From an uncultured archaeon (lineage in GTDB: Archaea > Asgardarchaeota > Lokiarchaeia > Sigyniarchaeales > SOKP01): a DNA stretch of 64,000 nucleotides. Shown here in pieces: positions 1 through 64,000 of the stretch (the first letter of the stretch is position 1; the number at the start of each line of letters is the position of its first letter). Location: assembly GCA_964508365.1 (NCBI GenBank), contig CAZDTP010000004.1, positions 33,681 through 97,680 of the forward strand, read 5' to 3'. The notes under the pieces are model-generated. The model was not told where the DNA came from. It ran no database searches and saw only the letters and a program-made list of their open reading frames with translations. The position numbers and the translations under genes were made by a program.

Positions 1-2075
1 ATTGGCAAGAAACTCGCGCTTTTTAGCTTATCTTCAAAGCATTCAAGAACATGTTTGATCTGATCTGCTTCATGTTGCTGAAATGTAATTGTAATAGACA
101 CTTGGTTGTCAGACCAATATTTCTGATAATCTGCTGCATTTTGTGCTTGCTCCCATATAGAAACATCATTTTTAGAACGAACGAAATATTTTTCGTGTAC
201 AGGAAATTCTACTACAATGGTATTGGGGGAATAAAGATCATCTTCAACAAAATATCCTGCCTTCTTTATAGGTGTTATCAAGTCTGAATTCTTAGAAATA
301 CGTATCCGTCTAATATAATACTCAGAATGAGGGTAATGGATTCCAGGAGGGACACCTGGAAGGAGGCTTACCGTTCCACTCGGTTTAACAGTTGTTATTT
401 TAATACTTTTTGGAATGCAAAGCCAACCAGAATATTGTTCGTCTAAAGCCTGAAGATATTCATATCCTTTATTAGACCATTCCAACATTGTTCTCCTGCC
501 GTTTTTAACAAAAGCCTCAATTATTCCTGTTTGTGAAATTCCCATTCTTCTATTTTTAAGCATTACTGCGTTGGTTTCTTGCCAATGAGTGTTAACGAGG
601 GTTACGGACTTAGAATAGAGATAAGCGAACTTCAATGTCTCTTGAAACTCCTCATACGAATCGTGGCGTGATGGAAAGCTTTCTACAAGGCAACAAAGTT
701 CGAAGCTTTCGAGTGTCTGTTCTCCACAAGGATTTACGCCAGCAGCTTTCTTATCTTTATAATCTGGCTTATCTCCCATTCGGGAATACGCCTTTGCGTT
801 ATCCAACCAAAAAATTCCAGGTTCTCCATTTACTGCAATTTGATCAGCAATAAAGGAATAATCTAATCCCTTAACAGCAAAAACACTATTATTACTTGCC
901 CATCGATGAGAATAAAGTTTTTTTTCGTCTTGTTTAGAGGTTATGAAATCCAAATCAGTAGCATCTCCAAGAGCAATTTCAGCGCTCCTCCTAACATTTC
1001 CTGCTACGACACATTTTCCAATTAAATTCATGATGTCTAAAATATCGATGGAAGTTATATGTTTACTTATTTTAGCCTCAAGAATTTTCTGAACGCTTTC
1101 TAGCATTTCCTTTAATGGAGCTGGACCGCTAGCAATTCCTCCAAAACCTCGAATGGGTTCACCCGCAGATCTTATTAAGCTATAATCAAAAACAGGGAGC
1201 TGTTTCCCTAAAAAAAACGCTTCTAGAACTATTCGAAGTGCTTCTACCCAACCTTCTCTACTGTCAGGAATCTTAATATCAGCAGTACCTTCTTGAGGTT
1301 TCTTAATAGTTATTTTTCCCGCACCTTTTGTATCGAACCCTACACCAACACCTAACATTAGAGCATCCATTACAAACTCGAATGCTTTTGAGTATTTCAA
1401 ATCAATATCTTCAGTAGAAGCAAAGCCACAATTATTCAACGACATTGACCCATGCCGGGCAATAAATTCAGTGCCCATCATCCAAAGACCTCTTCCAGGA
1501 GGTAAGAACTTAAAATCCCATATTTTCTGGTACATGGTCTGAGCTGATCTTTGAGCTTTTGAATCGCTCCAAGGCAGGCTTAACGTCATACAATGTTCCT
1601 TTTGTATCGAATAGCAACCTTCAACGACCCTTCTAATAGTTTCCCAAAACTCCTCTTTCCTCCCTTCTTTTTCAATAAATCGGGCATATGTTCTTTTATA
1701 TGTAATGTATCCTAATGGCCCCCAATCTGGTTGTTTCCCTTTGATTTTATTAATAAAATCTTCGTCTAATTTAAATGAGATGCTTTCTAAATTGATAGCA
1801 CGAGCAAATAAATTTCGATATTTATTCAAACCTCGTTGAGTTAGTTCTACACACACTAATTCCCTTATGTGGTTAGTAGTTATTTCATCAATACCAAGTC
1901 CAATTATTTTACGCACGACATCCTCTGTAACTTTCTCTGCGATGTGTATGTCAAGCCCTGTTTCCTTATTTAAAACCTTAGCAATACTGGAAACATCAAA
2001 CTCTTTTTTTTCACCTTTAGAGTTAATTACATGCTTAGGATATAAATCTACTAACGAAAACGAATTATCGGTCAT
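1..2075 (-). CDS. nrdJ: Adenosylcobalamin-dependent (class II, RTPR-type) ribonucleotide reductase with N-terminal ATP-cone-like domain; 3' end runs off the window
   Basis: Absent from the ORF track because no stop lies in the window. Hand translation from ATG 2075 (GGAGGA just upstream) gives MTDNSFSLVDLYPKHVINSKGEKKEFD...WGPLGYITYKRTYAR...FLPPGRGLW...NNCGF...GVNPCGEQTLESFELCCLVE...TTVKPSGTVSLL...YWSDNQVSITITF, which are RTPR/NrdJ motifs. Confidence 0.93.
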   Translation of the reverse strand, partial: MTDNSFSLVDLYPKHVINSKGEKKEFDVSSIAKVLNKETGLDIHIAEKVTEDVVRKIIGLGIDEITTNHIRELVCVELTQRGLNKYRNLFARAINLESISFKLDEDFINKIKGKQPDWGPLGYITYKRTYARFIEKEGRKEEFWETIRRVVEGCYSIQKEHCMTLSLPWSDSKAQRSAQTMYQKIWDFKFLPPGRGLWMMGTEFIARHGSMSLNNCGFASTEDIDLKYSKAFEFVMDALMLGVGVGFDTKGAGKITIKKPQEGTADIKIPDSREGWVEALRIVLEAFFLGKQLPVFDYSLIRSAGEPIRGFGGIASGPAPLKEMLESVQKILEAKISKHITSIDILDIMNLIGKCVVAGNVRRSAEIALGDATDLDFITSKQDEKKLYSHRWASNNSVFAVKGLDYSFIADQIAVNGEPGIFWLDNAKAYSRMGDKPDYKDKKAAGVNPCGEQTLESFELCCLVESFPSRHDSYEEFQETLKFAYLYSKSVTLVNTHWQETNAVMLKNRRMGISQTGIIEAFVKNGRRTMLEWSNKGYEYLQALDEQYSGWLCIPKSIKITTVKPSGTVSLLPGVPPGIHYPHSEYYIRRIRISKNSDLITPIKKAGYFVEDDLYSPNTIVVEFPVHEKYFVRSKNDVSIWEQAQNAADYQKYWSDNQVSITITFQQHEADQIKHVLECFEDKLKSASFLP

Positions 2076-2607
2076 TCTATTCCTCCAAATTTGATCACAA
2101 AAAATGCCTTTTAATTTTATCGGGTTTTTTAACTAATTGATGTTTTATATGCCTTAACCTAATTTTAATTTAAAGTTTTAATACAATATATAATTATTCT
2201 TTGAAATATATTAAGTGATTGATGAATCTTATGAACTATTATTTTAGTCAATCTCATATGATAATGGATTATTTATACATTAAATTATATCTAGTTAGAT
2301 TCAAAAAGTCATTATTTTTTAATGTCGAAATTATGTCGAGATATTAATAAATTGATTTTATTTAAGGAAAAAAAAGATTATTGATTTTATAAAATCAACT
2401 TATTTAATAAATATTAAATTTATTTCACGTGGACACTTAATAATCAGTAAATATTTGTATAGTATGAATGGTGAATCGAATTTGATATTTGAGATACTCC
2501 ATTCAATATTAGAGTTATTTCTTATTATGTTCTTAGTATTTATTGTTGGTACTTTAAAGAAAGACAACTCGATAAGATATTTTTTTTATGGATAAGAATT
2601 TTTTTTA

Positions 2608-4230
2608 TTATTTTGAATATTTTATAACATATAAGGGCCATTTTTTGAGAATTCCTTTAGGAATTTTACCAGTTCTTACTTTTTTTGTCATAACTGATCG
2701 ATCTTCAATGAAAGTTACAGGTTTTTCAGATATAAATTCCAACTTTATTGGTAGATTATCTTTGAATTTATCTCTGATACATTCTATAATTTCAGGATTA
2801 TCTAAGGATAGAGAATTATTAAAGAGGGGTAAATATAGCGTTTTTCCTTCTAAATTGCCCTTACTCATTAATAATAAGAGGGAGTCAATTAAATTATAAT
2901 ACACATCATTTATACATTCTAAAATTTCACGAGGTTTACGAAACTTAAAACCAGGAATGTTAAAATAATCTCCAACCAAAACCTCGTATTTTTGAGGGAG
3001 ATCAATTTTTTGAGAAATTATTATGGGATAATTTAATACAAAACTATCTCTTAAAATATTTCCATCAATGAGAGGAATTCCTTCTTGGGATTTGATATTA
3101 ATAACATCACCAGTATCAATATTAACTAATGGATTATTTTTCTCCATTCTAGTCATCAAAAGCCTTCCCATTTTTTCTTTAGAATATGATATTATTTCTT
3201 TATTTCCTTTTTTTTCTAAAACGGGCAATGAAAGAGGTAGAATATACATTTGGTTTAATCTTGAAATCTCAAAATTGCCCAAACTCGATGCTATTGCTCC
3301 TACTTCTGATGCTACATATAAGTTTGTGAACTTTTCAGACCCTTTCTTCCAGTTCATAAACTTTCTTATTAATATCCAATCTTTCTCTGAAAGTGAACTA
3401 ATACTGAATACAATAGTAGCATTTCTCAATTTTTCAGACAATTTCAATTGTATTATTTCTGCAGCATTCGTTAAACTATTGGTTTTTATTATTTTTAATA
3501 AACTTTCTAATTGAGGATCGTTAATATCATTGATTGATTTAACAGACCTATTAATCGCTGTCTTAAATTTATTGATGTCTGCCCACTTCAATATCGTTGT
3601 AGCAGGAGCAGACAAAACTGCGATATCTTCTAAATTTAAAATTTTAGAAATTACATCTATATTTGTAGCATTTTTATATTCGAAAAATGAATACGAATGT
3701 GGTTTAATCATTGATAACATAATTCTCTGTGAAAATTCAGATGAATACAAAGAGATGTATTTTTTCCCATTTACTTCTTTAAGTCCATCAAATTCTAATC
3801 TTGAGGGGACAAAAATAACCGCAGAATTGGTTTTTTTTAAGCCACTCGATTCGAATATAGCTTTCATACCAGGAGCCCAGTGTCTCTTTACATTTGAAAA
3901 AGTCATTTGATACCATTTTAATGCAGATAATCTACTATCTGTTGTTCCCGATGTGTGACATATTATGAAAGGCTCTCCATTTGGAGCTTGATTCAGTAAA
4001 GTCTCTAAACTGATGGAAAAACTGCTAGATTTAATTTTTTCACTTTTGATTTTTGCAAAAATGTCTTCCACATTATCAAGACCTGAGTTTTTCAAAACTT
4101 GATTCAAGTAGTCTTGTTTTGAATTAATGTTTAACCAATTACTCCATTTAATTGTATGGAGTTCAGAATATAATTCATTAATTATTTTCTGGATTTTTTT
4201 ATCGATATCGAATATAGGCATTTTCAACAA
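2608..4230 (-). CDS. GH3-like acyl-adenylate-forming enzyme (ANL superfamily)
   Basis: HTSGTT (P-loop-like), YVASEVG and IDTGDVI occur in the order and spacing of GH3 motifs I-III. Confidence 0.65.
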   Translation of the reverse strand: MLKMPIFDIDKKIQKIINELYSELHTIKWSNWLNINSKQDYLNQVLKNSGLDNVEDIFAKIKSEKIKSSSFSISLETLLNQAPNGEPFIICHTSGTTDSRLSALKWYQMTFSNVKRHWAPGMKAIFESSGLKKTNSAVIFVPSRLEFDGLKEVNGKKYISLYSSEFSQRIMLSMIKPHSYSFFEYKNATNIDVISKILNLEDIAVLSAPATTILKWADINKFKTAINRSVKSINDINDPQLESLLKIIKTNSLTNAAEIIQLKLSEKLRNATIVFSISSLSEKDWILIRKFMNWKKGSEKFTNLYVASEVGAIASSLGNFEISRLNQMYILPLSLPVLEKKGNKEIISYSKEKMGRLLMTRMEKNNPLVNIDTGDVINIKSQEGIPLIDGNILRDSFVLNYPIIISQKIDLPQKYEVLVGDYFNIPGFKFRKPREILECINDVYYNLIDSLLLLMSKGNLEGKTLYLPLFNNSLSLDNPEIIECIRDKFKDNLPIKLEFISEKPVTFIEDRSVMTKKVRTGKIPKGILKKWPLYVIKYSK

Positions 4231-4276
4231 TAAAAATAAAAGAAAACATGTTTTTTTAAACTGTAGTTTAAACCAT

Positions 4277-4807
4277 TCATATTATTCCATACATTCCACT
4301 TTCAGAATCTAAGAAAATTGGGAGGTTTGGAGGAAAATATGTGAAAATTATAAATAATAAACCTAATGTTATGAATATTATCCAAGAAACATAACTAACC
4401 CATTTAGCCTTCTCTCCTAATGACATAACTTTAGCACTTACATATTGACCAATAAAAACTCCGATAATAAAACTTAGGATATCAATTATTAATAGTTCAA
4501 CTCCTAGAATAGCTGTGTAAGTATAAAAGGTTATTAATATTACACTTAAATCAATTGAAATGGCTAAGGTCTTTGCAAATATCAAATTATTTGAATCTAC
4601 TTTGATAAATTTAAGTTCTAATAAAGAGTAGATTATTAATGGCCAGTATGGTAACTTCAAGTGCTCCCATACGCTCTCATTTACCGGAAAGATACCACCT
4701 ATGGGAGGCCAACTCCCTAACCACTCAAACATAAAATGGAATAATGCTCCTACAATGCTAATAAAAATGGCACCAAAAATTTCCCACTTTAATAATTTTT
4801 TATTCAT
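4277..4807 (-). CDS. DUF6512-family membrane protein
   Basis: Four to five hydrophobic helices and the motif FPVNESVWEHLKL. Confidence 0.75.
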   Translation of the reverse strand: MNKKLLKWEIFGAIFISIVGALFHFMFEWLGSWPPIGGIFPVNESVWEHLKLPYWPLIIYSLLELKFIKVDSNNLIFAKTLAISIDLSVILITFYTYTAILGVELLIIDILSFIIGVFIGQYVSAKVMSLGEKAKWVSYVSWIIFITLGLLFIIFTYFPPNLPIFLDSESGMYGII

Positions 4808-4972
4808 TTTCTCTCAATATTTTAATGGAATAAAACCAAATTAGAATTATAATGATTCTGATTATGAATTATAACGAGAATAGGTAAATGAATTTTTTTG
4901 TTATAGGTGAATTTTATTATTTTTTTATCAAACAAATATGTGAAAAGAAGAATCTTATAAAATTCTGTTATA

Positions 4973-5372
4973 TCATATTTCTATTTCAGTGTCACGAAAA
5001 TATTTAAGCTTCTTATAAAGGGATTTTTCTTTCTCAAAGCCCAATCGAAACTTGTCAATTCTTGGGCAATTAGTATCAAATCCACATCATTTTTTATCCA
5101 AATCATGGATTAAAGGATAATATATACATCCTTTTTGATGTAGTTCGTAGATTTTACATAGTTTGGTCTTTATATCTAAAAAATACAATGCCCTTCTACT
5201 TTAATGATTTGACAAAATCCCTCATTATTTAATTTAACAATTTTATCTTTCTTTAGATTTGTCTCAAAGTCCTTAATAATCAAGAATAGATCATTTTCAG
5301 ATAGAATAATTTCAGTTTCTAAGCAGATTTGCCAAAATCTTTACAAAGATTAATTTTTAAATGTTTTCCCAT
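4973..5372 (-). pseudogene. YkgJ-family cysteine-cluster protein pseudogene (paralog of 10991..11389)
   Basis: Hand translation: MGKHLKINLCKDFGK/CLETEIILSENDL...EGHCIF/LDIKTKLCKIYELHQKGCIYYPLIHDLDKK*CGFDTNCP...IEI*. It is colinear with the intact YkgJ gene but has two 1-nt frameshifts and an in-frame TGA at 5087-5089. Confidence 0.85.
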
Positions 5373-5481
5373 TGTTTAAATTAATAATTAAACCTCTTCC
5401 TTTTTAAATCCGTTAGATTTTAATTAGTTTATGACTTAAGATTTTTTAAAATAAATGATAATCTAAGAAACCATCAAAATT

Positions 5482-6393
5482 ATGACTGTTGAAGTTGAAG
5501 AATTAGATTCTGCTGACTCTAAAGAATCAAAAGAAGAAGTCACTAAAGAAAAAATTAAACTCCAATTTCATTGGTATTTGAGCATACTCTTTATAATTTA
5601 TTACTTATCTTATATCGTCTCTGGAGTCATTTTTCTGAGTTATATTATTTTTATATTTATTCCAAATGTCTTGTTAGTAGATAACCTCATTACGATATTC
5701 ACTAATCTTAAATCATTATTGGCTTTTTTAGCTTTACCTTTAGTTATTATGGTTAGTTATTTATCTCGCTTATTTATCACAGGATTGATAACTCGAATTT
5801 TCTGGAGATTAACTGAGAAAAGAAGCCCGACGAAAGATGGTATAATTCCACGAAATATCCCTTCCAAAACAGCTAATTATTACCATATAAGATCATTTAT
5901 GATAAAATATGGAAAAAACGCATTTATGAAAGGAGTGTTCCCGTGGCTGGCACCCTGGTTCTTTAATTATGTGGGAACTGGAATTATTAAAAGGGGCTCT
6001 ACATTAGAAGAATCCGTTGTTACAGATAAAAATATAAATGTCGGAAAAAATTGCTATGTTGGTTGCAATTCTGCATTATCCTCTCACTTTGTTGAAGGAA
6101 TATTTGGCAATATCGTCTATTTCGAAATCAAATTGGGAGAAAACACCACGCTCGGAGGATTTAACAATATTGCACCTGGATGTGAGCTAAGCGATAACTC
6201 ATACCTTTTACCAATGGCGGCTGCAACAAAACATAATACAACTAAAGGAGATAATTATTACTTTGGCATGCCCTTACGTCGTATTTTTAAGAAAAAGGTT
6301 ATGGATTACTTAAAAGTGAGTGAACAGGATTTATCTCGAGCTGAAGAATTAAGAATTAAACAAGAAAAAAAAAAATTAGAAAGACTAAATTGA
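5482..6393 (+). CDS. Membrane-anchored left-handed beta-helix (hexapeptide) acyltransferase-like protein, paralog A
   Basis: Two N-terminal TM helices followed by hexapeptide repeats (VGKNCYVGCNSALSSH, LGENTTLGGFNNIAPG) and a terminal YYFGMP. Confidence 0.8.
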   Translation: MTVEVEELDSADSKESKEEVTKEKIKLQFHWYLSILFIIYYLSYIVSGVIFLSYIIFIFIPNVLLVDNLITIFTNLKSLLAFLALPLVIMVSYLSRLFITGLITRIFWRLTEKRSPTKDGIIPRNIPSKTANYYHIRSFMIKYGKNAFMKGVFPWLAPWFFNYVGTGIIKRGSTLEESVVTDKNINVGKNCYVGCNSALSSHFVEGIFGNIVYFEIKLGENTTLGGFNNIAPGCELSDNSYLLPMAAATKHNTTKGDNYYFGMPLRRIFKKKVMDYLKVSEQDLSRAEELRIKQEKKKLERLN

Positions 6394-6440
6394 GCGATTT
6401 AGTAATATTTTAATTGAAATGGAGAGGAATTTATTAGATT

Positions 6441-7361
6441 TTGATTGAAGATACAAGTGATTCTGGACCTGAACTTCAACGGGAAATAGTTCAATTCCAG
6501 TATCAGAAATACATAGCCTTCTTCTTTTTTATTTATATAGGTTCTTATTTAGCGCCAGTCATAGCTCTAATGTTTTACCTTTTCTTAATTTTAAAACCCT
6601 TATTCTTAGAGGTAGACAGTTTTATTGTTATACTCACTAGTTTTGATTCTTTGATTATTTTTTTAACCCTCCCACTTGTAGTTGTTTTCTTCTATTTATC
6701 TCACCTATTTTTCTTAGGAATTTTTACACGAATTTCATGGAGATTTACAGAGAAGAGATCTCCGACTAAAGACGGGATAATTCCTCGTGATATTCTTTCA
6801 AAAACAGCAGATTACTACCACTACAGAAGTTTTATGATTAAATACGGCAAGAATGCTTTCATGAAAGGAATTTTCCCTTGGTTGGCAAATTGGTTTTTTA
6901 ACTTTGTTAAATCAAGCAAAATTGGAAGCGGATCCACCCTTGAAGAATCTGTAGGTAATGATAGACATATTGATGTTGGAAGAAATTGTTATATTGGAGT
7001 GAATTCCATATTAGCTTCTCATGTTGTTGAAGGTATTTTTGGTAACATCGTCTATTTTAAAGTAACAGTAAAAGATAATGCAACGCTCGGAGGTTTTAAT
7101 ACCATAGCTCCTGGGTGCGAGTTAAGCGAACATTCTTATTTATTGCCAATGGCTGCAGCAACAAAATTTAATACAACTAAGGGAAATAATTACTATTATG
7201 GTATCCCTTTTAGGCGGATCTTCAAAAAGAAGCTAATGGAATACATAAAAGTTAGTGAAGATGACTTGAATAGGGCAGAAGAACTAAGAATTAGGCAAGT
7301 AAACGCGAAACTCAACAGTTCAAATAAAGAAGAAATAAACAATAAAGAAAAACTAAATTAA
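6441..7361 (+). CDS. Membrane-anchored LbH acyltransferase-like protein, paralog B
   Basis: Closely similar to paralog A (TEKRSPTKDGIIPR, YHxRSFMIKYGKNAFMKG, SHxVEGIFGNIVYF). TTG start. Confidence 0.8.
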   Translation: MIEDTSDSGPELQREIVQFQYQKYIAFFFFIYIGSYLAPVIALMFYLFLILKPLFLEVDSFIVILTSFDSLIIFLTLPLVVVFFYLSHLFFLGIFTRISWRFTEKRSPTKDGIIPRDILSKTADYYHYRSFMIKYGKNAFMKGIFPWLANWFFNFVKSSKIGSGSTLEESVGNDRHIDVGRNCYIGVNSILASHVVEGIFGNIVYFKVTVKDNATLGGFNTIAPGCELSEHSYLLPMAAATKFNTTKGNNYYYGIPFRRIFKKKLMEYIKVSEDDLNRAEELRIRQVNAKLNSSNKEEINNKEKLN

Positions 7362-7379
7362 AGACATATGTGAAATAAA

Positions 7380-8300
7380 ATGACAGAAGAAGAAAAAGAT
7401 GAGCAAAAAGTTGTTAAGGAAGATGATGACACGGATGAGGACTCAGAATTTATTATAGACTTTACAACAAGCTCAGCAATAAATAGAGTAAGTTTGAAAT
7501 TTTTAGTTGTGTATATCCCAATATTCTGGTTTAGCGGTTTAGTAGTAGCTACCCTATGGTATAATTATACTATTAGTCCAGTACCTTGGGTTATCAAATT
7601 ATTGTTTTTACCTGTTTTATTGATAGCATTTTCGTTTCTTTTCATATTTAGCTGCTGCTTCTTCAGTAAATTATTGCTTATATTTATTAACCTTATTCAT
7701 GTCCCCAAAGAAGGAATATTTCGCACTGAAAAAGGTGATACTGACTTTGAATTTTGGAGATTAAGAACCGAGATTAAGAAGATAACTTTATGGCTAATAA
7801 GAAATTGGCCTCTACCCTGGATTGATGTGATAGCTTTTCGTTGGTTTGGAATTAAGATGGATTTTTCAAGCCATTTAAATGATTCATGGTGCGATGCTGA
7901 ATTTATTTCTTTTGGCAAAAACGTGACGATCGGCCAAGGCGCGGCGATTATGAGTTCAATGGTGGTAGGTAATTACCTCATCATTAAAAAGATTAGATTT
8001 GATGACTATTCACTTGTAGGAGGTCAGAGTACTATCGCCCCGGGAACGCATTTTGGGGAAGATACGGTGCTCGGTGCGGTGTCTGTAACAACCTTAAATC
8101 AAGAATTAGAAGACGGCTGGATCTATTCGGGTATACCAGCTAGAAAATTAAAACCCAACCAATACGCTGAAATGCGAAGAGATATTATTCATAAAGTAGA
8201 TGTCGATGGGAGAGAAAAAGTCGAAACTGAGCACGAAGTTAATATTGATGACGATAAAAAACATCTAATTAAACAAGATGATGGAGGTGTTAACGAGTGA
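7380..8300 (+). CDS. Membrane-anchored LbH acyltransferase-like protein, paralog C
   Basis: Two TM helices, PKEGIFR...FWRLR, then FGKNVTIGQGAAIMSS...GWIYSGIPA. Confidence 0.8.
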   Translation: MTEEEKDEQKVVKEDDDTDEDSEFIIDFTTSSAINRVSLKFLVVYIPIFWFSGLVVATLWYNYTISPVPWVIKLLFLPVLLIAFSFLFIFSCCFFSKLLLIFINLIHVPKEGIFRTEKGDTDFEFWRLRTEIKKITLWLIRNWPLPWIDVIAFRWFGIKMDFSSHLNDSWCDAEFISFGKNVTIGQGAAIMSSMVVGNYLIIKKIRFDDYSLVGGQSTIAPGTHFGEDTVLGAVSVTTLNQELEDGWIYSGIPARKLKPNQYAEMRRDIIHKVDVDGREKVETEHEVNIDDDKKHLIKQDDGGVNE

Positions 8301-9193
8301 GTACACCAAACTCAATGCGAGTCGGTCCTTTCTGTGCTAGCGTGTTAGTTAAAAAAAAGTACTTGATAGCATACATTTTTTTAATTTGGATAAGTCTGCT
8401 TCCCGCGATATTGGAAATTTGGTGGTACTGGCAGATGTTATGGTACGAGCCGCGACCAATTCACTTTTACATATTTCTACCCCTTTATTTATTCGTTATC
8501 TATGTTACAACTGTTCTTGTCGCCATCTTTTTCGCAAAAATTATATTAGTGATCGTTAACATTTTCCATAAACCTAGAGAGGGGGTGTTCCTTAGAGATC
8601 CTTCTGATAGGGATTACCGTTATTGGAGTCTTAGAAACACGATAAAAAAATGGCCAACTTGGCTCGCACATAAATTTCCATTTCCCTTCTTAGATAACAT
8701 ATGTTTTAAAATGTTTGGCGTAAAAACTAAATTTTCTAACTCCCTTTTTGAAGGTTGGGTAGATACTGAGTTTATAGAGTTCGGTTCTAATGTTGTTGTT
8801 GGTCAAGGTGCGATTATTCAATCTTCAGTAATTATAGGAAACTTTTTAATTATCAGAAAAACAGTTATCGAAGAAAACGTACGAGTTGGGGCACATGTAA
8901 TAATTATGCCTGGAACCCACATAGGAAAAAACTGTATTTTAAATACTTGGTCTTCTACAATGGTTGGACAGGAATTAGAAGAAGGGTGGATATACAATGG
9001 TGGTCCAGCAAAAAAGTTTAAGAAAAATAGGTTTTTTGAAGATATTCCAATTGAAAAACTTACTGAAACTATCGGAGACATGGACGGATTACTAAAGAAA
9101 TACGATGATCAATATGTTAAGAGAAAAATGAAAAAAAGGAAATTTCTTACTCGAAAAGATAAAGAGGAAAATGCCACGGAAGAAAAGGAATGA
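8297..9193 (+). CDS. Membrane-anchored LbH acyltransferase-like protein, paralog D
   Basis: GTG start overlaps the stop of C (GTGA), with GGAGG upstream. KPREGVFLR...YWSLR, FGSNVVVGQGAIIQSS, GWIYNGGPA. Confidence 0.8.
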   Translation: MSTPNSMRVGPFCASVLVKKKYLIAYIFLIWISLLPAILEIWWYWQMLWYEPRPIHFYIFLPLYLFVIYVTTVLVAIFFAKIILVIVNIFHKPREGVFLRDPSDRDYRYWSLRNTIKKWPTWLAHKFPFPFLDNICFKMFGVKTKFSNSLFEGWVDTEFIEFGSNVVVGQGAIIQSSVIIGNFLIIRKTVIEENVRVGAHVIIMPGTHIGKNCILNTWSSTMVGQELEEGWIYNGGPAKKFKKNRFFEDIPIEKLTETIGDMDGLLKKYDDQYVKRKMKKRKFLTRKDKEENATEEKE

Positions 9194-9984
9194 ACATGAA
9201 AATTGGATACGTACAAACTTCTCCAATTTTTGGGGACAAGGAGAAAAACTTTACACAAGTTAGGGACTTACTCGACAATGTTAAAGCGGATTTAATTGTA
9301 CTACCAGAGCTATTTGCTACAGGATACACTTTTGTATCAAAAAAAGAAGCAGAATCCTTAGCGGAACTTCCTGTTGGGAAAACTTCTGAATTTTTAATAG
9401 AACTTGCACATAAAACAAATGCAATTATTGTTGGAGGATTTATTGAAAAAGAAAATAGTCAGATATATAACTCTTCTCTAATTGTTTCGAGTAAGGGAGT
9501 TCTTGGCACTTATAGGAAACTCCATCTTTATTACAAAGAAAAACTATGGTTTTCACCTGGAAACCTGCCTTTAAAGGTTTATGAAATAAATAAAGTTAAA
9601 ATAGGAGTTATGATTTGTTTCGATTGGTTTTTTCCTGAGACGCCGCGCACTCTTGCTCTCCTAGGAGCAGATATTATAGCTCATCCCGCTAATTTAGTGC
9701 TTCCTTATTGCCAGAATGCTATGACAACCCATTGTTTAGTTAACCATGTATTTGCAATAACATCAAATAGAATAGGGCACGAAGCCAGAGGAACAGATAG
9801 TTTTACATTTACGGGAGGTAGTCAGATAACTTCGCAAAAGGGGAGTATAATATCTTCAGCGCCAACAGATCAAATTTTTGTAGATTTTACTGAAATCGAT
9901 GTAAATCAAGCTAGGGATAAGAGCATCAATATTTATAACAACCTTTTAAAAGATCGAAGACCAGAATTTTATCACATGAAATAA
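9190..9984 (+). CDS. Carbon-nitrogen hydrolase (nitrilase superfamily)
   Basis: E-K-C triad in LPELF, YRKLHL and ICFDWFFPE. ATGA overlap with paralog D. Confidence 0.9.
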   Translation: MNMKIGYVQTSPIFGDKEKNFTQVRDLLDNVKADLIVLPELFATGYTFVSKKEAESLAELPVGKTSEFLIELAHKTNAIIVGGFIEKENSQIYNSSLIVSSKGVLGTYRKLHLYYKEKLWFSPGNLPLKVYEINKVKIGVMICFDWFFPETPRTLALLGADIIAHPANLVLPYCQNAMTTHCLVNHVFAITSNRIGHEARGTDSFTFTGGSQITSQKGSIISSAPTDQIFVDFTEIDVNQARDKSINIYNNLLKDRRPEFYHMK

Positions 9985-9996
9985 ATTATTTTACTC

Positions 9997-11004
9997 ATGA
10001 AGGCAGCTATATTTGACGGGCGAGAGATTCAGATCAAGGAGATTCCTAAACCCGTCCTTAAAGATACTCAAGTTTTAATTCAAGTTAAAGCAGCAGGAAT
10101 TTGTGGAACAGATTTGGCCATAGCGAACGGTCATCTCCCTGTACCAATACCTCTAGTCTTAGGACACGAATTTTCGGGCATAGTTGTAGATATTGGTAAA
10201 AAAGTGAATCCCGACTGGTTGAAAAAACGAGTTACTTCTGAAATAAATAGCAATATTGATTTTAGTTGTTTTTTCTGTCAAAGGGATATTACATCCCAGT
10301 GCGAATCTCGGAAAGCATTGGGAATCGATATTAATGGAGCTTTTGCTGAGTTTATAGCTGTTGACTCTTATCTACTACACGAATTACCCGATAATATATC
10401 GTATAAAGAAGCTACATTTATCGAACCACTAGCGGCAGCATATCAAACTTTCGAAACAATGCCTTTAGGAAGCGATGATAAAACAATTGCAATTTTCGGA
10501 CTCGGAAAATTAGGATTATTACTCTGTCAAGTTGCTGTAATTAAAGGATTAGAGGTAATAGGAATGGATCACTCAGATAGAAAGCTTAATTTAGCTAAGA
10601 ATTTTGGGGTAAAGCATTTAATTAATAATAATGAAAATGAGAGTGTAGAAGGTAGGATAAAAAAAATAACAGGAAATCTTGGTGCCGATATCGTTGTTGA
10701 CACCACCGGTAATCCAAATGCTCTTAAAGAAATTGTTTCTTCCTGTAGAAGTAGAGGTAAAATCCATATTAAAAGTACTCATGGTTTAAAAACTCCAATT
10801 AATCTCACTGATATTGTAGTAAGAGAAATTACCATATATAGTAGTAGGTGTGGACCATTTCATAAAGCTATTGATGGACTAAGTTCGGGATTAATAAATG
10901 TTAAAGATCTAATTTCGAAAGAATTTAAATTAGAAAATATAGCTGATGCTTTTAATTCTTATAAAAAGAGTAGAGATCACATCAAGACCATCATTTTAAT
11001 TTAG
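9997..11004 (+). CDS. Zn-dependent medium-chain alcohol dehydrogenase (threonine-dehydrogenase-like)
   Basis: GICGTD, GHEFSG, CFFC...C structural Zn site, and GLGKLG nucleotide-binding motif. Confidence 0.9.
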   Translation: MKAAIFDGREIQIKEIPKPVLKDTQVLIQVKAAGICGTDLAIANGHLPVPIPLVLGHEFSGIVVDIGKKVNPDWLKKRVTSEINSNIDFSCFFCQRDITSQCESRKALGIDINGAFAEFIAVDSYLLHELPDNISYKEATFIEPLAAAYQTFETMPLGSDDKTIAIFGLGKLGLLLCQVAVIKGLEVIGMDHSDRKLNLAKNFGVKHLINNNENESVEGRIKKITGNLGADIVVDTTGNPNALKEIVSSCRSRGKIHIKSTHGLKTPINLTDIVVREITIYSSRCGPFHKAIDGLSSGLINVKDLISKEFKLENIADAFNSYKKSRDHIKTIILI

Positions 11005-11389
11005 CGAATAAAATTTGGCTTTCTAAAAAGTTTTTAATCTCCTCACATGTTTTTAGAGCGATCTCTTTATCTGGATATAATAATTTGGGTTTCGGACATT
11101 CTTCATCAAATATACATTGTTTTTTGTCCGAATCATAAATTAGTGGGTAAAAACGGCACCCTTGTGGTCTCACTTCGTAAATTGTACACAATTTAGCAGC
11201 ACTATCAAAGAACACACAGTAACCTTTAACATTTTTCAATAGATTAAATCCTTCCACGGTTTTTCGTACAAAATTGGCTATTTTTAAATGTTTAGGGTTA
11301 TTATTTTTAATAAGATCAATATCATTAGTAGATAAGAGCATCTCTGTTTCAATACAGCATTTTCCACAATCCTTACAGATATTTTTCAT
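10991..11389 (-). CDS. YkgJ-family cysteine-cluster (Zn/Fe-chelating) protein
   Basis: CKDCGKCC...CVFFD...CTIYEVRPQGCRFYP. Confidence 0.88.
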   Translation of the reverse strand: MKNICKDCGKCCIETEMLLSTNDIDLIKNNNPKHLKIANFVRKTVEGFNLLKNVKGYCVFFDSAAKLCTIYEVRPQGCRFYPLIYDSDKKQCIFDEECPKPKLLYPDKEIALKTCEEIKNFLESQILFAKLK

Positions 11390-11552
11390 AATTGTATAAA
11401 GCTCTTTATTGTTTTTATAAAAAGTAACAATTATTCGATACGATTTTCCATTAGAATCAAATTGAGAAAGTAAAAAAATAATTATTTTAAATTATAAATG
11501 TAATCTTTGTTCTTAATTATATTTCAATCGTCAAAAAAGTAACTATAAACAA

Positions 11553-11699
11553 ATGACTGAAGAACTCAAACCAGCTAAATCCAAGAAAGCTGAAGACTCT
11601 GAGGAAAAAGTTATTAAAGAACAAATGAAAGTGCAATATAGAACTTATATCTTTATTTTGCTATTATCTATTATGCTCTTGGATTGTCGTCCTTCTTGA
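11553..11699 (+). pseudogene. Truncated 5' relic of a fifth LbH acyltransferase paralog (48 codons)
   Basis: MTEELKPAKSKKAEDSEEKVIKEQMKVQYRTYIFILLLSIMLLDCRPS* resembles the N-termini of paralog A (KEEVTKEKIKLQFHWYLSILFII) and paralog B (REIVQFQYQKYI). Confidence 0.6.
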
Positions 11700-11706
11700 A
11701 TTAAAA

Positions 11707-12414
11707 TTATTTGAGTATAAAATATAATCTCCTATTATCTTTTCCTTTATTGACCGTTTTGGTCATCTCAATTTCTCCAATTTCTTTAAGACTCTTAACG
11801 TGGGTTCCACCGTCAACTTGTTTATCGATTTCTCCAATTTTTACTATGCGGAATTCTTGTAAATTTTTAGGTAAGCCAATTGCTAATCTTGCTAGCTCGG
11901 GTTCTTCTAAGACAGCTGCTCTAGACATCGTCTCAATAGTGATTGGAAGGTCTTGTTTAATTATTTCGTTTGATTCCTTGACATAGGTCCGCAACTTTTC
12001 TGGTGAATAATCCTCCATAGAAAAATCCATTCTTGCTTTATCCAATTCAATCTGGTTACCCGTGATTTTAGCGTTCGCTCTCCGGAATAGTAGATTTGAA
12101 ACGAGATGACAAGCAGTATGGTATCGCATATATGTATATCGCCTCTCCCAATCGATTTCGCACATAACTGCATCTCCTTCTTTTAGTCCGGGTATTTCTA
12201 CTTCGTGACTGATTTCTCCAGAAAATTTACCAACATAAACTACCTTGAATTTCTCACCATTTTTGATTATATAACCTTCGTCCCATGGTTGACCGCCTCC
12301 TTTAGGATAAAACGCAGTTTGATCTAGAGTAATATATTTACCATCCTTTACACCGACTACTTTAGCGTCCCATTTCTTCAAATATGAGTCGTTCATATAT
12401 AATGCATTCGTCAT
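11707..12414 (-). CDS. alaX: Alanyl-tRNA editing protein AlaX (AlaX-M type)
   Basis: LDQTAFYPKGGGQPWD, HTACH (HxxxH) and DGGTHV; about 235 aa. Confidence 0.92.
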   Translation of the reverse strand: MTNALYMNDSYLKKWDAKVVGVKDGKYITLDQTAFYPKGGGQPWDEGYIIKNGEKFKVVYVGKFSGEISHEVEIPGLKEGDAVMCEIDWERRYTYMRYHTACHLVSNLLFRRANAKITGNQIELDKARMDFSMEDYSPEKLRTYVKESNEIIKQDLPITIETMSRAAVLEEPELARLAIGLPKNLQEFRIVKIGEIDKQVDGGTHVKSLKEIGEIEMTKTVNKGKDNRRLYFILK

Positions 12415-12480
12415 AGAAATAAGAAACGAATTGTTTTTTAAATTTTTAATGTAAATATTGTAATAATATAAGTGTATAAA

Positions 12481-13344
12481 TTAACTCCTAATTAACTTAA
12501 TTGATGTCAATATTATCCAAAGCATTATATTAATGGTTAATACCCATTCTATAAAGGGGTTGAATGAAGTTATAGTTAATAATAAGAGATCTAGGGCAGT
12601 AGCAAAACCTATTAATATATAATAAATTTTAAACTCTTTACTACGCATCATGAGATAAGTATAAAGACAAATTGTTGCGACAGAGCCTATAAACGCGTTA
12701 AAAGCAACTATGCTGTGAAAAATCATAAAAGTATCAAGGTAATCTGGATCGGGTAGAATACCTACTAATGCTACGCTTACTGAGCTAATAATTGCTACAC
12801 CCGTAGCAATCCTTCTTACAAATTCATTGATTCCTAACAGGGTTTTTTCCAAATATAAAATGAATGGAATTGTAAGACTACCGCTTGTTACAAATCCGAT
12901 GCTGAATAACGTTTTAGCTACGCCTTTACCTAAGGAGCTAACTGTGTTAATAAAAGGATTATAACCGGGAGTAAGAAGTGCTGCTAAAATTATGAAAGTA
13001 ATCGCAAAAGAAACTCCCGCTAACCCGAAAAAGCATTCTAACTTAGATAAATGAGCATCAACGATATGTTTCAATCTTTCACTTGATAACGATTCACTCA
13101 TGAGGTCTCTTATAATTGCGGTTTGCTTAGGATTAATCTTTAGCTTATTCGCAATACCCTTTACTCCTGAAACAGCTCTAGCAACAGTTTCTGCTCGAGT
13201 TTTGTGCCATAATGAAATAATTGATCCTTCTAAGATGACGATACCCCCCATAACCGTCGTTTTGATATTTGACAAGCCTAAAAATTTATCTTTGATAAAT
13301 TTCGATAATACTTTTTTCTTTATCTCTTCATCAGAATTTTGCAT
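12481..13344 (-). CDS. BON domain fused to DUF998-like membrane domain
   Basis: N-terminus SDEEIKKKV...GIVILEGSI...AETVARAVSGVKGIANKLKI matches the BON pattern. C-terminus YNPFINTVSSLG plus about five TM helices matches DUF998. Confidence 0.72.
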   Translation of the reverse strand: MQNSDEEIKKKVLSKFIKDKFLGLSNIKTTVMGGIVILEGSIISLWHKTRAETVARAVSGVKGIANKLKINPKQTAIIRDLMSESLSSERLKHIVDAHLSKLECFFGLAGVSFAITFIILAALLTPGYNPFINTVSSLGKGVAKTLFSIGFVTSGSLTIPFILYLEKTLLGINEFVRRIATGVAIISSVSVALVGILPDPDYLDTFMIFHSIVAFNAFIGSVATICLYTYLMMRSKEFKIYYILIGFATALDLLLLTITSFNPFIEWVLTINIMLWIILTSIKLIRS

Positions 13345-13544
13345 TGTAAGTTTCTCTTCTAAATTGAACCATCTAAGATTTGACCTATGCTTTTTTTCTT
13401 AAATAGTTATTGGCGAAATGTATTAATATGTGACAAAATAACAATGGATTTTGAATTTGGAGGAAAATTAAAAGATTATTAAATAGACATTAACTTTGTA
13501 CAATAGAGAATATAGTTCCAATATCAAAATTTAATTTTTCTAAT

Positions 13545-13697
13545 TTAGTCTTTCTCATAAAGTTCTCCGGGTGTTGCACCACAAAAAGCTTCAGCCTTCA
13601 TGAATTTCATTTCTTTGGAGCAATTAGGGCAAAAATACTTACCAGGTTCCTTATTTTCGAAAGAATTTCCACATTCTTTACAAACTACTGCTTTCAT
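13545..13697 (-). CDS. Small zinc-ribbon protein (50 aa), below the ORF-track cutoff
   Basis: MKAVVCKECGNSFENKEPGKYFCPNCSKEMKFMKAEAFCGATPGELYEKD*; CxxC...CxxC with a clean ATG and TAA. Confidence 0.65.
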   Translation of the reverse strand: MKAVVCKECGNSFENKEPGKYFCPNCSKEMKFMKAEAFCGATPGELYEKD

Positions 13698-13943
13698 ATT
13701 ATTCAAATTAGGATTGAAATTTTAAAATGTTCTGATTATGAAATAGAGATTAGATGTTTGTTTTTTAATTGAATGATAAGGTCTTTTCGCGTTGATTCAA
13801 ATATTATAGAAGTATATGATGAAAAAATAGAAATTTTATACCCTTAAACCTTTGGCTAAGGTTGTCAACAAACATCTAAATTTTTTTATGATTGTCTCAT
13901 TCCTAAAAGGGTAAATCACTTTGTTTTGAATTTGTACTCCTTA

Positions 13944-14063
13944 TCATTTAAATCGTAAAGTAAAAAATCGTGTGAATTTTTCACATACAGGACAATAATA
14001 GTAGCCTTCTTTCGAACCACTAGCTTTTGATCTACAATTAAGACAAACTATCATTTTAATCAT
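13944..14063 (-). CDS. Possible second small zinc-ribbon ORF or relic (39 aa)
   Basis: MIKMIVCLNCRSKASGSKEGYYYCPVCEKFTRFFTLRFK*; same CxxC-x13-CxxC spacing as the ORF at 13545. Confidence 0.4.
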   Translation of the reverse strand: MIKMIVCLNCRSKASGSKEGYYYCPVCEKFTRFFTLRFK

Positions 14064-14235
14064 TTATTAAAGCACTCGATTCGTTTTAAAGCTTAAATTT
14101 ATAAAATATAGGTGGATAATAGGCTTTATTAATATTTAAAAAAGCAAGGAATTTAAGGTAAAACTATATATTTTAAATAATTTATAATAAATCTCAGATA
14201 TATCATATTATTTTAATACAGAATTATAATAACAA

Positions 14236-15279
14236 GTGTTATATATGGAAGCTGTGGAATACAAGGGCGAAAAATACGAAGTTAAAGAGGGATTTTTAGA
14301 CCTTGGTCTTCTTGAAATTGAAGATATATCTGATATCAAAGGATTAAATAAATTTGATATTAAACATTTAGAGCTGAATTCTAACGAAATTATCGAGATA
14401 AAAGGTTTAGAACAGCTTCAAAATTTAGAAATTCTTAATTGTGGAAGTAATAACTTATCCAAGATATCTGGGTTGGAAAATTTAAAAAATTTAAAAATTT
14501 TGCATTTAGCTTCTAACCAGATTACCGAAATTAACGGGCTTAATCAGTTATCTAATTTAAAAGAACTGTATCTAAGAGCTAATCCATTAACTCGCTTAAA
14601 AGGTTTAGATTCTCTAAGTTCGCTTCAGAAATTAGATTTATCCTGGAATATGATTGAAACGATTGAAGGACTCAATAATTTGGAGAATTTAGAAGTTTTG
14701 TGGTTAGCAGGAAATCAGCTCACAAAAATCCAAGGATTGGAAAAGTTGAAAAAATTAAAAGTTTTAAATTTAGCAGGAAACCAAATTTCTGAGATACAAG
14801 GACTTGATCAATTAAAAAATTTAAGTGAAATATATCTTAATGATAATAAAATACAAGAAATCAAAGGTTTAGATAATCTTACTGAATTAGACACGCTGTG
14901 GATAACAGCAAACCAAATTGAGAAGATCAACAACCTTGATAAATGTAAAAACCTACAAGTTCTTAACTTGAAAGATAACAATATATCTGAAATTAGTGGT
15001 TTATATTCGTTAACTAAATTAAATAAACTATTTTTATCTAGCAATATCATTTCTACTATTAAAGGTTTAGAAACCCTCCAAAATTTAGAGACTTTAGATT
15101 TAGGGAATAATCATATTAAGGTTATAAGAGGTTTAGAATCTTTAATGGTTTTGAAGGATTTATGGCTTCAGGAAAATAAGATTGACGAAGAATTGTTAGT
15201 GCAATTAGGTGGCTTGGATTCAGGCGGTTGTGCCATAGAACCGTTAAAATTTGTAGAATATTGCCTTGTTAACTTATAA
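14236..15279 (+). CDS. SDS22-type leucine-rich repeat protein (about 13 x 22-aa repeats)
   Basis: Repeats LxxLxLxxNxIxxIxGLxxLxx and ends in FVEYC. True start is probably ATG 14245. Confidence 0.92.
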   Translation: MLYMEAVEYKGEKYEVKEGFLDLGLLEIEDISDIKGLNKFDIKHLELNSNEIIEIKGLEQLQNLEILNCGSNNLSKISGLENLKNLKILHLASNQITEINGLNQLSNLKELYLRANPLTRLKGLDSLSSLQKLDLSWNMIETIEGLNNLENLEVLWLAGNQLTKIQGLEKLKKLKVLNLAGNQISEIQGLDQLKNLSEIYLNDNKIQEIKGLDNLTELDTLWITANQIEKINNLDKCKNLQVLNLKDNNISEISGLYSLTKLNKLFLSSNIISTIKGLETLQNLETLDLGNNHIKVIRGLESLMVLKDLWLQENKIDEELLVQLGGLDSGGCAIEPLKFVEYCLVNL

Positions 15280-15307
15280 CCGAACTAATTTTAAAAAGAA
15301 TTCACCA

Positions 15308-16078
15308 TTATTCCAATATCCGATGAATATTATCTTTTATAATCTGATAACTTGTTGATTTATCGGGAATATCTATTATCGGTTTACCTTCCAAATCAAA
15401 TTCTGTTAAGATTTCATCCTCGGGAATCGAAGTTATCACAGTTAGATTGTACTCTTTAAGCTTATCTGTAATTTTAGCAATGTCTCCTTTAACTCTATTG
15501 ATAATTACGCCGATTTTTCTATAATTTGTAAATTTTTTGGCACTTTGACTTATTGAATTTGCCGTTTCTACGCTCCTAAGAGAAATATCTGTTACAATTA
15601 TTACATAATCAACGGATTTTATAACCATCCTATTAATTTGCTCGAGACCTGCTTCACAATCGATCAGCACGATCTCAAAATCTCTAGAAATTGATTCTAT
15701 GACTTTACGAAGCAATGCATTCGAAGGACAAAAGCAACCTGGACCTTCAGGTTGACCAATTGAAAACAAACTAAACGATTTACTTTCTTTTAGGGCATTA
15801 TAAACTTTAAAATCTATCTCCTCAGCTAAGGATTGGAAATCCTCTTTTTTACTAATTGTCTTATCGATCAAATTAGCTCTTATTTTCTCGAGGCTTATCT
15901 CAGGGACTAGTTTAACCATTTTACTCAGATGGGGATGGGTTGGATCTGCGTCTATTAGTAATATTTTATAATTATAGGATGTGGATATAGCTTTAGCAAT
16001 AAGTGTTGTCACAATTGTTTTCCCTACTCCTCCTTTTCCCGTAATAGCTACAATCAGTGGAATTTTTTTTAACTCCAT
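15308..16078 (-). CDS. cooC: CooC/AcsF-like nickel-insertion ATPase (MinD/ParA family)
   Basis: GKGGVGKT, DADP, GCFCP (CxC) and DCEAGLE. Confidence 0.85.
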   Translation of the reverse strand: MELKKIPLIVAITGKGGVGKTIVTTLIAKAISTSYNYKILLIDADPTHPHLSKMVKLVPEISLEKIRANLIDKTISKKEDFQSLAEEIDFKVYNALKESKSFSLFSIGQPEGPGCFCPSNALLRKVIESISRDFEIVLIDCEAGLEQINRMVIKSVDYVIIVTDISLRSVETANSISQSAKKFTNYRKIGVIINRVKGDIAKITDKLKEYNLTVITSIPEDEILTEFDLEGKPIIDIPDKSTSYQIIKDNIHRILE

Positions 16079-16103
16079 TCTTTGAATCCTTCCATTCGTA
16101 ATT

Positions 16104-16871
16104 TTAATTTTTTATCTCTTCTCGAGAAACTAATACTTGTTTGACATCATAACATTCTTCTTGATACGGACATACTTCACAACCCCAATCGTAATCACAA
16201 TCAATTCTCTTTCTCCACTCTTCAATTTTTTTTTTCCACTTCTCCCTAACTTCAGCTAAAATTTCTGAAGAGAGCACGATAAATTGATCAATAGAACTTG
16301 GATAAGAATTAATAAAAATAACTTCAACCGATTTTACTAGATCAGGGAACTTTTGTTTATACAACTGGACAATTGCGTTTCCCAATATCTCGAACGAAAA
16401 TCCTTTTTGGAGAGCGGAACTACTGATTCGACACCAAAATCTACGAGGAATGGTACGAATTGAGAAACCCTCTATTCCATTTGATATAAAATTTAATTGT
16501 CTTAACTCATCTTCATTTTCAGTAGTATTTTTATTTATCCCGATTAATAAAATAATCCCAAAATCAATTTTTGGCTCTTCAATTCTATTTACTTCTATTC
16601 CTAGCAACGAGATTCTTCCGTGATTGATTAATTTAATTTGTTCAATTGGAATTACAACTGAGAACGATTTTTTATTCATCCCACCAAGTTCTAAGCCTGT
16701 TTCCTCTTCAAGTATTATTTCTTTAAATCCATTCAATCCAATCTTAATTTTATTATCGACATGTGAATTGATCTGGTTATTAGTTGATTCATATGTAAAT
16801 AGGATTTTTCCAGTATCTTGTTCCTTCTCTAAGAACTCTCTTATCTTTTCAATCGCAGTTTTGGGTTCCAT
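16104..16871 (-). CDS. Stand-alone acetyl-CoA-synthase (CdhC/AcsB) middle-domain-like protein with C-terminal 4-Cys motif
   Basis: EETGLELGG...WCRISSSALQKGFSFEILGNAIVQLYKQKFPDLVKSVEV resembles ACS domain 2. Ends in CDYDWGCEVCPYQEEC. Confidence 0.65.
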   Translation of the reverse strand: MEPKTAIEKIREFLEKEQDTGKILFTYESTNNQINSHVDNKIKIGLNGFKEIILEEETGLELGGMNKKSFSVVIPIEQIKLINHGRISLLGIEVNRIEEPKIDFGIILLIGINKNTTENEDELRQLNFISNGIEGFSIRTIPRRFWCRISSSALQKGFSFEILGNAIVQLYKQKFPDLVKSVEVIFINSYPSSIDQFIVLSSEILAEVREKWKKKIEEWRKRIDCDYDWGCEVCPYQEECYDVKQVLVSREEIKN

Positions 16872-17050
16872 TAAAACAATACCAATCTAAATTAATCCAG
16901 TATTAAATTATAATGAAGGGGTATTAAACTTTATTTAGGTTTTAATGGTTTTTAAAGAGTTTTATTCTCAATATTGAATTCATAAATTTAATTTCTGAAT
17001 TCTTATTTAATGAATTATTTAATAATAATAATAATAAAAAAGGATAAATT

Positions 17051-17764
17051 ATGACGATTCAACCTAGTAATAGTAGTGAAAAGGATCCAACCTGTCATCT
17101 CTGTAATAGCTATAAATATTGTGTTTCTGGGAGACCAAATAAGAATTTAGAGAATTGTCCGATGAAGACCTCTCCAGAGATCGAGAAACAAGCTCGTGAA
17201 CTATATGAAAAAGATGATTTAATAAAGAAATCGGTACGTATAGCGTCTATTGTTGAGGCTACAGGATACATAAAATGGCCAAGATTGAGAGATACAATTG
17301 AATACGCGAAAGGAATGGAGTATAATAAATTAGGAATAGCATTTTGTGTAGGGTTGCTCAGTGAAGCAGAACAAATTGCCAAAATCTTAACAGATTACGG
17401 GTTTACGGTAGCTTCGGTCTGTTGTAAAACAGGAAGCGTCAAAAAAACGGATATAGGAGTCCCTAAAGAATACACAACGGTTTCTAAAACTGGGTATCCA
17501 ATTGGAACAATTACTTGTAATCCTGTAGCTCAAGCTCTTTTGCTAAATAAAGCTGAAACTGATTTAAATCTCATTGTAGGATTATGCGTAGGACACGATA
17601 CAACATTCACTAAGTTATCGAAAGCACCAGTTACTACCTTAATCGCAAAGGACAGATCTTCACCTCACAACCCCGCTGCGTGCTTGCTCAATCACTATGG
17701 TAAAACTTTCTTTTCAATGGATCTTAGTGAGATGAAACGAAAAGAATTTGAAAAAAAGAAGTAA
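17051..17764 (+). CDS. DUF1847 metal-binding protein
   Basis: GIAFCVGL, SVCCKTG, CNPVAQA...GLCVGHD...HNP. Confidence 0.88.
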   Translation: MTIQPSNSSEKDPTCHLCNSYKYCVSGRPNKNLENCPMKTSPEIEKQARELYEKDDLIKKSVRIASIVEATGYIKWPRLRDTIEYAKGMEYNKLGIAFCVGLLSEAEQIAKILTDYGFTVASVCCKTGSVKKTDIGVPKEYTTVSKTGYPIGTITCNPVAQALLLNKAETDLNLIVGLCVGHDTTFTKLSKAPVTTLIAKDRSSPHNPAACLLNHYGKTFFSMDLSEMKRKEFEKKK

Positions 17765-17859
17765 AATAGATAAATTTGCTCTTAAGATTCTTCTAACGAA
17801 TAGTTATTAAAATTTGGAAATTTAACATATATAGAAAAAATAAATTTTAGGTTATATAA

Positions 17860-18282
17860 ATGATTTCAATTCAAAAAGGGGAGGATTTGCTCTCAATTTC
17901 CTTAAGTACCATTTTAAGCTACAGGAAGGACGAGCCTGAATTTGAAAAACTTGTTTTAGATTGGAACAAGAAGATTTTAATTGAGATTGTAGATTTTTAT
18001 CCAATTGAAACTATATTTGATCACGATGAAATTAGATTCAAAGTAAGTGATATTGATAATAAAGTAGATCTGAAAGTTAGTATGAACATCTATACTCTTT
18101 TAGATCTAGCTTATGGAAGGGTAGGCCCTATAAAAGCCGTCTTTCAACGTAAAATAAGAATAAAAGGGTTATTCAAATTTGGAATTCTTTTGAAATTTAT
18201 AAAAATTTTTCTGAAAAGTATGCAAATGGTCGCTTCAGAACCTAACAATAATTATTACGAATTAAATAAACAAACTAGGTAA
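17860..18282 (+). CDS. SCP2 sterol/lipid-binding domain protein
   Basis: DLKVSMNIYTLLDLAYGRVGPIKAVFQRKIRIKG matches the SCP2 C-terminal pattern. Confidence 0.75.
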   Translation: MISIQKGEDLLSISLSTILSYRKDEPEFEKLVLDWNKKILIEIVDFYPIETIFDHDEIRFKVSDIDNKVDLKVSMNIYTLLDLAYGRVGPIKAVFQRKIRIKGLFKFGILLKFIKIFLKSMQMVASEPNNNYYELNKQTR

Positions 18283-18300
18283 GATGGTGGAAGAAAACAT

Positions 18301-19776
18301 ATGACTGAAACAAAAAAAGGAAATTTGTACGAGAGGATTAGTAAAGAGGATGTGCTTAAAATATTAGAGGGGATATTTGGAAGTAAGAACGTAACAGATA
18401 AGTCGGTAGATTTATATCCCTATTCGTACGATATGACGGAATGTCAGCCTCATATGCCTGATTTCGTAGTAATTCCTGAAAATTCGGCACAACTAATAGA
18501 ATTGGTGAAATTTTGCAACAAGAATTCAATACCAATTGTACCTTACATATCTGGGAATAATGTAGGTGGTCTAACGATCCCAGAACATGGTGGTATCGTT
18601 GTCGATTTTGGGAAGAAAATGAATAAAATTCTTCACATCAATGAAAATATGATGTATGCTCTCCTAGAACCGGGAGTTACCTTCGGAGAACTAAAAAAAC
18701 ATTTAGACGAAAAGTATCCACATCTAAAATATAGTTACCCGTTCGCTCCACCTTACGCCGGAGTTGTTGGAAATGTAATTCTGAGTGGCATGAACAATCT
18801 TTCGTGTAAATTAGGCTCAATGGGTGATTCTATTAATGGTCTGGAAGTTATTACTGCTGATGGGGAACTTGTTCGAATTGGTTCTTGTTTTTATGGAAAA
18901 GACGAAGCGGATAAAGATAGTTGGTGGAGTAGGTATCCAATGCCAGACTTAATGGGCTTATTTATAAACTGGCAAGGAATGTCAGGGTTAGTAACTAAGT
19001 GTGCAGTTCAATTATGGCCCAATCCTCCCTTTCAAAAAACCTATCTTGGAATCGTTTTTGGTTTACCAGATATCGCACCGGTTATGAGAGAAGTTGGAAG
19101 GACAGAAATTGTAGATGACATTTCAGCGGTGAGCATTGAAGTAGTAAAGATGACAATAGAACTTCCAGAGCCTAAAAAAATACCAGGTGAACCCGATTTT
19201 GCTGCGCTCTTTTCTATTTCTGGCAGAACAGAAAATTTGTTCAGGGCAAAAGAAGAATATTTAAAATTAACTATAGAAAATCTGAAAAAACAAGGGATTA
19301 AAATTCTTCTCGTAGATGTTGACGAGTTTAGCAAACTATTTAGTTTAAGAGTAAGATGCCATTTGGATTTACCCGCAGTAATTCTATCGTTAGTAGAATA
19401 TTCTGGTCTAACATGGTTTGGATCCTATGCTCCTACACATAAACTCGAAGATTTGATTCCTAAGGTGAACGATTTATTTTTGAAATACAACGTTCCCCCA
19501 TTTATTTACATGAAAATCATGAAGCATTCTCATTACGGAATTTTTCGCCCGATCCTTCGATATAATAAATTCAAAGATGAGGATAAAATCCATAATCTAC
19601 TGAACGAAATTGCCGATCTATGTATCGCAGAGGGTTGTATCCCCTATAAAACGCCTGCTTGGATGACAGAAAAAATGCGAGAAGTAATTAATCCTGGTTG
19701 GCTAAAATTATTTGACAAAATTAAAAATTGCTTAGATAAAAACAATATTTTCAATCCCGGAAGGTGGAACACATAA
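18301..19776 (+). CDS. FAD-binding oxidoreductase (GlcD/VAO family)
   Basis: PDFVVIP...SGNNVGG...LEPGVT...NGLEVITADG...GLVTK...IFNPG. Confidence 0.88.
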   Translation: MTETKKGNLYERISKEDVLKILEGIFGSKNVTDKSVDLYPYSYDMTECQPHMPDFVVIPENSAQLIELVKFCNKNSIPIVPYISGNNVGGLTIPEHGGIVVDFGKKMNKILHINENMMYALLEPGVTFGELKKHLDEKYPHLKYSYPFAPPYAGVVGNVILSGMNNLSCKLGSMGDSINGLEVITADGELVRIGSCFYGKDEADKDSWWSRYPMPDLMGLFINWQGMSGLVTKCAVQLWPNPPFQKTYLGIVFGLPDIAPVMREVGRTEIVDDISAVSIEVVKMTIELPEPKKIPGEPDFAALFSISGRTENLFRAKEEYLKLTIENLKKQGIKILLVDVDEFSKLFSLRVRCHLDLPAVILSLVEYSGLTWFGSYAPTHKLEDLIPKVNDLFLKYNVPPFIYMKIMKHSHYGIFRPILRYNKFKDEDKIHNLLNEIADLCIAEGCIPYKTPAWMTEKMREVINPGWLKLFDKIKNCLDKNNIFNPGRWNT

Positions 19777-19904
19777 ATTGTTAAATTTTTTCTAATTAAA
19801 AATTTAGAAAATGAGATTCGATCGTTAAATAAGAAATAAAAGAGAAAGATAAAAATTACTTTTAAAAATTCTGTTAATTTATTCAAATAAAGGTGATATA
19901 TTAA

Positions 19905-20936
19905 ATGATAGAAACAAATATTACAAAAATGTTTGGGATAAAACATCCTATATTTAGCGCTCCAATGGGTCCCTTTTTTACCCGCGATTTAGCCCTTGCT
20001 GTCAGTGAGGCTGGTGGTTTAGGAGTGTTATCAAACGTTAACATCATCGGCACAGATCCCGTTGACGAACATAAGGCAAGCCTTGAATATATGATTGAAC
20101 ATACTGACAAGCCATTCGGACTTAATATCCTTACATCTCGGAATAATCCTGGAGTGAGACAAATGGTTAGATCATTACCAAGAATAGTCATGGGTAATGT
20201 AAGAATGCGAGATCAATGTAAATATTGGCTAACTTCTGCAGGTTCTTCAAAAATTCTTGCAGAATCGAAAAGTTTTCAAGAATTAAGAGAAAATTCAGAA
20301 GTTAAGCACTTTCATGTAGCTCCAGCTGTATGGTTGGCTCAAAAGTGTGTAGATTCAGGAGTGGATGGAATAGTGGTAACTGGTACTGAAGGTGGAGGGC
20401 ATCAATCATATGAGAGAGTCAGTACTCTTGTTTTACTCCAACAGATTAATAAGAACTTCCCTGATTTACCAAAGATTGCTTGTGGGGGTTTTGCTACTGG
20501 CGAATCTTTAGCTGCGGCAATTTCTTTAGGTGCAGGAGCAATAGCAATGGGATCAAGATTTATAGCTTCTAAGCAGAGTGAATTTCATGAAAAATACAAA
20601 GCGTTAATTCCTCCGGGTAGCCCGCAAGATACGGGGCTCTATACTGGATCTTTCGGACCTATTCGCTTGTATAAAAACGAATATGCATTATCGCATCCCG
20701 CACCTAGCAGTAAAGAAGAAATGATCGCTTACGAAAATTCTATATCTCCAGAACAAAGAGTAAAAGATTTAGGTGCCTATGACAGGGTATATAACGGAGA
20801 TATTGATACTGGGGCTGTTCTACTAGGTCAATCAATAGGAATTATTGATAGTATAGACAATGTCAATGATATTATTGAACGGATAATAAATAAGGCTGAA
20901 ACTGTTATCAGAAGGAATAACTCTATGTTGAAATAA
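19905..20936 (+). CDS. Nitronate monooxygenase / FabK-like FMN-dependent enoyl reductase
   Basis: HPIFSAPMG, AVSEAGGLG, GTEGGGH, IACGG and MGSRFIAS; GGTGA RBS upstream. Confidence 0.88.
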   Translation: MIETNITKMFGIKHPIFSAPMGPFFTRDLALAVSEAGGLGVLSNVNIIGTDPVDEHKASLEYMIEHTDKPFGLNILTSRNNPGVRQMVRSLPRIVMGNVRMRDQCKYWLTSAGSSKILAESKSFQELRENSEVKHFHVAPAVWLAQKCVDSGVDGIVVTGTEGGGHQSYERVSTLVLLQQINKNFPDLPKIACGGFATGESLAAAISLGAGAIAMGSRFIASKQSEFHEKYKALIPPGSPQDTGLYTGSFGPIRLYKNEYALSHPAPSSKEEMIAYENSISPEQRVKDLGAYDRVYNGDIDTGAVLLGQSIGIIDSIDNVNDIIERIINKAETVIRRNNSMLK

Positions 20937-21026
20937 GACCCTATGTATACTTAATATAACCGATTTTATAATTTCTTTATAAATTGAACTAAAATTTGAT
21001 TTATTTGAACGAACAAATATTGGAGA

Positions 21027-21491
21027 ATGAATATTCTTAATATCGAATATCCAGATGATTTAATTTCCTTATCATTGAAGACTGTTTTCATTTCGAGGAA
21101 AGATGATAGGAAATTTATAAAACACGCGAAAGATTGGAATAAAAAAATCGTGCTTCACATCGAGCCATTCTATCCAGTGACAGTAGTCTTTGACGGTAGC
21201 GATATAAAATTTGAAAGGAAAGAATACCCTAACCCAGACATGAAGGTTAAAATTCATATCAACACCATGCTTGATATCGCCAATGATTGATTAAACCCAT
21301 TTTTTGCAATAGAAGAAGGGAAAAGGGAAATTGAAGGTTTGGGTGAAGATAGCGAAAAAATTCTGCGGTTTTATAATATTTTTGTAGTGTCTATGCAGAT
21401 GGTCGCTTAAGAGCCTAATGTGAATTACTATGAAATAAATAAAAATATTTTGTTTCTAACACTTCAATTTCCCAGACACAAAACTGAATAG
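21027..21491 (+). pseudogene. SCP2-domain pseudogene (paralog of 17860..18282)
   Basis: Reading through TGA 21288-21290 and TAA 21408-21410 gives ...MLDIAND*LNPFFAIEEGK...SMQMVA*EPNVNYYEINK. The intact paralog reads LLDLAYGRVGP...SMQMVASEPNNNYYELNK. Confidence 0.85.
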
Positions 21492-21527
21492 TATTAAAAT
21501 ACAAAAAATAACAGGGGTGTAATAAAA

Positions 21528-22931
21528 ATGGAGAAAAAAAGTAATAATATTAAAAATTTATTTGTAATTAGGTATTCTAGTGAGGATATTCAAGAATGGA
21601 AAGATTTATTTGAGAAACTTGGTAGTTTTAGAGCCATAAGTCGTTATTTGCGTGATCGAAATGATGGAAGAGGTCCTTCTGCACCAACGATTATATCACA
21701 TTTAAAAAACAAATTTTGTCAAGAGGGAGAAGATTTTGATGATTGGATTAATCAGAATAGGAAAGGATATTCCGATGATGAGATTCAAGAATGGAAAAAG
21801 TTATACGAGCGTTTAGGTAGCTTTAGAGCGGTATGTAGACATATACGCAAAAAAAATAATAATCCAAACCTTTATTCATCTACAGTTGCTAATAGAATAA
21901 AAACTAAATCTTACAGAGAAAATTGGAATTTTGACAAATGGGTTAACAAATTTAAGAAAGGGTATTCTAGCGAGGATATTCAAGAATGGAAAGAATTATT
22001 TGAGCAGTTGGGAAGTTTTAGAGCAGTAAGTAGATTGATACGGGAAAAAAAAAGCAAAAAAAGTCCTAATGCTTCTATCGTTCATTATCGTTTAAAGAAA
22101 TTGTTTCAGTCAGATGAAAAAAATTTTAATAGATGGGTTGAGAAATTTTCACGAGTTGATGAAATATTGAAACAACAACATTATTCCCGGAAGGAAATGC
22201 AGGAATGGGAAAATTTATTTGAGCAACTTGGTAGTTTTAGTGCAATTAGTAAATATTTCAATTATCAAGAGGGGAAAAGTGCTGTTACATCAACAATTAT
22301 AAAGAATTTACGAAAGAAATTTAAAAAAGAAGACAGAAATTTTACCGAATGGGTAAACGAGTATTTTTCACCAGAATCAGGGATTGCTTCGAATATTGGT
22401 AGATTTGTACATAATGTTTTAGAGTTGTTGTTCATAAAATTTTGTTTAAAAAATGATTTAGATGCTTTTTATGAAGTAAGTTATGACAATGTAATTATTA
22501 GTCCAGATGAAGAAATCAAATTAATTATTATAGATTATACCATTGCAAACGATATGAGGAAAATAGTTGATAAATGTTTTAGAGGATATCATGGACCAGA
22601 AAAAAAGTTGATTATTGTTGTTTTTCTTTCAGATAAAATTATTACTCTCCCAAAGAATAGAAATATTCCATTTATTGAAAATATTGAAATTTTAAATGCT
22701 AAAGAATTTGCTAGTTTTATGGGATATACAGGAAAAGATCTATATTTGTATGAATATATTCGATATTTAGGACGAAAAGCTTTTTATGATAATAACGCAT
22801 ATGAAGAATTAGAAGAATTAAGCAGAAATGCCCTAAATGATTTAAACAGACTTGCAATAAAATATTCCTTTCGAAAAGAAGATTTTGAACGATTTATCTC
22901 ATTAAAAGGGTTGGGTTATTTATTTGAATAA
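21528..22931 (+). CDS. Protein with four tandem ~65-aa HTH-like repeats and a putative C-terminal restriction-endonuclease-fold domain
   Basis: Repeats YSxEDIQEWKxLFExLGSFRA... are seen directly. The C-terminus GRFVHNVLE...YE..YDN...IDYT...K...Y...KKLIIV is PD-(D/E)xK-like by inference. Confidence 0.6.
   Translation: MEKKSNNIKNLFVIRYSSEDIQEWKDLFEKLGSFRAISRYLRDRNDGRGPSAPTIISHLKNKFCQEGEDFDDWINQNRKGYSDDEIQEWKKLYERLGSFRAVCRHIRKKNNNPNLYSSTVANRIKTKSYRENWNFDKWVNKFKKGYSSEDIQEWKELFEQLGSFRAVSRLIREKKSKKSPNASIVHYRLKKLFQSDEKNFNRWVEKFSRVDEILKQQHYSRKEMQEWENLFEQLGSFSAISKYFNYQEGKSAVTSTIIKNLRKKFKKEDRNFTEWVNEYFSPESGIASNIGRFVHNVLELLFIKFCLKNDLDAFYEVSYDNVIISPDEEIKLIIIDYTIANDMRKIVDKCFRGYHGPEKKLIIVVFLSDKIITLPKNRNIPFIENIEILNAKEFASFMGYTGKDLYLYEYIRYLGRKAFYDNNAYEELEELSRNALNDLNRLAIKYSFRKEDFERFISLKGLGYLFE
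21573..22377 (+). repeat. Intragenic tandem repeat, 4 units (195, 195, 219 bp spacing)
   Basis: Unit-start Tyr codons at 21573, 21768, 21963 and 22182. Units 1 and 3 share near-identical DNA (ggtattctag(t/c)gaggatattcaagaatggaaaga). Confidence 0.9.
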
Positions 22932-22936
22932 AAAGG

Positions 22937-24130
22937 ATGGTTAAAATGACAGAAATAAAGATACCGGATGAGATAATAGGAAAACAATTTTTAGAACTTT
23001 CATTTGAAAGATGCATTAAGTGCAGTACGTGTAAGTACAGTTATAAGGACTTCGAAAAATCGTGCCCGAGTGGAGAAAAATTCCTATTCGAATCGTATTG
23101 GGCATCAGGACGAATAAGAACTATCAGAGGTCTACTGTTGGGAGATTTGGAATGGACGGAGGATTTAATAGATCCTATATTTGCTTGCACAACTTGTGGA
23201 GCATGTATGGACGCTTGCCAAGCACCTCACGCTGATTATATAGTTGATATGATAGAAGCACTTCGAGAATTAGCCGTTCAACATATTGGTCCTGCGAAAA
23301 ATCAAGAACTGCTCGTATCGCGTTGCAATGAGCATTGCAATCCATATGGAGAAGAGAATTCTACGAATGAAGATTTAAAAACAAAATATAATCTTCCAGA
23401 CAAAGCTGAATGGGTGTATTTTATAGGTTGTACATCAAATTATCGGCAGCAGTCACTTAGAGATGCAACCCTAAGATTTTTAAAGAAAGCGGGGATAGAT
23501 TTTACTTTAATTGATGAGCATTGTTGTACAAGCCCGATGATTCGAACAGGTCAGTTATCTATCGTAAATGAATACATGAACTACAATAATACGGAAATTA
23601 AAAAAGCTGGAGCAAGTAAGGTGATTACCAGTTGTGCTGGATGTTATAGAACCTTGAGAAAGGATTTTGAAAAATATGGTGTGAAGCATGATTTTGAAGT
23701 ATACCATTCACTTGAGTTAGTGAAGAATCTCTTAGACGAAAAAAAGATAGAATTTAAATCTGAATATAATAAAACCGTTACCTACCACGATCCGTGCCAT
23801 CTGGGAAGGCATATGGGAATCTATGAGTTACCAAGAGAGGTTTACAAACAGATACCTGGATTAAATTTAGTAGAAATGAAAAGAAATCGAAATTTTGCAT
23901 GGTGTTGCGGTGCGGGTGGCGGTGTGAAAATAGGATATCCTAATTGGGCTCTTGAGATTTCAAAAGACCGACTTGAAGAAGCAAAAGAGACAGAAGCTAC
24001 TGTAATTTCTTCTACTTGTCCATTTTGCAAAACTAATTTAAATGATGCGAATGTAAAATATAATTTTGACTTCCAAGTTTTAGATTTGATGGAGATATTA
24101 GATCAAATTGAAATAGAAGTTAAGAATTGA
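22937..24130 (+). CDS. GlcF/HdrD-like Fe-S oxidoreductase with two CCG domains
   Basis: CIKCSTC, CTTCGACMDAC, EHCC, TSCAGC, YHDPCHLGR, WCCGAGGG and STCPFC. Confidence 0.88.
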   Translation: MVKMTEIKIPDEIIGKQFLELSFERCIKCSTCKYSYKDFEKSCPSGEKFLFESYWASGRIRTIRGLLLGDLEWTEDLIDPIFACTTCGACMDACQAPHADYIVDMIEALRELAVQHIGPAKNQELLVSRCNEHCNPYGEENSTNEDLKTKYNLPDKAEWVYFIGCTSNYRQQSLRDATLRFLKKAGIDFTLIDEHCCTSPMIRTGQLSIVNEYMNYNNTEIKKAGASKVITSCAGCYRTLRKDFEKYGVKHDFEVYHSLELVKNLLDEKKIEFKSEYNKTVTYHDPCHLGRHMGIYELPREVYKQIPGLNLVEMKRNRNFAWCCGAGGGVKIGYPNWALEISKDRLEEAKETEATVISSTCPFCKTNLNDANVKYNFDFQVLDLMEILDQIEIEVKN

Positions 24131-24160
24131 ATAATATTTTAAATTTAAAACTACATTTAA

Positions 24161-25441
24161 ATGGTTATTATGACCAAAATTGAACCAATAGATAAAAGTT
24201 TTTATTCAGCTTTTAATAAAGATGCTTGTACTGTTTGTGGTGAGTGTTTCCATAGATGCCCGATTATGGAGCTCACTATAGAAGAATCTGTTAGGGAGAT
24301 GAAAAAACTACTCGATGGTGAACCAACTAAAAGAGTACTGACAGAATGCCAAAGTTGTTACTCATGTAATTTTTACTGTCCTGAAAATGCTTATCCTGCT
24401 AGTTTAGTTCTACAACGCTGGAATGAACAGTATAAAAAAGAAGGTTTAAAAAAAAGAGGTAAATTTTATATGACCTTTTATCCTCATTATCCCAATTTTC
24501 GTTCTTATGTTATGGAACATTTGCCTGAGAAAACAATAGATTTAGTAAAAAACTGGGTGTCTTTAGAACCATTAGCAGGAGATACTCTAACCTACCCGGG
24601 ATGTAATGTGATTACATTTGCGGAACTAACTCAAGCGTCATTTTTTACCGACCTTGATATTCGAGGTAGATTGGAATATTGTTGTGGGGAAACTTTATTT
24701 CGAACGGGATACCGAGATGAATTATATCAAGTCACCAAAAGATTAGATAAATGGTTTAATATTCTGAAACCTAAGAAATTATTAGTTCTGTGTACTGCTG
24801 GAACTAACATGTTTAAGAATATTTTACCGCATTATGGATTAACTTACAAATTTGAAGAGATAAAATCATATATAGAATATTTATGGGAAAAACTTGAAAA
24901 TGGAGAGATTCAAATTAAGAATAAACTCAATATGACTATGACTATTCAAGACTCATGTTATTCTAAAATGTTTGGAGATGATTACATGGATTTACCACGC
25001 AAAATTTTAACCAAAATCGGAGTTAAAGTTATTGAAACAAATGCTTGTAGAGAAAATATGAGATGTTGCGGTATAGGTGCTGGTTTCTCAGTAGATTCTG
25101 CGTACCAACCGTTTAAGATCCGAAGTTCCACGCTTCGTAATTTTAAAGATATCAAAAAGACAAAAAGTGATGCGGTATGTGTTTATTGTGCTGGATGTTT
25201 AGCAACCTTCACAGCAAATAAAAAACTTTACTTTAAAAAATTAAAAGTATATCACATTATTGAGCTTATACAAATGGCAATCGGAGAAAAACCTTGTTTG
25301 ACTAAAAAAGCGAAAAAGAAAAGAGCAAAACATTTTTTCTGGGGAACCATGAAAAAGCAAGTCCCCATGATCAATTCGAAAGACACCTTTCAGTTAGCAG
25401 ATATTCCAGAAGACCCCCCATCATATGAGGAAGCGTGGTAA
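24161..25441 (+). CDS. Fe-S / CCG-domain oxidoreductase
   Basis: CTVCGECFHRC, CQSCYSCNFYC, YPGC, EYCCG, QDSC, RCCG and YCAGC. Confidence 0.85.
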   Translation: MVIMTKIEPIDKSFYSAFNKDACTVCGECFHRCPIMELTIEESVREMKKLLDGEPTKRVLTECQSCYSCNFYCPENAYPASLVLQRWNEQYKKEGLKKRGKFYMTFYPHYPNFRSYVMEHLPEKTIDLVKNWVSLEPLAGDTLTYPGCNVITFAELTQASFFTDLDIRGRLEYCCGETLFRTGYRDELYQVTKRLDKWFNILKPKKLLVLCTAGTNMFKNILPHYGLTYKFEEIKSYIEYLWEKLENGEIQIKNKLNMTMTIQDSCYSKMFGDDYMDLPRKILTKIGVKVIETNACRENMRCCGIGAGFSVDSAYQPFKIRSSTLRNFKDIKKTKSDAVCVYCAGCLATFTANKKLYFKKLKVYHIIELIQMAIGEKPCLTKKAKKKRAKHFFWGTMKKQVPMINSKDTFQLADIPEDPPSYEEAW

Positions 25442-26805
25442 GATTGACAATCGGAAAAAGGATTTCTGGGTTTAGAGAGGACCTATGTGATTTATGTGGA
25501 GAGTGTTTTCATCAATGTCCTGTTTTACAGCTCTCAATTGAAGAATCAAAACAAGAAATGCAGAGATTAATTGACGGAAAAGAATCTAAGTATGTCCTCT
25601 CAAAATGTAATACTTGTTTAAGTTGTAACATTTATTGTCCTCAACAAGCAAACCCTTATCAATTAATTTTAGAACGATGGAACGATCTTTATAATAAAAG
25701 AGGTGCACCTCCACTTTATCGGTTTGTTTGTCCTACTGAAGAACCAAATATTTGGCAACTCCTAAATATATTTTTATCCGATCAAGAAAAAAAATGGGTT
25801 GATAACTGGATCAGCCACATCCCTAAAGCTAATGAGCATATTCTTTTAATAGGGAATTATACACATCTATTTCCCTTCGTTATTGGTGGAAGTGAGCTTT
25901 TAAAGTATTTTACACCTATCTCAAGGATCGATCAATGGGAAGGTGGGGCTTACTTATATCAAGGGGGATACTTAGACAATGTCCAAAGAATTGCTGCTCG
26001 ATGTGCTAAGGATTTTAACTCTTGGGGTGTAAAAAAAGTAACCCACACTCTAGATGCGGTGCATTACATCTTTTCAGAAGTGCATCCTAAAGAAATGTTA
26101 GTGAATCATACGCAAGAATTCATTAATTTTAATGAATGGATATTAAAACAGATAAATAATGGAACATTAAATTTGCCCAAAAAATTAGGTTTAACGATCA
26201 CTGTACATGATAATTGCTTTTCAAAAGCACTTGGTGGAGCATATTGGGATGTCCCACGCGAAATTTTGAAAAAATGTGGTTGTAACCTAAAAGAAATGAA
26301 ACATATTAAAAAAGATTCGCTATGTTGTGGGTTTGGTGCAGGAGCGTCGTGGGTTAAGAATATGTCTATTCCTTTTGACATTATATCAGAGGGTATAAAA
26401 AAGTTTAACGAAGCAGAAGAAACAGGAGCAGATGCATTAGTAACTTACTGTGGTGGTTGTCTTTATCTCTTATGGGCAACAAAGGAATTATTAGGTTACG
26501 ATATAGATCTTTATCATATTATAGAAATCGTCCGTATGGCTATGGGAGAGAAACTCCTCTACCCTAAAGCTCATAAAAAACGCGCTTGGGATATTATTAC
26601 AATAATTACTTATCAATTACTTGTTTCTATTGTTCAAACTAATTTTTTTATAAAAAAAATCACATATGATAAAGATATGAAAACATTTTGGCCTAAAAGA
26701 TATCTTGTTCTTAAGATCATTAGAGTATTGTTTAATGTCTCACCTATACGCAAAATGTATCGTAAAATGTTTGTGGTATTAATGCGGTTAATAAAAACCA
26801 GATAA
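25435..26805 (+). CDS. Fe-S / CCG-domain oxidoreductase, paralog of 24161 with degenerate first CCG site
   Basis: CDLCGECFHQC, CNTCLSCNIYC, HDNC, LCCG and YCGGC. The first CCG position reads DQWEGG. Overlaps the upstream stop. Confidence 0.85.
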   Translation: MVRLTIGKRISGFREDLCDLCGECFHQCPVLQLSIEESKQEMQRLIDGKESKYVLSKCNTCLSCNIYCPQQANPYQLILERWNDLYNKRGAPPLYRFVCPTEEPNIWQLLNIFLSDQEKKWVDNWISHIPKANEHILLIGNYTHLFPFVIGGSELLKYFTPISRIDQWEGGAYLYQGGYLDNVQRIAARCAKDFNSWGVKKVTHTLDAVHYIFSEVHPKEMLVNHTQEFINFNEWILKQINNGTLNLPKKLGLTITVHDNCFSKALGGAYWDVPREILKKCGCNLKEMKHIKKDSLCCGFGAGASWVKNMSIPFDIISEGIKKFNEAEETGADALVTYCGGCLYLLWATKELLGYDIDLYHIIEIVRMAMGEKLLYPKAHKKRAWDIITIITYQLLVSIVQTNFFIKKITYDKDMKTFWPKRYLVLKIIRVLFNVSPIRKMYRKMFVVLMRLIKTR

Positions 26806-26830
26806 AATCAAAAATGAGTTCAATTACTCA

Positions 26831-27049
26831 TTACCACGCAAAATGTTTAAGTATCGCATTAGTAGGACATGCGTCTTGGCAAGCTAAACATTCAATACAT
26901 TCAATAATATCTTCGGCAACAACTTTACCGTTTACAAGGCTATAGACCTCTGCGGGGCAAACACTTACACAATTCGCTGCTCCTACGCAGAGATCTAAAT
27001 CAACTTCTACCCAATTATCGCCATCTTCCCATCTTTTTACATTTACCAT
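26831..27049 (-). CDS. 2[4Fe-4S] ferredoxin
   Basis: CVGAANCVSVCP (second Cys replaced) and CIECLACQDACP. Confidence 0.88.
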   Translation of the reverse strand: MVNVKRWEDGDNWVEVDLDLCVGAANCVSVCPAEVYSLVNGKVVAEDIIECIECLACQDACPTNAILKHFAW

Positions 27050-27241
27050 ATTATTTCTTTAGTGTCTTTTTAATTTATATATAATTATGTTGGTTGCATC
27101 TGAAATTAAAGATTTATGTTTTTAGTTTGAAATCAGAGTTTTTCCTCTCTTTTTATTTTCATTAATATTATGAAGTATAATCGAAGTATTTTAATAAAGA
27201 AAGTAAGAAAAAAGAAGTAAAAATTTTAAAAATTTTATCAA

Positions 27242-28342
27242 CTAAGCACTTTGAGCGTTAGCATTTACACTGCCAGTTGATGTGCCTAATGAAAATAGAT
27301 ATCTATACATCGCATCTCCGTAGTTTAAAGTAGAGTAAACGCTTCCAAAACTTGTGATCTCCATAGTTGCATGAGGCGTGTAATTAATTGATCCTGTGCT
27401 AGTTGAGCTTATGAATCTAACATTAGTGTTGTTTAAATTGTCTCTATAAAGCACATCAATGCTTCCTGTGGAAGTTTTCCAACTACCAGTTACATTTGCG
27501 CCCATAGTTATATACTGATAAAGATCTGCATCAATACTACCTGTTGATGTCATAAGGTTTAAACTAATGTCTTTTGTGTATACCATATTGTAACTCTTAA
27601 AGTTCACACTGCCTGTGGAAACTGTCCCTATTAAGTTATCGCCCATTAGACAATTGGTATAGTTTAACGATAATGAGCCAGTTGATGTTAGAGCTCTAAA
27701 ACCACAAGTAAAATTTGTTTTAGCAGCAGAAGATTCTACACTACCCGTGCTAGTCTCGAGTCTAACTTTCCCTCGAAATTCGTTATTACCTAATATATTC
27801 AATTTGACTGAGCCTGTACTCGAAGTTAATGATGTTCCATTTAGGATAACACCATCGGAAACCTGCATTTCAATAGATCCTGTAGATGTTAAGGCTGTGA
27901 GATCGTATACTACATCTGTTCTTAATGTAACAGCGACAATGATGTTATAGGATTTAAACCAATGCGAAGGATCAAACCAAATGTCTGGTGAAGTTAGTAG
28001 ATTAAAAGTAGCAGTCGTATTGTCCCACCACTCTGTATTTGGATGAAAGAAATCCTCATAAGTCTTTCCTTCCATATACAAGCCCATAATTTCTATATCA
28101 ACATCGATTTTTGCATAATAGGTCGTTGGAGAATTATTATACTTTAAGAGAATTTTTCCGATATCAACATTGAAGGTAAGATCTTCTATAGGATCGGGAG
28201 AACTTGGTTCGTACTTAAAATTAAACGAATTTTCGATAACCCCTCTAGTTACGAAACCGTAGATAATGAATCCTAAACCACCACCAACAATAAGGACAAC
28301 AGCAACAATTAGCGCAATTTTATAATTTCTCATTTTTTTCAC
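27242..28342 (-). CDS. Membrane-anchored beta-solenoid protein (DUF4097/adhesin-like)
   Basis: Single N-terminal TM helix and nine STGS(V/I/L) repeats in the C-terminal half. Confidence 0.65.
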   Translation of the reverse strand: MKKMRNYKIALIVAVVLIVGGGLGFIIYGFVTRGVIENSFNFKYEPSSPDPIEDLTFNVDIGKILLKYNNSPTTYYAKIDVDIEIMGLYMEGKTYEDFFHPNTEWWDNTTATFNLLTSPDIWFDPSHWFKSYNIIVAVTLRTDVVYDLTALTSTGSIEMQVSDGVILNGTSLTSSTGSVKLNILGNNEFRGKVRLETSTGSVESSAAKTNFTCGFRALTSTGSLSLNYTNCLMGDNLIGTVSTGSVNFKSYNMVYTKDISLNLMTSTGSIDADLYQYITMGANVTGSWKTSTGSIDVLYRDNLNNTNVRFISSTSTGSINYTPHATMEITSFGSVYSTLNYGDAMYRYLFSLGTSTGSVNANAQSA

Positions 28343-28515
28343 ATTAATTTTGTTTTTTTTATTTGCTTTATAATGAAAATTTTTGGATTATATTTAAATG
28401 AAATTTAGACTGATTTTTATTACTAAATATAGTATTATAAAATATTAATGTAAAATTTGCATCTTTAACAGTGTTTTATTATGAGATTTCATAAATAAAA
28501 TAAAAAAAGAAGAAT

Positions 28516-29043
28516 TTAGAGATTCTTCACTAAAGAAATTGCAAAATTCTTAGCGTTTTCGAGATCCTTTTCATTAGGGCGACCTTTAATTTTTTCTCTA
28601 TCTTTTTTCGCTTCCTCTCTTTGGTCTTCGGGCAATCTTTCTAACATAGCTAACTGAGTTTCTAAGGGAATACCTAAATTCTCGCCTACACAATCAAATT
28701 CACCTATAATTTCGCTATTATGCTTTTTAATAATATCAGTTATCCGTTTAAATGGTTCTTGATATAATTTTAAACTTGCATGCGTACAAAAATAAACAAA
28801 TTTTGCAGGGAGTTCAGGAACAGCCATTTTTATTATATTTAATATCGATTTATCAGTTCTGCTGGCATAAACTCCTGAACCTAAAAACAAAATATCATAT
28901 GAACTCAATGTTGTAGGGTCCACATCATTAGCAGGAATTAAGTCTACATCGCAGTCTGTTAACCCATCTTTCATGCTATTAGCCACTTTTTCGGTATTTC
29001 CCGTATTTGAAAAGAATGTAATTAATATCCTCAACATAATCAC
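28516..29043 (-). CDS. Flavodoxin-family protein
   Basis: FSNTGNTEKVA, LFLGSG, FCT, and KGRPNEKDLENAKNFA. Confidence 0.88.
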   Translation of the reverse strand: MIMLRILITFFSNTGNTEKVANSMKDGLTDCDVDLIPANDVDPTTLSSYDILFLGSGVYASRTDKSILNIIKMAVPELPAKFVYFCTHASLKLYQEPFKRITDIIKKHNSEIIGEFDCVGENLGIPLETQLAMLERLPEDQREEAKKDREKIKGRPNEKDLENAKNFAISLVKNL

Positions 29044-29134
29044 TAATCTCTTTTAATTAGTATAAAAATAAAAAATTATTATTATTTTTAGAATTTTTTA
29101 AAAGAAAAGCAATCTATAGATTTATGTCCCGAAA

Positions 29135-30037
29135 TTATAATTTTAAAGCATAGAAGTTTATAGCGTTCTCAACAGTTATTTTACTTACTTCTTGTTGAGA
29201 GGTATTGTGAGAATAAGCTATTGCCGCTATAGAGTATTTTACATTTAAAGGCACATTTATTGGCCCCCTTAGATAAGGGTGTTGGTAGTAACTATCTGTT
29301 TCTGTAACTAAAGCAGATAATGGAGATGGTTTTGTTACTCTACGCCATTTGTTAATCCCGTAAGCTGAACTTGGAACAGATAATGTGTAACCTTGTTTGG
29401 GCAAAAGTATTCCATACTCATCTGGACCTGAGAAACAATGCCACATTATGTGTTTAGGATTTATATTAAAATCTTTGACTATGTTAAGAATTTCTTTTGT
29501 CGCGCCATCCCTTTCATTATAACGGTGTTTAGGGTGGTCTCGATCGAACTCGTGTTCAGCCGCGTTTCTAACGTGCAGAACATACGGTTTATTAAACTCC
29601 TTTGTTAATTCGAATATTTTTTTTAGTTCTGTAACCTGCTTTTCTCTTTTTTCGAGAGTCTTTGCGTGATGAAAATCCAAACCAATTTCTCCAATTGCCA
29701 GAAATTTTTCTTGATAAATTTGAACATTTTCAACCCAGTCTTTCCAATCTCTATTATATAGGGATTTAGGTGTGAAGGTGACAGTTTGAGGTGCCCAACC
29801 AATTGTAAAACCAATTTTCTCCTTTCCTTTAACAAAATTTAGGATTAATTCAAGAGTACTGTTATTGATCGAGCTGGTTACTAAGTATACACCTCCATTA
29901 TTCAAGAAGTCTCGATATTGCTGCTCATCAGAAGGTAACCTATCGTTTTTTTTAGGTCGAGGGAATGGTAGATGACAATGAACATCGACAATTTTCAGAT
30001 TTTCTTCTGGTTCTGGGATGTTGATTTTCTTGGGCAT
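29135..30037 (-). CDS. tatD: TatD-family metal-dependent hydrolase/DNase
   Basis: DVHCH, GEIGLD, LHVR, HCFSG and ETDS. Confidence 0.88.
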   Translation of the reverse strand: MPKKINIPEPEENLKIVDVHCHLPFPRPKKNDRLPSDEQQYRDFLNNGGVYLVTSSINNSTLELILNFVKGKEKIGFTIGWAPQTVTFTPKSLYNRDWKDWVENVQIYQEKFLAIGEIGLDFHHAKTLEKREKQVTELKKIFELTKEFNKPYVLHVRNAAEHEFDRDHPKHRYNERDGATKEILNIVKDFNINPKHIMWHCFSGPDEYGILLPKQGYTLSVPSSAYGINKWRRVTKPSPLSALVTETDSYYQHPYLRGPINVPLNVKYSIAAIAYSHNTSQQEVSKITVENAINFYALKL

Positions 30038-30166
30038 AATGTCTCAAAACTATAATATGAAATTTATTTTATGATGAAGTTGTTCTAATAATTTAATCTT
30101 TGTTCAAATATCAAATTAAGGAGGGTAATAAAATTTTTAATCAATCAACTTTATTTAGATGATATA

Positions 30167-30580
30167 ATGACCGAACAATTAGATTCGAAACTAAAAGAGT
30201 TAGAAATTAAAAAACAGGAGTTACAACCTAAAATTGATGAGATTGAAACAAAAAAAGCTGAGGAAATGCAAGAATTAAACAGAAAATACGATCACATGAT
30301 CCAGGACGCTAACAGTGAAGTAGATGATTTTGAACAGCAAATTATGAACGAAATTATTGAATTATTTTCTAAAGCCGTGATGGATGAGTTTGACGCGAAA
30401 AGAAGTACAAGTGAATATATGGTTACAGAAGATTTTAAAGATTTTAGGAATGGTGTTTCGAAAATTGATCTTTTTCCAAGAGATTTAATAGATAGATTAG
30501 ATGATATCATCGAAGGCGGCCTTATAGAAAATATAGCCTACGACATAGAAAAAATAGAAGCAAAATATAAGAGAAAATAG
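30167..30580 (+). CDS. Hypothetical coiled-coil protein
   Basis: Clean ATG ORF, heptad-rich E/K content, followed by a T10 tract. Confidence 0.7.
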   Translation: MTEQLDSKLKELEIKKQELQPKIDEIETKKAEEMQELNRKYDHMIQDANSEVDDFEQQIMNEIIELFSKAVMDEFDAKRSTSEYMVTEDFKDFRNGVSKIDLFPRDLIDRLDDIIEGGLIENIAYDIEKIEAKYKRK

Positions 30581-30598
30581 AAAAGAAACTTAATTTCG

Positions 30599-30608
30599 TT
30601 TTTTTTTT
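30599..30608 (+). terminator. Oligo(T) archaeal terminator candidate
   Basis: T10 tract 18 nt after the stop at 30580. Confidence 0.5.
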
Positions 30609-30680
30609 ATTCATAATTATAACCGACTTTTAGGCTCATTCTTAGTAATACGTAGATAATAGTATGTTAAATATGCCTTT

Positions 30681-30872
30681 GTGAGGTTTAGCTTTTCAAG
30701 ATTAAGAAATAATAAGGAATTCGGTAAAATGGAAATATTTGAAGAAGAAATCGAGATTTATAATGCTAAAATGAGATTATTAACCTGGTTATACGACGAG
30801 ATTAAAATCCAATCAGATATATCCAAGGATTTACTTAACGAAAAAGGTCAAAAACTACCACTTAATCATTAA
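30681..30872 (+). CDS. Small hypothetical ORF or relic
   Basis: 63 aa with a GTG start; protein-like composition but no motif. Confidence 0.3.
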   Translation: MRFSFSRLRNNKEFGKMEIFEEEIEIYNAKMRLLTWLYDEIKIQSDISKDLLNEKGQKLPLNH

Positions 30873-30893
30873 TTCAATCGATTACTTATTTTG

Positions 30894-31457
30894 TTAACAT
30901 AAATTTAAAATTTCTTCAACAATTTTCATAATATAATGTAAGAAATCCTCTAATTTACCATTTCTTGGAATATGAATAAAAATCACAGGGTATTTATTTT
31001 TTGAAATATCTAAAGCCCAATAGTATATATAATTACATAAATAGAATCCAGGAAAATAAGAAATAGAGAGCTTTAAGATATATTTAAGAGCTTTATAAAT
31101 TTCTTTTATATTTAAAATTGTATTGAATTTTAAAGATTTTTTTATATTAATAAACCCCATTTTATAAAATCCATCCACATCTTTACCAAAAACCCAATTT
31201 AAGGATCGTTTTTCTAAATAAATTCTTTTTTTTGAATGGATTCCCATAAGTATAACTAAATATGGTTTTAATTTAATTGACTTAATATAGTCCAAATACG
31301 ACTCAACGCTCCTTTTCCAACTAACAGGTAAAATGATTTTTTCAACAGAATATTGTTGAAATTTATCATCAAAGTTTCTAACAATATCACCACTAAGATT
31401 TGAAGAAAGTTTACCGAATTTCTCAAAACCAGTTAAAAGGATCGTTTTTTTTATCAT
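30894..31457 (-). CDS. pcp: Pyroglutamyl-peptidase I (C15)
   Basis: LLTGFEKFG, LPVSW, IYLEK, YLCNYIYY and FIHIP (Glu-Cys-His). Confidence 0.85.
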   Translation of the reverse strand: MIKKTILLTGFEKFGKLSSNLSGDIVRNFDDKFQQYSVEKIILPVSWKRSVESYLDYIKSIKLKPYLVILMGIHSKKRIYLEKRSLNWVFGKDVDGFYKMGFINIKKSLKFNTILNIKEIYKALKYILKLSISYFPGFYLCNYIYYWALDISKNKYPVIFIHIPRNGKLEDFLHYIMKIVEEILNLC

Positions 31458-31507
31458 TTATCCATAAAGTGTAAAAAAAAGAATAAATATAATAAATATA
31501 AAAAATT

Positions 31508-31924
31508 TTAGCTGACTTGTTCTTTTAATTGCTCAGCTTCTAATTTGTCTAATTTTTTCATTAAAGCTCTTATATCTGTATCATAAGATTTTATTTTAGT
31601 CTTCTTTTCTTTAAGAATACTATCTAGTTTCTTGTTTAAGGCTTTAGCCTTTCCCTTAACTAAATTATCTAATTTTTTCTTTAATGAAGCTACTTCCACC
31701 GTTAACTTATTCATTTTCTTTGTCCATTCTTTAGATTTTTCTGTAGCTTCCTTTAAATCTACTTCTCCTACTTCGAGTTTAGATTTAGTGTCGTCAATTT
31801 TATCGTCAAAATCAGCTTCGATTTCTTTTTCAGCCGAAGCTTCTTTTTTAGAAGCATCTTCTTCAACTCTCGTGATTTCATCTTCCTTTTCAGAGATTTG
31901 AGATCTTATATCTTGTTCTGACAT
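31508..31924 (-). CDS. Hypothetical coiled-coil protein (acidic N-half, basic C-half)
   Basis: Clean ORF with heptad pattern. Confidence 0.7.
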   Translation of the reverse strand: MSEQDIRSQISEKEDEITRVEEDASKKEASAEKEIEADFDDKIDDTKSKLEVGEVDLKEATEKSKEWTKKMNKLTVEVASLKKKLDNLVKGKAKALNKKLDSILKEKKTKIKSYDTDIRALMKKLDKLEAEQLKEQVS

Positions 31925-32079
31925 TATTATTTCTCATTTATTATTTCTTTTTTCTATATATTTGGATATATTCGCTACCTTAAAAATTATTAAGATTGAA
32001 TTCTAAATAGCTCCGCTTACAAAAGATAAAAAGAAAAAAGGTCTATATTTAAAATACCGCAAAATTTTTATTGCTTAAT

Positions 32080-33108
32080 CTATTCCAAAGATTCTCCGAG
32101 TGCTAATCGGCAGAGATCACTAAGGATATAATTTTTCAACCCTTTTCGCTCAACTTTCGAGCCTAAGCTTTCCTTACACAAAGAACAATTATACACACAT
32201 GCTTCAGCATCATGGTTTATCATATCGTTTATGTTATCGTCTTGAGCTTTGCGTACTAAAGATTTTTTCCCAACAGTTGCGAAAATACCTGCACAGCACA
32301 TAGCATTTTCTCGATCATATTCTCTCTGCACCCTCTCAACACCAATTAAATTGCATACTTTATCAACCCAATCATCAACTTCAGGTATAAAACGATTTGA
32401 GCAGGATCTTTGATAGGCTATTTTCATACCTAACGGTTTAATATTAGATTCATGTTCTTTTAAGTATTTATAGAGATATTCGTAGATATGAATTGGTTTA
32501 AATCCTGGTGGAAGCTCAATGTTGTTACGAGGACAATAAGAAGCATAGAATCCATAGCATTCGTCGTGAAAGCAAATCATTTCTTTAATACCTTGAGCTT
32601 TGATATTTTCTAATATTATTGGAGCCCTTTCTTTAATGACAGAATCTCTTCCGTAATGATGATACATCAAGTTGCAAAAAAAGTCAAGACCACTAACATA
32701 TTGAAGATTTTCAAAGAGCTGCCCTTCCATCTGTTTCGCATTCACTTTACTAAGTCCACACTTATTTAATACTGGTTTATTAGGGTCAATTTCCTTTAAT
32801 CTCAATTGATCGTGTGGAGCAAATCTATTAATTGTACTCTCAAGAATATTAGGGTTTATGTTTAAAGAATTATATTTTTCTTGTAATTCTGTTATTAGAT
32901 CGAAGGGATGAGATTCATAAGGACAATATTCATCACACGCAAAACAAGTAACACAATCAGATAACACTCGAGATTCCTCTCCGTTAATCATTTTAGTTTT
33001 TTCTGCTCGTGCTTCTTCAACATTGTTAAATTCCATCCATTGACACCGAGTCAAACAGTCTACATTTTCGCATTTATCACAATTAGATTCGTCGAAAATT
33101 TTCTTCAC
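32080..33108 (-). CDS. Fe-S / CCG-domain protein (342 aa)
   Basis: CDKC...C...C, CVTCFACDEYCP, CFHDEC, QRSC, MCCAG and YNCSLC. Confidence 0.83.
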   Translation of the reverse strand: MKKIFDESNCDKCENVDCLTRCQWMEFNNVEEARAEKTKMINGEESRVLSDCVTCFACDEYCPYESHPFDLITELQEKYNSLNINPNILESTINRFAPHDQLRLKEIDPNKPVLNKCGLSKVNAKQMEGQLFENLQYVSGLDFFCNLMYHHYGRDSVIKERAPIILENIKAQGIKEMICFHDECYGFYASYCPRNNIELPPGFKPIHIYEYLYKYLKEHESNIKPLGMKIAYQRSCSNRFIPEVDDWVDKVCNLIGVERVQREYDRENAMCCAGIFATVGKKSLVRKAQDDNINDMINHDAEACVYNCSLCKESLGSKVERKGLKNYILSDLCRLALGESLE

Positions 33109-33174
33109 CCTTTTACATTTTAATTTGATTTGTGTATATGAATTTCTCTATGTTATTAATAATTACGATGGAAT

Positions 33175-33184
33175 AAAAAAAAAA
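33175..33184 (-). terminator. Oligo(T) terminator candidate
   Basis: A10 on + (T10 on -) just downstream of the stop at 33203. Confidence 0.45.
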
Positions 33185-33202
33185 GAAAAAAACAAGGTAA
33201 GC

Positions 33203-34231
33203 TTAATATTCCAACTTTTCCCCTAAAGCGAGCCTTGCTAAGTCACTAATAAAATAAGATTTCATTCCCTTAGCAATGACCTTCTTTTCTATCGTATCTT
33301 TACACGCGGGGCAATTGAATATACAAACCTCAGCACCATAGTCTACCATGTCCTGAACATTATCATTTTGAGTCTTCCGAGCTAGATCTTTATGACCTCT
33401 CATTGAAAAGGCTCCGGCGCAACATACACCGTTTTCTCTATCGTATTTCCTCGCAACCCGTTCTACCCCGATAAGTTCGCATATATCATCAAGAATTTTA
33501 TCAGTCTCAGGAATGTAACGATTGGAACAGTTTCGCTGATAAGCCGCTTTTAAGTTTAATTTCTTAATATCGGATTCATGATCCTTAAGATAATTATAAA
33601 CGTATTCAAAAATATGGACAGGTTTAAAAGGCACTTCAAGTTTGTTCCTTTGACAATATGAGGTATACAATCCATAGCATTCGTCATGCCAACAGATAAC
33701 TTCAGTATCCTTATTAACACCAGTTTTTATGAAGTTTTCAAGAATCTGTGGTACCCTTTCTTTGATTATGGAAGGTTTTGCTACGTGTTGATATACTAAT
33801 TGACAAAAGTAATGTAAACCACCAACTGATTGCAGATCATCAAACATTGGCCCACTCATTTCCTTTGCATTCGTTTTAGGGAATGCACATTTATTTAAAA
33901 TAGGTTTTTCAGGATCAATCGGGCGCGGTACAAATTCTTTCTTTGATTTATATGTATCGATTGTCATTTGAGCTACTCCAGGTGAAATATTTTGAGAATT
34001 ATATTTCTCTTGCAACTCATTTATAAGGTCAAAAGGATGTGAATGATATGGGCAATACTCATCACAAGCAAAACACAGCATACAATCCTTCAAAATGCGA
34101 CAATCCTCATCTTTGTTAATCAATTTAGCAACTTCTTTCTTAGCAGCTTCGATACTCTCAAAATTGATCCATTGACACTTCATCATACAAGCAACTGTTT
34201 TACATTCTTCACAATGCGATTTGTCAAACAT
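33203..34231 (-). CDS. Fe-S / CCG-domain protein (342 aa), tandem paralog of 32080
   Basis: Same length and Cys pattern (CMLCFACDEYCP, CWHDEC, QRNC, VCCAG, FNCPAC). Confidence 0.83.
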   Translation of the reverse strand: MFDKSHCEECKTVACMMKCQWINFESIEAAKKEVAKLINKDEDCRILKDCMLCFACDEYCPYHSHPFDLINELQEKYNSQNISPGVAQMTIDTYKSKKEFVPRPIDPEKPILNKCAFPKTNAKEMSGPMFDDLQSVGGLHYFCQLVYQHVAKPSIIKERVPQILENFIKTGVNKDTEVICWHDECYGLYTSYCQRNKLEVPFKPVHIFEYVYNYLKDHESDIKKLNLKAAYQRNCSNRYIPETDKILDDICELIGVERVARKYDRENGVCCAGAFSMRGHKDLARKTQNDNVQDMVDYGAEVCIFNCPACKDTIEKKVIAKGMKSYFISDLARLALGEKLEY

Positions 34232-34325
34232 ATTAATACAGCTTTTTGTTATTTTGAATAATTATTATTATTTTTTTATTAGTTTTAATCGTACTACAAC
34301 CATTATTAAGTTTATTTATGGGATA

Positions 34326-34841
34326 TTATTCTTCAACAGTGAATTCCCAGGCACAATAATAGTTATCAGGATGTTGATCAGGGGGGCAACATATGCATCT
34401 TGTTTGAATTCTTGGATCAATAGTTTTAGCAAAATCTCCGTATTCAATGACCCCCACTGGTTTACATGGAAAATCTGGAAGGTTTCTAGTTTTTCGGGCG
34501 TGTTGAACCCGGCAATTATTCATTCGAAACACACATCTATTTTCAGATACTTCCACAATTTCTTGTATGTTGATATTAGCATACACTCGGAATTTAAGAG
34601 CTTTGGTTAATGCTAGGATTCCTCCATTTTCTGATAGATTAAATCGCTTCATTATCCTTTTTGCTTCAATAACGGTGAAGCGTTTCCACTGTGCAACATC
34701 AAGCTCAATAGCTTTATCCAATCCAAACTCTTTCTCAACAATCTGGAACCAAGTACCGTCGATTGCAAGCCAATTCTTACTTAAATCTTCAATATAATCC
34801 ATCAATTCTTCTTTTGAAAGTCCTTCTAAATCCTGTTTCAT
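34326..34841 (-). CDS. DUF6125-family (V4R/HNOX-like) protein
   Basis: WLAIDGTWFQ, CVFRMNNCRVQ, FPCKPVG and CICCPPD...CAWEF. Confidence 0.8.
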   Translation of the reverse strand: MKQDLEGLSKEELMDYIEDLSKNWLAIDGTWFQIVEKEFGLDKAIELDVAQWKRFTVIEAKRIMKRFNLSENGGILALTKALKFRVYANINIQEIVEVSENRCVFRMNNCRVQHARKTRNLPDFPCKPVGVIEYGDFAKTIDPRIQTRCICCPPDQHPDNYYCAWEFTVEE

Positions 34842-34864
34842 TATTTAATCTCTCTTCTTTATTT

Positions 34865-36580
34865 TCATTCTTTTTCTTTCCATAACTCGCGCAATAAATG
34901 TGCTGCTATTTTAGGTCTTCTATCTCGAGTAAACACGCCTTTATAGTTAATCCCCCCCATTCGAGTAATTCCTTGAGATGTTTTAAAATCACACAGATTC
35001 CAAATATGCTCTCCAATAACATAAGATTTACTCCGACAGACTTCAATATATTTTTCTATGAATTCTTTTTGATATTCCTCGCTAAACATTTCAGGGGGTT
35101 GAGAATGCCATCCAGGAATCGTATCCGCTCCAAATTCGCTCAAAATTATCGGTTTCTGATATTTTTCATATAGTTTATCCATTTCTTTTGAAAGAATCTC
35201 GCTACCTTCATCAATATTTCCTGGTTGCGTGTACCAACCATAATATCGGTTTATACATAATATGTCACAGAATTCAAAAGCTTTTTCTCTCACACCCATC
35301 ATGTTAACAACTGTTATGGGTCTTGTATCATCCAATTCTTTCGTTCTGCTATATAATGTTTTAAAAAATTCTCCAGATTTCAAACTGTTATGGGGTTCAT
35401 TTGCCAGGCTCCACATTATAACGCTTGGATGGTTTTTATCTCTCTTTATCAATTCCTCAATGTATTGATTGCATAATTCTAGTTGTCTATCAATTACATC
35501 TTTACTAAATGTGAGACCTACAGCAGGAATTTCGTCAATGACTAAAAAACCAAGACGATCTGCTAAATCCATCATTTGTTCTGAGTACGGATAATGCGAA
35601 GTTCGGAAGGAGTTAGCTCCGATCCAATTCATCAAAGAGTAGTCTTTAATTATTACTGCAGGAACATATCCCCTCCCAGTAATTGGAAAATCCTCGTGAC
35701 GCCCAAATCCTGTTAAATAAACGGGTTTACCATTTAGTAGCAACTTGTCTCCATCTACTTCGATAGTCCGAATTCCTACTTTAAGCGAATAAGAATCTAT
35801 TATAGTATCCTCCTTAATAATGTCAACGGTTAGATCGTATAAATTGGGCGATTCTATATTCCAAAACTTCGCTCCTCCATTTACTTCTAAAATCATTTTT
35901 TGAATATTGTGCTCTATTTTCGAGGTATTAGTTATTTCTGATCCAAATCCTTTTAGATAGAGATTCACATAGGCATCATTAACACCCGTAGTTTCTATTG
36001 TAACATCTAAAATTCCCGTCATATCGTTTATAGATGTTCTAACAGTTATGTCTCTTATTCCTTCGTTAGGAATAGAATATAACAATACCGGTCTATGAAT
36101 TCCGCAGAATGGATAAAAGTCATAGTTAGTTTGAGGATTGTTCATTGGACGCCCACTCGGTGGTACGTATTTGTGAGATAATCTCCCGTCTACTCTAACA
36201 ACAAGAAGATTATCTTCCGATACGATATTGTTAGATATATCATATTCGAAAGGTAGATGTCCCCCTTCGTGATGTCCTACGGGTTCTCTATTTAACCACA
36301 CATCGGATAAGTAATTAACCGAACCAAACCTAATCATGGTTTTCTTTGAATCCCATTCCCAGGGTTTCTTAAATCTTAGTTGATACCAAGCAGGTCCTAA
36401 AAAATCTCGGTCGTCAGCAAATTGATCGTTCCAACTGGCAGGTACGGCTATTGGCCATCCATTTTTAAATCCCTTGGTCCAATCTTCTCTAACTCCTTTA
36501 TCATCGGGGTCAAATCGAAATTCCCAAAATCCAGATAGGTCAAAAAAATGACGATACTTATTTCCTTGTGGATAAAGCAT
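34865..36580 (-). CDS. uidA: Beta-glucuronidase (GH2)
   Basis: GFGRHED, FRTSHYP, WSLANEP (acid/base Glu), NRYYGWY, SEFGAD (nucleophile Glu) and NYKG (N-x-K glucuronidase signature). Confidence 0.9.
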   Translation of the reverse strand: MLYPQGNKYRHFFDLSGFWEFRFDPDDKGVREDWTKGFKNGWPIAVPASWNDQFADDRDFLGPAWYQLRFKKPWEWDSKKTMIRFGSVNYLSDVWLNREPVGHHEGGHLPFEYDISNNIVSEDNLLVVRVDGRLSHKYVPPSGRPMNNPQTNYDFYPFCGIHRPVLLYSIPNEGIRDITVRTSINDMTGILDVTIETTGVNDAYVNLYLKGFGSEITNTSKIEHNIQKMILEVNGGAKFWNIESPNLYDLTVDIIKEDTIIDSYSLKVGIRTIEVDGDKLLLNGKPVYLTGFGRHEDFPITGRGYVPAVIIKDYSLMNWIGANSFRTSHYPYSEQMMDLADRLGFLVIDEIPAVGLTFSKDVIDRQLELCNQYIEELIKRDKNHPSVIMWSLANEPHNSLKSGEFFKTLYSRTKELDDTRPITVVNMMGVREKAFEFCDILCINRYYGWYTQPGNIDEGSEILSKEMDKLYEKYQKPIILSEFGADTIPGWHSQPPEMFSEEYQKEFIEKYIEVCRSKSYVIGEHIWNLCDFKTSQGITRMGGINYKGVFTRDRRPKIAAHLLRELWKEKE

Positions 36581-36679
36581 TAAAATTCCTCTTTATGAGT
36601 AATAAATTACAAAAAACTCCTTAAAATATTAATATAATTAAATCCTCTCAACTAAAGTAAAGTCTGAACAAACAAACGT

Positions 36680-36820
36680 TTAAGAGGTTTGATGCCAATT
36701 ACCGTTTATAGCCAACCGTTCTTTAGTTAAATCTTCAATGTAATTGATTATTTCTTCTTTAGAAAAACTTTCTAAATTTCTTAAGCTATTAAATACTAAT
36801 TTAGACTTTTAAATGACCAT
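36680..36820 (-). pseudogene. 5' relic of a DUF6125 paralog
   Basis: MVI*KSK...NLESFSKEEIINYIEDLTKERLAINGNWHQTS* aligns with DLEGLSKEELMDYIEDLSKNWLAIDGTWFQ of 34326..34841. Confidence 0.8.
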
Positions 36821-36940
36821 TTTATTACGGAGTGTTTTAATCTTTATACATATTTGTTTAAAACTTATAAATTAATTATTCCTATCTTTATTATATATTG
36901 AAATTCAAAATATTTTGTTTAAGAGAGAGTTAGGAGTTTC

Positions 36941-37564
36941 ATGAGCTCGCAAATAAGTTGTCCGAAGTGTGGTAAGGTAAATCTTATTAAAAATAAATAT
37001 TGCATCGAATGTGGGTTTCGATTTGAAGGAAATGATCTTGTTGAGTTTCAAATTCTTGAAAATTTAAAAACAAGTCTCTATTCAAGCATAATATGCATCT
37101 TGATTTTTGTCGCTTTTATGATCTTTGTAACTGTTGGATTTATTTTTCAATTTGGCTTATATGGATGTATTTCAATTTTAGTAATTTGGCCAATAACTAT
37201 AGGTTTTTTAGTGTGGGCAAAATATTATTTCAAAGGGCTTTCAAAGGATAGGAGATTTACAATTACTAAAGATTTTATTGAAATAATTGTTCCTCTTAAG
37301 CCTGCCTTTCAAATAAGATGGTCTGAATTTGATTCTATTGAAATCACAAAACGAGACTCAATGACAACAATACCAACTGGAGATGGAATTATATTAGGAC
37401 CTAGTTTTGTATACTTTACCTTGATTTTTAAAGGAAAAAATATAGATCGCAGTTATGAATTTGAGTCAGGGAAAGATTTTAAAGTGAGATCGAGAAAAAA
37501 AATAGTAATTGCTTTAGAACAATCCTCTAAAGAAAGAGGAAAGGATTTTACACGATGGAGATAG
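36941..37564 (+). CDS. Zinc-ribbon membrane protein
   Basis: CPKCG...CIECG, two TM helices and a soluble beta-rich C-terminus. Confidence 0.75.
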   Translation: MSSQISCPKCGKVNLIKNKYCIECGFRFEGNDLVEFQILENLKTSLYSSIICILIFVAFMIFVTVGFIFQFGLYGCISILVIWPITIGFLVWAKYYFKGLSKDRRFTITKDFIEIIVPLKPAFQIRWSEFDSIEITKRDSMTTIPTGDGIILGPSFVYFTLIFKGKNIDRSYEFESGKDFKVRSRKKIVIALEQSSKERGKDFTRWR

Positions 37565-37646
37565 TCGAACAGGAAGCGGATAAAAAAGGCATATATTTAG
37601 TATGTAAAGGATAGTTAAAATTAAATATTTTAGATTTAAAAGAGAT

Positions 37647-38933
37647 TTATAGTAATGTCTGAGTAAATAATCTAATCTTATCCTTGATGATTTTTTCAGA
37701 TGTCATCCGTTTATCTCCTACATCTAAATCAATAAGGAGCATCGGGATTCCTACCTCGTCTCTTAAAGCCTCTCTAAGTATTTGGGGCACACTTCCGAAT
37801 TGCTTACAGCCTAAATGAGAGGTAAAAATATAACAATCAGCGGAGAACTCTTTAGCTAAATGAACACACTCATCAATGAAAGAGTAATAAAATTCTGCAG
37901 ATTGTTTTACCATTGGTGCTTCCATGGTCTTAATTGCCATCCCATTAAACATCGTTTCCAAATCTGAGGTAGTATTAATAGGTTCTGCAAAGTTATAATT
38001 GAAAATATCAAACAAAATAGACATCCCTAGCTCACGATCTAACCACTCACACAATCCTAAATCGAAAAAAATGATCATGTAGGGCCATATACTTCGAATT
38101 TTTTCTTCTCCGCCATGATGTTCTTTTAATTTGTATCTTTTTTTTGCTAAAGCAAGCATTTCTTCATAGAATGTAATCTTTTCTGGACGCCCAGATAAAT
38201 ATATAGCGGCAGCGGCAGCCATGGCATTGAACATGTTTTCAACAGGACAAGGTAATGCTTTTTTCAACTCAAATATCTCCATCTGCATGCTAAAAATTTG
38301 ATTTTCAATTTCTATAGCTCTTCGTAACTTGTCATAATCGGGTTCTTGTCCAATTACCCTACCTAATTCTTCCAAACCCAATTTGATTTGTTTTCCGAGA
38401 TAAGGATAGCTCTTTTCCTCTTTTAGAAATGGTAAATCAGGCGTGATAACAGGTATTTTTTTATAATAGCGGAACCATGGATATGACGCATAAGTATTAT
38501 CGCAGGGAGCTGTAGGAGTAATAATTGCATCAAATCGAAATAAATCATCTAAAGTCATTCCCATTGTTCCTTTTTGTGAGGAACATGTATGAAATGGATG
38601 TCCCCAATGTGTAATTAGATCATAATATGGTTCTGAACCATCAGGTAATAATGCAGAAAGTAAATATGATGTCGCTTCAATGCATACCGGAACACAGTCA
38701 AAAGCATATAAAAATTCCGTGGGAAATGAAAAATGATGACCTATTACGGGCAATCCTTCTCTTTCCTTTATTATAAAATCATTTATAACCGATTTTACGT
38801 GTTTTAATCCCGATCTTAATGATGGAATTCCATAGTGTGGTAAAATATTTTCGACTAAACTATGCGTTACAGAGATGGCTTCATATAACATTTGATATGG
38901 AATTATTCTGTTTTTTTGCTCTTGAATAACCAT
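37647..38933 (-). CDS. 2-hydroxyacyl-CoA dehydratase family subunit (HgdA/FldB-like)
   Basis: HTCSSQKG, TAPCDN, HLGCKQ and IDLDVGD. Confidence 0.82.
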   Translation of the reverse strand: MVIQEQKNRIIPYQMLYEAISVTHSLVENILPHYGIPSLRSGLKHVKSVINDFIIKEREGLPVIGHHFSFPTEFLYAFDCVPVCIEATSYLLSALLPDGSEPYYDLITHWGHPFHTCSSQKGTMGMTLDDLFRFDAIITPTAPCDNTYASYPWFRYYKKIPVITPDLPFLKEEKSYPYLGKQIKLGLEELGRVIGQEPDYDKLRRAIEIENQIFSMQMEIFELKKALPCPVENMFNAMAAAAAIYLSGRPEKITFYEEMLALAKKRYKLKEHHGGEEKIRSIWPYMIIFFDLGLCEWLDRELGMSILFDIFNYNFAEPINTTSDLETMFNGMAIKTMEAPMVKQSAEFYYSFIDECVHLAKEFSADCYIFTSHLGCKQFGSVPQILREALRDEVGIPMLLIDLDVGDKRMTSEKIIKDKIRLFTQTLL

Positions 38934-38999
38934 TATAGACCTAATCCAAGTATCGTTACTATCATAAGGTAATATTATATATTAGTTATTGCAAGTAAT

Positions 39000-39405
39000 T
39001 CATAGTAAAGAAATAAATTTTTTAAAGCTAATATATAATTCCGGGATACGCCTTTTTTTTATCTTTTCGTAGAGTCTTGTAAAATATTTTTTTTCCAACT
39101 TCATTTGCGAGAATATATAAGTTAAAATAATAATTAAGAGGATTAAAATGAATGAGAGAGAAAGGAATATGAATCCCATAATCGTTCCAAATGGTGTGTA
39201 TATTAAAGAAATTATAAAAACTATTATTAGTACTGAAATAATTAGCATAATCTTGCTTGGTTTACTCTTATATAAAGGTTTTTGGGTTCTAATAACAAAA
39301 AGTATAAGCAATTCGGTAATTACAGACAAAAAAAACTTTTTTTTTTTAATCATTTTTAAAATTTCATCTTGGGATTTAGAAAAAAGTTTTATATCGTTTT
39401 TGCAT
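39000..39405 (-). pseudogene. P-type (MgtA-like) ATPase relic: N-terminal codons joined to the last TM helices
   Basis: The C-terminal part ITELLILFVIRTQKPLYKSKPS...YTPFGTIMGF matches the cation-ATPase C domain. Upstream, (M)KNDIKLFSKSQDEILKM resembles the N domain. The junction is an A-run/T-run. Confidence 0.65.
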
Positions 39406-39443
39406 AGATTAATTTAATTCTTTAGAAAAATATTTAAAACAAA

Positions 39444-40448
39444 ATGAGTCAAATTCAGATAAGTCTTCCTAATGAACCAAAAAAGCATAAAGAATCCTTA
39501 ATTAGTGCCCTAAATGAGAAACTTAATATTAAAAGTATTGTCTTATTAGAAGGAGCTACCAATTCATTAGTCATTATTCGTTGTCGAGAGAATGCTGTTT
39601 CTAAAGTACTTGAAGTATTGAATGAAATTGGAGTGGGAATCGAATTTGGGATAATAGATATAATAGAATTACAAGTAACGATTCCAGAATTAAAAGACAA
39701 TCAATTAGAGATTTCCGAAGAGTTATCAAGCAGAGTATCTGTAGAAGAAATCGAATTCTCAATAAAGGAAGGAATGGATTTAGATTTAGATTATTATTTC
39801 TTCATAATACTAGCTGCTTTTATCGCAGGATCAGGGCTAATTTTAAATTCTCCTGCGATAATTATCGGGGCAATGATTATATCTCCATTAATGGGTCCTA
39901 TTCTGGGTGTTTCATATGGAATAATAAGCAAAAATTATCAGTTAGTCATTAAAGGAATATTTGGACAATTAATTAGTATTTTTATCGCAATAGGAATTGG
40001 AATTTTACTAGCAAGCTTAGCCTTCCTTATTTATAGTTCACCTTCTCTAACACATGAAATGATGACTAGAAATTTTCCAACGATTTTTGATTTGATCGTA
40101 TCTATCGGGGCGGGTTTAGCGGTCGGATTTGCCATCACGGGAAAAATAGAATCTTCTTTAGTAGGTATTGCTATAGCGGTATCATTGATGCCTCCTGCCG
40201 TTAATATCGGAGTATCTTTAATTTATGGAAATATACTTTTATCATTTGGGAGTTTTGTCCTTTTAACGTCAAATGTTCTTGCTATTAACTTCATGGCAAT
40301 TTTGATATTTAAAATTAAAAAAATAAAAATTTTAGAAAAAAAATACGCTTTTTGGAAGGGACCTGAGGAAAAAGTGGGTCAATTAAGTTTGGGTGCAAAA
40401 ATAGTTAAAAAAAAACCTAAAAAAGCTAAAAAAACTAAAAAACTATAA
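39444..40448 (+). CDS. DUF389 / TIGR00341 membrane protein
   Basis: GLILNSPAIIIGAMIISPLMGPI and LVGIAIAVSLMPPA. Confidence 0.9.
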   Translation: MSQIQISLPNEPKKHKESLISALNEKLNIKSIVLLEGATNSLVIIRCRENAVSKVLEVLNEIGVGIEFGIIDIIELQVTIPELKDNQLEISEELSSRVSVEEIEFSIKEGMDLDLDYYFFIILAAFIAGSGLILNSPAIIIGAMIISPLMGPILGVSYGIISKNYQLVIKGIFGQLISIFIAIGIGILLASLAFLIYSSPSLTHEMMTRNFPTIFDLIVSIGAGLAVGFAITGKIESSLVGIAIAVSLMPPAVNIGVSLIYGNILLSFGSFVLLTSNVLAINFMAILIFKIKKIKILEKKYAFWKGPEEKVGQLSLGAKIVKKKPKKAKKTKKL

Positions 40449-40457
40449 TTCTCTCCT

Positions 40458-41609
40458 CTAATTAATCATCTCTATAAAAGCTTCGATTCTTGTTTGTAAT
40501 CGTGTGGTATCTGCTTGATAAGATTCACGGTCAATATTTAATACGGGAATATCTAATTCTTTGAGTTCATGAGTAAAAAGCATGTTATCACAACCATGTA
40601 AATCGCAGTTGTTTATCCTTTGTAGAATAACGCCATCAATGTTAGCGTTTTTGATTTCTTCTTTCAGAAATTTAAGTCTATTTTCATGATCATCCATCAT
40701 TCTTGGACATGAAATTCGGTAATATAATCTTTGTGTGAGATTCTTAAGAGGATCTTTGCTATAATCAAGGTCTATCGTATCATGAAAATTCCGCGTACCA
40801 AAACAGATAAAATCTGATGCGACAAATGCCCCTGAGTTTTCAATGAGTTGAATAAAATCTATATTATCTACAACACTTCCGACGAGCATTATTCTTTTTT
40901 TTGAGCTGACATCCATTCCTTTTTTCAATTCTAAATCGTTTAAAATCCTCTTTAACTCTTCATTTGCAATTTCTTTGGGAACTGAAGCATTTGCCATGGA
41001 AATTTGTAAAGCTTCCGTTCCAGTAATTTTAGGAAAATCTTGAATTTGTAATTCATGGAGAACTCTCAATAAATCACGATTTTGATTGTAAATACCTATT
41101 GAATGATTAAGTGTTTCATTTGATATTTTACAATTATATGCCGTCTCAAGTTCTTCACGAAATTCTTCTATTTCTTTTAAATACCAATTGAATCCTTCTT
41201 CAGTAATTATGTGAGGTATTGAAAGATAAAACTTATCAATTTTCTTGTCAATATTATCTTTATTAAATACTTTTAAGTCGAATAATTCAAACATCCTTCT
41301 ACTATGGTCGCAACTATTACAGATGAGAAATCCATCCATGAAATTATATACCCCTTTTAATGCTAAATCTAAAGTAGCTCTAACGAAGGAACATGTAAAT
41401 CTAACCATGAAAGTATCCGCTAGTTCCGTATCTTTATTTCCAGTCGCTCGAATTCTATATGGTAAAATTCCCGCAGCGTGTAATAATTCTTCAGGAATAT
41501 AGGTACAATAATATCCTATAATCTTTTTATTCGAAGCATGCCAACCGTCAATATAAGAATTTCTTATAGAATTTGAAATATTTAGAAAGGGATCATCTTT
41601 TAAATTCAT
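40458..41609 (-). CDS. 2-hydroxyacyl-CoA dehydratase family subunit (HgdB/FldC-like)
   Basis: GYYCTYIPEE, FTCSFVR, NSCDHSRR, FICFGTR, CPRM, NCDLHG and TRIEAFIE; GAGGTG RBS. Confidence 0.88.
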   Translation of the reverse strand: MNLKDDPFLNISNSIRNSYIDGWHASNKKIIGYYCTYIPEELLHAAGILPYRIRATGNKDTELADTFMVRFTCSFVRATLDLALKGVYNFMDGFLICNSCDHSRRMFELFDLKVFNKDNIDKKIDKFYLSIPHIITEEGFNWYLKEIEEFREELETAYNCKISNETLNHSIGIYNQNRDLLRVLHELQIQDFPKITGTEALQISMANASVPKEIANEELKRILNDLELKKGMDVSSKKRIMLVGSVVDNIDFIQLIENSGAFVASDFICFGTRNFHDTIDLDYSKDPLKNLTQRLYYRISCPRMMDDHENRLKFLKEEIKNANIDGVILQRINNCDLHGCDNMLFTHELKELDIPVLNIDRESYQADTTRLQTRIEAFIEMIN

Positions 41610-41619
41610 TCTCTACACC

Positions 41620-42105
41620 TCACGTGCTCTGTTTATACACTTCATGCTTTCCAATCATTAGGCAACGTACCAATTTGATTGCAGCAATATAAGAACCTTT
41701 AATTCTTGCTTTTCCAGGGATTAAATACTTTAAAAGTTTCATCAATCCGAAAAAATTGCTTTTTGAACGAATTATACTACTTAATACTAGCAAAACCTTT
41801 TCTTCTTTAACATTAATAGTAATTTGGGCTGAAGGAGTTTTAGCTTTTTGAACTTGACATTCAAAATTCTGTCTTTCAGAAGTTAAGGTAAATGTGATGT
41901 ATCCATCTAAATCTTTAAGGTACATTTCAATTTCCTTACCTTCATATTTCCCGATTTTTTGAAAGGGTTCATCTAAACCAAATAGATCTACTAACATCTT
42001 TGCTAATCTTGCGATATTAAGAATTTTTGTTTGCTTTACTAATTGCTCTGCCCTAAATGTTCTATCTGGTTCTTCTGAACTTTTCACTTGAGTAATTATC
42101 TTCAC
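41620..42105 (-). CDS. SCP2-like lipid-binding protein
   Basis: PSAQITINV...LKYLIPGKARIKGSYIAAIKL is SCP2-like. Co-oriented 11 nt upstream of the dehydratase gene. Confidence 0.55.
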   Translation of the reverse strand: MKIITQVKSSEEPDRTFRAEQLVKQTKILNIARLAKMLVDLFGLDEPFQKIGKYEGKEIEMYLKDLDGYITFTLTSERQNFECQVQKAKTPSAQITINVKEEKVLLVLSSIIRSKSNFFGLMKLLKYLIPGKARIKGSYIAAIKLVRCLMIGKHEVYKQST

Positions 42106-42431
42106 CTTTAGAACAATTATGATATCTCTAAAATTGTAGTTTATCAGTATAGTAATTTATTAGTATAGTAATCTTAGGTTTATAAATTAATAAATCTACA
42201 TGTAAAATTGATTCCTATTTACGAAAGGTAAAATTTTTCTTCTTTTTTTAAAACTTTTCAATAAGTATTGATATTGATAAGGGGTTAAAGATGGGAATTT
42301 GATTGAGAAATGTTTAATAGTAGTTCTTATTTACTAAATCTTGCACATTTTTTAGTTTAAATTGAAAGATTTAAAGTTTAAACTGAATCATTCAATTTAT
42401 ATGAAAATTGATTTAAAATCGGTTAAAAATT

Positions 42432-44351
42432 ATGGGAAAGACATTAACAGAGAAAATATTAGAAAAACATCTGATTGAGGGCACTTTAGAAAGAGGTTCA
42501 GATATTGCTATTAAAATTGATCAAACACTCACACAAGACGCTACTGGCACTATGGCATATTTACAATTCGAAGCAATTGGGATCCCTCGTATAAAAACTG
42601 AGTTATCGGTAAGTTATGTAGATCATAACACATTACAAACTGATTTTAAAAATCCCGACGATCATAGATATCTCCAGAGTATCGCAGCTAAATATGGACT
42701 TTATTTTTCGCGCCCAGGAAATGGAATTTGTCACCAACTTCACTTGGAACGCTTTGCACGCCCGGGTAAAACTTTATTAGGGAGTGATAGTCACACTCCA
42801 ACAGGTGGGGGTGTAGGCATGATCGCTATTGGAGCGGGAGGTCTTGATGTAGCTGCTGCAATGGCTGGTGATGAATTTTATTTGAAAATGCCTAAGATTG
42901 TAAATGTGTTTCTTACCGGAAAACTCCCTGATTTTGTGTCAGCTAAAGATGTAATTCTTGAAGTATTAAGGCGAATTGGAGTTAAAGGAGGTGTTAATAA
43001 AGTATTAGAATACACTGGACCAGGAATAAAGACTCTAACAGTACCAGAACGAGGAACGATAACTAACATGGGAACTGAAACGGGAGCTACGACTTCAATA
43101 TTTCCTTCTGATGAAATTACAAAAGAATTCTTGATTTCTCAAGAAAGAGGCGACCAATGGACTCAGATTTTACCAGATGAGGATGCCGTTTATGACGAAA
43201 CTATTAAAATTAATCTAAGCGAACTTGTTCCTCTTGTGGCCTTACCGCATAGTCCCGGAAATGTAAAAACAGTGAAGGAAGTAGAGGGATTAAAAGTAGA
43301 TCAAGTTTGCATAGGTAGCTGCACGAATTCATCATTAAGAGATCTTAAAATTTCTGCTAACATATTAAAAGGAAAAACTATCAACGAACATACTGTTTTA
43401 ACAGTCTCACCAGGTTCTCGCCAAGTTGTTGATCATCTGATTAATTCTGGGGAGATGGCATATTTAATTGAAGCGGGAGCAAGAATCCTTGAAAATGCAT
43501 GTGGACCTTGTATTGGTATGGGATTAGCCCCAAAAAGTGATGCTGTAACCTTAAGAACGTTTAATAGAAACTTTCTTGGAAGATCTGGAACTGAAAGTGC
43601 CCAAACATATCTTGTAAGCCCTGAAACTTCGGCAGTATCTGCTATTTATGGCAAGATTACGGATCCAAGATCTTTTGGAAATTTACCAGAAATTAAAATG
43701 CCCAAGAAATTTATGGTTAATGACAACATGATTATACCACCAAAAGAAGACACCGATTCTATAGAAATAGTTCGTGGTCCTAATATTAAACCTTTACCTG
43801 AATTTAATCCTTTACCAGATAAATTAGAAGGAGAGGTTCTTCTTAAAATTGGAGATGACATTACTACTGATGCAATAATGCCTGCAGGTGCAGAAATTTT
43901 ACCTTTGCGATCGAACATTCCAGAGATAAGTAAATTTGTTTTCAATATTGTTGATCCAACTTTTCCAGAAAGATCCTTAGAAAAGCAGGGCGGTTTTATT
44001 GTTGGAGGAGATAACTACGGTCAAGGTTCCAGTAGAGAACACGCTGCTATTGCGCCAAAATATCTTGGACTTAAAGCAGTTATTGTAAAATCGTTTGCAC
44101 GAATTCATCTAGCTAATCTTATAAACTTTGGAATTGTTCCTTTAACATTTGTTAACAAAGATGATTATAATAAGATTGAGCAAGGTGACAAAATTGAAGT
44201 CGACCTAACAACAATAGACTCTGGAAATGTTACGTTAAAGAATCTCACTAAAGGAACTGAATCCAATTTAGTTCATTCTTTAAGCGAGACAGAGATTGAA
44301 GTTCTAAAAGTGGGAGGAAAACTTCCGTCCATAAAACAAAGACACAGTTAA
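42432..44351 (+). CDS. acn: Aconitate hydratase (short Aquifex-type)
   Basis: DQTLTQDATG, DSHT, IGSCTNSS, CGPCIGMG, NRNF, ITTD and GSSREHAA. Confidence 0.92.
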   Translation: MGKTLTEKILEKHLIEGTLERGSDIAIKIDQTLTQDATGTMAYLQFEAIGIPRIKTELSVSYVDHNTLQTDFKNPDDHRYLQSIAAKYGLYFSRPGNGICHQLHLERFARPGKTLLGSDSHTPTGGGVGMIAIGAGGLDVAAAMAGDEFYLKMPKIVNVFLTGKLPDFVSAKDVILEVLRRIGVKGGVNKVLEYTGPGIKTLTVPERGTITNMGTETGATTSIFPSDEITKEFLISQERGDQWTQILPDEDAVYDETIKINLSELVPLVALPHSPGNVKTVKEVEGLKVDQVCIGSCTNSSLRDLKISANILKGKTINEHTVLTVSPGSRQVVDHLINSGEMAYLIEAGARILENACGPCIGMGLAPKSDAVTLRTFNRNFLGRSGTESAQTYLVSPETSAVSAIYGKITDPRSFGNLPEIKMPKKFMVNDNMIIPPKEDTDSIEIVRGPNIKPLPEFNPLPDKLEGEVLLKIGDDITTDAIMPAGAEILPLRSNIPEISKFVFNIVDPTFPERSLEKQGGFIVGGDNYGQGSSREHAAIAPKYLGLKAVIVKSFARIHLANLINFGIVPLTFVNKDDYNKIEQGDKIEVDLTTIDSGNVTLKNLTKGTESNLVHSLSETEIEVLKVGGKLPSIKQRHS

Positions 44352-44377
44352 TTTTTTATTTTTTTCATTTATTTTGA

Positions 44378-45478
44378 TTATTTCAACCCTGCAACATCGA
44401 TTATGGTATTAGCAATAGCTTCAGGTTCATATTCTTCAATAAAATGGTTTGAATTTTCAAAAATCTTTATTTGACCTTTAAGTTGAGGGAGATGATCAAC
44501 CCATTGCTGTAAGACTTCATCCTTTGCTAGTGGATCCAATTCACCAATAACCGCTCGAACAGCGATATTTTGGCCATCAGGACCCCATAATCTTCCAATT
44601 TTATCTTGTATAAGACGATAAAAGGGAGTAGTATCTCGTTCTCCTAATGTCGGTTCTTTATATGAATTTCCATGACCCCATAAAGGTGTTTGAAGCACTA
44701 AGCGTTTTGAGCTTAATGTATTTGGTTTAGATTGGAATTGCTCTCTAAATATTCTTTGACTAACACTTTCGTGTTCCATTAATGTTCCCTTCTCTTTTAT
44801 TGTGGCAAGCATGATTGGCATGTTTGTTAATAATTCATCTGGATTTTCAAGATTATAAAAAATAGCAAACGATGCAAATGCACCCCAATAATTATCAGGT
44901 ATTGTTTTTGGTAATTTACTCCATGGTAATCGCTTCAATGGATAATTCTCAAATGTCATGCCCGTTAGTGGCATTGGGAAAACAGTACTATTCAATATAA
45001 CTAGATTTGATACGCGTTCGGGTAATTTTAGAAATGCTCCAATACCAATTGGGCCACCCCAATCGTGGATAATTAGAGTAACATTCCGTAGATTCAAATA
45101 TCGTATTAATTGAACTAAATTTTGAGCGTGATCCATGCAAACCATTTCGAAAGATGCTTGATCTGATAAACCAAAACCAATGTGATCCATTGCTACAATC
45201 CTAATAGACTTTTTAGCTGTGTTAACTAAGTGCTTTATAACACCTCTATAGGTATACGAGCACTCAGGGTTGCCATGGACAAAAACAATCGTATTTTCTG
45301 GTTCTCCAGTTCCGTGTTTACTATCTCTGAAAAACATTTTTTTTCCGGCATCCATCCCTTCCTCGATTTCATACCAATTTCCACATCCCTGTGGGTAATA
45401 ATCCTCTGGAACATTTTTAATAGGTGAATTATTCGGAAGTGATTTTAAATTTATTTTTTTCACCATGAATAACACCAA
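44378..45478 (-). CDS. Alpha/beta hydrolase, haloalkane-dehalogenase-like
   Basis: HGNP..SY.YR, DHIGFGLSD, HDWGG (Asp nucleophile) and NHFIEE. Confidence 0.85.
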   Translation of the reverse strand: MVLFMVKKINLKSLPNNSPIKNVPEDYYPQGCGNWYEIEEGMDAGKKMFFRDSKHGTGEPENTIVFVHGNPECSYTYRGVIKHLVNTAKKSIRIVAMDHIGFGLSDQASFEMVCMDHAQNLVQLIRYLNLRNVTLIIHDWGGPIGIGAFLKLPERVSNLVILNSTVFPMPLTGMTFENYPLKRLPWSKLPKTIPDNYWGAFASFAIFYNLENPDELLTNMPIMLATIKEKGTLMEHESVSQRIFREQFQSKPNTLSSKRLVLQTPLWGHGNSYKEPTLGERDTTPFYRLIQDKIGRLWGPDGQNIAVRAVIGELDPLAKDEVLQQWVDHLPQLKGQIKIFENSNHFIEEYEPEAIANTIIDVAGLK

Positions 45479-45600
45479 AAATATTATAATGTAAAATCAG
45501 CTTAAATTCCTTGCTATTCATTCATAGGTAATACCCTGATCTAAAGGTATTTAGCGATTTTTAGAAAATATTTAATTCAATTAATTGCTATCGAGACTCG

Positions 45601-46362
45601 ATGAGCTCTAAAAAATATGCTACTGATCCGAAGAAAAGATTTTCTAATAGAGTAGAAAACTATATCAAATACCGACCAAGCTACCCATTAGAAATTATTA
45701 ATTTTCTAAAAGAGAGAAATATACTAGCAAAAAATACTATAATTGCCGATATCGGATCAGGTACAGGAATTCTAACCAAAATATTCTTAGATAATGGTAA
45801 CCAAGTTTATGGGATTGAACCCAATAAAGATATGAGAGAAGCAGCTGAAAAAATTCTCCATGGATATACAAATTTTATAAGTCTTGAAGGTTCTGCTGAG
45901 TCTACGGGATTAGAGGAATATAGTATAGAACTTATCGTTGCTGGGCAAGCTTTTCATTGGTTCTTTGTAGAGAGGACTAAGAGAGAATTTAAAAGAATAT
46001 TAAAACCAAATGGTAATGTAGCATTAATTTGGAACAATCGCGGAAAAGCCGGAACAGATTTTAATAATAGCTATGAAAATTTCATTTTAAAATACGGCAC
46101 GGATGTTAGAGAAGTAAGGAAAAATGAGGGAAATGTGAATCTTTTTTTTAATTATCAAAAAGAAACATTCTATAATTTTCAAGAATTAGATTTTACCAGT
46201 TTTAAAGGTAGGGTCCTTTCATCATCTTACATTCCTTTAGCTGATACTCCTATTTTCCCAAAAATGATATTGGAACTGGAGGATTTATTTAACAAACACC
46301 AACGGAATGGTATTATTAAAATTGAATACGATACCGAAATATACCTTGGTAAATTAGAATAA
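45601..46362 (+). CDS. Class I SAM-dependent methyltransferase
   Basis: YIKYRPSYP, ADIGSGTG and AGQAFHWF. Confidence 0.9.
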   Translation: MSSKKYATDPKKRFSNRVENYIKYRPSYPLEIINFLKERNILAKNTIIADIGSGTGILTKIFLDNGNQVYGIEPNKDMREAAEKILHGYTNFISLEGSAESTGLEEYSIELIVAGQAFHWFFVERTKREFKRILKPNGNVALIWNNRGKAGTDFNNSYENFILKYGTDVREVRKNEGNVNLFFNYQKETFYNFQELDFTSFKGRVLSSSYIPLADTPIFPKMILELEDLFNKHQRNGIIKIEYDTEIYLGKLE

Positions 46363-46365
46363 TTT
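46223..46365 (+). repeat. Direct repeat copy 1 (3' end of the methyltransferase gene)
   Basis: catcttacattcctttagctgata...gaatacgataccgaa...taaattagaataatt recurs at 47086. Confidence 0.92.
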
Positions 46366-46403
46366 TTAATACTTATTCATTATTTAATTTTTTAGGTATT
46401 ATT

Positions 46404-47066
46404 ATGAATATTATTGAAGATGAATACCGTAAAATAATTGAATTTTATCCTAATGCAATTGTTGAGAAAAATTGTATTTCTCAAGTAAAAATTCCAGTAA
46501 AAGATAAATTTTTTTTGGAAATCAACTTTAAAAATTACCCAAAAAAACCAATTGTTAATTTAATTAGTAAAGATGACCGTATGTATCGAAAAGTTGATAA
46601 AATTATTCCCTTATTAAATAGATGGGAAAAAAAAAATCCTCCTTTTATTATTGATCTCATTAATGAGATATTAACTTTCATTAACAGTTTGGAATCTAAA
46701 GATATAAAAATTAAAAAAGAATTACTAAATGGACTCTTAGCGTTATGTAAAAATCAACATCCGAGAGAAATATTAGGACTTTTAAGAATCATTAATGGAA
46801 TCGCGATAGAATATATTTTACCTCCAGGAGCAATTACTTCTAACACTTCTGGGTCTCTTATTCCTAGTAGATTGGGTTTTGATTTATCTCTCAAGGGATC
46901 TATTCATTCTCATCCTTCTGGAAATCCTAATCCTTCTCTTGTTGATATTAATAATGTATTTAAAACAAAAAAATTCAATTTTATTATTGCTTATCCATAT
47001 GATTTGAGCAGTATAAGATGCTTTAATAGTAAAGGACGGGAGATTGAGTTCAGCATATTAGATTAA
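46404..47066 (+). CDS. UEV/RWD-like (E2-fold, no catalytic Cys) domain fused to JAB/MPN+ (JAMM) metallopeptidase
   Basis: The C-half has an intact JAMM motif (HPRE...HSHPSGNPNPSLVD). The N-half LEINFKNYPKKPIV...LNRW...IIDLINEIL resembles the UBC fold. Confidence 0.75.
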   Translation: MNIIEDEYRKIIEFYPNAIVEKNCISQVKIPVKDKFFLEINFKNYPKKPIVNLISKDDRMYRKVDKIIPLLNRWEKKNPPFIIDLINEILTFINSLESKDIKIKKELLNGLLALCKNQHPREILGLLRIINGIAIEYILPPGAITSNTSGSLIPSRLGFDLSLKGSIHSHPSGNPNPSLVDINNVFKTKKFNFIIAYPYDLSSIRCFNSKGREIEFSILD

Positions 47067-47085
47067 AAGATTAGAGCCCTTTCTG

Positions 47086-47227
47086 CATCTTACATTCCTT
47101 TAGCTGATAATCTTATTTTTCCAAAAATGTTATTGGGATTGGAAGATTTATTTACCAGACACCAACGGAATGAAATTATTAGAATTGAATACGATACCGA
47201 ATAATATCTTCGTAAATTAGAATAATT
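47086..47227 (+). repeat. Direct repeat copy 2 (degenerate methyltransferase 3' end)
   Basis: First 24 nt identical to copy 1, roughly 85-90% overall by eye. Encodes SYIPLADNLIFPKMLLGLEDLFTRHQRNEIIRIEYDTE*YLRKLE*. Confidence 0.92.
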
Positions 47228-47322
47228 CAGAAGTTTATTATTTAGAGAATTTGAAAGAAAATCTTTTTAATCCTAAAATTGTTAGTAAAAAATAAGCAAA
47301 TTAACAAATTTAAGGTATAAAT

Positions 47323-47898
47323 ATGAAAGTAGTTGTTTTTAATGGAAGTCCTAGGAGTGATGGTAATACCTCCCTATGTTTAAATATGGTAATGGACGAA
47401 TTGAAGAGTGCCGGAATTGAGACTGAATACATTTGGATCGGTATGGATAAAATCGAAGGGTGTATCTCCTGTTATCAATGTGCTAAGAATAAAGATAAGA
47501 AATGTGGAGTTAAAACTGACAAATTGAACGAATATTTAGAAAAAATGATAGAAGCTGATGGCATAATATTAGGATCACCTACATATTTTGCGGATACTTC
47601 TACAAGAATGAAAGCTTTAATCGAAAGAGCAGGTCTCGTTAGTAAAATGAATGGTGACCTACTTAAACATAAAGTGGGTGCCAGCGTAGTAGCTGTAAGG
47701 CGCGCAGGAGCGACACATGTATTTTCGAGTATGAATTATTTTTTCCTAATTAATCAAATGTTTGTAGTAGGTTCAAGCTATTGGAATTTAGGTATCGGGT
47801 ATAATCCCGGAGATGTGATGAATGACACGGAAGGAAAACAAACATTTAAAAATTTAGGTCAAAACATGGCTTACTTACTTCAAAAACTTAATATATAA
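47323..47898 (+). CDS. Iron-sulfur flavoprotein / NADPH-dependent FMN reductase family
   Basis: NGSPRSDGNT, CISCYQC...C, GSPTYF and RRAG. Confidence 0.88.
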   Translation: MKVVVFNGSPRSDGNTSLCLNMVMDELKSAGIETEYIWIGMDKIEGCISCYQCAKNKDKKCGVKTDKLNEYLEKMIEADGIILGSPTYFADTSTRMKALIERAGLVSKMNGDLLKHKVGASVVAVRRAGATHVFSSMNYFFLINQMFVVGSSYWNLGIGYNPGDVMNDTEGKQTFKNLGQNMAYLLQKLNI

Positions 47899-47958
47899 TT
47901 AAGCAGAAAGATGCTGGCTAATTATTTTTATTACTTTTTAGGTAAAAATCTCTTTTAG

Positions 47959-48414
47959 TTATTTATCTTTCAACTCATAAAGCGTATCACAGAAAGGGTC
48001 ACCCTCAGCGAGAGTTTTAATAATTTTTATTCGTACTTTTTCGTTCACAGCAGTTCGGAAATATTCACCGTCAATCTCCATTACCGTCTCACATAATTCT
48101 CTTGAAGTATTTTCTAGCCCAAAAGGACATTTAGTTCCTTGGATTTGGAATTTTTCATCAGAAATTTCAATTACTTTTACATCATTCATATCAAAGCTTT
48201 TAGAAAATGCTGTTGCTACGGTTGATAATCTATTGTCAGGTAATTTCTTTTTTACTTTTAAGCCGAGAGAACAACCCTGCTTCCTACACACATCTTTAAT
48301 TATAGGTAAAACAGCCCTTCCGAATTTTTCATAACAAGCTTTAATTAACATTCCTTGTGCTTCTATTGGATTTTTTGGTAATTCATTTATGTTAATTTTT
48401 TTCAAGGTCTTCAC
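47959..48414 (-). CDS. ATC-hydrolase/V4R-like protein
   Basis: TKCPFG...ELCE...KTLAEGDPFCD. Confidence 0.7.
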   Translation of the reverse strand: MKTLKKININELPKNPIEAQGMLIKACYEKFGRAVLPIIKDVCRKQGCSLGLKVKKKLPDNRLSTVATAFSKSFDMNDVKVIEISDEKFQIQGTKCPFGLENTSRELCETVMEIDGEYFRTAVNEKVRIKIIKTLAEGDPFCDTLYELKDK

Positions 48415-48502
48415 CTATTTAATTTTAAAAGCCAATTTAATAGAGTTAAAACATCATCTCTCATTAAAATTGAGTATTTTATAAAAAAAAGATTCTTTCT
48501 AT

Positions 48503-48932
48503 CTAAATGTTATCTTTAGTTATTTTAATTACTAAAGGTCCAATATTAGAAGGAATATCAATTTCTATATATCCATCAGGATCTTCATTAAGTAACCTTG
48601 TTTAAATTCTCAATAGTATAAAGATCTGATAAATATGTTTTGTCGTTCTCAAAATTATATAACCCTATTCCTCCACCGAGTTTTCCATAATGACTGTCAT
48701 GGTATGTTAACCATTTAAATCCTCTGGTTCCATCTAAAAGTTGAACATATCCTCCATTATGAGCAGTGCCCGTTATTCTATCGTTACCTAGTTGATGAAA
48801 ATGATCTGTTGAAAAACCATAAGACGTTTTGACTTTTGCAATTGGATCTGTTAAATGATTACATTTATAATCATAAGCAGGAAATCCATTTTCATCTGTA
48901 ATCCATTCTCCAAAATAACCATTTCCCTTCAT
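48503..48932 (-). pseudogene. Relic of a large GH94-like glycoside phosphorylase/hydrolase gene (N-terminal 114 codons plus an out-of-frame probable C-terminus)
   Basis: FGEWITDENGFPAYDY...HFHQLGNDRITGTAHNGGYVQL resembles the N-terminus of large GH94-like proteins. After the stop, another frame reads NEDPDGYIEIDIPSNIGPLVIKITKDNI*. Confidence 0.55.
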
Positions 48933-49065
48933 TATGAAATCTATGATGATACTGTTAAATTTTATGTTTTTAATACCATTGTTTAATATTTTAAAATCGT
49001 ACTAAATATTAGTGTTTTTGAATTATTTATTAGTAATAGAATGAAATTACTGAAGTAAGTCGTGC

Positions 49066-51441
49066 TTGAAGGCTTCCAATATGAATGAACGAATCAAGAA
49101 ACTGCGAATGCAAAGTCGTTCTGCAATTCCGTATCTTTCATTGGAACGTGCTTTATTAATCACAGAGTTTTACAAGAAAGGAGCTGCTCAATTATACTCT
49201 ATACCCGTTTTGAGAGCGAAAGCTTTTCAATACATACTAGAAAACAAAGAAATATGCTTCAATGATGGTGAGTTAATAGTCGGAGAACGAGGTCCGGAGC
49301 CAAAAGCGACTCCCTCTTATCCAGAAGTTTGTTGTCATTCGTTAAAGGATTTAAAAATTTTAGATTCTCGAGAGAAAATTTCTTTCAAAGTACAGGATGA
49401 TGTAAGGGTAAAATCAAGAGATATTATCATTCCATTTTGGAAAGGAAAAACAATCAGAGAAAAAATCTTTTCTCAAGTCGATCAAGAGTGGCAAGACGCG
49501 TATTACGCAGGAGTTTTCACTGAATTCATGGAACAAAGGGCTCCAGGGCACACTGTAGCGGGAAAAAATATTTGGAGTATAGGTTTCTTAGATTTTAAAA
49601 AACAAATCAAAGAAAACATTGATAAGCTAGATTTTTTCACCGATCCTAACGCTTTCGCTAAAAGAGAACAGTTGAAAGCCATGGATATAGCAGCTGATAG
49701 TATAATATCTTATGCAATGAGGCATTCTGAAAAGGCTTTAAAGTTAGCTGAAAACGAATCTAATCCAACGAGAAAAAAGGAATTAGAAAAGATCGCTGAA
49801 GTTTGCTCGAATGTGCCTGCTCATGCTCCAAGAACATTCTGGGAAGCGTTACAGCATTACTGGTTTATTCATTTAGGCGTGATTACGGAATATAACACTT
49901 GGGATTCCTTTAATCCTGGTCGCCTTGATCAACATTTATACCCTTTTTACAAGAAAGATATTTCCAATGGTATTTTAACAAAAGAGGATGCCATCGAACT
50001 ACTCCAAGCTTTCTGGATTAAATTTAATAACCAACCAGCTCCTCCAAAAGTGGGTGTAACAGCCGAAGAAAGCGGCACTTACACAGATTTTTGCAATATT
50101 AATCTCGGAGGATTAAAAGAAGATGGTTCTGATGGAGTAAATGAACTTTCTTACATAATTTTAGATGTAGTTGAAGATATGAGAATATTACAGCCTAGTA
50201 GTAATGTTCAAATAAGTGAAAAAACACCAGACGATTTTATTAGAAGAGCTCTTAAAATTATTAAAACAGGATTCGGTCAACCCTCGGTTTTTAATGCAGA
50301 CGCCATTATCCAAGAACTTACACGCCAAGGAAAATCGATAGAAGATGCTCGAAACGGTGGTGCGAGTGGTTGTGTTGAAACAGGTGCTTTTGGTAAAGAA
50401 GCTTACATTTTAACAGGATACTTTAATCTTGTGAAAATTTTTGAAATTACTTTACATAATGGAAACGATCCTTTAACGGGTAAACAAGTTGGATTAAAGA
50501 CGGGAGAACCTACCTCTTATAGAACTTTTAACGAGTTATTAGAAGCGTATACAAAACAAATCAAGCATTTTGTTGACATTAAAATCAAAGGTAATCTAAT
50601 AATAGAGCGGATTTGGGCGCAAAATCCATCCCCATTTTTATCAATTATTATTGATGATTGCATCTTAAATGGAAAAGACTATAATGATGGTGGAGCAAAA
50701 TACAATACGTCCTATATTCAAATTGTTGGTATGGGAAGCATAACTGATTGTTTAACTTCTTTAAAATATAATGTTTATGACAATAATATTTATACTATGA
50801 AACAGATGCTTGAAGTGCTTAAAAATGACTTCGAAGGTTTTGAGGAAATAAGGCAAAAACTGATTTCTAGAACACCAAAATATGGGAATGATAAAGATTA
50901 CGCCGATCTTATCACCCAACAAGTTTTTGAGATTGTTTATAACGCCATTGATAGTCGTCCGAACACTAGAGGAGGAGTACATAGGATAAATCTACTTCCT
51001 ACAACAGTCCACATATATTTTGGAGAAGTAACTGGCGCCACACCAGATGGTAGGAAAGCACATACGCCTTTATCAGAAGGGATTTCGCCAGTCCAAGGGA
51101 TGGATATTAATGGTCCAACCGCGGTAATAAAGTCTGCAGGTAAAATTGACCATCTTCGAACTGGAGGGACTTTATTAAATCAAAAATTTTCACCTAAATT
51201 CTTTTCAAGTGAATCAGGTATTACCAACATAACTCATCTAATACGCTCTTATTTTAAAATGGGGGGTCATCATATTCAGTTTAACGTTGTTTCGGCAAAT
51301 ACATTGCGCGCTGCTCAAAAAGATCCAGTACAATATCATAATCTAATTGTACGTGTTGCTGGTTATAGCGATTATTATGTAAACTTAGGAAAGGATTTAC
51401 AGGAAGAAATTATTAGAAGAACCGAACATTTTTCTATTTAG
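49066..51441 (+). CDS. hypD: Glycyl radical enzyme, trans-4-hydroxy-L-proline dehydratase type
   Basis: RVAGYS (Gly loop) and SGCVE (Cys loop). HypD-type motifs QRAPGHT, WDSFNPGRLDQ, ESGTYTDF, EAYILTGY and LPTTVHIYFG. True start is probably ATG 49081. Confidence 0.87.
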   Translation: MKASNMNERIKKLRMQSRSAIPYLSLERALLITEFYKKGAAQLYSIPVLRAKAFQYILENKEICFNDGELIVGERGPEPKATPSYPEVCCHSLKDLKILDSREKISFKVQDDVRVKSRDIIIPFWKGKTIREKIFSQVDQEWQDAYYAGVFTEFMEQRAPGHTVAGKNIWSIGFLDFKKQIKENIDKLDFFTDPNAFAKREQLKAMDIAADSIISYAMRHSEKALKLAENESNPTRKKELEKIAEVCSNVPAHAPRTFWEALQHYWFIHLGVITEYNTWDSFNPGRLDQHLYPFYKKDISNGILTKEDAIELLQAFWIKFNNQPAPPKVGVTAEESGTYTDFCNINLGGLKEDGSDGVNELSYIILDVVEDMRILQPSSNVQISEKTPDDFIRRALKIIKTGFGQPSVFNADAIIQELTRQGKSIEDARNGGASGCVETGAFGKEAYILTGYFNLVKIFEITLHNGNDPLTGKQVGLKTGEPTSYRTFNELLEAYTKQIKHFVDIKIKGNLIIERIWAQNPSPFLSIIIDDCILNGKDYNDGGAKYNTSYIQIVGMGSITDCLTSLKYNVYDNNIYTMKQMLEVLKNDFEGFEEIRQKLISRTPKYGNDKDYADLITQQVFEIVYNAIDSRPNTRGGVHRINLLPTTVHIYFGEVTGATPDGRKAHTPLSEGISPVQGMDINGPTAVIKSAGKIDHLRTGGTLLNQKFSPKFFSSESGITNITHLIRSYFKMGGHHIQFNVVSANTLRAAQKDPVQYHNLIVRVAGYSDYYVNLGKDLQEEIIRRTEHFSI

Positions 51442-51521
51442 AATAAAAACTAAATACGATTTAATGGATTTTGTTTTTATTAAATTTAATCTTATTTCTT
51501 ATTATAATTGAAGGATAACTA

Positions 51522-52730
51522 ATGACATATGAAAAAAGCCCACAAAAGTGGCGTTTCTGGCCCGTTATATTAATATGTTCTTTTTACACCATTAATAGCG
51601 CTTTAATAAGCCTTGGAATTCCAATTTTCTTCTTTCAGAGAGGTGTCAGTATAGAAATCATTAGTTTTTTATCTGCAGCTCTAATAATAGCATACTGTTT
51701 TTCACCACTACTATTCAACAAAGCATCTAATAGACTTGGACGAAAGAAAAGTGTAATATTAGCTATGGTCGGAGTTGGGGGTACTCAAATTACTTATTAC
51801 TTCGTTTTAGACCCTTTAGTTTTTCTCATTGCACGATTTACAGAAGGTCTTTTTTTAGGTTTCTTTGCCCCAAATTTACAGGCAAGTATTTCAGATAATC
51901 CATTGTTAGATCATAGTAAATATCTATCGAGATTAACTCTATCATTTAATTCAGGAAGTTTAATTGGACTCCTTTTTGGAGCACTCTTCTTATTCTTTAT
52001 AAATAATATGATATTAGTTTTTTATATTGCACCATTATTAGTAATAACCACTGCAATTATTGCAATATTCTTCTTTCAAGAGTCTACAAAATTAAACAGT
52101 AACATTGGAATCAAAGAGTCGGTGAATACAAACGAAAAAAATTCGTTCTTAAATAATTATGACATGTCAGATGAAGGTAAATATTATATCCCTATAGTAA
52201 TCCCTATAATATTCTTGTTTGGTTTCTCTTTTGCAATTGGAAGTGCTAATTTTATATATCCTATAAAATCAGAGATTTTAGGATTTCAACCTTATAGTGC
52301 ATATTTACTTTCTTTTTTTGCAACATTTGCTCAAACGCTCTCTACATATAAAACAAGTTTGTGGTCAATTAAAAGATTAAAGGTTGTATCGTTAATTTCA
52401 ATAATTTTAGTATCTCTTTTAATCCTATGCTTTGGTATTAATGAAATTTATTTTGGTTTCATTATACTTTTTGTTATAATTGGATTTTTTGCGGGTATTT
52501 TATACGGAAGTGCTATAAAGTTTTTTATGATCCTTAATCTAACTAAACGTACCTCTATATATAGTAGTATAATGGAAAGCCTTTCTGGCATTACTTATTT
52601 TGCCACCCAAATAACCGCGGGGTTTATCGGTGGAATAAGCTTAGAGCTAGCATTCTTTATACTCTCAATAATTCTTATGGTAATTTTTATGGTAAATCTC
52701 CTTTACATGAAAAAAGTAGTAAAGATATAG
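51522..52730 (+). CDS. MFS transporter
   Basis: About 12 TM helices, motif-A-like ASNRLGRKK, and ARFTEG. Confidence 0.85.
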   Translation: MTYEKSPQKWRFWPVILICSFYTINSALISLGIPIFFFQRGVSIEIISFLSAALIIAYCFSPLLFNKASNRLGRKKSVILAMVGVGGTQITYYFVLDPLVFLIARFTEGLFLGFFAPNLQASISDNPLLDHSKYLSRLTLSFNSGSLIGLLFGALFLFFINNMILVFYIAPLLVITTAIIAIFFFQESTKLNSNIGIKESVNTNEKNSFLNNYDMSDEGKYYIPIVIPIIFLFGFSFAIGSANFIYPIKSEILGFQPYSAYLLSFFATFAQTLSTYKTSLWSIKRLKVVSLISIILVSLLILCFGINEIYFGFIILFVIIGFFAGILYGSAIKFFMILNLTKRTSIYSSIMESLSGITYFATQITAGFIGGISLELAFFILSIILMVIFMVNLLYMKKVVKI

Positions 52731-52952
52731 AATTTATGTATTAAGGCTTTAGGAAGCTATGATAAAATTTATCTATAATTGATTAATTTTCCCATTTAAA
52801 CAATTTTAAAAATAATATAAAAATGTAACGTCTATAACCTTTTATTTAAGTTATGCTTCAAAATCGTTAAAAGAAAAAAATTAAATAGAATTAACTAATT
52901 TACAAATGAATTTTTTAGCTATAATTCTTATAGCTATAGTTAAATAGAAATT

Positions 52953-52965
52953 AAAAAAAAAAAAA
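52953..52965 (-). terminator. Oligo(T) terminator candidate for gltA
   Basis: A13 on + (T13 on -) 22 nt after the stop at 52988. Confidence 0.5.
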
Positions 52966-52987
52966 GGTTTTCGCTCATAAAATTTAC

Positions 52988-54235
52988 CTATCTTTCTTCA
53001 ATTTTCATATATTTTTTACCTAGCTCACCAATATAACGAAGTCTTGGTCTGATTAATTTGTTATCTTTGAGTTGTTCTATGGCGTGAGCAACCCACCCTG
53101 CTGATCTACTTGCTGCAAATAGTGGCGTGAAAGATGTTGTAGGAATTCCTAGTGTATATAATAGTCCTGCAGAATATAAATCTACATTTGGATAAATATT
53201 CTTAGTTTTAATTATGTAATCCTTGAGAATCTCAGTCATCTCTATTATATAATCAACATCGTCATGAATATCATGTCCGTTATTAGGAATTTTATCAATT
53301 AATTCGCCATTTTGAGCTTTTTCAAAAAAATCCATTGATATATCTCTTAAAATTTTAGCCCGTGGGTCCCAGGTTTTATATACTCTATGTCCAAATCCCA
53401 TAATTTTTTCTTTTCTTTCAAATTTTTTCTCTGCCCATGGAATAACAAGCTCTTTTTTCTTTATCTTACTAATCATATATTTTATAACCGCCTCATTTGC
53501 CCCGCCGTGTAGAGGACCTCTCAGTGTACCTATAGCGCTTGTAATACCACTATAAATATCCGAAAGTGTTGAAACCGTTACACGACAAGAGAATGTTGAT
53601 GAATTAATAGAGTGATCTGCGTGACAAATCAATATATCATCAAAAGCTTCTTCAAAATCCTTGTCTGGTCTACTTCCAGTCATCATATAATAATAATTTG
53701 CAGAATGAGAAAGATCTTCTGAAGGTTCTATAAGAGGCAAATTAGTTTGAATCCGATGAGCAAATGCTAATAATGTTGGCATTTTTGCTAATATTCTAAG
53801 CCCTTTTCTAATATTAGCTGGTTCGGTGTAATCATAATCATCTGGATCATATAAGGAAAGAGCGGAGATTGCTGTTCTTAGGAGTTCAATCCTCGTAGTG
53901 TTCCTTGGAAAACTTTTTAGAATGCTAATTATATTATCTGGAATATTTCTTTCCTTTATTAATAAATCTTTGAACTCATTAAACTCAGAATTACTCGGAA
54001 GTTTTCCATATATAAGCAAATAAGCAACTTCCTCAAAATTGGAATTTTCACATAACTTTTTTAGAGGATAACCGCGATAATATAATTTTCCATTTATTCC
54101 ATCAATATACGTGATCAAACTCTCATCTACATAGACTCCAACCAAACCTTTATATATTTTTGGTCGATCTACCTTAGAGAGCTCAGGCTCAGCATCCTCA
54201 TAATCTTCACTAATTTTTCTTTTATCTGCTTTCAT
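52988..54235 (-). CDS. gltA: Citrate synthase (Si-type family)
   Basis: GLVGVYV, LYYRGY, HADH, GPLHGGANE, GFGHRVYK and YPNVDLY. Confidence 0.92.
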   Translation of the reverse strand: MKADKRKISEDYEDAEPELSKVDRPKIYKGLVGVYVDESLITYIDGINGKLYYRGYPLKKLCENSNFEEVAYLLIYGKLPSNSEFNEFKDLLIKERNIPDNIISILKSFPRNTTRIELLRTAISALSLYDPDDYDYTEPANIRKGLRILAKMPTLLAFAHRIQTNLPLIEPSEDLSHSANYYYMMTGSRPDKDFEEAFDDILICHADHSINSSTFSCRVTVSTLSDIYSGITSAIGTLRGPLHGGANEAVIKYMISKIKKKELVIPWAEKKFERKEKIMGFGHRVYKTWDPRAKILRDISMDFFEKAQNGELIDKIPNNGHDIHDDVDYIIEMTEILKDYIIKTKNIYPNVDLYSAGLLYTLGIPTTSFTPLFAASRSAGWVAHAIEQLKDNKLIRPRLRYIGELGKKYMKIEER

Positions 54236-54498
54236 TATTTAGATATCTTATTTGCTTATTAACTCCTAATAATACCTTGAAGTAGAGTGGCAAAATAAAT
54301 ATTTCTTAAGCTTTTAATCATTAATTTTGAAAATAAATAAGAGAAAAAATCAAAAAAAAAAAAGAAAATTTATTGTTTAAATTAAACACACTTCATTGAA
54401 TGAGTTATATTTTTCTGTTTTTATATGTTGTAATAACTAATTTCGCATCTCCCTCTAATAAATAAGAAATGCGTAAAGGTCATCGTTCTATTATTTTT

Positions 54499-54591
54499 TT
54501 AACTACAAATTTTATATACTCCACACACTCCCATGAGTTTATTCTTAGCTTCCTCTCGAATCTCAGTTAAAGTCATTTCTTTTAATATCAT
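54499..54591 (-). pseudogene. 5' relic of an FMN-dependent alpha-hydroxy-acid oxidizing protein
   Basis: GGTGA RBS then MILKEMTLTEIREEAKNKLMGVCGVYKICS*, which resembles that family's N-terminus (EIR..AREKLKG.C.V..+C). Confidence 0.6.
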
Positions 54592-54611
54592 ACTTTCACC
54601 TATACATTCTC

Positions 54612-55991
54612 CTATACCATATTTCTAGGGTCTAAGAGTTCGTCTAAATTGTCAATGTTTAAACCCATCTCTTTAATTACTACTTTACATGTTTTACCTT
54701 CTTTATAAGCCCGTTGGGCAATTTCAGAACATTTATCGTAGCCTATGATCGGTGTTAGGTTAGTAACAAGCATTAACATTTGCTCTAAATCCGATTCGAT
54801 TTGCTTCGTGTTTGCTCTTATGTCTACTAAACAGTTATTGATAAAAGAATTAATTCCACCAATTAAAATGTCAATTGATTCAAGAACATTTACGATCATT
54901 AATGGTTTACTCATATTTAAATCCAAAATGCTTCCATACATTTCTCCACTCGTAACGATATAATCATTTCCAATCACTTGAAGACATACCTGAATTAAAG
55001 CTTCAGATTGGGTTGGATTAATTTTCCCAGGCATTATAGACGATCCCGGTTCATTTTGCGGGAGAATTAATTCTGAAAGACCTGCTCTTGGACCACTACC
55101 CATCCATCGTATATCGTTTGCCATTTTTAAAAGCGATAATGCTAATAATCTTAAATTACTGCTAGCGAAAGCTATAGTATTATGGGAGGATATTCCTTCT
55201 GCTTTTACTGGATTGAGTTTAAAGGATAGTGAAGTTATTTTTGAGAGATGGGATACAGTGAGTTTGTCAAAATCTTTATGAGCGTTTAATCCGGTTCCTA
55301 ATGCAGTACCACCTATTGGAATGTAGGATAACTCATCCAATACCTTATTTAATCGCTCCATATTAATTTCAATTTGTTTTTTGTAGACTTTAAACTCTAA
55401 CGATAATGGTATTGGGATAGCATCTTGTAAATGAGTTCTTCCTACTTTAACAATATCTTTGAATTCTTTAATTTTGGCAACGAGAACTTCTTTTAAATTG
55501 TTTAATACTGGCATTAATTTTTGGATCATATGCACAGTTGATATATGCATCGTACTTGGGATGATATCGTTAGAAGATTGGCTTTTATTCACATGGTCAT
55601 TAGGATGGACTGGATGTTTTTTGCCCATAGGAAATCCTAAGATTTGAGAGGCTCTATTAGCTAGTACCTCGTTCATATTCATATTTGTTTGAGTCCCACT
55701 TCCAGTTTGATAGATATCAATTGGAAATTGATCTAAGTGTTTCTTTTCGTTTAATATTTCGTTAACGGTTTGTAAGATTGCAGCTCCAATTTCTTTATCG
55801 ATTAACCCCAACTCCATATTTCCTAATAGACACGCTTTTTTAAGCTGTGCTAGCGCTATAATAAATATATTAGGGAATTTCTTACCACTAATTTGGAAAT
55901 TCTGGATAGCTCTTTGAGTATTAATTCCCCAATATACATCGATTGGGACTTCTATTTCGCCCAAAACATCTTTTTCTATGCGATATTTCAA
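54612..55991 (-). CDS. fumC: Fumarate hydratase class II
   Basis: QTGSGTQTNMN, HPNDHVNKSQSSND, GRTHLQDA and GSSIMPGKINP. Confidence 0.95.
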   Translation of the reverse strand: MKYRIEKDVLGEIEVPIDVYWGINTQRAIQNFQISGKKFPNIFIIALAQLKKACLLGNMELGLIDKEIGAAILQTVNEILNEKKHLDQFPIDIYQTGSGTQTNMNMNEVLANRASQILGFPMGKKHPVHPNDHVNKSQSSNDIIPSTMHISTVHMIQKLMPVLNNLKEVLVAKIKEFKDIVKVGRTHLQDAIPIPLSLEFKVYKKQIEINMERLNKVLDELSYIPIGGTALGTGLNAHKDFDKLTVSHLSKITSLSFKLNPVKAEGISSHNTIAFASSNLRLLALSLLKMANDIRWMGSGPRAGLSELILPQNEPGSSIMPGKINPTQSEALIQVCLQVIGNDYIVTSGEMYGSILDLNMSKPLMIVNVLESIDILIGGINSFINNCLVDIRANTKQIESDLEQMLMLVTNLTPIIGYDKCSEIAQRAYKEGKTCKVVIKEMGLNIDNLDELLDPRNMV

Positions 55992-56118
55992 AATTTAAAC
56001 CAACCAAAAATTGTTTGATTATAAGGTTATTAGAAATAGGTTCATAAAAAAAGTTTATACTAATATTCAATAAAATAATCTCAAGGTTTAAAAATTAATA
56101 TACTAAGAAATAAATTGA

Positions 56119-56994
56119 TTAAGAAATCAAGGCATCGATTATTTCTTCATAATAATTAAAAATCGTAGAATAGTGTCCTTCATTGGGATAAAACTTCCCT
56201 TCGCAATTTGGAATTACTTTGCACATCCCACGACCCATAGCAATAGGTACATTTTTATCAGCGTCTCCATGCCAAATATATACCTTTAGTTTGGGAGATA
56301 TATCTTCTAGGTTAAAACCCCAAGATCTTGCATAAATTTTCACTTCATGATATGCTCCTTTACTACCCTGGCGAAACGCTTCAGCACCTTCCTTAATAAA
56401 GGTAGAAAGAATTTGAGGATCACTAAGTACTTTTCTATCAGCTTCAGGTAGTTTTTTCATAGATTTCTTCATGTTTTTTTCTGCTTTTTCTAAATCTTTC
56501 ATCCCACGAGATTGAATCCATATCGAAAACTTAAATAAAAAAGGAAAAATACGAAAAACGCTAAAAAGTCTAAATTTCTTCTCAATTTCAAGATCTTTTG
56601 AAGCTAAACCACTTATTATTCCACAAGATGTTAATCGCTCAGGAATTTTATAAGCACAGGCTATAGCATATGGTCCTCCCCCTGATATCCCTTCAACTGC
56701 AAATTTATCGATCCCTAAAGCATCGGCTAATTCAACAACATCATCTGGCCAACCTAAGAGCGTGCGATCTTTTTTGAAATCTGACAACCCCATTCCGGGT
56801 CTATCGATACTAATAACTCGGATCTTTTTTATTATTGCTCTATCAGCTAAAAGCGTTGCCTCAAGGCGAGATCCTGGAAAACCGTGAAAATGAAAAAGAA
56901 CATGCTTTGCAGCTTGATTTCCTAAATCAGCATAACCAAGCGTCCTTCCATCTTTTAATTTAATTGTTAGACTAGTCTTATCACTAATAATCAT
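56119..56994 (-). CDS. Alpha/beta hydrolase
   Basis: HGFPGSRLE, DRPGMGLSD, GISGGGPY, HGDAD and EGH. Confidence 0.9.
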   Translation of the reverse strand: MIISDKTSLTIKLKDGRTLGYADLGNQAAKHVLFHFHGFPGSRLEATLLADRAIIKKIRVISIDRPGMGLSDFKKDRTLLGWPDDVVELADALGIDKFAVEGISGGGPYAIACAYKIPERLTSCGIISGLASKDLEIEKKFRLFSVFRIFPFLFKFSIWIQSRGMKDLEKAEKNMKKSMKKLPEADRKVLSDPQILSTFIKEGAEAFRQGSKGAYHEVKIYARSWGFNLEDISPKLKVYIWHGDADKNVPIAMGRGMCKVIPNCEGKFYPNEGHYSTIFNYYEEIIDALIS

Positions 56995-57269
56995 CGTTTA
57001 CACCATCGTTATTAAATGATACTTTGATCTACATTAAATATAAACATATATTTTTTTGCTTAATTCCAACTATATGACATGCGGTTATACGATAGTGAAT
57101 ATCGAGAAGAAATTTTTAAAATCTATTAACTATATCCGTTTCCCTCTTTATTGCTCTTTTCACTTTTCTCCTTATTTCAGGAGTAAATTCCATAAGCAAG
57201 TTTAAATAATCTCAACAACGAAAAAAATTTGCAAGAAAAGATAAACATTTTCCTATAAAGTGATAGAGG

Positions 57270-57482
57270 TTGAGCGAAACTTCTCTAAAAATTTTCAGTC
57301 TTGGTAGTCCCGGAGTGGGAAAAACTTCCTTTATCATTCGTCTTTTAAGTGGCTATTTTTTAGAAAATCTAACTAGCGTTAAAATCATCTACATCAGTAG
57401 TAATATATCAACCACTTTTATTATTCAGGATCAGGAGCAAAAACTGCCGTATGAACCAATTTTCCTATTGGTTCTTTATTAA
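57270..57482 (+). pseudogene. N-terminal relic of a Ras/Rab-like small GTPase
   Basis: LKIFSLGSPGVGKTSFIIRL (beta1 plus P-loop) with no DxxG or NKxD afterwards. The ORF tail overlaps the GPP34 gene. Confidence 0.65.
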
Positions 57483-58026
57483 TTAACTCTTTCATCCGTG
57501 ATTTGACTTGTTTTTTATGTTCTTTACCTAAAATTTCTTTATAGTAGCTAGTCGCTCTTATTATGCTAAGGAAATACATGAATGTTTTATCAGGTACATT
57601 GTTATTTTGTAAAAGAACTTCCCTTAACTTATTAATAATCTCTTCACTCAGGTCATGATTGAAATTTAACACCGTAAACTCATATATTCTTGCTAATCTT
57701 ACTCTTTTAAAAGACAAATTCATTAAGTTTAAAGACTCTAAATGCTCTGTGAAGAGTGGAAATAAATATTCACCTCTTTTTTTAAAAAAAAATTTTTTAA
57801 AATAGAATGAAATTTTTTTATTCGTGTCGAATTCTGAGATTATCGACAAAGCCCCATCAAGATAAGAGTCTCCCGTTGAAGTGGTATCAATTAAATTCAT
57901 TCTAGATCCAATAATTTCTACTTTCATTTTGATTATCAAATCCATTAATACTGCTCCATATATTCCCGCTTCCTCGATATATTTAGAATTTTTTGCTTTA
58001 AATAAGACATGCATATCGGAAACCAA
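57421..58026 (-). CDS. GPP34/GOLPH3 (Vps74)-family protein, possibly 5'-damaged
   Basis: GAVLMDL...VEI...IDTTSTGDSYLDGAL matches the GPP34 pattern. The in-frame upstream sequence LSV*FIIIL*VLSEKRGR looks like the missing N-terminal helix with two stops. Confidence 0.72.
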   Translation of the reverse strand: MVSDMHVLFKAKNSKYIEEAGIYGAVLMDLIIKMKVEIIGSRMNLIDTTSTGDSYLDGALSIISEFDTNKKISFYFKKFFFKKRGEYLFPLFTEHLESLNLMNLSFKRVRLARIYEFTVLNFNHDLSEEIINKLREVLLQNNNVPDKTFMYFLSIIRATSYYKEILGKEHKKQVKSRMKELINKEPIGKLVHTAVFAPDPE

Positions 58027-58199
58027 TAATGATGATAATATGATTATCCTCCCTCTCTTTTCACTTAAAACTTATAATATGATTATGAACTAAACAGATA
58101 ATTTAGTATATAAACTTATTAAGACTGAAATTAAATAATGCTAATTATGTTTAATAAAAACTGATAACGATATGGCTCTGGCAATGAAATTAATATAGA

Positions 58200-58500
58200 A
58201 TAAAAGCTCAATTTTTTTTAACGAAGCGCCAATACCGATATGTAGCGAGAAGTTCATAGAAATTTAAGTAATTGCCGTTCATAAGTTTGAAACAAGAGGG
58301 TTTCACTATGATGATAATACTATTTTATGGAGCGCTAAGAGAAATATTTTAGTGAAGCAAGTGAAATTTATTCCAAGAAGGGTGATAAAGAGAGTTTTGT
58401 GAGATTATTATGCCTTATAGCGTCAGCTTCATATCTCCTCATGTCTTATAATATTAATCAAGAAGAATTTTATTTCCTCTTAATGAATTTCTGCTCATAA
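58200..58500 (+). pseudogene. Possible decayed fragment of a TPR-protein paralog
   Basis: One frame gives KYFSEASEIYSKKGDKESFVRLL, similar to LFLKSKEIYSKNSDFNGQARCL in the downstream gene; many stops. Confidence 0.35.
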
Positions 58501-58707
58501 TACCTAATACTCCTAATTAACCAAATTAGGATACTTCTAATCAAAAATGGACTCATATAATAGTAAAAGAATAAATAATCAAACTAGACTGCTTGCTCTC
58601 AATTTTAAATTCTCCTTAATAACGAAAGTGAAAGTCTTAAATAAAGAAATATTCAATTAATAATTGACTTTAAGTCCTCGAAATTATGAAGAGATGATTA
58701 ATAGGAT

Positions 58708-61700
58708 TTGGAATTAGTCGAAGAGGCAAATAGCAATGAAAGAAGGTTCGAGTGGTTAGAAGCTGCAATTACATATTATCGAATCTCTGAAAGTTTGTTA
58801 GAACGTAAACAATATATTAAAGCAGCTGAATATTATAAAAAAGCTGGAAACGCATTCAAAAATCACGCTAATACTGTAAATAATTCGGAGGATTACATTG
58901 AAAGCAAAATGAAAGCAATAGAGGCCTACAATAAAGCCAGTGGTATTTTTAAACAACAATCTGATAGGGCTCAATTGCTTGAGGTTAATGCTGAGATAAA
59001 TTTAATTAAGGGATTAATACAAACTTCAGTTCCTAAAGCTAAGGAATTCTATCAGAATTCTTATGAATTATTTCTAAAATCAAAAGAAATTTATTCAAAA
59101 AATTCAGATTTTAACGGTCAAGCAAGATGTTTGAATGGATTAGGTTGGACTCTTTACTATAAATGTTTTTGCTGTGAAGATGCTGTGGAAATCGAAAATC
59201 TTGGTTTTTTATTACTAGCTTCAACCAAGGAATGTTGGGATATTTCAAAAAAGATAAATGAAGCGTGGTTTATGGCGAATTCAATGCTTCTTGAATATCA
59301 CATGTCTATTTTCCTCCAATTTATTATTCCTTTTACGCAGGAAAAGACTTGGATCAAAATAATAGAGGATCAAAAAAAAAGATTTGATCAGACTGCTATT
59401 CTATTAGACGATTGTGAAGATTCTAGAGTTTTAGCAACATTATTTCTCACACTTGGTGATTGGTACTGTAATTATGCTTTTTACTTCAATAGAAATGATA
59501 AGGAACAAAGATATTTTGGAGATATTGGATTAAATTATTTTCAAAAAGGTTTGAACTTGGCTAGGATAGCTAAAGACAAATCAATTTTAATAGTAGCATT
59601 AGTTAGAATCAATTATCATTCATTATTTTTAGGCAGATTTAAATTCGTACAAACCAGAGTCGAGGAGGATATAAATGAAAGCGAAAAGTTAGGTCAAATT
59701 TTTAATAACATGCATAATTTTTTAAAGCCTTTATCAATAATGTTAAAACCAATATATTATTCTAATATTGCACAAAGAAGTTTCCTAAATCCAAACCAAA
59801 GAAAATTTTATGCTTTAAAAGCAATTAGCTCTGGAGAGACATGTATCAAAGCATTCAATAATGTTTCTTTTCCTGTTATTGTTCCTATCTATCAATTTTT
59901 AGCATGGGCATATTCTCAATTAGTATATATAACAGAAACGGGTTCGGTTCGTGATAAGTACTCAGAACTGATGTTATTTAAAGCAAAAAAAGCTGCTGAG
60001 ATTAGTCGGGAATATAAAGGAGGACTTGCTAAAGCAGGAGGTTTTTCATCATTATATAAAAGTTATAAAACTCTTGCAGATATAAGTGAGACCAAGGATA
60101 TAAAAATAAAAATGCTTGAGTCTACAATTGATGCTCAAAAGCAATATATGGAACAAGAAATTGAATCACGTACCGGAATACTTGGTGCTTATATAAGGTT
60201 AGGGATATTATATGAAGAACTTGGTATTATCAAAAATAAGGAGGATTTACTAAAAAAAGCTCAAGATTTGTTTAAATACTCCGCTACTGAGGCTGTTGAT
60301 AAGGGTTATGACTCGTATGCTGCCACTGCACATGAATATCTAGCCAGGATTGACGATAGGTTAGGACAGTACAAAAATTCAGCTAAAAATTATGAAATAG
60401 CTCAACAGTTATATGAAAAATCGTTGAGTAATATAGAGTATATCCTTTTAAAAAAAAAAGTAAGAAATAAAGCTAATTATTTACACGCTTGGAGTTTAAT
60501 AGAGAATGCTAAATTTTACCATAAACAAGAAGATCACTTGATTTCGAAGGATTCTTATAAAAAAGCTTCTGAGATATTAAAAAGCACCAGGGGTTTTAAA
60601 TTTGAGGCTCCATATTATTTTGCTTGGACCCTATTGGAAGAAGCTGAGGAATTGAGTAAGAGAGATGAACATGATTTTGCAATAAATCAATATCAAACTG
60701 CTATAGACGGTTTTAAAGGAGCATTAAATATCTTAAATAAATCTGTAAATAATGTGAAAGATAAATTTGAGGTTCAGAGAATCAATAAATTAATGAAAGT
60801 AGCTGAGATCCGAATAGAATATTGTTCTGCAAAAATTAATCTTGAACATGCGAGAAATTTAGCCAAGATCGGTAAGAAAGTGGAAGCTGCTGATAGATTT
60901 GGCACCGCAGCATCGATTTTTAGAAATTTATGTTATCGTTTTAAGATAAAATTTGAGAAAGAAGAACTTGAGGCAATTTATTACCTCTGCAGAGCTTGGG
61001 AAGTCATGGAATTAGCTGAAAAACATAAAGATCCAAATAGATTTGGTGAAGCTTCAGTTTTATTTAGGAAAGCGAGTGATCTCTTTCATGAAGGTAAATT
61101 GAAATTATTAGCCTTAGGGAATTCTGACTTCTGTAAAGCATTAAAAATGGGATGTAAATTCGACGAATTAATAGAAACTGAATCAAAAAAACAACTATAT
61201 CCCGTCATTAAAACTAAATTAAGGAAAGCAGCAGAATCATATAATAGAGGAGGATTTAATAAGGGTTCTCAGTGGGCTTTAGCGACTTCAACTTATTTCG
61301 ATGCAACTTGGCATATAATGAAAGCTGATAAGGAAATTGATTTAGTAGAGAAAGAAAGACTATTAAAATTAGGTTCCAAGATACTAGAATCAACAGCAAA
61401 TCTCTTTAAAAATGCAGGATATAGAGAAAAGGAAAGGGAAATATTGGAAAAAATGTCAATGATCAAGCAAGAAGAAAAAATTATCTTATCTGCATTAAAT
61501 TCAATTCGAAAACCAGAAATATCAAATATCACCACTGGGATTATTGCACCCTCTTGTCCCTTAGAAACAAGTCAATCTCCTCGATTAAGTGAAACTCGTC
61601 AGTTCAGTGATGAAGAAAAACGTGTAGCGATAGAGAGAATAGATAGAAAGAAATATCAATTAGTCTATAGAGATCTGTTAAAAGAACATCCTAAAGTTCA

Positions 61701-62526
61701 TAAAAGCGAGTGTAGAGTTGGTATTGCTCAAATAATTGTATCCGAAACCGAAGATATCATGAAAGAATTATTCGAAATGAAATCTTCAGGACTTCTAAGT
61801 GTTAGAGAGAATAAAATTGAAGAAATAAGATCTAAAGTTAAAATTTTGATTGAAAAGGCACATAATGAGGGAGTTAATATATTGCTCTTTCCTGAAATGT
61901 CTATTGACCTTAATTACATTGAATTATATGAAGAATTATCAGATATAGCCAAATTATACGAGATGTACATAGTTCCAGGCTCTTTTCATGATCAAGAAAC
62001 AAAACGAAATATTTGTAAGGTTTTTGGACCAGAGGGTATTCTTTGGGAACAAGAGAAGCATATTCCGGCAGTCATTAGTACCGGAGCTGGAAAGCACTTT
62101 AAAGAAGGAATAAATGTTATCAGTATGCCACGGAAAACAATTATTTGTAATACCGAATATGGTAGAATAGCAATCGCTATTTGTCGAGACTTTCTTGATA
62201 TGGATTTAAGAGTAGAATTAAAAAATTTCGAACCTCCGATAGATATAATTCTTAATCCTGCCTTTACACCAGTAACAGCTGATTTTAAAGCAGCTCATTT
62301 TGATGCACGCAGATCTATTTATGCTTATTCATTTTTCGCTAATATTGGGGAATTTGGAGAATCTCTTATCTATACACCGGAAAAAGACCGTACTGATCGA
62401 ATTATTCCTGCAAAAAAGGAGGATTTAATCTATAAAGATATTTATCTTTTCAAACTTCGTTCTGAACGCCAGAAATGGGAAAAAGAGAAGAATAAAGAAC
62501 GTTTATTCATCCAAAGCACAAGATAA
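58708..62526 (+). CDS. Large TPR/alpha-solenoid protein with C-terminal carbon-nitrogen hydrolase (nitrilase-fold) domain
   Basis: About 950 aa of AAxxYxKA-type helical repeats, linker APSCPLETSQSP, then LLFPEMS, QEKHIP and AICRDF (E-K-C triad). Confidence 0.85.
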   Translation: MELVEEANSNERRFEWLEAAITYYRISESLLERKQYIKAAEYYKKAGNAFKNHANTVNNSEDYIESKMKAIEAYNKASGIFKQQSDRAQLLEVNAEINLIKGLIQTSVPKAKEFYQNSYELFLKSKEIYSKNSDFNGQARCLNGLGWTLYYKCFCCEDAVEIENLGFLLLASTKECWDISKKINEAWFMANSMLLEYHMSIFLQFIIPFTQEKTWIKIIEDQKKRFDQTAILLDDCEDSRVLATLFLTLGDWYCNYAFYFNRNDKEQRYFGDIGLNYFQKGLNLARIAKDKSILIVALVRINYHSLFLGRFKFVQTRVEEDINESEKLGQIFNNMHNFLKPLSIMLKPIYYSNIAQRSFLNPNQRKFYALKAISSGETCIKAFNNVSFPVIVPIYQFLAWAYSQLVYITETGSVRDKYSELMLFKAKKAAEISREYKGGLAKAGGFSSLYKSYKTLADISETKDIKIKMLESTIDAQKQYMEQEIESRTGILGAYIRLGILYEELGIIKNKEDLLKKAQDLFKYSATEAVDKGYDSYAATAHEYLARIDDRLGQYKNSAKNYEIAQQLYEKSLSNIEYILLKKKVRNKANYLHAWSLIENAKFYHKQEDHLISKDSYKKASEILKSTRGFKFEAPYYFAWTLLEEAEELSKRDEHDFAINQYQTAIDGFKGALNILNKSVNNVKDKFEVQRINKLMKVAEIRIEYCSAKINLEHARNLAKIGKKVEAADRFGTAASIFRNLCYRFKIKFEKEELEAIYYLCRAWEVMELAEKHKDPNRFGEASVLFRKASDLFHEGKLKLLALGNSDFCKALKMGCKFDELIETESKKQLYPVIKTKLRKAAESYNRGGFNKGSQWALATSTYFDATWHIMKADKEIDLVEKERLLKLGSKILESTANLFKNAGYREKEREILEKMSMIKQEEKIILSALNSIRKPEISNITTGIIAPSCPLETSQSPRLSETRQFSDEEKRVAIERIDRKKYQLVYRDLLKEHPKVHKSECRVGIAQIIVSETEDIMKELFEMKSSGLLSVRENKIEEIRSKVKILIEKAHNEGVNILLFPEMSIDLNYIELYEELSDIAKLYEMYIVPGSFHDQETKRNICKVFGPEGILWEQEKHIPAVISTGAGKHFKEGINVISMPRKTIICNTEYGRIAIAICRDFLDMDLRVELKNFEPPIDIILNPAFTPVTADFKAAHFDARRSIYAYSFFANIGEFGESLIYTPEKDRTDRIIPAKKEDLIYKDIYLFKLRSERQKWEKEKNKERLFIQSTR

Positions 62527-62575
62527 TGCTTTCTATTAAAAATTCTAAATTTTTTATACATCTATCATCAACTAT

Positions 62576-63072
62576 TTAGTATTTCCTTTCTTTTACTTCA
62601 AATATACCTAATACAACCAGTTTAGTTTTCAAGTCTAAGCCATCCTTTCCGCGATATATCATTAAATGGCTACGCAGTAGCTTCTGCAATGTCTAACATA
62701 GATCTGAGTTCCGCCAAAGGGGCGTTGGGCAATCAGACCTGATTCTAATCTTGAAAATGGCGCACCCATACTTTCAAACTCAACCACGATTTTTGGAGCC
62801 TCCTTATATATGAACATGACTACATCCTGATCTGCAAGATAATCCGAACCTTTTACAGTATCAAAGGCATGTCCTTCTGGTGTGTTTTTTTTGCTCTCTT
62901 CTAAATTACCCAATACTGCATTAATTCAGCCTTGAGCCGCTACTGAATAGCTTCTGATGGGATAAATTTTGCTAATGACCGCGGTGTTCCATTTTTTGGA
63001 TAACTCTGAGCCTGCTCTAAGACCACTTAAACCCGCGCCTACTACAACTACATCAAATTCTTCAACTCTCAT
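62576..63072 (-). pseudogene. sdhA: Succinate dehydrogenase/fumarate reductase flavoprotein relic with two internal deletions
   Basis: [17 protein letters not shown]...[14 protein letters not shown]...DTVKGSDYLADQD...IAQRPFGG, then out of frame ELRSMLDIAEATA, then HLMIYRGKDG...GIFEVKERKY*. Confidence 0.88.
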
Positions 63073-63157
63073 TAAAATGTATTATTCTTATATTAATTAA
63101 AAAGATTTTACCAATAATCTATAAAAAAATGAACTCAGAAGGCGAGCTTGTTTTGGA

Positions 63158-63856
63158 TTAATAATCAAAAATTAAGGCTCTTCCTTTTTTACCAACAACT
63201 TCGATTAAACCCATCTTTCTTAAACAATAGCTCATTTTTCGAGCTAAATTTAATGATATTTTAAGTGAATATGCTAATTCCAAATTAGTAAATGGAGTTT
63301 TTAAACTTGTAGGTTTAAGCATGAGAAAATCCATGGGCGTGTAAAAAGTCTTTTTTTCCAAAACTTTAACTAATTTCCGGTTGTAAATACTCCAACCATT
63401 TCTTCTCCAACTTCCATTCCCGTCATTCTTACGGTATTCTTCTATTTGAACGAGGGGCAATTCAATAGTGAAATTTAGGTTTGAAATGAATTCAGGAATT
63501 CTGATCAATTCTTCGAATATGCCTACATAAGAGTTATGTTTTGGAGATAATCGCTTGCTAATAGCTCTATTTGTTTGAGGTTCTACATTAATAATCCATT
63601 TGTCTTTTACGATTGGGTGTATTAAAAGAATTTTATGATTGGCCATTAGCTTTTCCAGTTTTCTCTTAATGATAGAAAAATTTTTGGTCTGTATCTCAAT
63701 TAGAAGATCATCTCGTACTATGTCAATTATGAAGTTATCAACTGGTGCTTCAAGCTGGTCTTCTGATTCCTTGTACCATAATTTTAAGTCAGCATGGAGA
63801 GAACTCTCATGTAAAGTTCCAATGCTTGATGAGAAATTAATGAATGGCTTGGTCAC
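63158..63856 (-). CDS. Conserved putative PD-(D/E)xK nuclease with C-terminal winged HTH
   Basis: IGTLHESSLHADLK...E.PVDNFIIDIVRDDLLIEIQT and C-terminal FTNLELA...ARKMSYCLRKMGLIEVVGKKG. Confidence 0.7.
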   Translation of the reverse strand: MTKPFINFSSSIGTLHESSLHADLKLWYKESEDQLEAPVDNFIIDIVRDDLLIEIQTKNFSIIKRKLEKLMANHKILLIHPIVKDKWIINVEPQTNRAISKRLSPKHNSYVGIFEELIRIPEFISNLNFTIELPLVQIEEYRKNDGNGSWRRNGWSIYNRKLVKVLEKKTFYTPMDFLMLKPTSLKTPFTNLELAYSLKISLNLARKMSYCLRKMGLIEVVGKKGRALIFDY

Positions 63857-64000
63857 ATGTTAATTTTATTAACGATTTGGATTAAAATGAATATAATATA
63901 GTAATATTCATAACAAAAATGTGCCTATTCAATAAATAAAAAACAATTAATTTGTGAGACGATCAACAAGTAACGTTTTAAATTTTTCGAGGTCTTTCCA

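Follow-up and report, generated by a model that had tools for sequence, protein, structure and literature searches.

A candidate split, carrier-independent membrane LbH acyltransferase with Pls-like architecture in an order of Asgard archaea

To our knowledge, neither an experimental structure nor agreed catalytic residues are available for the polymerisation domain of the Pls/PosA synthetases. In the work on PosA, the Pls-type domain was modelled as a bundle of six transmembrane (TM) helices with three packed left-handed beta-helices (LbHs), as a predicted model only (PMC10522769). Hexapeptide O-acetyltransferases of the MAT/GAT/WcaF kind (LacA, Maa, and WcaF of E. coli, and the heptaprenylglyceryl-phosphate O-acetyltransferase of B. 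subtilis) act as homotrimers, soluble or bound peripherally, whose three active sites are identical. The catalytic histidine of LacA is His115 (PMC12775004). Here, we compared with these systems a gene array in a window of 64,000 nt from an uncultured Sigyniarchaeales archaeon (Asgardarchaeota; Lokiarchaeia; SOKP01; contig CAZDTP010000004.1 of assembly GCA_964508365.1).

Three module types in a conserved gene array

The first-pass annotation had recognized four ORFs on the forward strand with two TM helices, a basic segment, and an LbH, and all four were recovered at the same positions (table 1). Two long hydrophobic stretches were observed within the first ~100 residues of each protein, and TM2 was followed by a K/R-rich segment and then by hexapeptide repeats (Pfam Hexapep) finishing in G-x-P. 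Against PF00132 (Hexapep, cut-off 27), D scored above the gathering score (40.2 bits) and A, B, and C scored under it (21.9, 22.4, and 17.9 bits, respectively); a profile alignment to LbH proteins was obtained for all four. The 40 residues past TM2 contained 7-9 K+R, compared with 0.5-1.1 in the TM1-TM2 loop, and this positive-inside bias places the predicted LbH side in the cytoplasm. The GTGA overlap of C with D and the ATGA overlap of D with the next gene, which encodes a C-N hydrolase, were as previously described; A and B are separated by 47 nt, and B and C by 18 nt.

Table 1. Features of the window around the module array
Feature	Position	Strand	Basis and remarks
Gene A, A-type module, His-bearing, putative catalytic subunit	5482..6393	+	ORF; 303 aa; TM stretches
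Gene B, second A-type module	6441..7361	+	ORF; 306 aa; 62% identical to A
Gene C, C-type module, no His at catalytic column	7380..8300	+	ORF; 306 aa; TIGR02353 best NCBIfam match
Gene D, D-type module, no His at catalytic column	8297..9193	+	ORF; 298 aa; TIGR02353 best NCBIfam match
X540, divergent ANL-superfamily (PaaK/GH3-like) adenylate-forming enzyme	2608..4230	-	Predicted fold; accessory neighbour, not obligatory
DUF6512 membrane protein	4277..4807	-	PF20122 5.2e-33
Decayed CxxCxxCC pseudogene, divergent from gene A	5060..5331	-	Frameshift and in-frame stop
C-N hydrolase (nitrilase superfamily)	9190..9984	+	PF00795 4.3e-40; start overlaps stop of D (ATGA)
Zn-dependent medium-chain dehydrogenase	9997..11004	+	ADH_N and ADH_zinc_N
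CxxCxxCC (YkgJ-type) small Cys-rich protein	10991..11389	-	PF03692 9.9e-14

C and D share 39% identity, and A or B shares ~20% with C or D. The four genes had been divided into two sub-families, or two pairs; instead, what 78 related Asgard loci conserve is a triplet, made up of the module types A, C, and D. With "=" marking a fusion, these loci contained 38 units of A=C followed by D, 24 of A=C, 23 of separate A, C, and D, and 4 of D followed by A=C. Most loci carried a single A, and close relatives had the orders A-A-C-D (4 units) and A-A-A-C-D (6 units); the A/B pair is a lineage-specific, recent duplication of the A type. The D type was the most conserved (60-90% identity), and the type of gene C was fused to A in most relatives. 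Fused database proteins comprised D=A (527-598 aa), D=A=C (797 and 805 aa), and A=C (623 aa; P0133). The occurrence of natural fusions (D=A, D=A=C, and, very commonly, A=C) makes it very probable that the modules work within a single assembly; the fixed A-C-D order and the fusions thus supported the earlier idea of a hetero-oligomer, and they are the basis on which we propose a heterotrimer. The stoichiometry would not be simply 1:1:1, because many loci have A=C units without a D of their own (24 units).

Histidine pattern and relation to the Pls/PosA terminal domain

The presence of a histidine in A and B and its absence from C and D, first noticed in these four genes, proved to hold across the family. 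The residue at position 202 of gene A (His202) was His in all 131 A-type modules, and the same column contained Ser, Ala, or Met, but never His, in the C type (0/115) and D type (0/95). In the alignment of the A-type profile with LacA (1kqa), His202 coincided with the catalytic His115, a correspondence found for A and B but not for C or D. In addition, the A-type motif S-H-x-x-E/D/Q aligned His to His with QTHL.ED of Pls module 3; in the 8 Pls/PosA proteins, T-H-L-x-E-D occurred only in that module. His202 also aligned with the sole His-bearing module of the bacterial three-module proteins described below. The match of the A-type His to LacA His115 and to the single His-bearing Pls module supports the proposed division into catalytic and non-catalytic subunits. 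Further invariant residues were E176 and E177 in the A type (131/131 modules), D168/W170/D172 in the C type, and H125/E152/D156/E158 in the D type, in which H200 is another invariant His. Since D retains these other histidines (H125 and H200), it may not be a mere scaffold. Directly ahead of the first LbH coil, nine invariant acidic residues were found in A, C, and D.

The resemblance to Pls and TIGR02353 claimed in the first-pass annotation was borne out in part. Among NCBIfam families, TIGR02353 ranked first for all 39 C-type and all 25 D-type modules; it was matched by 15 of 41 A-type modules, for which an ordinary O-acetyltransferase model was the top family. In the window, C scored 37.5 bits (9.4e-10, residues 110-260 on model positions 69-216) and D 41.5 bits (5.7e-11), B reached only an E-value of 0.1, and A had no match. 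None of A-D attained the curated cut-off of 423.1 bits, which is ~tenfold above the C and D scores, and the natural three-module fusion P0124 (54 bits) was also under it. The lead of TIGR02353 over a WcaF-type model was modest for the D type (1.8e-12 vs. 6.4e-10). In hhalign comparisons, the full modules matched eight authentic Pls/PosA proteins with probabilities of 97.1-98.9% and E-values down to 1.4e-17; some alignments already started within the TM part (C 40-264 on M3 3-223), and the motifs past TM2 were co-linear between the Asgard modules and Pls/PosA. The pre-LbH part (TM and linker) alone gave P values of 0.01-0.2 against Pls, near the reversed controls and not significant, and of 2.5e-4 at best against the bacterial three-module proteins; for the link to Pls by way of those proteins, P was 6e-5 to 2.5e-4. 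The likeness to Pls lies mostly within the generic LbH. On plasmids, the best tblastn match of D was an annotated epsilon-poly-L-lysine synthase (2e-5), and plain BLAST with C returned generic LbH proteins (gamma-CA/WcaF-like). The units in the window are four separate genes and not three tandem units of one polypeptide, D=A=C chains being found in relatives, and neither an AMP-binding nor a PP-binding domain was detected on A-D with Pfam or NCBIfam.

Stand-alone three-module proteins were also observed in bacteria (650-690 aa, e.g., Elusimicrobiota MBK8576353.1, P0279; as an SDR fusion, 960 aa). Their matches to the Asgard profile lay between 1e-19 and 1e-38, those to TIGR02353 between 1e-46 and 1e-54 (157-184 bits), and all 26 plasmid matches of one of these proteins were Pls/PosA-type synthetase loci. 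On the strength of these profile matches, the bacterial proteins link the Asgard modules and Pls/PosA.

Neighbouring genes, carrier proteins, and distribution

No match to PP-binding (PF00550) or PPTase (PF01648) was found in the organism's own genome, which is 100% complete; thus, Pls chemistry cannot be copied here. The AF2 model of X540 (pLDDT 78.9, pTM 0.79) has a two-domain ANL fold, and Foldseek placed it closest to the acyl-CoA ligase BT_0428 (4e-11), with PaaK1, JAR1/GH3.11, GH3.15, HCL, and NatL2 also matched; the probability was 1.0 and E 4e-11 to 1e-8 for BT_0428, PaaK1, GH3.11, GH3.15, and HCL. The motifs TSGTT, YxxSE-x-G, D-x-GD, and G-K, all invariant in X540, run co-linear with the ANL core motifs. 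X540 had no Pfam family at E<=10 and no NCBIfam match, and its profile retrieved nothing relevant among PDB sequences. Of 40 family genomes, 25 had the gene, mostly no more than a few kb from the modules, and the 15 others, which have modules, lacked it, several of them being 98-100% complete; it was also missing from the sister family and present in another family without D-type matches. A true Pls thiotemplate mechanism was therefore excluded, given the lack of a carrier protein and PPTase in the genome and the occurrence of X540 in 25/40 genomes only.

Among the other neighbours, the CxxCxxCC gene was the most tightly linked: of ~66 units with a D, 39 had it divergently upstream, and 23 of the 25 units of A=C alone had it downstream. 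When the 4808-5481 gap was searched by tblastn with the intact CxxCxxCC copy, the pseudogene appeared as two fragments, each in its own frame (summed E 7e-17), with one internal TAA. In relatives, the intact gene sits at this position. The Zn-dependent dehydrogenase gene was directly upstream of 22 of the 25 A=C-only units in relatives (19 with one A=C and 3 with two), and the DUF6512 gene adjoined X540 in most loci that have it. The C-N hydrolase, downstream of D in 17 of 91 units, scored 289 bits against the archaeal nitrilase model of NCBIfam (cut-off 500) and 1.4e-42 against N-carbamoylputrescine amidase. Elsewhere in the genome, on contig 8, a single-module LbH gene lies among glycosyltransferase genes.

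The module gene set was found, in multiple copies, in 43/43 sampled genomes of one Asgard order and in 0/157 genomes from other families of the phylum. Conservation of the array across Asgard genomes, proposed earlier as a check, was seen in the A-C-D order of the 78 loci but was confined to one order. Given this distribution, the product of the gene set is probably an envelope or membrane component that defines the lineage and was previously undescribed. A full TIGR02353 match at E<=1e-30 was found in none of 150 sampled genomes from the GTDB phylum of a close relative.

A proposed heterotrimer and its relation to known systems

On balance, we favor, with some reserve, a split, carrier-less heterotrimer of Pls architecture that would act as a cytoplasm-facing LbH acyltransferase with one catalytic subunit type. 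A-D would be subunits of one membrane-embedded enzyme, built like the C-terminal polymerisation domain of Pls/PosA, with separate polypeptides and no need for an NRPS carrier domain. The A, C, and D types, each comprising a TM hairpin, a linker, and an LbH of five or so turns, would form a pseudo-threefold heterotrimer around a six-helix membrane bundle. The general base would be a His that only the A type supplies, equivalent in position to LacA His115, and genes A and B could be alternative subunits. C and D would have lost this His, and their adjoining beta-helices would complete an inter-subunit active site, the cleft for a thioester donor, and the membrane bundle. The donor would most likely be a soluble acyl- or aminoacyl-CoA thioester, possibly provided by X540 in some genomes; the acceptor, in view of the acidic residues ahead of the first coil, would probably be an amine or hydroxyl group on a molecule that is cationic or associated with the membrane. 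The gene structures, module types, fusions, conservation, residue pattern, topology bias, and lack of carrier and PPTase are observed; we infer the heterotrimer, its single active site, the CoA donor, and the acceptor class, and the identities of donor and acceptor are guesses. In a bolder form, which we regard as unlikely, the heterotrimer would be a modular Pls polymerase, independent of carrier proteins and universal in one Asgard order, whose single His site ligates CoA- or AMP-activated amino or acyl acids onto a cationic amine to yield an envelope polyamide or acyl-polyamine, with A versus B or extra A=C units swapped for specificity.

Several other explanations were weighed. The modules might be independent membrane-anchored O-acetyltransferases of the MAT/GAT/WcaF kind, forming their own homotrimers and using acetyl-CoA to modify cell-surface glycans or lipid-linked sugars, with the array reflecting simple paralogy. 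Generic LbH acetyltransferase models outscore TIGR02353 for A and come close to it for D, the plasmid BLAST matches of C are WcaF/gamma-CA-like, the pre-LbH region is not significantly Pls-like, the A type keeps the LacA-type His and the loop after it, and the single-module gene on contig 8 stands amid glycosyltransferase genes. Nevertheless, we consider this unlikely: the catalytic His is absent from 210/210 C and D modules, which are yet the most conserved types; the fixed order and the repeated A=C, D=A, and D=A=C fusions are unexpected for independent homotrimers; and an A=C chain cannot give a simple homotrimeric LbH of a single type. The A=C and D=A fusions, by tying C and D physically to the His-bearing module, argue against C and D being LbH pseudo-enzymes that serve in membrane structure or transport, like the gamma-carbonic-anhydrase-like subunits of mitochondrial complex I, while A and B act separately. 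Such complex I subunits are among the best PDB sequence relatives of D, the catalytic His is absent from both types, and D is unusually conserved; but all three types conserve acidic clusters and a P-G turn like that of the CoA loop, and we find this explanation highly improbable.

A genuine split homopoly(amino acid) synthase would have X540 adenylate a basic amino acid and A-C-D polymerise it, the cationic isopeptide polymer leaving through the TM bundle and being trimmed or degraded by the C-N hydrolase, like Pld beside pls. The Pls-like architecture and the one-His-module rule shared with Pls, the ANL/GH3-type predicted fold of X540 and its usual proximity when present, the acidic clusters, which resemble those of Pls modules 2 and 3, and the translational coupling of the amidase gene to D (compare the peptidase gene directly after pls in Streptomyces) speak for such a synthase. 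We nonetheless think it quite unlikely, because the genome lacks a thiolation domain and PPTase, X540 is missing from 15/40 module-bearing family genomes and from the sister family and occurs in a family without D-type matches, the hydrolase follows D in only 17/91 units, the 150 sampled genomes gave no full TIGR02353 match at E<=1e-30, and no polymer has been reported.

In the preferred heterotrimer, the modules would constitute a natural split version, with the candidate catalytic His in one subunit type, that could be separately expressed, mutated, and exchanged, which would help explain how such membrane amide- or ester-forming machines work. The stand-alone bacterial three-module proteins and the split or fused archaeal forms indicate that an architecture of the Pls type does not depend on NRPS A-T domains.

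Compared with Pls/PosA, the Asgard modules have the same repeating unit of TM hairpin, helical linker, and LbH; in both, three non-identical units occur together, exactly one of them with [ST]-H-x-x-[ED], and acidic residues are conserved ahead of the first coil, in Pls modules 2 and 3 as well as in A, C, and D. They differ in being separate genes or two- or three-unit fusions, without adenylation or thiolation domains, in an archaeal host. The bacterial three-module proteins likewise repeat a 2-TM and LbH module three times without A/T domains, have the His in a single module, the second, which is also its place in the Asgard D=A=C fusions, and align to the Asgard C/D profile from TM2 onward, the LbH included, but they are always one polypeptide and are closer to TIGR02353. 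With the PaaK/GH3 branch (BT_0428, PaaK1, JAR1/GH3.11, 2-hydroxyisobutyryl-CoA ligase, and NatL2), X540 shares the predicted two-domain fold but no sequence-level match, even by profile. With the MAT/GAT/WcaF enzymes, the modules share the LbH fold signature, the LacA-type His followed by a loop in the A type, an aligning N-P-G CoA-loop region, and an 'LGAxIG'-like helix-to-coil entry motif; unlike those enzymes, each module carries a TM hairpin, only one of the three types has the His, and the types occur in fusions or in a set order.

Organization of the module genes

Four co-oriented ORFs, A to D, lie exactly where the first-pass annotation had placed them (ORF listing), in an AT-rich window with a G+C content of 26-37%. 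Each encodes two long hydrophobic stretches in the first ~100 residues, followed by a basic segment and by hexapeptide repeats with a G-x-P end. The gaps are 47 nt between A and B and 18 nt between B and C, the C/D overlap is GTGA, and a Zn-dehydrogenase gene starts 12 nt after the C-N hydrolase gene; because of this spacing, these six genes likely form one operon. Of the neighbouring genes, one of CxxCxxCC (YkgJ-type) and the Zn-dehydrogenase gene are linked most tightly to the modules. The window's pseudogene of the former was recovered as two tblastn pieces that differ in frame and contain an in-frame TAA (summed E 7e-17), and relatives carry an intact, divergently oriented copy at the same position.

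Coordinates of the module genes and their neighbours in the window
Feature	Coordinates	Strand	Remark
X540 (ANL-like neighbour)	2608-4230	-	
Decayed CxxCxxCC (YkgJ-type) pseudogene	5060-5331	-	between DUF6512 and gene A, upstream of A
Gene A	5482-6393	+	ORF, co-oriented with B, C and D
Gene B	6441-7361	+	ORF
Gene C	7380-8300	+	ORF
Gene D	8297-9193	+	ORF
C-N hydrolase gene	9190-9984	+	start overlaps D stop (ATGA)

Pairwise identity is 62% for A/B and 39% for C/D, compared with ~20% between the two groups. When every module in 78 genomic loci was assigned to the A, C or D type, an A=C fusion followed by a D gene was the most frequent arrangement (38 units), and A=C alone (24 units), three separate genes A, C and D (23), the same set with three (6) or two (4) A genes, and a D gene followed by A=C (4) were also found; we therefore recognize three ancient types of module, which follow one another cyclically as A-C-D. 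Instead of the two sub-family pairs proposed earlier, the conserved unit is the triplet A, C, D, and the window's A and B are a recent duplication of the A type limited to close relatives. Fused chains also occur in protein databases, namely A=C (623 aa), D=A (527-598 aa) and D=A=C (797 and 805 aa). That unlike types have fused repeatedly, and in a constant order, is a classic sign of one shared assembly, and the order and fusions point to A, C and D modules that would form one heterotrimer. Since fusion always brings in TM helices in even numbers, all beta-helices would lie on the same membrane side; the family alignments hold 7-9 Lys+Arg in the 40 residues after TM2 versus 0.5-1.1 in the TM1-TM2 loop, which by the positive-inside rule places the beta-helix on the cytoplasmic side. 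For P0121, a D=A=C fusion that occurs in nature, an AlphaFold2 model built without an alignment reached a pLDDT of 40, too low to be of use.

A second, more divergent C'/D' pair without an A-type gene was observed on contig 55 of the window's own genome (L087:6091-7704, minus strand). Its products (289 and 246 aa) share 30% identity with C and 37% with D, respectively, and the pair is preceded by two 460-aa multi-TM ORFs and followed by a 531-aa ORF whose N-terminus, judged by eye, is metallophosphoesterase-like.

Distribution of the A-C-D set

More than 700 D homologues were found, essentially all in Asgard MAGs. In a GTDB-based genome sample, with E<=1e-40 as the presence criterion, D-type modules occurred in 40/40 genomes of the window's family and, in the same order, in 3/3 of a sister family, usually at several loci in both, versus 0/157 genomes from the phylum's other sampled families. 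In this sample the system is universal within one order and specific to it, not Asgard-wide. A 95%-identical copy of the A-B-B-C-D locus with its C-N hydrolase and Zn-dehydrogenase genes was observed on DATKTW010000040.1 (L076; genome G001), titled 'Candidatus Nanopelagicaceae bacterium'; the three TIGR02353-like loci of the window's genome all recur in G001, so that the record looks mislabelled or misbinned; the genome is an Asgard one. D-type genes 64-70% identical to the window's were seen in JBHL... records (L019, L026, L035, L036, L049, L063 and others) titled Hodarchaeota, Hermodarchaeota, Thorarchaeota and Odinarchaeota. These are MAGs whose NCBI phylum labels may not agree with their placement, the gene being limited to a single order in the GTDB-based sample. 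We found no paper on an A-C-D system in Asgard archaea in the literature.

Resemblance to the Pls terminal region and the conserved histidine

In the model given in the PosA paper (PMC10522769), the three TM pairs of the Pls-type terminal domain form one bundle with approximate threefold symmetry. On it, three five-turn left-handed beta-helices pack in the manner of sugar-nucleotide acyltransferase trimers, and each TM pair is joined to its beta-helix by two helices and a strand. The literature yielded no experimental structure of the Pls terminal domain. By analogy, A, C and D together would rebuild this layout from separate chains. The best NCBIfam family for the window's C (9.4e-10) and D (5.7e-11) is TIGR02353, the Pls/PosA terminal domain, with the C alignment starting at residue 110, about 65 residues ahead of the first coil. 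This family was matched by 39/39 C-type, 25/25 D-type and 15/41 A-type modules, with all scores an order of magnitude under the curated cut-off, and for D it ranked only narrowly ahead of WcaF-type models. By plain tblastn, the best plasmid match of D was an annotated epsilon-poly-L-lysine synthase (2e-5), and the plasmid matches of C were generic. Against the pooled modules of eight authentic synthetases taken from the plasmid collection, hhalign gave 98.9% for D-type (E 1.4e-17), 98.0% for C-type and 97.1% for A-type modules, several alignments starting in the membrane part, and the motifs after TM2 are co-linear (P-x-x-G-aromatic, aromatic-R-x-W, an 'LGAxIG'-like entry, coils, G-x-PA). The TM and linker parts, compared with Pls after removal of the beta-helix, gave P 0.01-0.2, close to reversed-sequence controls, so that independent homology of the membrane part is not claimed. 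We regard the resemblance as firm for the architecture and for the profile of the beta-helix, but as unproven where the membrane part is concerned.

A C+D profile, used in an exhaustive HMMER search, retrieved 4354 proteins at E<=1e-3. They include bacterial proteins of 650-690 aa, some from Elusimicrobiota, in which the module occurs three times and A/T domains are absent. These bacterial proteins match TIGR02353 at 1e-46 to 1e-54, and their alignment to the Asgard profiles starts at TM2 and spans the beta-helix; with one of them as tblastn query, 26 of 72,556 plasmids matched, and all annotated matches were Pls/PosA-family or adenylation-domain synthetases (including annotated pls and A. baumannii PosA). 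The TM and linker signal passing through these proteins (D-type to them, P 2.5e-4; they to Pls, P 6e-5) is only suggestive. Among the plasmids, Pseudonocardia pBCI1-2 (L084:1426-5399) carries a Pls/PosA-family gene that encodes just 796 aa and lies behind a distinct AMP-binding gene (428 aa); either the A domain has been split off naturally or the synthetase is frameshifted.

The A-type His is invariant (131/131), alongside E176 and E177, and His is absent from this column in C-type (0/115) and D-type (0/95) modules. In eight Pls/PosA proteins a conserved His occurs at this column in module 3 only, where Q-T-H-L-x-E-D aligns with S-H-x-x-E of the A type, His to His and acid to acid; in the bacterial three-module proteins it occurs only in the second module, the A position in D=A=C fusions. 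Therefore, one His-bearing module per three is a rule shared by all three sets, and it backs the suggestion that A and B are catalytic subunits and that C and D are non-catalytic ones. The His motif alone points to A as the module 3 counterpart; a one-to-one match by hhalign score was abandoned, all three types scoring best with module 1. Directly ahead of the first coil, each type keeps an invariant acidic cluster (C D168, D172, E174; D E152, D156, E158; A E176, E177, D182), and these nine conserved acidic residues at equivalent positions suggest a cationic acceptor or metal site; D also retains H125 and, mostly, H200.

Candidate mechanisms and accessory genes

Against solved structures, the profile search aligned the A-type His exactly to His115 of E. 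coli galactoside acetyltransferase (LacA), the general base whose H115A substitution drops ~90% of activity, and the 'i-g-p-G' turn to N147-P148-G149, placed beside acetyl-CoA (PMC12775004). The top-ranked family of A is an ordinary O-acetyltransferase model, and ESM Atlas matches were limited to unannotated clusters of the family itself and to bacterial Hexapep proteins with a single module. That the genes encode ordinary O-acetyltransferases acting independently nevertheless seems unlikely to us, the fixed order and fusions pointing to one shared assembly. A true poly(amino acid) synthase is more doubtful still: the window's own genome (100% complete by marker genes) holds no PP-binding domain or phosphopantetheinyl transferase, and a search of 150 sampled genomes from the GTDB phylum to which a close relative belongs (reached via L076) gave no full-length TIGR02353 match at E<=1e-30, which excludes the thiotemplate mechanism of Pls. 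A mechanism dependent on aminoacyl-tRNA, to which a nearby AlaX gene had pointed, was dropped because LbH enzymes are not known to take tRNA donors and because AlaX accompanies the modules in just 11 units, as a convergent neighbour. By a modest preference, we favour a split, carrier-less LbH heterotrimer of Pls architecture, cytoplasm-facing and with one His-bearing subunit type, whose donor would be a soluble thioester.

The divergent neighbour X540 has no sequence-level family, and its profile gave only noise against PDB sequences; its AF2 model (pLDDT 79) resembles PaaK/GH3-type ANL enzymes, with which the invariant motifs agree. The gene is single-copy, usually near modules where present, found in 25/40 family genomes, missing from several 98-100%-complete ones and absent from the sister family. 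Full-length homologues (E about 1e-197) were observed in G197, G214 and G238, genomes of another family of the phylum (f19) with no D-type module at E<=1e-40, and X540 therefore has a life of its own. Its patchy distribution rules out an obligatory partner or dedicated activating enzyme; on phyletic grounds, we class X540 as an accessory enzyme.

On a Streptomyces plasmid (L079:5013-6425), an M1 metallopeptidase gene overlaps the pls stop; this known pls-pld arrangement parallels the window's C-N hydrolase gene overlapping the D stop. In addition, the metagenomic protein P0240 (960 aa) carries a short-chain dehydrogenase domain N-terminal to its three-module part (6 TM / 3 LbH), echoing the dehydrogenase gene that accompanies the Asgard modules.

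Follow-up and report, generated by a model that had tools for sequence, protein, structure and literature searches.

A gene in the window, by which we mean the whole 64,000-nucleotide stretch of archaeal DNA that was analysed, encodes a UBC-fold N-terminal domain and an intact JAMM/MPN+ C-terminal domain on one chain. In the reading that we favour, to which we assign a probability of roughly 55%, the protein would be a single-chain deconjugase for ubiquitin or SAMP-like tags whose UBC-fold domain gives a binding surface in cis; its catalytic activity, its substrate and the ligand of its N-terminal domain are predictions in this reading. The gene is a single open reading frame of 220 codons plus the stop codon, and the coordinates of its parts are collected in Table 1. 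In more than 100 genomes it is likewise a single ORF, with products of 219-223 amino acids, and the ATG start is conserved across orthologues. The combination that the earlier note had claimed, an inactive E2-fold domain together with a JAMM domain carrying an intact motif, is thus real and conserved. Both halves are under purifying selection, the mean pairwise identity among 53 orthologues being 0.49 for the N-terminal domain and 0.61 for the JAB domain. Only about three residues link the two domains, and their orientation is uncertain in the full-length AlphaFold model (pTM 0.59). Members of the family appear in databases as 'Mov34/MPN/PAD-1 family protein', 'proteasome lid subunit RPN8/RPN11' or hypothetical protein. 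A two-domain UEV-like/JAMM protein is not described in the literature searched, by full text and in papers on Asgard ubiquitin and ESCRT systems, in agreement with the earlier remark that this was not recognised as a described architecture.

Table 1. Positions in the window of the UBC-JAMM fusion gene, its domains and motifs, and the flanking direct repeat.
Feature	Position	Strand	Evidence or remark
Whole gene, UBC-fold + JAMM/MPN+ fusion, 220 aa	46404..47066	+	
N-terminal cysteine-less UBC/UEV/RWD domain, residues 1-100	46404..46703	+	AF2, VIA, Foldseek, hhalign
YPxxP turn of the UBC fold, Y45-P46-K47-K48-P49	46536..46550	+	Y45, P46 and P49 invariant; K47 at least 90%
W74, invariant Trp, 29 residues past the YP motif	46623..46625	+	Kept in dead paralogues too
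C-terminal minimal AfJAMM-type MPN+ metalloprotease, residues 101-220	46704..47063	+	Pfam, phmmer, Foldseek
E122, catalytic Glu, aligned with the Glu of HPDE in AfJAMM	46767..46769	+	
H168-S-H170-x7-S178-x2-D181, zinc ligands and catalytic Ser	46905..46946	+	
156-nt direct repeat, reference copy, 3' end of the upstream methyltransferase gene	46209..46364	.	
156-nt repeat, second copy, decayed methyltransferase 3' end	47072..47227	.	87% identical

The protease half was readily assigned. In phmmer, residues 100-219 matched AfJAMM (Archaeoglobus fulgidus AF2198; 1oi0, 1r5x) end to end with an E-value of 3e-16 and about 30% identity, the alignment covering residues 3-121 of the 124-aa chain. Pfam PF14464 (Prok-JAB) was hit at 27.6 bits, above the curated threshold of 25, and a Foldseek search with the full-length AlphaFold model returned the MPN fold of 1oi0_A (E 1.2e-9, TM on target 0.89, rmsd 1.9 Å). 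Rpn11, CSN5 and BRCC36 were fold-only matches (Foldseek E about 1e-4, TM on target about 0.3), and the same holds for the archaeal JAMM1 desampylase (E about 1e-4); the NCBIfam desampylase model scored 13 bits against a cut-off of 130. The domain is devoid of the insertions of eukaryotic-type JAMM enzymes. Given the end-to-end match with AfJAMM and the fold-only matches with Rpn11, CSN5 and BRCC36, we conclude that the protease half is of the minimal archaeal AfJAMM/HvJAMM2 type and not of the Rpn11, AMSH or BRCC36 type. The complete E...HxH-x7-S-x2-D motif noticed earlier is exact, with E122 lying within HPREILG and followed by H168-S-H170, seven residues, S178, two residues and D181. All five catalytic and zinc-binding residues are retained in 52/52 active orthologues from species-representative genomes, a set fetched with a search pattern favouring HSHP, and also in the far more divergent forms of families f2, f3 and f4, which came from an unbiased profile search. 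Apart from its dead paralogue, described below, the gene is the only one of AfJAMM type in its genome. AfJAMM has been grouped with HvJAMM2, both are reported to be inactive if purified alone, AfJAMM as though a partner were missing, and HvJAMM2 is reported to be required in proteasomal turnover of a SAMP2-tagged protein (PMC4895103).

Because Foldseek with the full-length model returned JAB proteins only, the N-terminal domain was folded separately by AF2, as residues 1-100 alone, from an alignment of 30 N-domains (A2). The model (pLDDT 87.9, pTM 0.81) has a helix at residues 3-14, four strands, the YPKKP turn, W74 and a long helix at residues 82-98. Its best 50 Foldseek matches were all ubiquitin E2 enzymes, individually weak (E 0.03-0.17), and the best 50 VIA-align matches among 48,161 chains all belonged to the UBC superfamily (Z 10.0 to 6.6), which bears out the UBC-fold assignment made from the letters alone. 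The UEV-like domain of VPS37A was the top VIA match (Z 10.0, rmsd 2.4 Å over 89 residues); a Plasmodium E2 reached Z 9.1, the UEV domains of Tsg101 and Vps23 8.8 and 8.7, and the RWD domains of GCN2, RWDD1 and RWDD2 7.9-7.0, with GCN2 at 7.9. BubB and BilB were also among the VIA matches. The Z scores of UEV and RWD domains differ by about 2 at most, so that the fold cannot tell a ubiquitin-binding UEV from a partner-docking RWD. UBC-fold domains serve also as plain protein-docking modules.

The landmarks that had been read as YP..P and W are Y45-P46-K47-x-P49 and W74, invariant or nearly so, and E2s and UEVs have the same YPxxP spacing. Across 54 sequences there is no cysteine at residues 38-100 and no conserved histidine at residues 45-77, where HPN is expected; the domain therefore has neither an HPN motif nor a catalytic cysteine, and the absence claimed before holds throughout this set. 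No Ser, Thr, His or Cys is invariant anywhere in the N-domain, the invariant residues being P16, Y45, P46, P49, L71 and W74, all of them fold landmarks. The true E2s of the genome, for example the E2 of the operon on contig C3, have HPN and the active-site Cys, which the N-domain lacks. An hhalign comparison of A2 with a profile of the order's own E2 enzymes gave E 7.7e-4 at a probability of 25%, with the alignment in register from helix 1 through the YPxxP turn.

Sequence families gave the domain no name. Neither Pfam nor NCBIfam named residues 1-100; Pfam UEV (PF05743) did not match the protein or the 30 N-domains at E up to 10, and Pfam UQ_con and RWD did not match the N-domain at any E-value given. 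A search of PDB sequences with the N-domain profile returned nothing below E 0.75, and the ESM Atlas gave no usable N-domain match. Pfam BRE gave sub-threshold, co-linear matches in 6/30 N-domains (E 0.0025-0.066; 13-17 bits against 25.8), spanning residues 44-98 and BRE positions 57-121. The domain is a non-catalytic UBC fold, UEV-like by definition and outside the Pfam UEV family. Searched over 1.8 billion representatives, the N-domain profile found 76 proteins, among them Promethearchaeota proteins of 560-690 aa with 3-5 tandem copies, whose outer copies pass the Pfam RWD or UQ_con cut-off and whose inner copies match the N-domain profile at 30-45 bits.

Some of these tandem UBC-like/RWD proteins (P0064, P0066, P0068, P0070 and similar) show weak matches to RING-finger, BRE or FANCL_d1, and they may be E3 ligases or scaffolds resembling FANCL or BRE; a copy of 550-590 aa is present in many f1 genomes. 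A further cysteine-less UBC-like domain (YPFLP...W..ENPP, about residues 140-230) was seen in a 568-aa protein of the window's genome (L097:1117-2823, G000:C42), where it precedes a degenerate ABC-ATPase-like half; the gene overlaps the end of an ABC ATPase gene.

We surveyed 399 genomes of the phylum by profile search. The full-length fusion occurs solely in the window's own order, namely in 111/134 genomes of family f1, 1/1 of f2, 12/13 of f3 and 4/4 of f4, the order being defined by the grouping of the genome search, while the NCBI titles of some of its MAGs say Hermod-, Hod- or Odinarchaeota. Translation confirmed fused genes with intact catalytic residues in f2-f4, and family f3 includes complete genomes assembled as a single contig that carry divergent orthologues. 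In four families of other Asgard classes the match was limited to residues 98-219, and translation confirmed stand-alone JAB genes of 129-157 aa in these classes. The survey across Asgard that the earlier note had proposed thus confines the fusion to one order, with JAB alone in the other classes. Outside the phylum, JAB alone was found in Methanoperedens, Nitrosopumilaceae, Thermoplasmata and others. A tree of the JAB domain, built by a quick search on 129 columns, placed all fused forms on one side of a branch with moderate support (SH-aLRT 83), adjoining the Asgard JAB-only forms. This pattern fits a fusion that arose once, probably at the base of the order, and it looks like a single late event. 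A late fusion confined to one order can hardly have given rise to the UEV-JAMM partnerships of eukaryotes. The 'eukaryotic signature' framing under which the gene was first put forward has also proved weak, because the JAB half is of the archaeal AfJAMM type and no gene neighbour is conserved. Two longer open frames with putative starts, one of 497 aa at L143 (G132:C17) and one of 508 aa at L142 (G279:C417), contain a UBC-like domain and an intact JAB in their C-terminal part, preceded by about 250 or more residues.

Gene neighbourhoods were compared by clustering the ORFs within 6 kb at 54 loci. No conserved operon was apparent: no neighbour family was common to more than 15 of the 54 loci and sharing tracked relatedness only, nor did nine more distant loci show a recurrent Ubl or E1 neighbour. 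With no neighbour conserved beyond close relatives, nothing ties the gene to a ubiquitin or Ubl operon. In the window, a SAM-methyltransferase-like gene precedes the UBC-JAB gene, and in relatives the methyltransferase and JAB genes occur in either order. The second copy of the 156-nt repeat begins 6 nt past the JAB stop codon and contains an internal stop; this methyltransferase remnant, the trace of a duplication and rearrangement at the locus, is confined to the window and its closest relative. The latter (L001; DATKTW010000007.1, 2204-2863) holds a 95%-identical copy of the gene with the same neighbours on a contig titled 'Candidatus Nanopelagicaceae bacterium', an actinobacterial MAG; given such an Asgard gene and such neighbours, the contig is probably mis-binned. 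In another Asgard class, a single locus (L136; G117:C1:843244-846606) has a stand-alone AfJAMM-type gene 3' of a Cdc48/AAA-ATPase-like gene, with a roadblock/LC7-like gene likewise upstream.

The genome carries a second copy of the fusion (G000:C8:66067-66732; 222 aa, 33% identical) with the same two-domain layout, in which every catalytic position is replaced (E122->K, H168->I, H170->R, S178->N, D181->K). Among such dead copies the pattern 'GTFISRPSG' is common to sixteen loci and to L054, down to 36% identity. The N-domain is retained in the dead clade, and the mean pairwise identity of the JAB half is 0.67 there, as against 0.61 in the active clade. A dead clade as conserved as the active one indicates a maintained pseudoenzyme and not a decaying gene. 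In the JAB tree, the dead copies form a single clade (support 100) with a long stem, which is nested within the active clade of family f1 (support 96) and so derives from a late duplication; two dead copies from f3 genomes lie among the f1 copies. The dead paralogue is found in about 16/153 genomes of the order. Nine genomes have both copies, most genomes with an active copy are without a dead one, and a dead copy without an active one occurs in at least three genomes of 98-100% completeness. An obligate heterodimer of active and dead copies is unlikely as a general rule by these co-occurrence counts, given the rarity of the dead copy and its occurrence alone. In the window's genus, a heterodimer of the MPN+/MPN- kind is possible.

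Candidate substrates of both kinds exist in the genome, which encodes four ubiquitin-type and four ThiS-type proteins in addition to five E1-like proteins and three E2s. A canonical Asgard ubiquitin operon lies on one strand at L088 (G000:C3:60969-64436) and consists of an E1 (414 aa), an E2 with HPN and Cys (197 aa) and an Rpn11-like JAB protein (278 aa). Ubiquitin genes lie no more than a few kb away, and contig C31 has a further cluster of JAB, E1 and E2 genes. The ubiquitin operon thus already has its own, separate Rpn11-type enzyme. In the deconjugase reading, a stand-alone type-2 archaeal JAMM would have gained its non-catalytic UBC-fold domain at the N-terminus once, at the base of the order. 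Zinc would be held by H168, H170 and D181 of the JAB domain, which together with E122 and S178 would hydrolyse the (iso)peptide bond that follows a modifier's C-terminal glycine. The modifier would be a beta-grasp protein, whether ubiquitin or one of the SAMP/ThiS type, and the genome encodes both. Lone type-2 JAMMs seem to depend on an additional binding surface; the UBC-fold domain would provide it on the same chain and would bind with it either the modifier or a partner machine. Speaking against the deconjugase reading are the reported inactivity of AfJAMM itself in vitro (PMC4895103), the uncertain orientation of the domains, the lack of any neighbour conserved beyond close relatives, the plain docking role of other UBC-fold domains, and an N-domain matched neither by Pfam UEV, UQ_con and RWD nor, in sequence, by a solved structure.

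Instead of reading ubiquitin, the N-domain could be an RWD-like docking or dimerisation module. It would then tether the JAMM enzyme to a larger machine (proteasome or Cdc48 ATPase, E2 or E3, or a further MPN protein), and there the enzyme would recycle tags like Rpn11 and as proposed for HvJAMM2. We regard this as possible though on balance rather unlikely. It accords with RWD scores close to those of UEVs (Z 7.9-7.5 against 10.0-8.7), with the nature of the N-domain's nearest relatives in sequence, which are repeats inside multi-UBC-like proteins, some of these matching RING weakly, with the argument that type-2 JAMMs require partners (PMC4895103), and with the one JAB-only orthologue just downstream of a Cdc48-like ATPase gene. 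The dead paralogue of the same layout recalls MPN+/MPN- pairs as well, but its scarcity and its occurrence without an active copy in near-complete genomes argue against such a tether, as does the lack of a conserved partner gene nearby. A more ambitious version of the ubiquitin-reading view is that the protein is a self-contained archaeal counterpart of eukaryotic UEV+JAMM modules (BRCC36-BRE, AMSH with ESCRT-I), in which the UEV-like domain would recognise ubiquitin, single or as a chain, and present it to the JAMM site, and which in some genera would pair with the MPN- paralogue as an independently evolved MPN+/MPN- heterodimer; we put this forward tentatively and consider it unlikely.

The two other explanations are less likely than either docking or deconjugation. 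Prokaryotic JAB proteins often process precursors of the ThiS/MoaD/CysO type (PMC1779556), and the protein could mature a sulfur-carrier or other precursor in the manner of Mec+ on CysO or of DR0402 on MoaD-MoaE (the latter as cited in PMC11237513), with the N-domain as a merely structural appendage. Four ThiS-type genes in the genome would supply substrates, but not one of the 54 loci has an adjoining ThiS, MoaD or sulfur-metabolism gene. The N-domain is moreover conserved order-wide, with invariant landmarks that are independent of the surface, and its retention in the dead clade argues that it works on its own; we therefore think precursor maturation improbable. That the N-domain is a cryptic active E2 with a non-cysteine nucleophile, so that one protein both conjugates and deconjugates, has a precedent in the Bub E2-like proteins, which were first called inactive and use a Ser-His pair, the 'inactive E2' BubB having turned out to use serine (bioRxiv 10.1101/2024.11.21.623953). 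A domain whose invariant residues are fold landmarks and include no Ser, Thr, His or Cys, and which has no E1 fused or adjacent to it, makes such an activity very improbable here.

In the deconjugase reading, the fusion bears on a practical difficulty. AfJAMM and HvJAMM2 are hard to study biochemically because they are inactive alone; the UBC-fold domain is a candidate for the missing module, and the fusion, as a natural one-chain protein, is suited to assay. Asgard archaea of the Lokiarchaeia type have been reported to be without UEV-Vps23 (bioRxiv 10.1101/2023.07.25.550441), yet they diversified cysteine-less E2-fold domains and coupled one of them to a predicted deconjugase. The later, conserved pseudo-protease copy is convergent with the MPN+/MPN- logic of eukaryotes. 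As a late event within a single order, the fusion is informative about the combining of ubiquitin-type modules and not about the direct ancestry of eukaryotic complexes.

Among known systems, bacterial ones also unite UBC-fold and JAB domains in one polypeptide or operon, as in the E2-E1-JAB triple proteins (type 6a, CBASS Cap2-like; PMC1779556), in the Bub operons with JAB-E1 BubCD and Ubl-E2 BubAB (bioRxiv 10.1101/2024.11.21.623953) and in Bil, and an 'inactive E2/RWD-like' domain is part of the 6E/Bub operons (PMC1779556; bioRxiv 10.1101/2024.11.21.623953). In these systems an E1 and a Ubl are invariably present in a conserved operon, and the E2 domain is catalytic through Cys or Ser, whereas the fusion described here has no E1, operon or candidate nucleophile. 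With the UEV domains of Tsg101/Vps23, VPS37A and Mms2, the N-domain shares a UBC fold without catalytic Cys or HPN, but, at about 100 aa, it is smaller and without the helices found at the C-terminus of E2s, has no Pfam UEV match and is fused to a protease and not to parts of ESCRT-I.

In eukaryotes, a JAMM enzyme and its UEV partner are different polypeptides. The BRCC36/Abraxas (KIAA0157)/BRE complexes (BRISC, BRCA1-A) resemble the present case in joining a JAMM enzyme, a multi-UEV protein and an MPN- partner, and an MPN- paralogue is present in the genome. They do so, however, on separate chains and with a eukaryotic-type JAMM that has insertions, whereas the present protein is one chain with a minimal JAMM of the archaeal kind, it arose by a late fusion at the level of an order, and its BRE matches are below the cut-off. 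A possible counterpart of the MPN- partners in Rpn11-Rpn8, CSN5-CSN6 and BRCC36-Abraxas is the dead paralogue, copies of which are present in a minority of genomes of the order and sometimes without an active copy. With AfJAMM, the C-terminal 120 residues share the E..HxH..S..D site and the freedom from insertions; however, AfJAMM and its archaeal relatives elsewhere stand alone, with lengths of about 125-160 aa, whereas this protein carries a UBC-fold domain of 100 residues in front.

Follow-up and report, generated by a model that had tools for sequence, protein, structure and literature searches.

The 1272-aa protein P0001, encoded in a Lokiarchaeia MAG (Sigyniarchaeales; SOKP01; GCA_964508365.1), joins a long TPR solenoid through a conserved linker to a nitrilase-fold module with an intact catalytic tetrad. 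Its family is marked by exchangeable C-terminal modules, a gradient of conservation from a variable front to a strongly conserved enzyme, copy numbers that vary between genomes, and kinship of the nitrilase with reverse transcriptase (RT)-associated nitrilases. The underlying design, a repeat sensor combined with an effector, is known, and the family is probably a new form of it; sequence comparison tips the balance slightly towards P0001 being a receptor and enzyme in one chain, with a role in conflict or immunity. No published description of a solenoid-nitrilase family was found in the literature.

The window analyzed comprises 64,000 nt of contig CAZDTP010000004.1 (positions 33,681 to 97,680), and all features of P0001 are on its plus strand. 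The gene, encoding solenoid, linker, and nitrilase, occupies positions 58708 to 62526 and is, as initially read, a single intact ORF lacking internal stops. Its TTG start aligns with the Met of homologues, and its stop codon lies at 62524 to 62526. Full-length relatives in Asgard MAGs are 1234 to 1294 aa long and 48 to 53% identical.

AlphaFold2 modeling of residues 1 to 975 from a 31-row alignment (mean pLDDT, 88.9; pTM, 0.80) predicts 38 consecutive helices to about residue 920 and zero strands in the solenoid. The helical repeats of the initial annotation are supported by this model and by Pfam TPR_12 (31.8 bits; cutoff, 30.1), with an extent of about 920 aa rather than about 950 aa. Family searches found no NTPase domain in the 1272-aa protein, residues 1 to 920 of which are modeled as an unbroken helical solenoid. 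Foldseek relates the solenoid to the long eukaryotic TPR superhelices of Ctr9, Ski3, and IFT-A (probability, 1.0), with TM scores of only 0.2 to 0.36, indicating a generic TPR solenoid. The PADLOC sensor families gave no match for it.

Paralogs show a conservation gradient, with 26 to 32% identity in residues 1 to 330 versus 65 to 86% in the nitrilase (65 to 79% between tandem paralogs). The hypervariable front (residues 1 to 330; positions 58708 to 59697), the proposed recognition surface, is helical in the predicted model, with a pLDDT mostly of >90, and its mean pairwise identity is 0.27 to 0.44 per 50-residue block. The mid-solenoid (residues 331 to 680; positions 59698 to 60747) is all helical and of intermediate conservation (paralog identity, 41 to 50%), and the conserved rear third, termed TPRc (residues 681 to 935; positions 60748 to 61512), has a paralog identity of 55 to 71%. 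TPRc is common to an NTPase-nitrilase paralog and to short NTPase-TPRc proteins that head JAB-E1-E2 operons, with phmmer matches at L139, L140, L141, and L013. The paralog in the same genome aligns to residues 680 to 1272 at 58% identity.

The linker (residues 936 to 975; positions 61513 to 61632) holds APSCPLETSQSP at residues 948 to 959 and is conserved, with a lower model confidence (block pLDDT of 65 to 81 for residues 901 to 970 and 47 for residues 971 to 975). G944, I945, P948, E953, S955, and S957 are near-invariant among 31 sequences. The APSCPLETSQSP linker is kept in every family variant, including those without a nitrilase, and the identical type stands ahead of TIR, metallophosphoesterase, Zn-ribbon, and roadblock-like ends. 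The Cys-containing linker noted earlier is present, as a Cys/Ser/Pro linker, throughout the solenoid family.

The nitrilase-superfamily module (residues 976 to 1272; positions 61633 to 62523) is supported by the structure model, PADLOC, and a subthreshold Pfam match. The model of the C-terminal domain (residues 955 to 1272) has a pLDDT of 93.8 and the four-layer alpha-beta-beta-alpha nitrilase fold (Foldseek E value, 2.5e-16). In the VIA comparison, mouse Nit2 (2w1v) was the top of 50 listed entries (Z score, 25.5; rmsd, 3.3 Å over 237 residues), and the next 49, also of the nitrilase superfamily, had Z scores of 22.7 to 24.5. The E-K-C triad of the initial annotation holds and extends to a full tetrad, E1063-K1117-E1133-C1159. 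Glu1063 (61894 to 61896, in an FPE motif) is conserved in 37/38 close representatives, Lys1117 (62056 to 62058, in EQEKH) in 38/38 and in 60/60 aligned sequences, and the second Glu, Glu1133 (62104 to 62106), in 38/38. The nucleophile Cys1159 (62182 to 62184, in ICRDFLD) is kept in 37/38 close and 19/22 distant relatives; only one close representative has lost it. Further signatures of the module are CRDFLD(M/L)DLR and HF(D/E)ARRS(I/V/L)YA. A C-terminal tail, FIQSTR (residues 1267 to 1272; positions 62506 to 62523), is found at or ≤2 residues from the C terminus in all 38 representatives, with conservative substitutions (F to Y, I to V, T to V, or R to K) in eight of them.

Residues 1151 to 1200 are the most conserved stretch of P0001 (mean pairwise identity, 0.92). 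A dimer model places a predicted homodimer interface on the helices at residues 1163 to 1173 and 1191 to 1204 (residues 1163 to 1204; positions 62194 to 62319). The homodimer prediction scored 0.53 against 0.00 for the best control, which may reflect likeness to known structures, because nitrilase dimers have already been solved. Among 30 proteins solved as one-chain pairs, 20 attained this score, compared with 1 among 23 solved single chains. Prediction runs agreed in at least 45% of contacts, with a partner pLDDT of at least 83.

Profile searches relate the module to RT-associated nitrilases. The PADLOC model RTasNitrilase (PDLC03804) matches residues 976 to 1233 of P0001 with 43.6 bits (E value, 4.7e-12), versus 19.5 bits for Pfam CN_hydrolase (PF00795; E value, 6.8e-4), which is below the gathering score of 23.2. 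Most orthologues carry PF00795, and the paralog in the same genome scores 34 to 38 bits. The behavior of the module is the opposite of that of the two housekeeping CN hydrolases in the genome, which score 138 and 91 bits with Pfam and have no match to RTasNitrilase; the two module proteins of the genome score 20 and 38 bits with Pfam and 45 and 58 bits with RTasNitrilase. The RTasNitrilase model matches one of 14 control genomes, compared to 12 of 14 for PF00795. The module-family profile also matches DRT1 (9yfd) over nearly the whole domain (DRT1 residues 1003 to 1225; E value, 3.3e-6; 29.6 bits), with mouse Nit2 slightly higher at 32.0 bits. By profile match, the domain would be of the RT-associated type; structure comparison does not split defense-type from metabolic nitrilases, as all 50 listed entries have Z scores between 22.7 and 25.5.

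The C-terminal domain swaps catalogued here place several outputs on the same scaffold and linker. The nitrilase is replaced in paralogs by TIR_2 (E values, 6e-15 to 3e-11), Metallophos (7e-11), or a Cys-rich Zn-ribbon or roadblock-like domain, and in one genome (L008) a TIR copy directly adjoins a nitrilase copy. The sensor side also varies: modules 60 to 72% identical to that of P0001 sit behind a P-loop NTPase (the paralog in the same genome), a kinase plus RING, beta-helix/NosD, or TPR_12, and the 870-aa paralog carries the P-loop GELGVGKT. Fusions among 58 more distant module relatives include LRR (seven), HEAT (six), nSTAND3 (three), and TPR (two), and no RT family is among their 25 commonest families.

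The gene family is present in 106 of 300 genomes of the phylum and is neither single-copy nor universally kept. Copy number ranges from 0 to 13 per genome within the window's family (genomes ≥90% complete); a search of 24 genomes from the same genus found members in 13, and several of the genus's 100%-complete genomes have zero copies. Tandem triplets occur at L011 and L012. Old paralog lineages are retained differently between genomes. Their age, together with a length held uniformly near 1275 aa, would be compatible with a conserved cellular role as well.

Neighbors in the window are metabolic, including a PFL-like glycyl-radical enzyme, an MFS transporter, citrate synthase, fumarase, an alpha/beta hydrolase, and a GPP34-like gene. 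A defense-island context is absent at this locus, and the adjacent ORFs (the GPP34-like gene and a 232-aa ORF) have no PADLOC match; metabolic neighbors and the lack of a defense island count against an immune role. Neither a match to an RT family in P0001 nor an RT among its scanned neighbors was found. Family genes in other genomes are flanked mostly by methyltransferases, TauE, and Fe-S proteins, and the surroundings of 20 NTPase-nitrilase loci revealed no conserved partner gene. The P0001 locus is in a region of genome flux: the closest relative matches only 818 bp beside the gene, at 96% identity, with a decayed sdhA immediately downstream. The initial annotation had also pointed to a nearby PD-(D/E)xK-wHTH gene (63158 to 63856, minus strand). 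Its identity is plausible by motif only (IIDIV ... EIQTK), with a weak Pfam match to TFIIE_alpha (E value, 0.007) and no PADLOC match. The gene is not linked to the solenoid family: where its homologues were found in the genus, they and the solenoid genes of that genome were on different contigs.

Upstream of the gene (58653 to 58684), a 7-bp inverted repeat, TCAATTA-A-TAATTGA (58653 to 58667), is followed by TTAAGTCCTCGAAAT (58670 to 58684), both read directly from the sequence. By eye, and in a comparison with the regions preceding L033, L036, and L048, TTAAGTCCTCGAAAT is similar to TTAAGGTCGAAAT, which lies upstream in the nearest paralog lineage. The two elements are possibly a promoter or operator.

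The paralog in the same genome belongs to a tight operon consisting of a Ras-like GTPase, a roadblock/longin-like-NTPase-TPRc-nitrilase protein, JAB, E1, and E2. Within the genus, the JAB-E1-E2 operon is headed by an NTPase protein that may or may not carry TPRc and nitrilase, and arrays of TPR-nitrilase genes adjoin it in three other genomes (L008, L012, and L045). The link was seen in the window's genus only; it was not found near the P0001 gene, in 20 NTPase-nitrilase loci, and in most of 20 solenoid loci from other genera. JAB and E1 of the operon weakly match the PADLOC models JAB and E1-E2. Because their C termini differ, the head genes give no indication that the enzyme is conjugated at its C terminus.

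Effector swaps, sensor swaps, the conservation gradient, copy number, and RT-nitrilase kinship fit a sensor-effector reading, and the predicted homodimer and the genome flux at the locus also speak for it. The initial annotation had proposed such a reading, and its architecture is upheld by the swaps, DRT1-type kinship, and copy variation. P0001 may be immune, ligand-gated, or toxic, and we infer its trigger, activation by assembly, substrate, and outcome as follows. The rapidly diverging front third of the solenoid would bind a trigger, most likely a viral protein or peptide or one from another mobile element. Binding would relieve autoinhibition and gather copies of P0001, whose nitrilase modules would pair via the near-invariant helical surface and then assemble further. 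Such assembly is needed for activity in the nitrilase superfamily and in the antiphage protein DRT1. The E-K-E-C site would then cut a C-N bond of some conserved molecule of the cell, stopping the cell or the invader.

A nonimmune role as a signaling or regulatory scaffold, in an Asgard-specific network that draws on small GTPases together with an accessory ubiquitin-like pathway, is the less likely explanation at perhaps one chance in a few. The solenoid would recruit clients, and nitrilase, TIR, phosphoesterase, RING-like Zn finger, and roadblock outputs would modify or mark them; the nitrilase could, for example, be a protein amidase by analogy with the nitrilase-fold Nta1 of the N-degron pathway. 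The Zn-ribbon and roadblock-like ends are nonenzymatic and the module is tied in this genus to a JAB-E1-E2 operon, which could point to signaling rather than defense. The Ras-like GTPase/JAB/E1/E2 operon of the paralog, the NTPase head proteins in the genus, and the arrays beside the operon in L008, L012, and L045 all favor this explanation, as do the fusion of a RING finger and kinase to the module in one relative and the RING-like Zn-ribbon ending some solenoids. However, the operon link was found only in the window's genus and not near the P0001 gene, and known defense systems are also regulated by E1/E2/JAB modules, which JAB and E1 here weakly match in PADLOC. In addition, TIR swapping, patchiness, 0 to 13 copies, and a hypervariable front would be unusual for a core signaling scaffold.

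Two further explanations concern the enzyme itself. A role of the nitrilase as an assembly or adaptor domain, whose conserved dimer surface lets paralogs with differing sensors coassemble while catalysis is secondary, is improbable. It gains from block 1151 to 1200 holding most of the predicted dimer interface and not just the active site, and from the nitrilase being the tetramer and filament core in DRT1, whereas only one close representative lacks the Cys, and retention of the E-K-E-C tetrad in 37 to 38 of 38 representatives argues for catalysis. More improbable still, by a little, is a housekeeping or metabolic amidase with a TPR scaffold serving localization or complex assembly. The ordinary C-N hydrolase fold and tetrad, mouse Nit2 as the best solved match by sequence and by structure alike, and the metabolic genes around P0001 would suit such an enzyme. 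Nevertheless, the genome has two typical CN hydrolases (Pfam scores of 91 to 138 bits versus 19.5 here), many complete genomes of the genus yielded no copy of the gene and others as many as 13, TIR and other modules replace the enzyme on the same scaffold, and the neighbors of P0001 are not conserved.

Among known systems, the receptor-enzyme reading of P0001 is best set beside DRT1, in which the nitrilase is a required, assembly-dependent antiphage effector at the center of the tetramer and filament and in which the C-terminal tail completes the active site of the neighboring subunit (PMC13275509, PMC8632793). Class 3 UG/Abi RTs bear either a nitrilase or a phosphohydrolase (PMC13275509, PMC8632793), and the P0001 scaffold likewise bears a nitrilase or a metallophosphoesterase. 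DRT1 (UG1) and the class 3 RT-nitrilases are, like P0001, large multidomain proteins with a terminal nitrilase-fold effector carrying the tetrad, and a conserved C-terminal tail is found in both DRT1 and P0001. Unlike DRT1, P0001 has no RT domain and no RT gene nearby, and hence no DNA-adduct regulation; it also has a 920-aa TPR solenoid upstream, an Asgard host, and no evident small membrane partner. The similarity of the modules is remote, at 29.6 bits to 9yfd, and no better than to mouse Nit2.

STAND/NLR and TPR/LRR receptors (Avs, bNACHT, nSTAND, and TIR-TPR) share with the P0001 family a repeat sensor and a swappable effector, TIR included, and the family resembles prokaryotic single-chain immune receptors in that its members have expanded, occur patchily, and vary in their sensor regions. 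The nSTAND3, LRR, and TPR fusions of distant module relatives are a further likeness to STAND/NLR-type receptors. Unlike characterized STAND receptors, P0001 lacks an NTPase switch, and its C-terminal effector follows a family-specific linker. Metabolic enzymes such as the Nit2 omega-amidase 2w1v, PH0642-type amidases, and beta-ureidopropionase have the fold (Z scores, 23 to 25.5) and the E-K-E-C tetrad in common with P0001, and possibly also the predicted dimer through the helical "A" surface. The module differs from metabolic nitrilases in its low identity (13 to 22%), sub-gathering Pfam score, own signatures, and FIQSTR tail, and modules of this type are always fused to large sensor-like modules. 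The window's genus encodes the module or TPRc in or beside an operon of the kind known from Caldiarchaeum-type JAB-E1-E2 operons and type II CBASS Cap2/Cap3, whereas the P0001 gene itself is not beside such an operon and has no cyclase.

Nitrilase domains were established as antiphage effectors only recently, in DRT1 (2026), and RT-free modules that match the RT-associated nitrilase model and sit on many sensors could ease finding the target of the enzyme. The one-genus link to a ubiquitin-like operon and GTPase/longin-like proteins is a testable tie of protein tagging to effector enzymes. More broadly, though we hold this only tentatively, Asgards may possess a large undescribed family of NTPase-free innate-immune receptors, with a hypervariable TPR sensor and assembly-switched nitrilase, TIR, or metallophosphoesterase effectors, that uses the ancient nitrilase module which bacteria join to RTs, STAND NTPases, and LRRs and that is wired to E1-E2-JAB in one genus. 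Such a family would establish a novel and widespread class of immune effectors, acting on an undiscovered C-N-bond substrate, in the prokaryotes most closely related to eukaryotes. Under the receptor reading, if true, Asgards would have an expanded NLR-like, NTPase-free repertoire with TIR and nitrilase outputs, which would bear on the pre-eukaryotic origin of repeat-based innate immune receptors.

The solenoid-nitrilase gene (positions 58708 to 62526 of the window, + strand) is an uninterrupted frame of 1,272 codons, and its TTG start is credible, as its N terminus lines up with the Met-Glu-Leu at which homologues begin. Its GC content (~30%) is similar to that of its surroundings. The AlphaFold2 model of residues 1 to 975 (31-row alignment; mean pLDDT, 88.9; pTM, 0.80) contains 38 consecutive predicted helices, extending to about residue 920, and the Pfam TPR_12 score of the solenoid is narrowly above the cut-off. 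Foldseek matches are exclusively long eukaryotic TPR superhelices (Ctr9, Ski3, IFT-A, APC subunits, and OGT) at a probability of 1.0, and their TM scores of 0.2 to 0.36 indicate that the modeled solenoid is of a generic TPR type. The linker that follows (residues 936 to 975) is modeled with lower confidence and contains, at residues 948 to 959, the motif APSCPLETSQSP noted in the initial annotation. A 7-bp inverted repeat (TCAATTA-A-TAATTGA) followed by TTAAGTCCTCGAAAT is located about 25 to 55 bp upstream of the TTG start (58653 to 58684). A similar box, TTAAGGTCGAAAT, is found upstream of the nearest paralog lineage (L033, L036, and L048), and other paralog lineages have their own upstream boxes, common within each lineage.

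Modularity is the strongest evidence that this may be a sensor-effector protein, as initially proposed. A catalogue of C-terminal domains on the scaffold revealed the expected swapping: in paralogs, the solenoid and common linker are followed by a TIR_2 domain (P0119, L003, and L008), a calcineurin-like metallophosphoesterase (L004), or a roadblock/longin-like domain (L005, 3543 to 6926, - strand), and two further copies place a Cys-rich finger of the Zn-ribbon or RING-like type after the linker (CPNC...C..C...CW.CN; L006, 1253 to 4465, - strand, and L007, 4013 to 7279, + strand). The last two types are nonenzymatic outputs. At L008, the TIR copy is directly upstream of a nitrilase copy. PADLOC returned no match for the TIR and Zn-ribbon variants and weak matches only for the metallophosphoesterase variant (PDC-S10, 9.1e-05; Cas11f, 0.0018).

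The nitrilase module is itself combined with diverse fronts. An exhaustive HMMER search with residues 960 to 1272 gave 48 cluster representatives at an E value of <1e-30; beyond these, scores drop through partial sequences, and full-length relatives, ~30% identical, appear from ~1e-12. Modules of the close set are 60 to 72% identical to that of the window protein and are C-terminal to a P-loop NTPase (in a paralog of the window genome), a RING finger plus protein kinase, NosD-type beta-helices, canonical TPR_12 repeats, or, in bacterial members such as that of Sandaracinus amylolyticus (P0160, WP_053232411.1), an alpha/beta hydrolase. The module is not restricted to archaea, since the close family includes these myxobacterial members, in which the FVQSTR/FIQSTR tail is kept. 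Fusions among 58 distant relatives include LRR (seven), HEAT (six), nSTAND3 NTPase (three), and TPR (two) domains; no reverse transcriptase was found in 10 proteins scanned singly or among the most common families of the 58.

Full-length relatives (1,234 to 1,294 aa; 48 to 53% identity over the whole length) occur in Asgard MAGs labeled Promethearchaeota/Lokiarchaeota, Hermod-, Hod-, Thor-, Heimdall-, and Odinarchaeota. The nearest relative beyond the 90%-identity cluster of the window protein (three sequences) is 53% identical, and the window copy forms a long branch when 26 full-length copies are placed in a tree. Several old paralog lineages are present in the tree, and the combinations retained differ between genomes. 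Asgard-type solenoid-nitrilase genes are also found on contigs in public bins labeled “Nanopelagicaceae bacterium” (L061, DATKTW010000007.1; module 85% identical) and “Pacearchaeota archaeon” (L135, JAFCGI010000032.1; module 64% identical); both contigs are probably mis-binned. Matches were found in 106 of 300 genomes sampled over the phylum and are limited to a few families. The gene proved to be neither single copy nor universally conserved: genomes of the window's family that are ≥90% complete carry 0 to 13 solenoid copies, and of the 24 genomes searched in the same genus, 13 contain the gene, whereas it was not found in several that are 100% complete. Copies are often in tandem, with triplets at L011 and L012 and at least five on one contig of G189. 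Mean pairwise identity among the 26 full-length copies, per 50-residue block, is 0.27 to 0.35 in residues 51 to 350 and 0.6 to 0.7 in residues 700 to 950, and it reaches 0.92 in residues 1151 to 1200. Tandem paralogs show the same gradient, with 26 to 32% identity in residues 1 to 330, 43 to 50% in residues 331 to 680, 60 to 71% in residues 681 to 935, and 65 to 79% in the nitrilase. A divergent front joined to a frozen enzymatic rear is the sequence pattern that a sensor-effector would show.

The initial annotation of a nitrilase fold with an intact E-K-C triad holds. The model of residues 955 to 1272 (pLDDT, 93.8) has a nitrilase fold, most similar by VIA to mouse Nit2 (Z, 25.5; root mean square deviation, 3.3 Å; 237 residues aligned), with Z scores of 22.7 to 24.5 for the next 49 nitrilase-superfamily entries among the matches listed. 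Each residue of the catalytic tetrad (E1063, K1117, E1133, and C1159) is kept in 37 or 38 of 38 close-family representatives, and all 38 have a FIQSTR-type C-terminal tail, with conservative changes in eight of them and 0 to 2 residues beyond it. Homodimer prediction of the module scored 0.53 (best of three controls, 0.00), a mark reached by 20 of 30 solved one-chain pairs and 1 of 23 solved single chains, although this pass may mirror likeness to known structures, as nitrilase dimers are already solved. Contact agreement between runs was ≥45%, and partner pLDDT was ≥83. The predicted interface (residues 1163 to 1173 and 1191 to 1204) would lie largely inside the stretch with the highest conservation in the protein; the tail is absent from the confident contacts. 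The conservation of this predicted interface speaks for, and the retained tetrad against, the idea that the module is an assembly domain in which catalysis is secondary, a reading that we consider very improbable.

A second question is whether the module is simply a metabolic amidase. The genome contains four CN-hydrolase genes. Two encode ordinary proteins of ~275 aa, which score 138 and 91 bits with Pfam and do not match the PADLOC model for reverse transcriptase-associated nitrilases (RTasNitrilase); one of them lies within the window (9199 to 9915, + strand; 273-aa frame; PF00795, 138 bits). The two module-bearing proteins behave in the opposite way, with 20 and 38 bits for Pfam and 45 and 58 bits for the RT-associated model. 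The window protein alone scores 19.5 bits with Pfam CN_hydrolase, under its cut-off, and 43.6 bits (E value, 4.7e-12) with the PADLOC model. Among 14 control genomes, the RT-associated model matches in 1 and Pfam in 12. The family profile detects DRT1, the bacterial antiphage reverse transcriptase-nitrilase protein (PDB 9yfd; E value, 3.3e-6; 29.6 bits; profile positions 98 to 315), and scores slightly higher against mouse Nit2 (32.0 bits) over a shorter stretch. Searching solved chains with a single sequence recovered Nit2-type proteins only, and DRT1 surfaced with the family profile alone. Foldseek/VIA comparison does not discriminate between DRT1 and metabolic clades, as the 50 superfamily entries listed span Z scores of 22.7 to 25.5, and 9yfd is not among them. 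By profile comparison, the module appears to lean toward defense-associated nitrilases. A metabolic amidase is a very improbable reading. The DRT1 nitrilase is needed for defense, forms the core of a tetramer and filament, and is regulated via a domain-swapped conserved C terminus; its substrate is unknown (PMC13275509, PMC8632793). In class 3 reverse transcriptases, the accompanying domain is a nitrilase or a phosphohydrolase (PMC13275509), and the Asgard solenoid scaffold similarly alternates a nitrilase with a phosphoesterase end.

Neighbors of the solenoid-nitrilase gene in the window are a GPP34-like gene and genes of metabolism. Directly downstream, an sdhA/frdA-type flavoprotein gene persists as a remnant (62576 to 63072, - strand) with several in-frame stops, an 83-aa piece of which retains a FAD_binding_2 match. 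Beyond it is a 232-aa open reading frame (63158 to 63856, - strand), whose homologues in the genus (50 to 69% identity) are on contigs other than the solenoid-gene contigs of the same genomes. PADLOC found no match for the GPP34-like and 232-aa frames adjoining the gene. The 232-aa frame is the nearby PD-(D/E)xK-wHTH gene of the initial annotation: it has a plausible PD-(D/E)xK-like motif (IIDIV ... EIQTK) and, toward its C terminus, a weak match to a winged helix, with no family match. In G267, the most closely related genome, the solenoid gene is missing, and only an 818-bp segment is shared (57400 to 58216; 96% identity to its contig 233), comprising the GPP34-like gene and about 190 bp, with unrelated flanks on both sides. 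The locus is thus mosaic and no clean insertion boundary can be drawn; the segment points to a small cassette, either mobile or recombined. Flanks in other genomes encode methyltransferases, TauE, and Fe-S proteins. Neither a defense island nor a conserved partner gene was found around the solenoid-nitrilase gene in the window or in these other flanks, and clustering of flanking frames at 20 NTPase-nitrilase loci yielded only antisense shadow frames and no conserved partner.

The second module-bearing gene of the genome is in a five-gene operon (L013, contig 31, 6062 to 11576) with tightly spaced JAB, E1, and E2 genes, encoding a Ras-like small GTPase (6062 to 6631), an 870-aa protein (6884 to 9496) with roadblock/longin-like, P-loop NTPase, conserved rear solenoid (TPRc), linker, and nitrilase regions, JAB (9516 to 10019), a ThiF-type E1 (10049 to 10939), and E2 (11010 to 11576). 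Within the genus, the NTPase protein encoded by the head gene lacks the nitrilase in G201 and G104 and lacks TPRc in G231, and solenoid-nitrilase arrays adjoin the operon in G065, G117, and G219. This genus-level link, taken with the kinase fusion that contains a RING finger and with the RING-like ends, would suit a nonimmune scaffold within a ubiquitin/GTPase network, but E1, E2, and JAB were found only in loci of the window's genus and not in the loci of other genera examined; we regard such a scaffold as rather unlikely. E1 conjugation of the nitrilase C terminus, as in type II CBASS, was set aside because operon head genes end in unrelated C termini and the FIQSTR tail is conserved also in lineages in which no such operon was seen. 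The small frame after E2 (11920 to 12177) does not resemble a ubiquitin-like protein.

We found no description of the solenoid-nitrilase family in the literature on Asgard nitrilases, TIR domains, and defense, on nitrilase STAND/conflict systems, or in a recent survey of Asgard solenoids. The design itself, a repeat sensor with a swappable effector, is known, and by analogy the nitrilase effector is like that of DRT1. With modest confidence, we favor a single-chain receptor-enzyme of a conflict or immune type, in which the variable front of the solenoid would bind a trigger, binding would lead to assembly, and the assembled nitrilase would become active on a conserved molecule. TIR domains are generally held to need assembly for activity. 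If both domains depend on assembly, the interchangeability of nitrilase and TIR behind a common linker would be explained.
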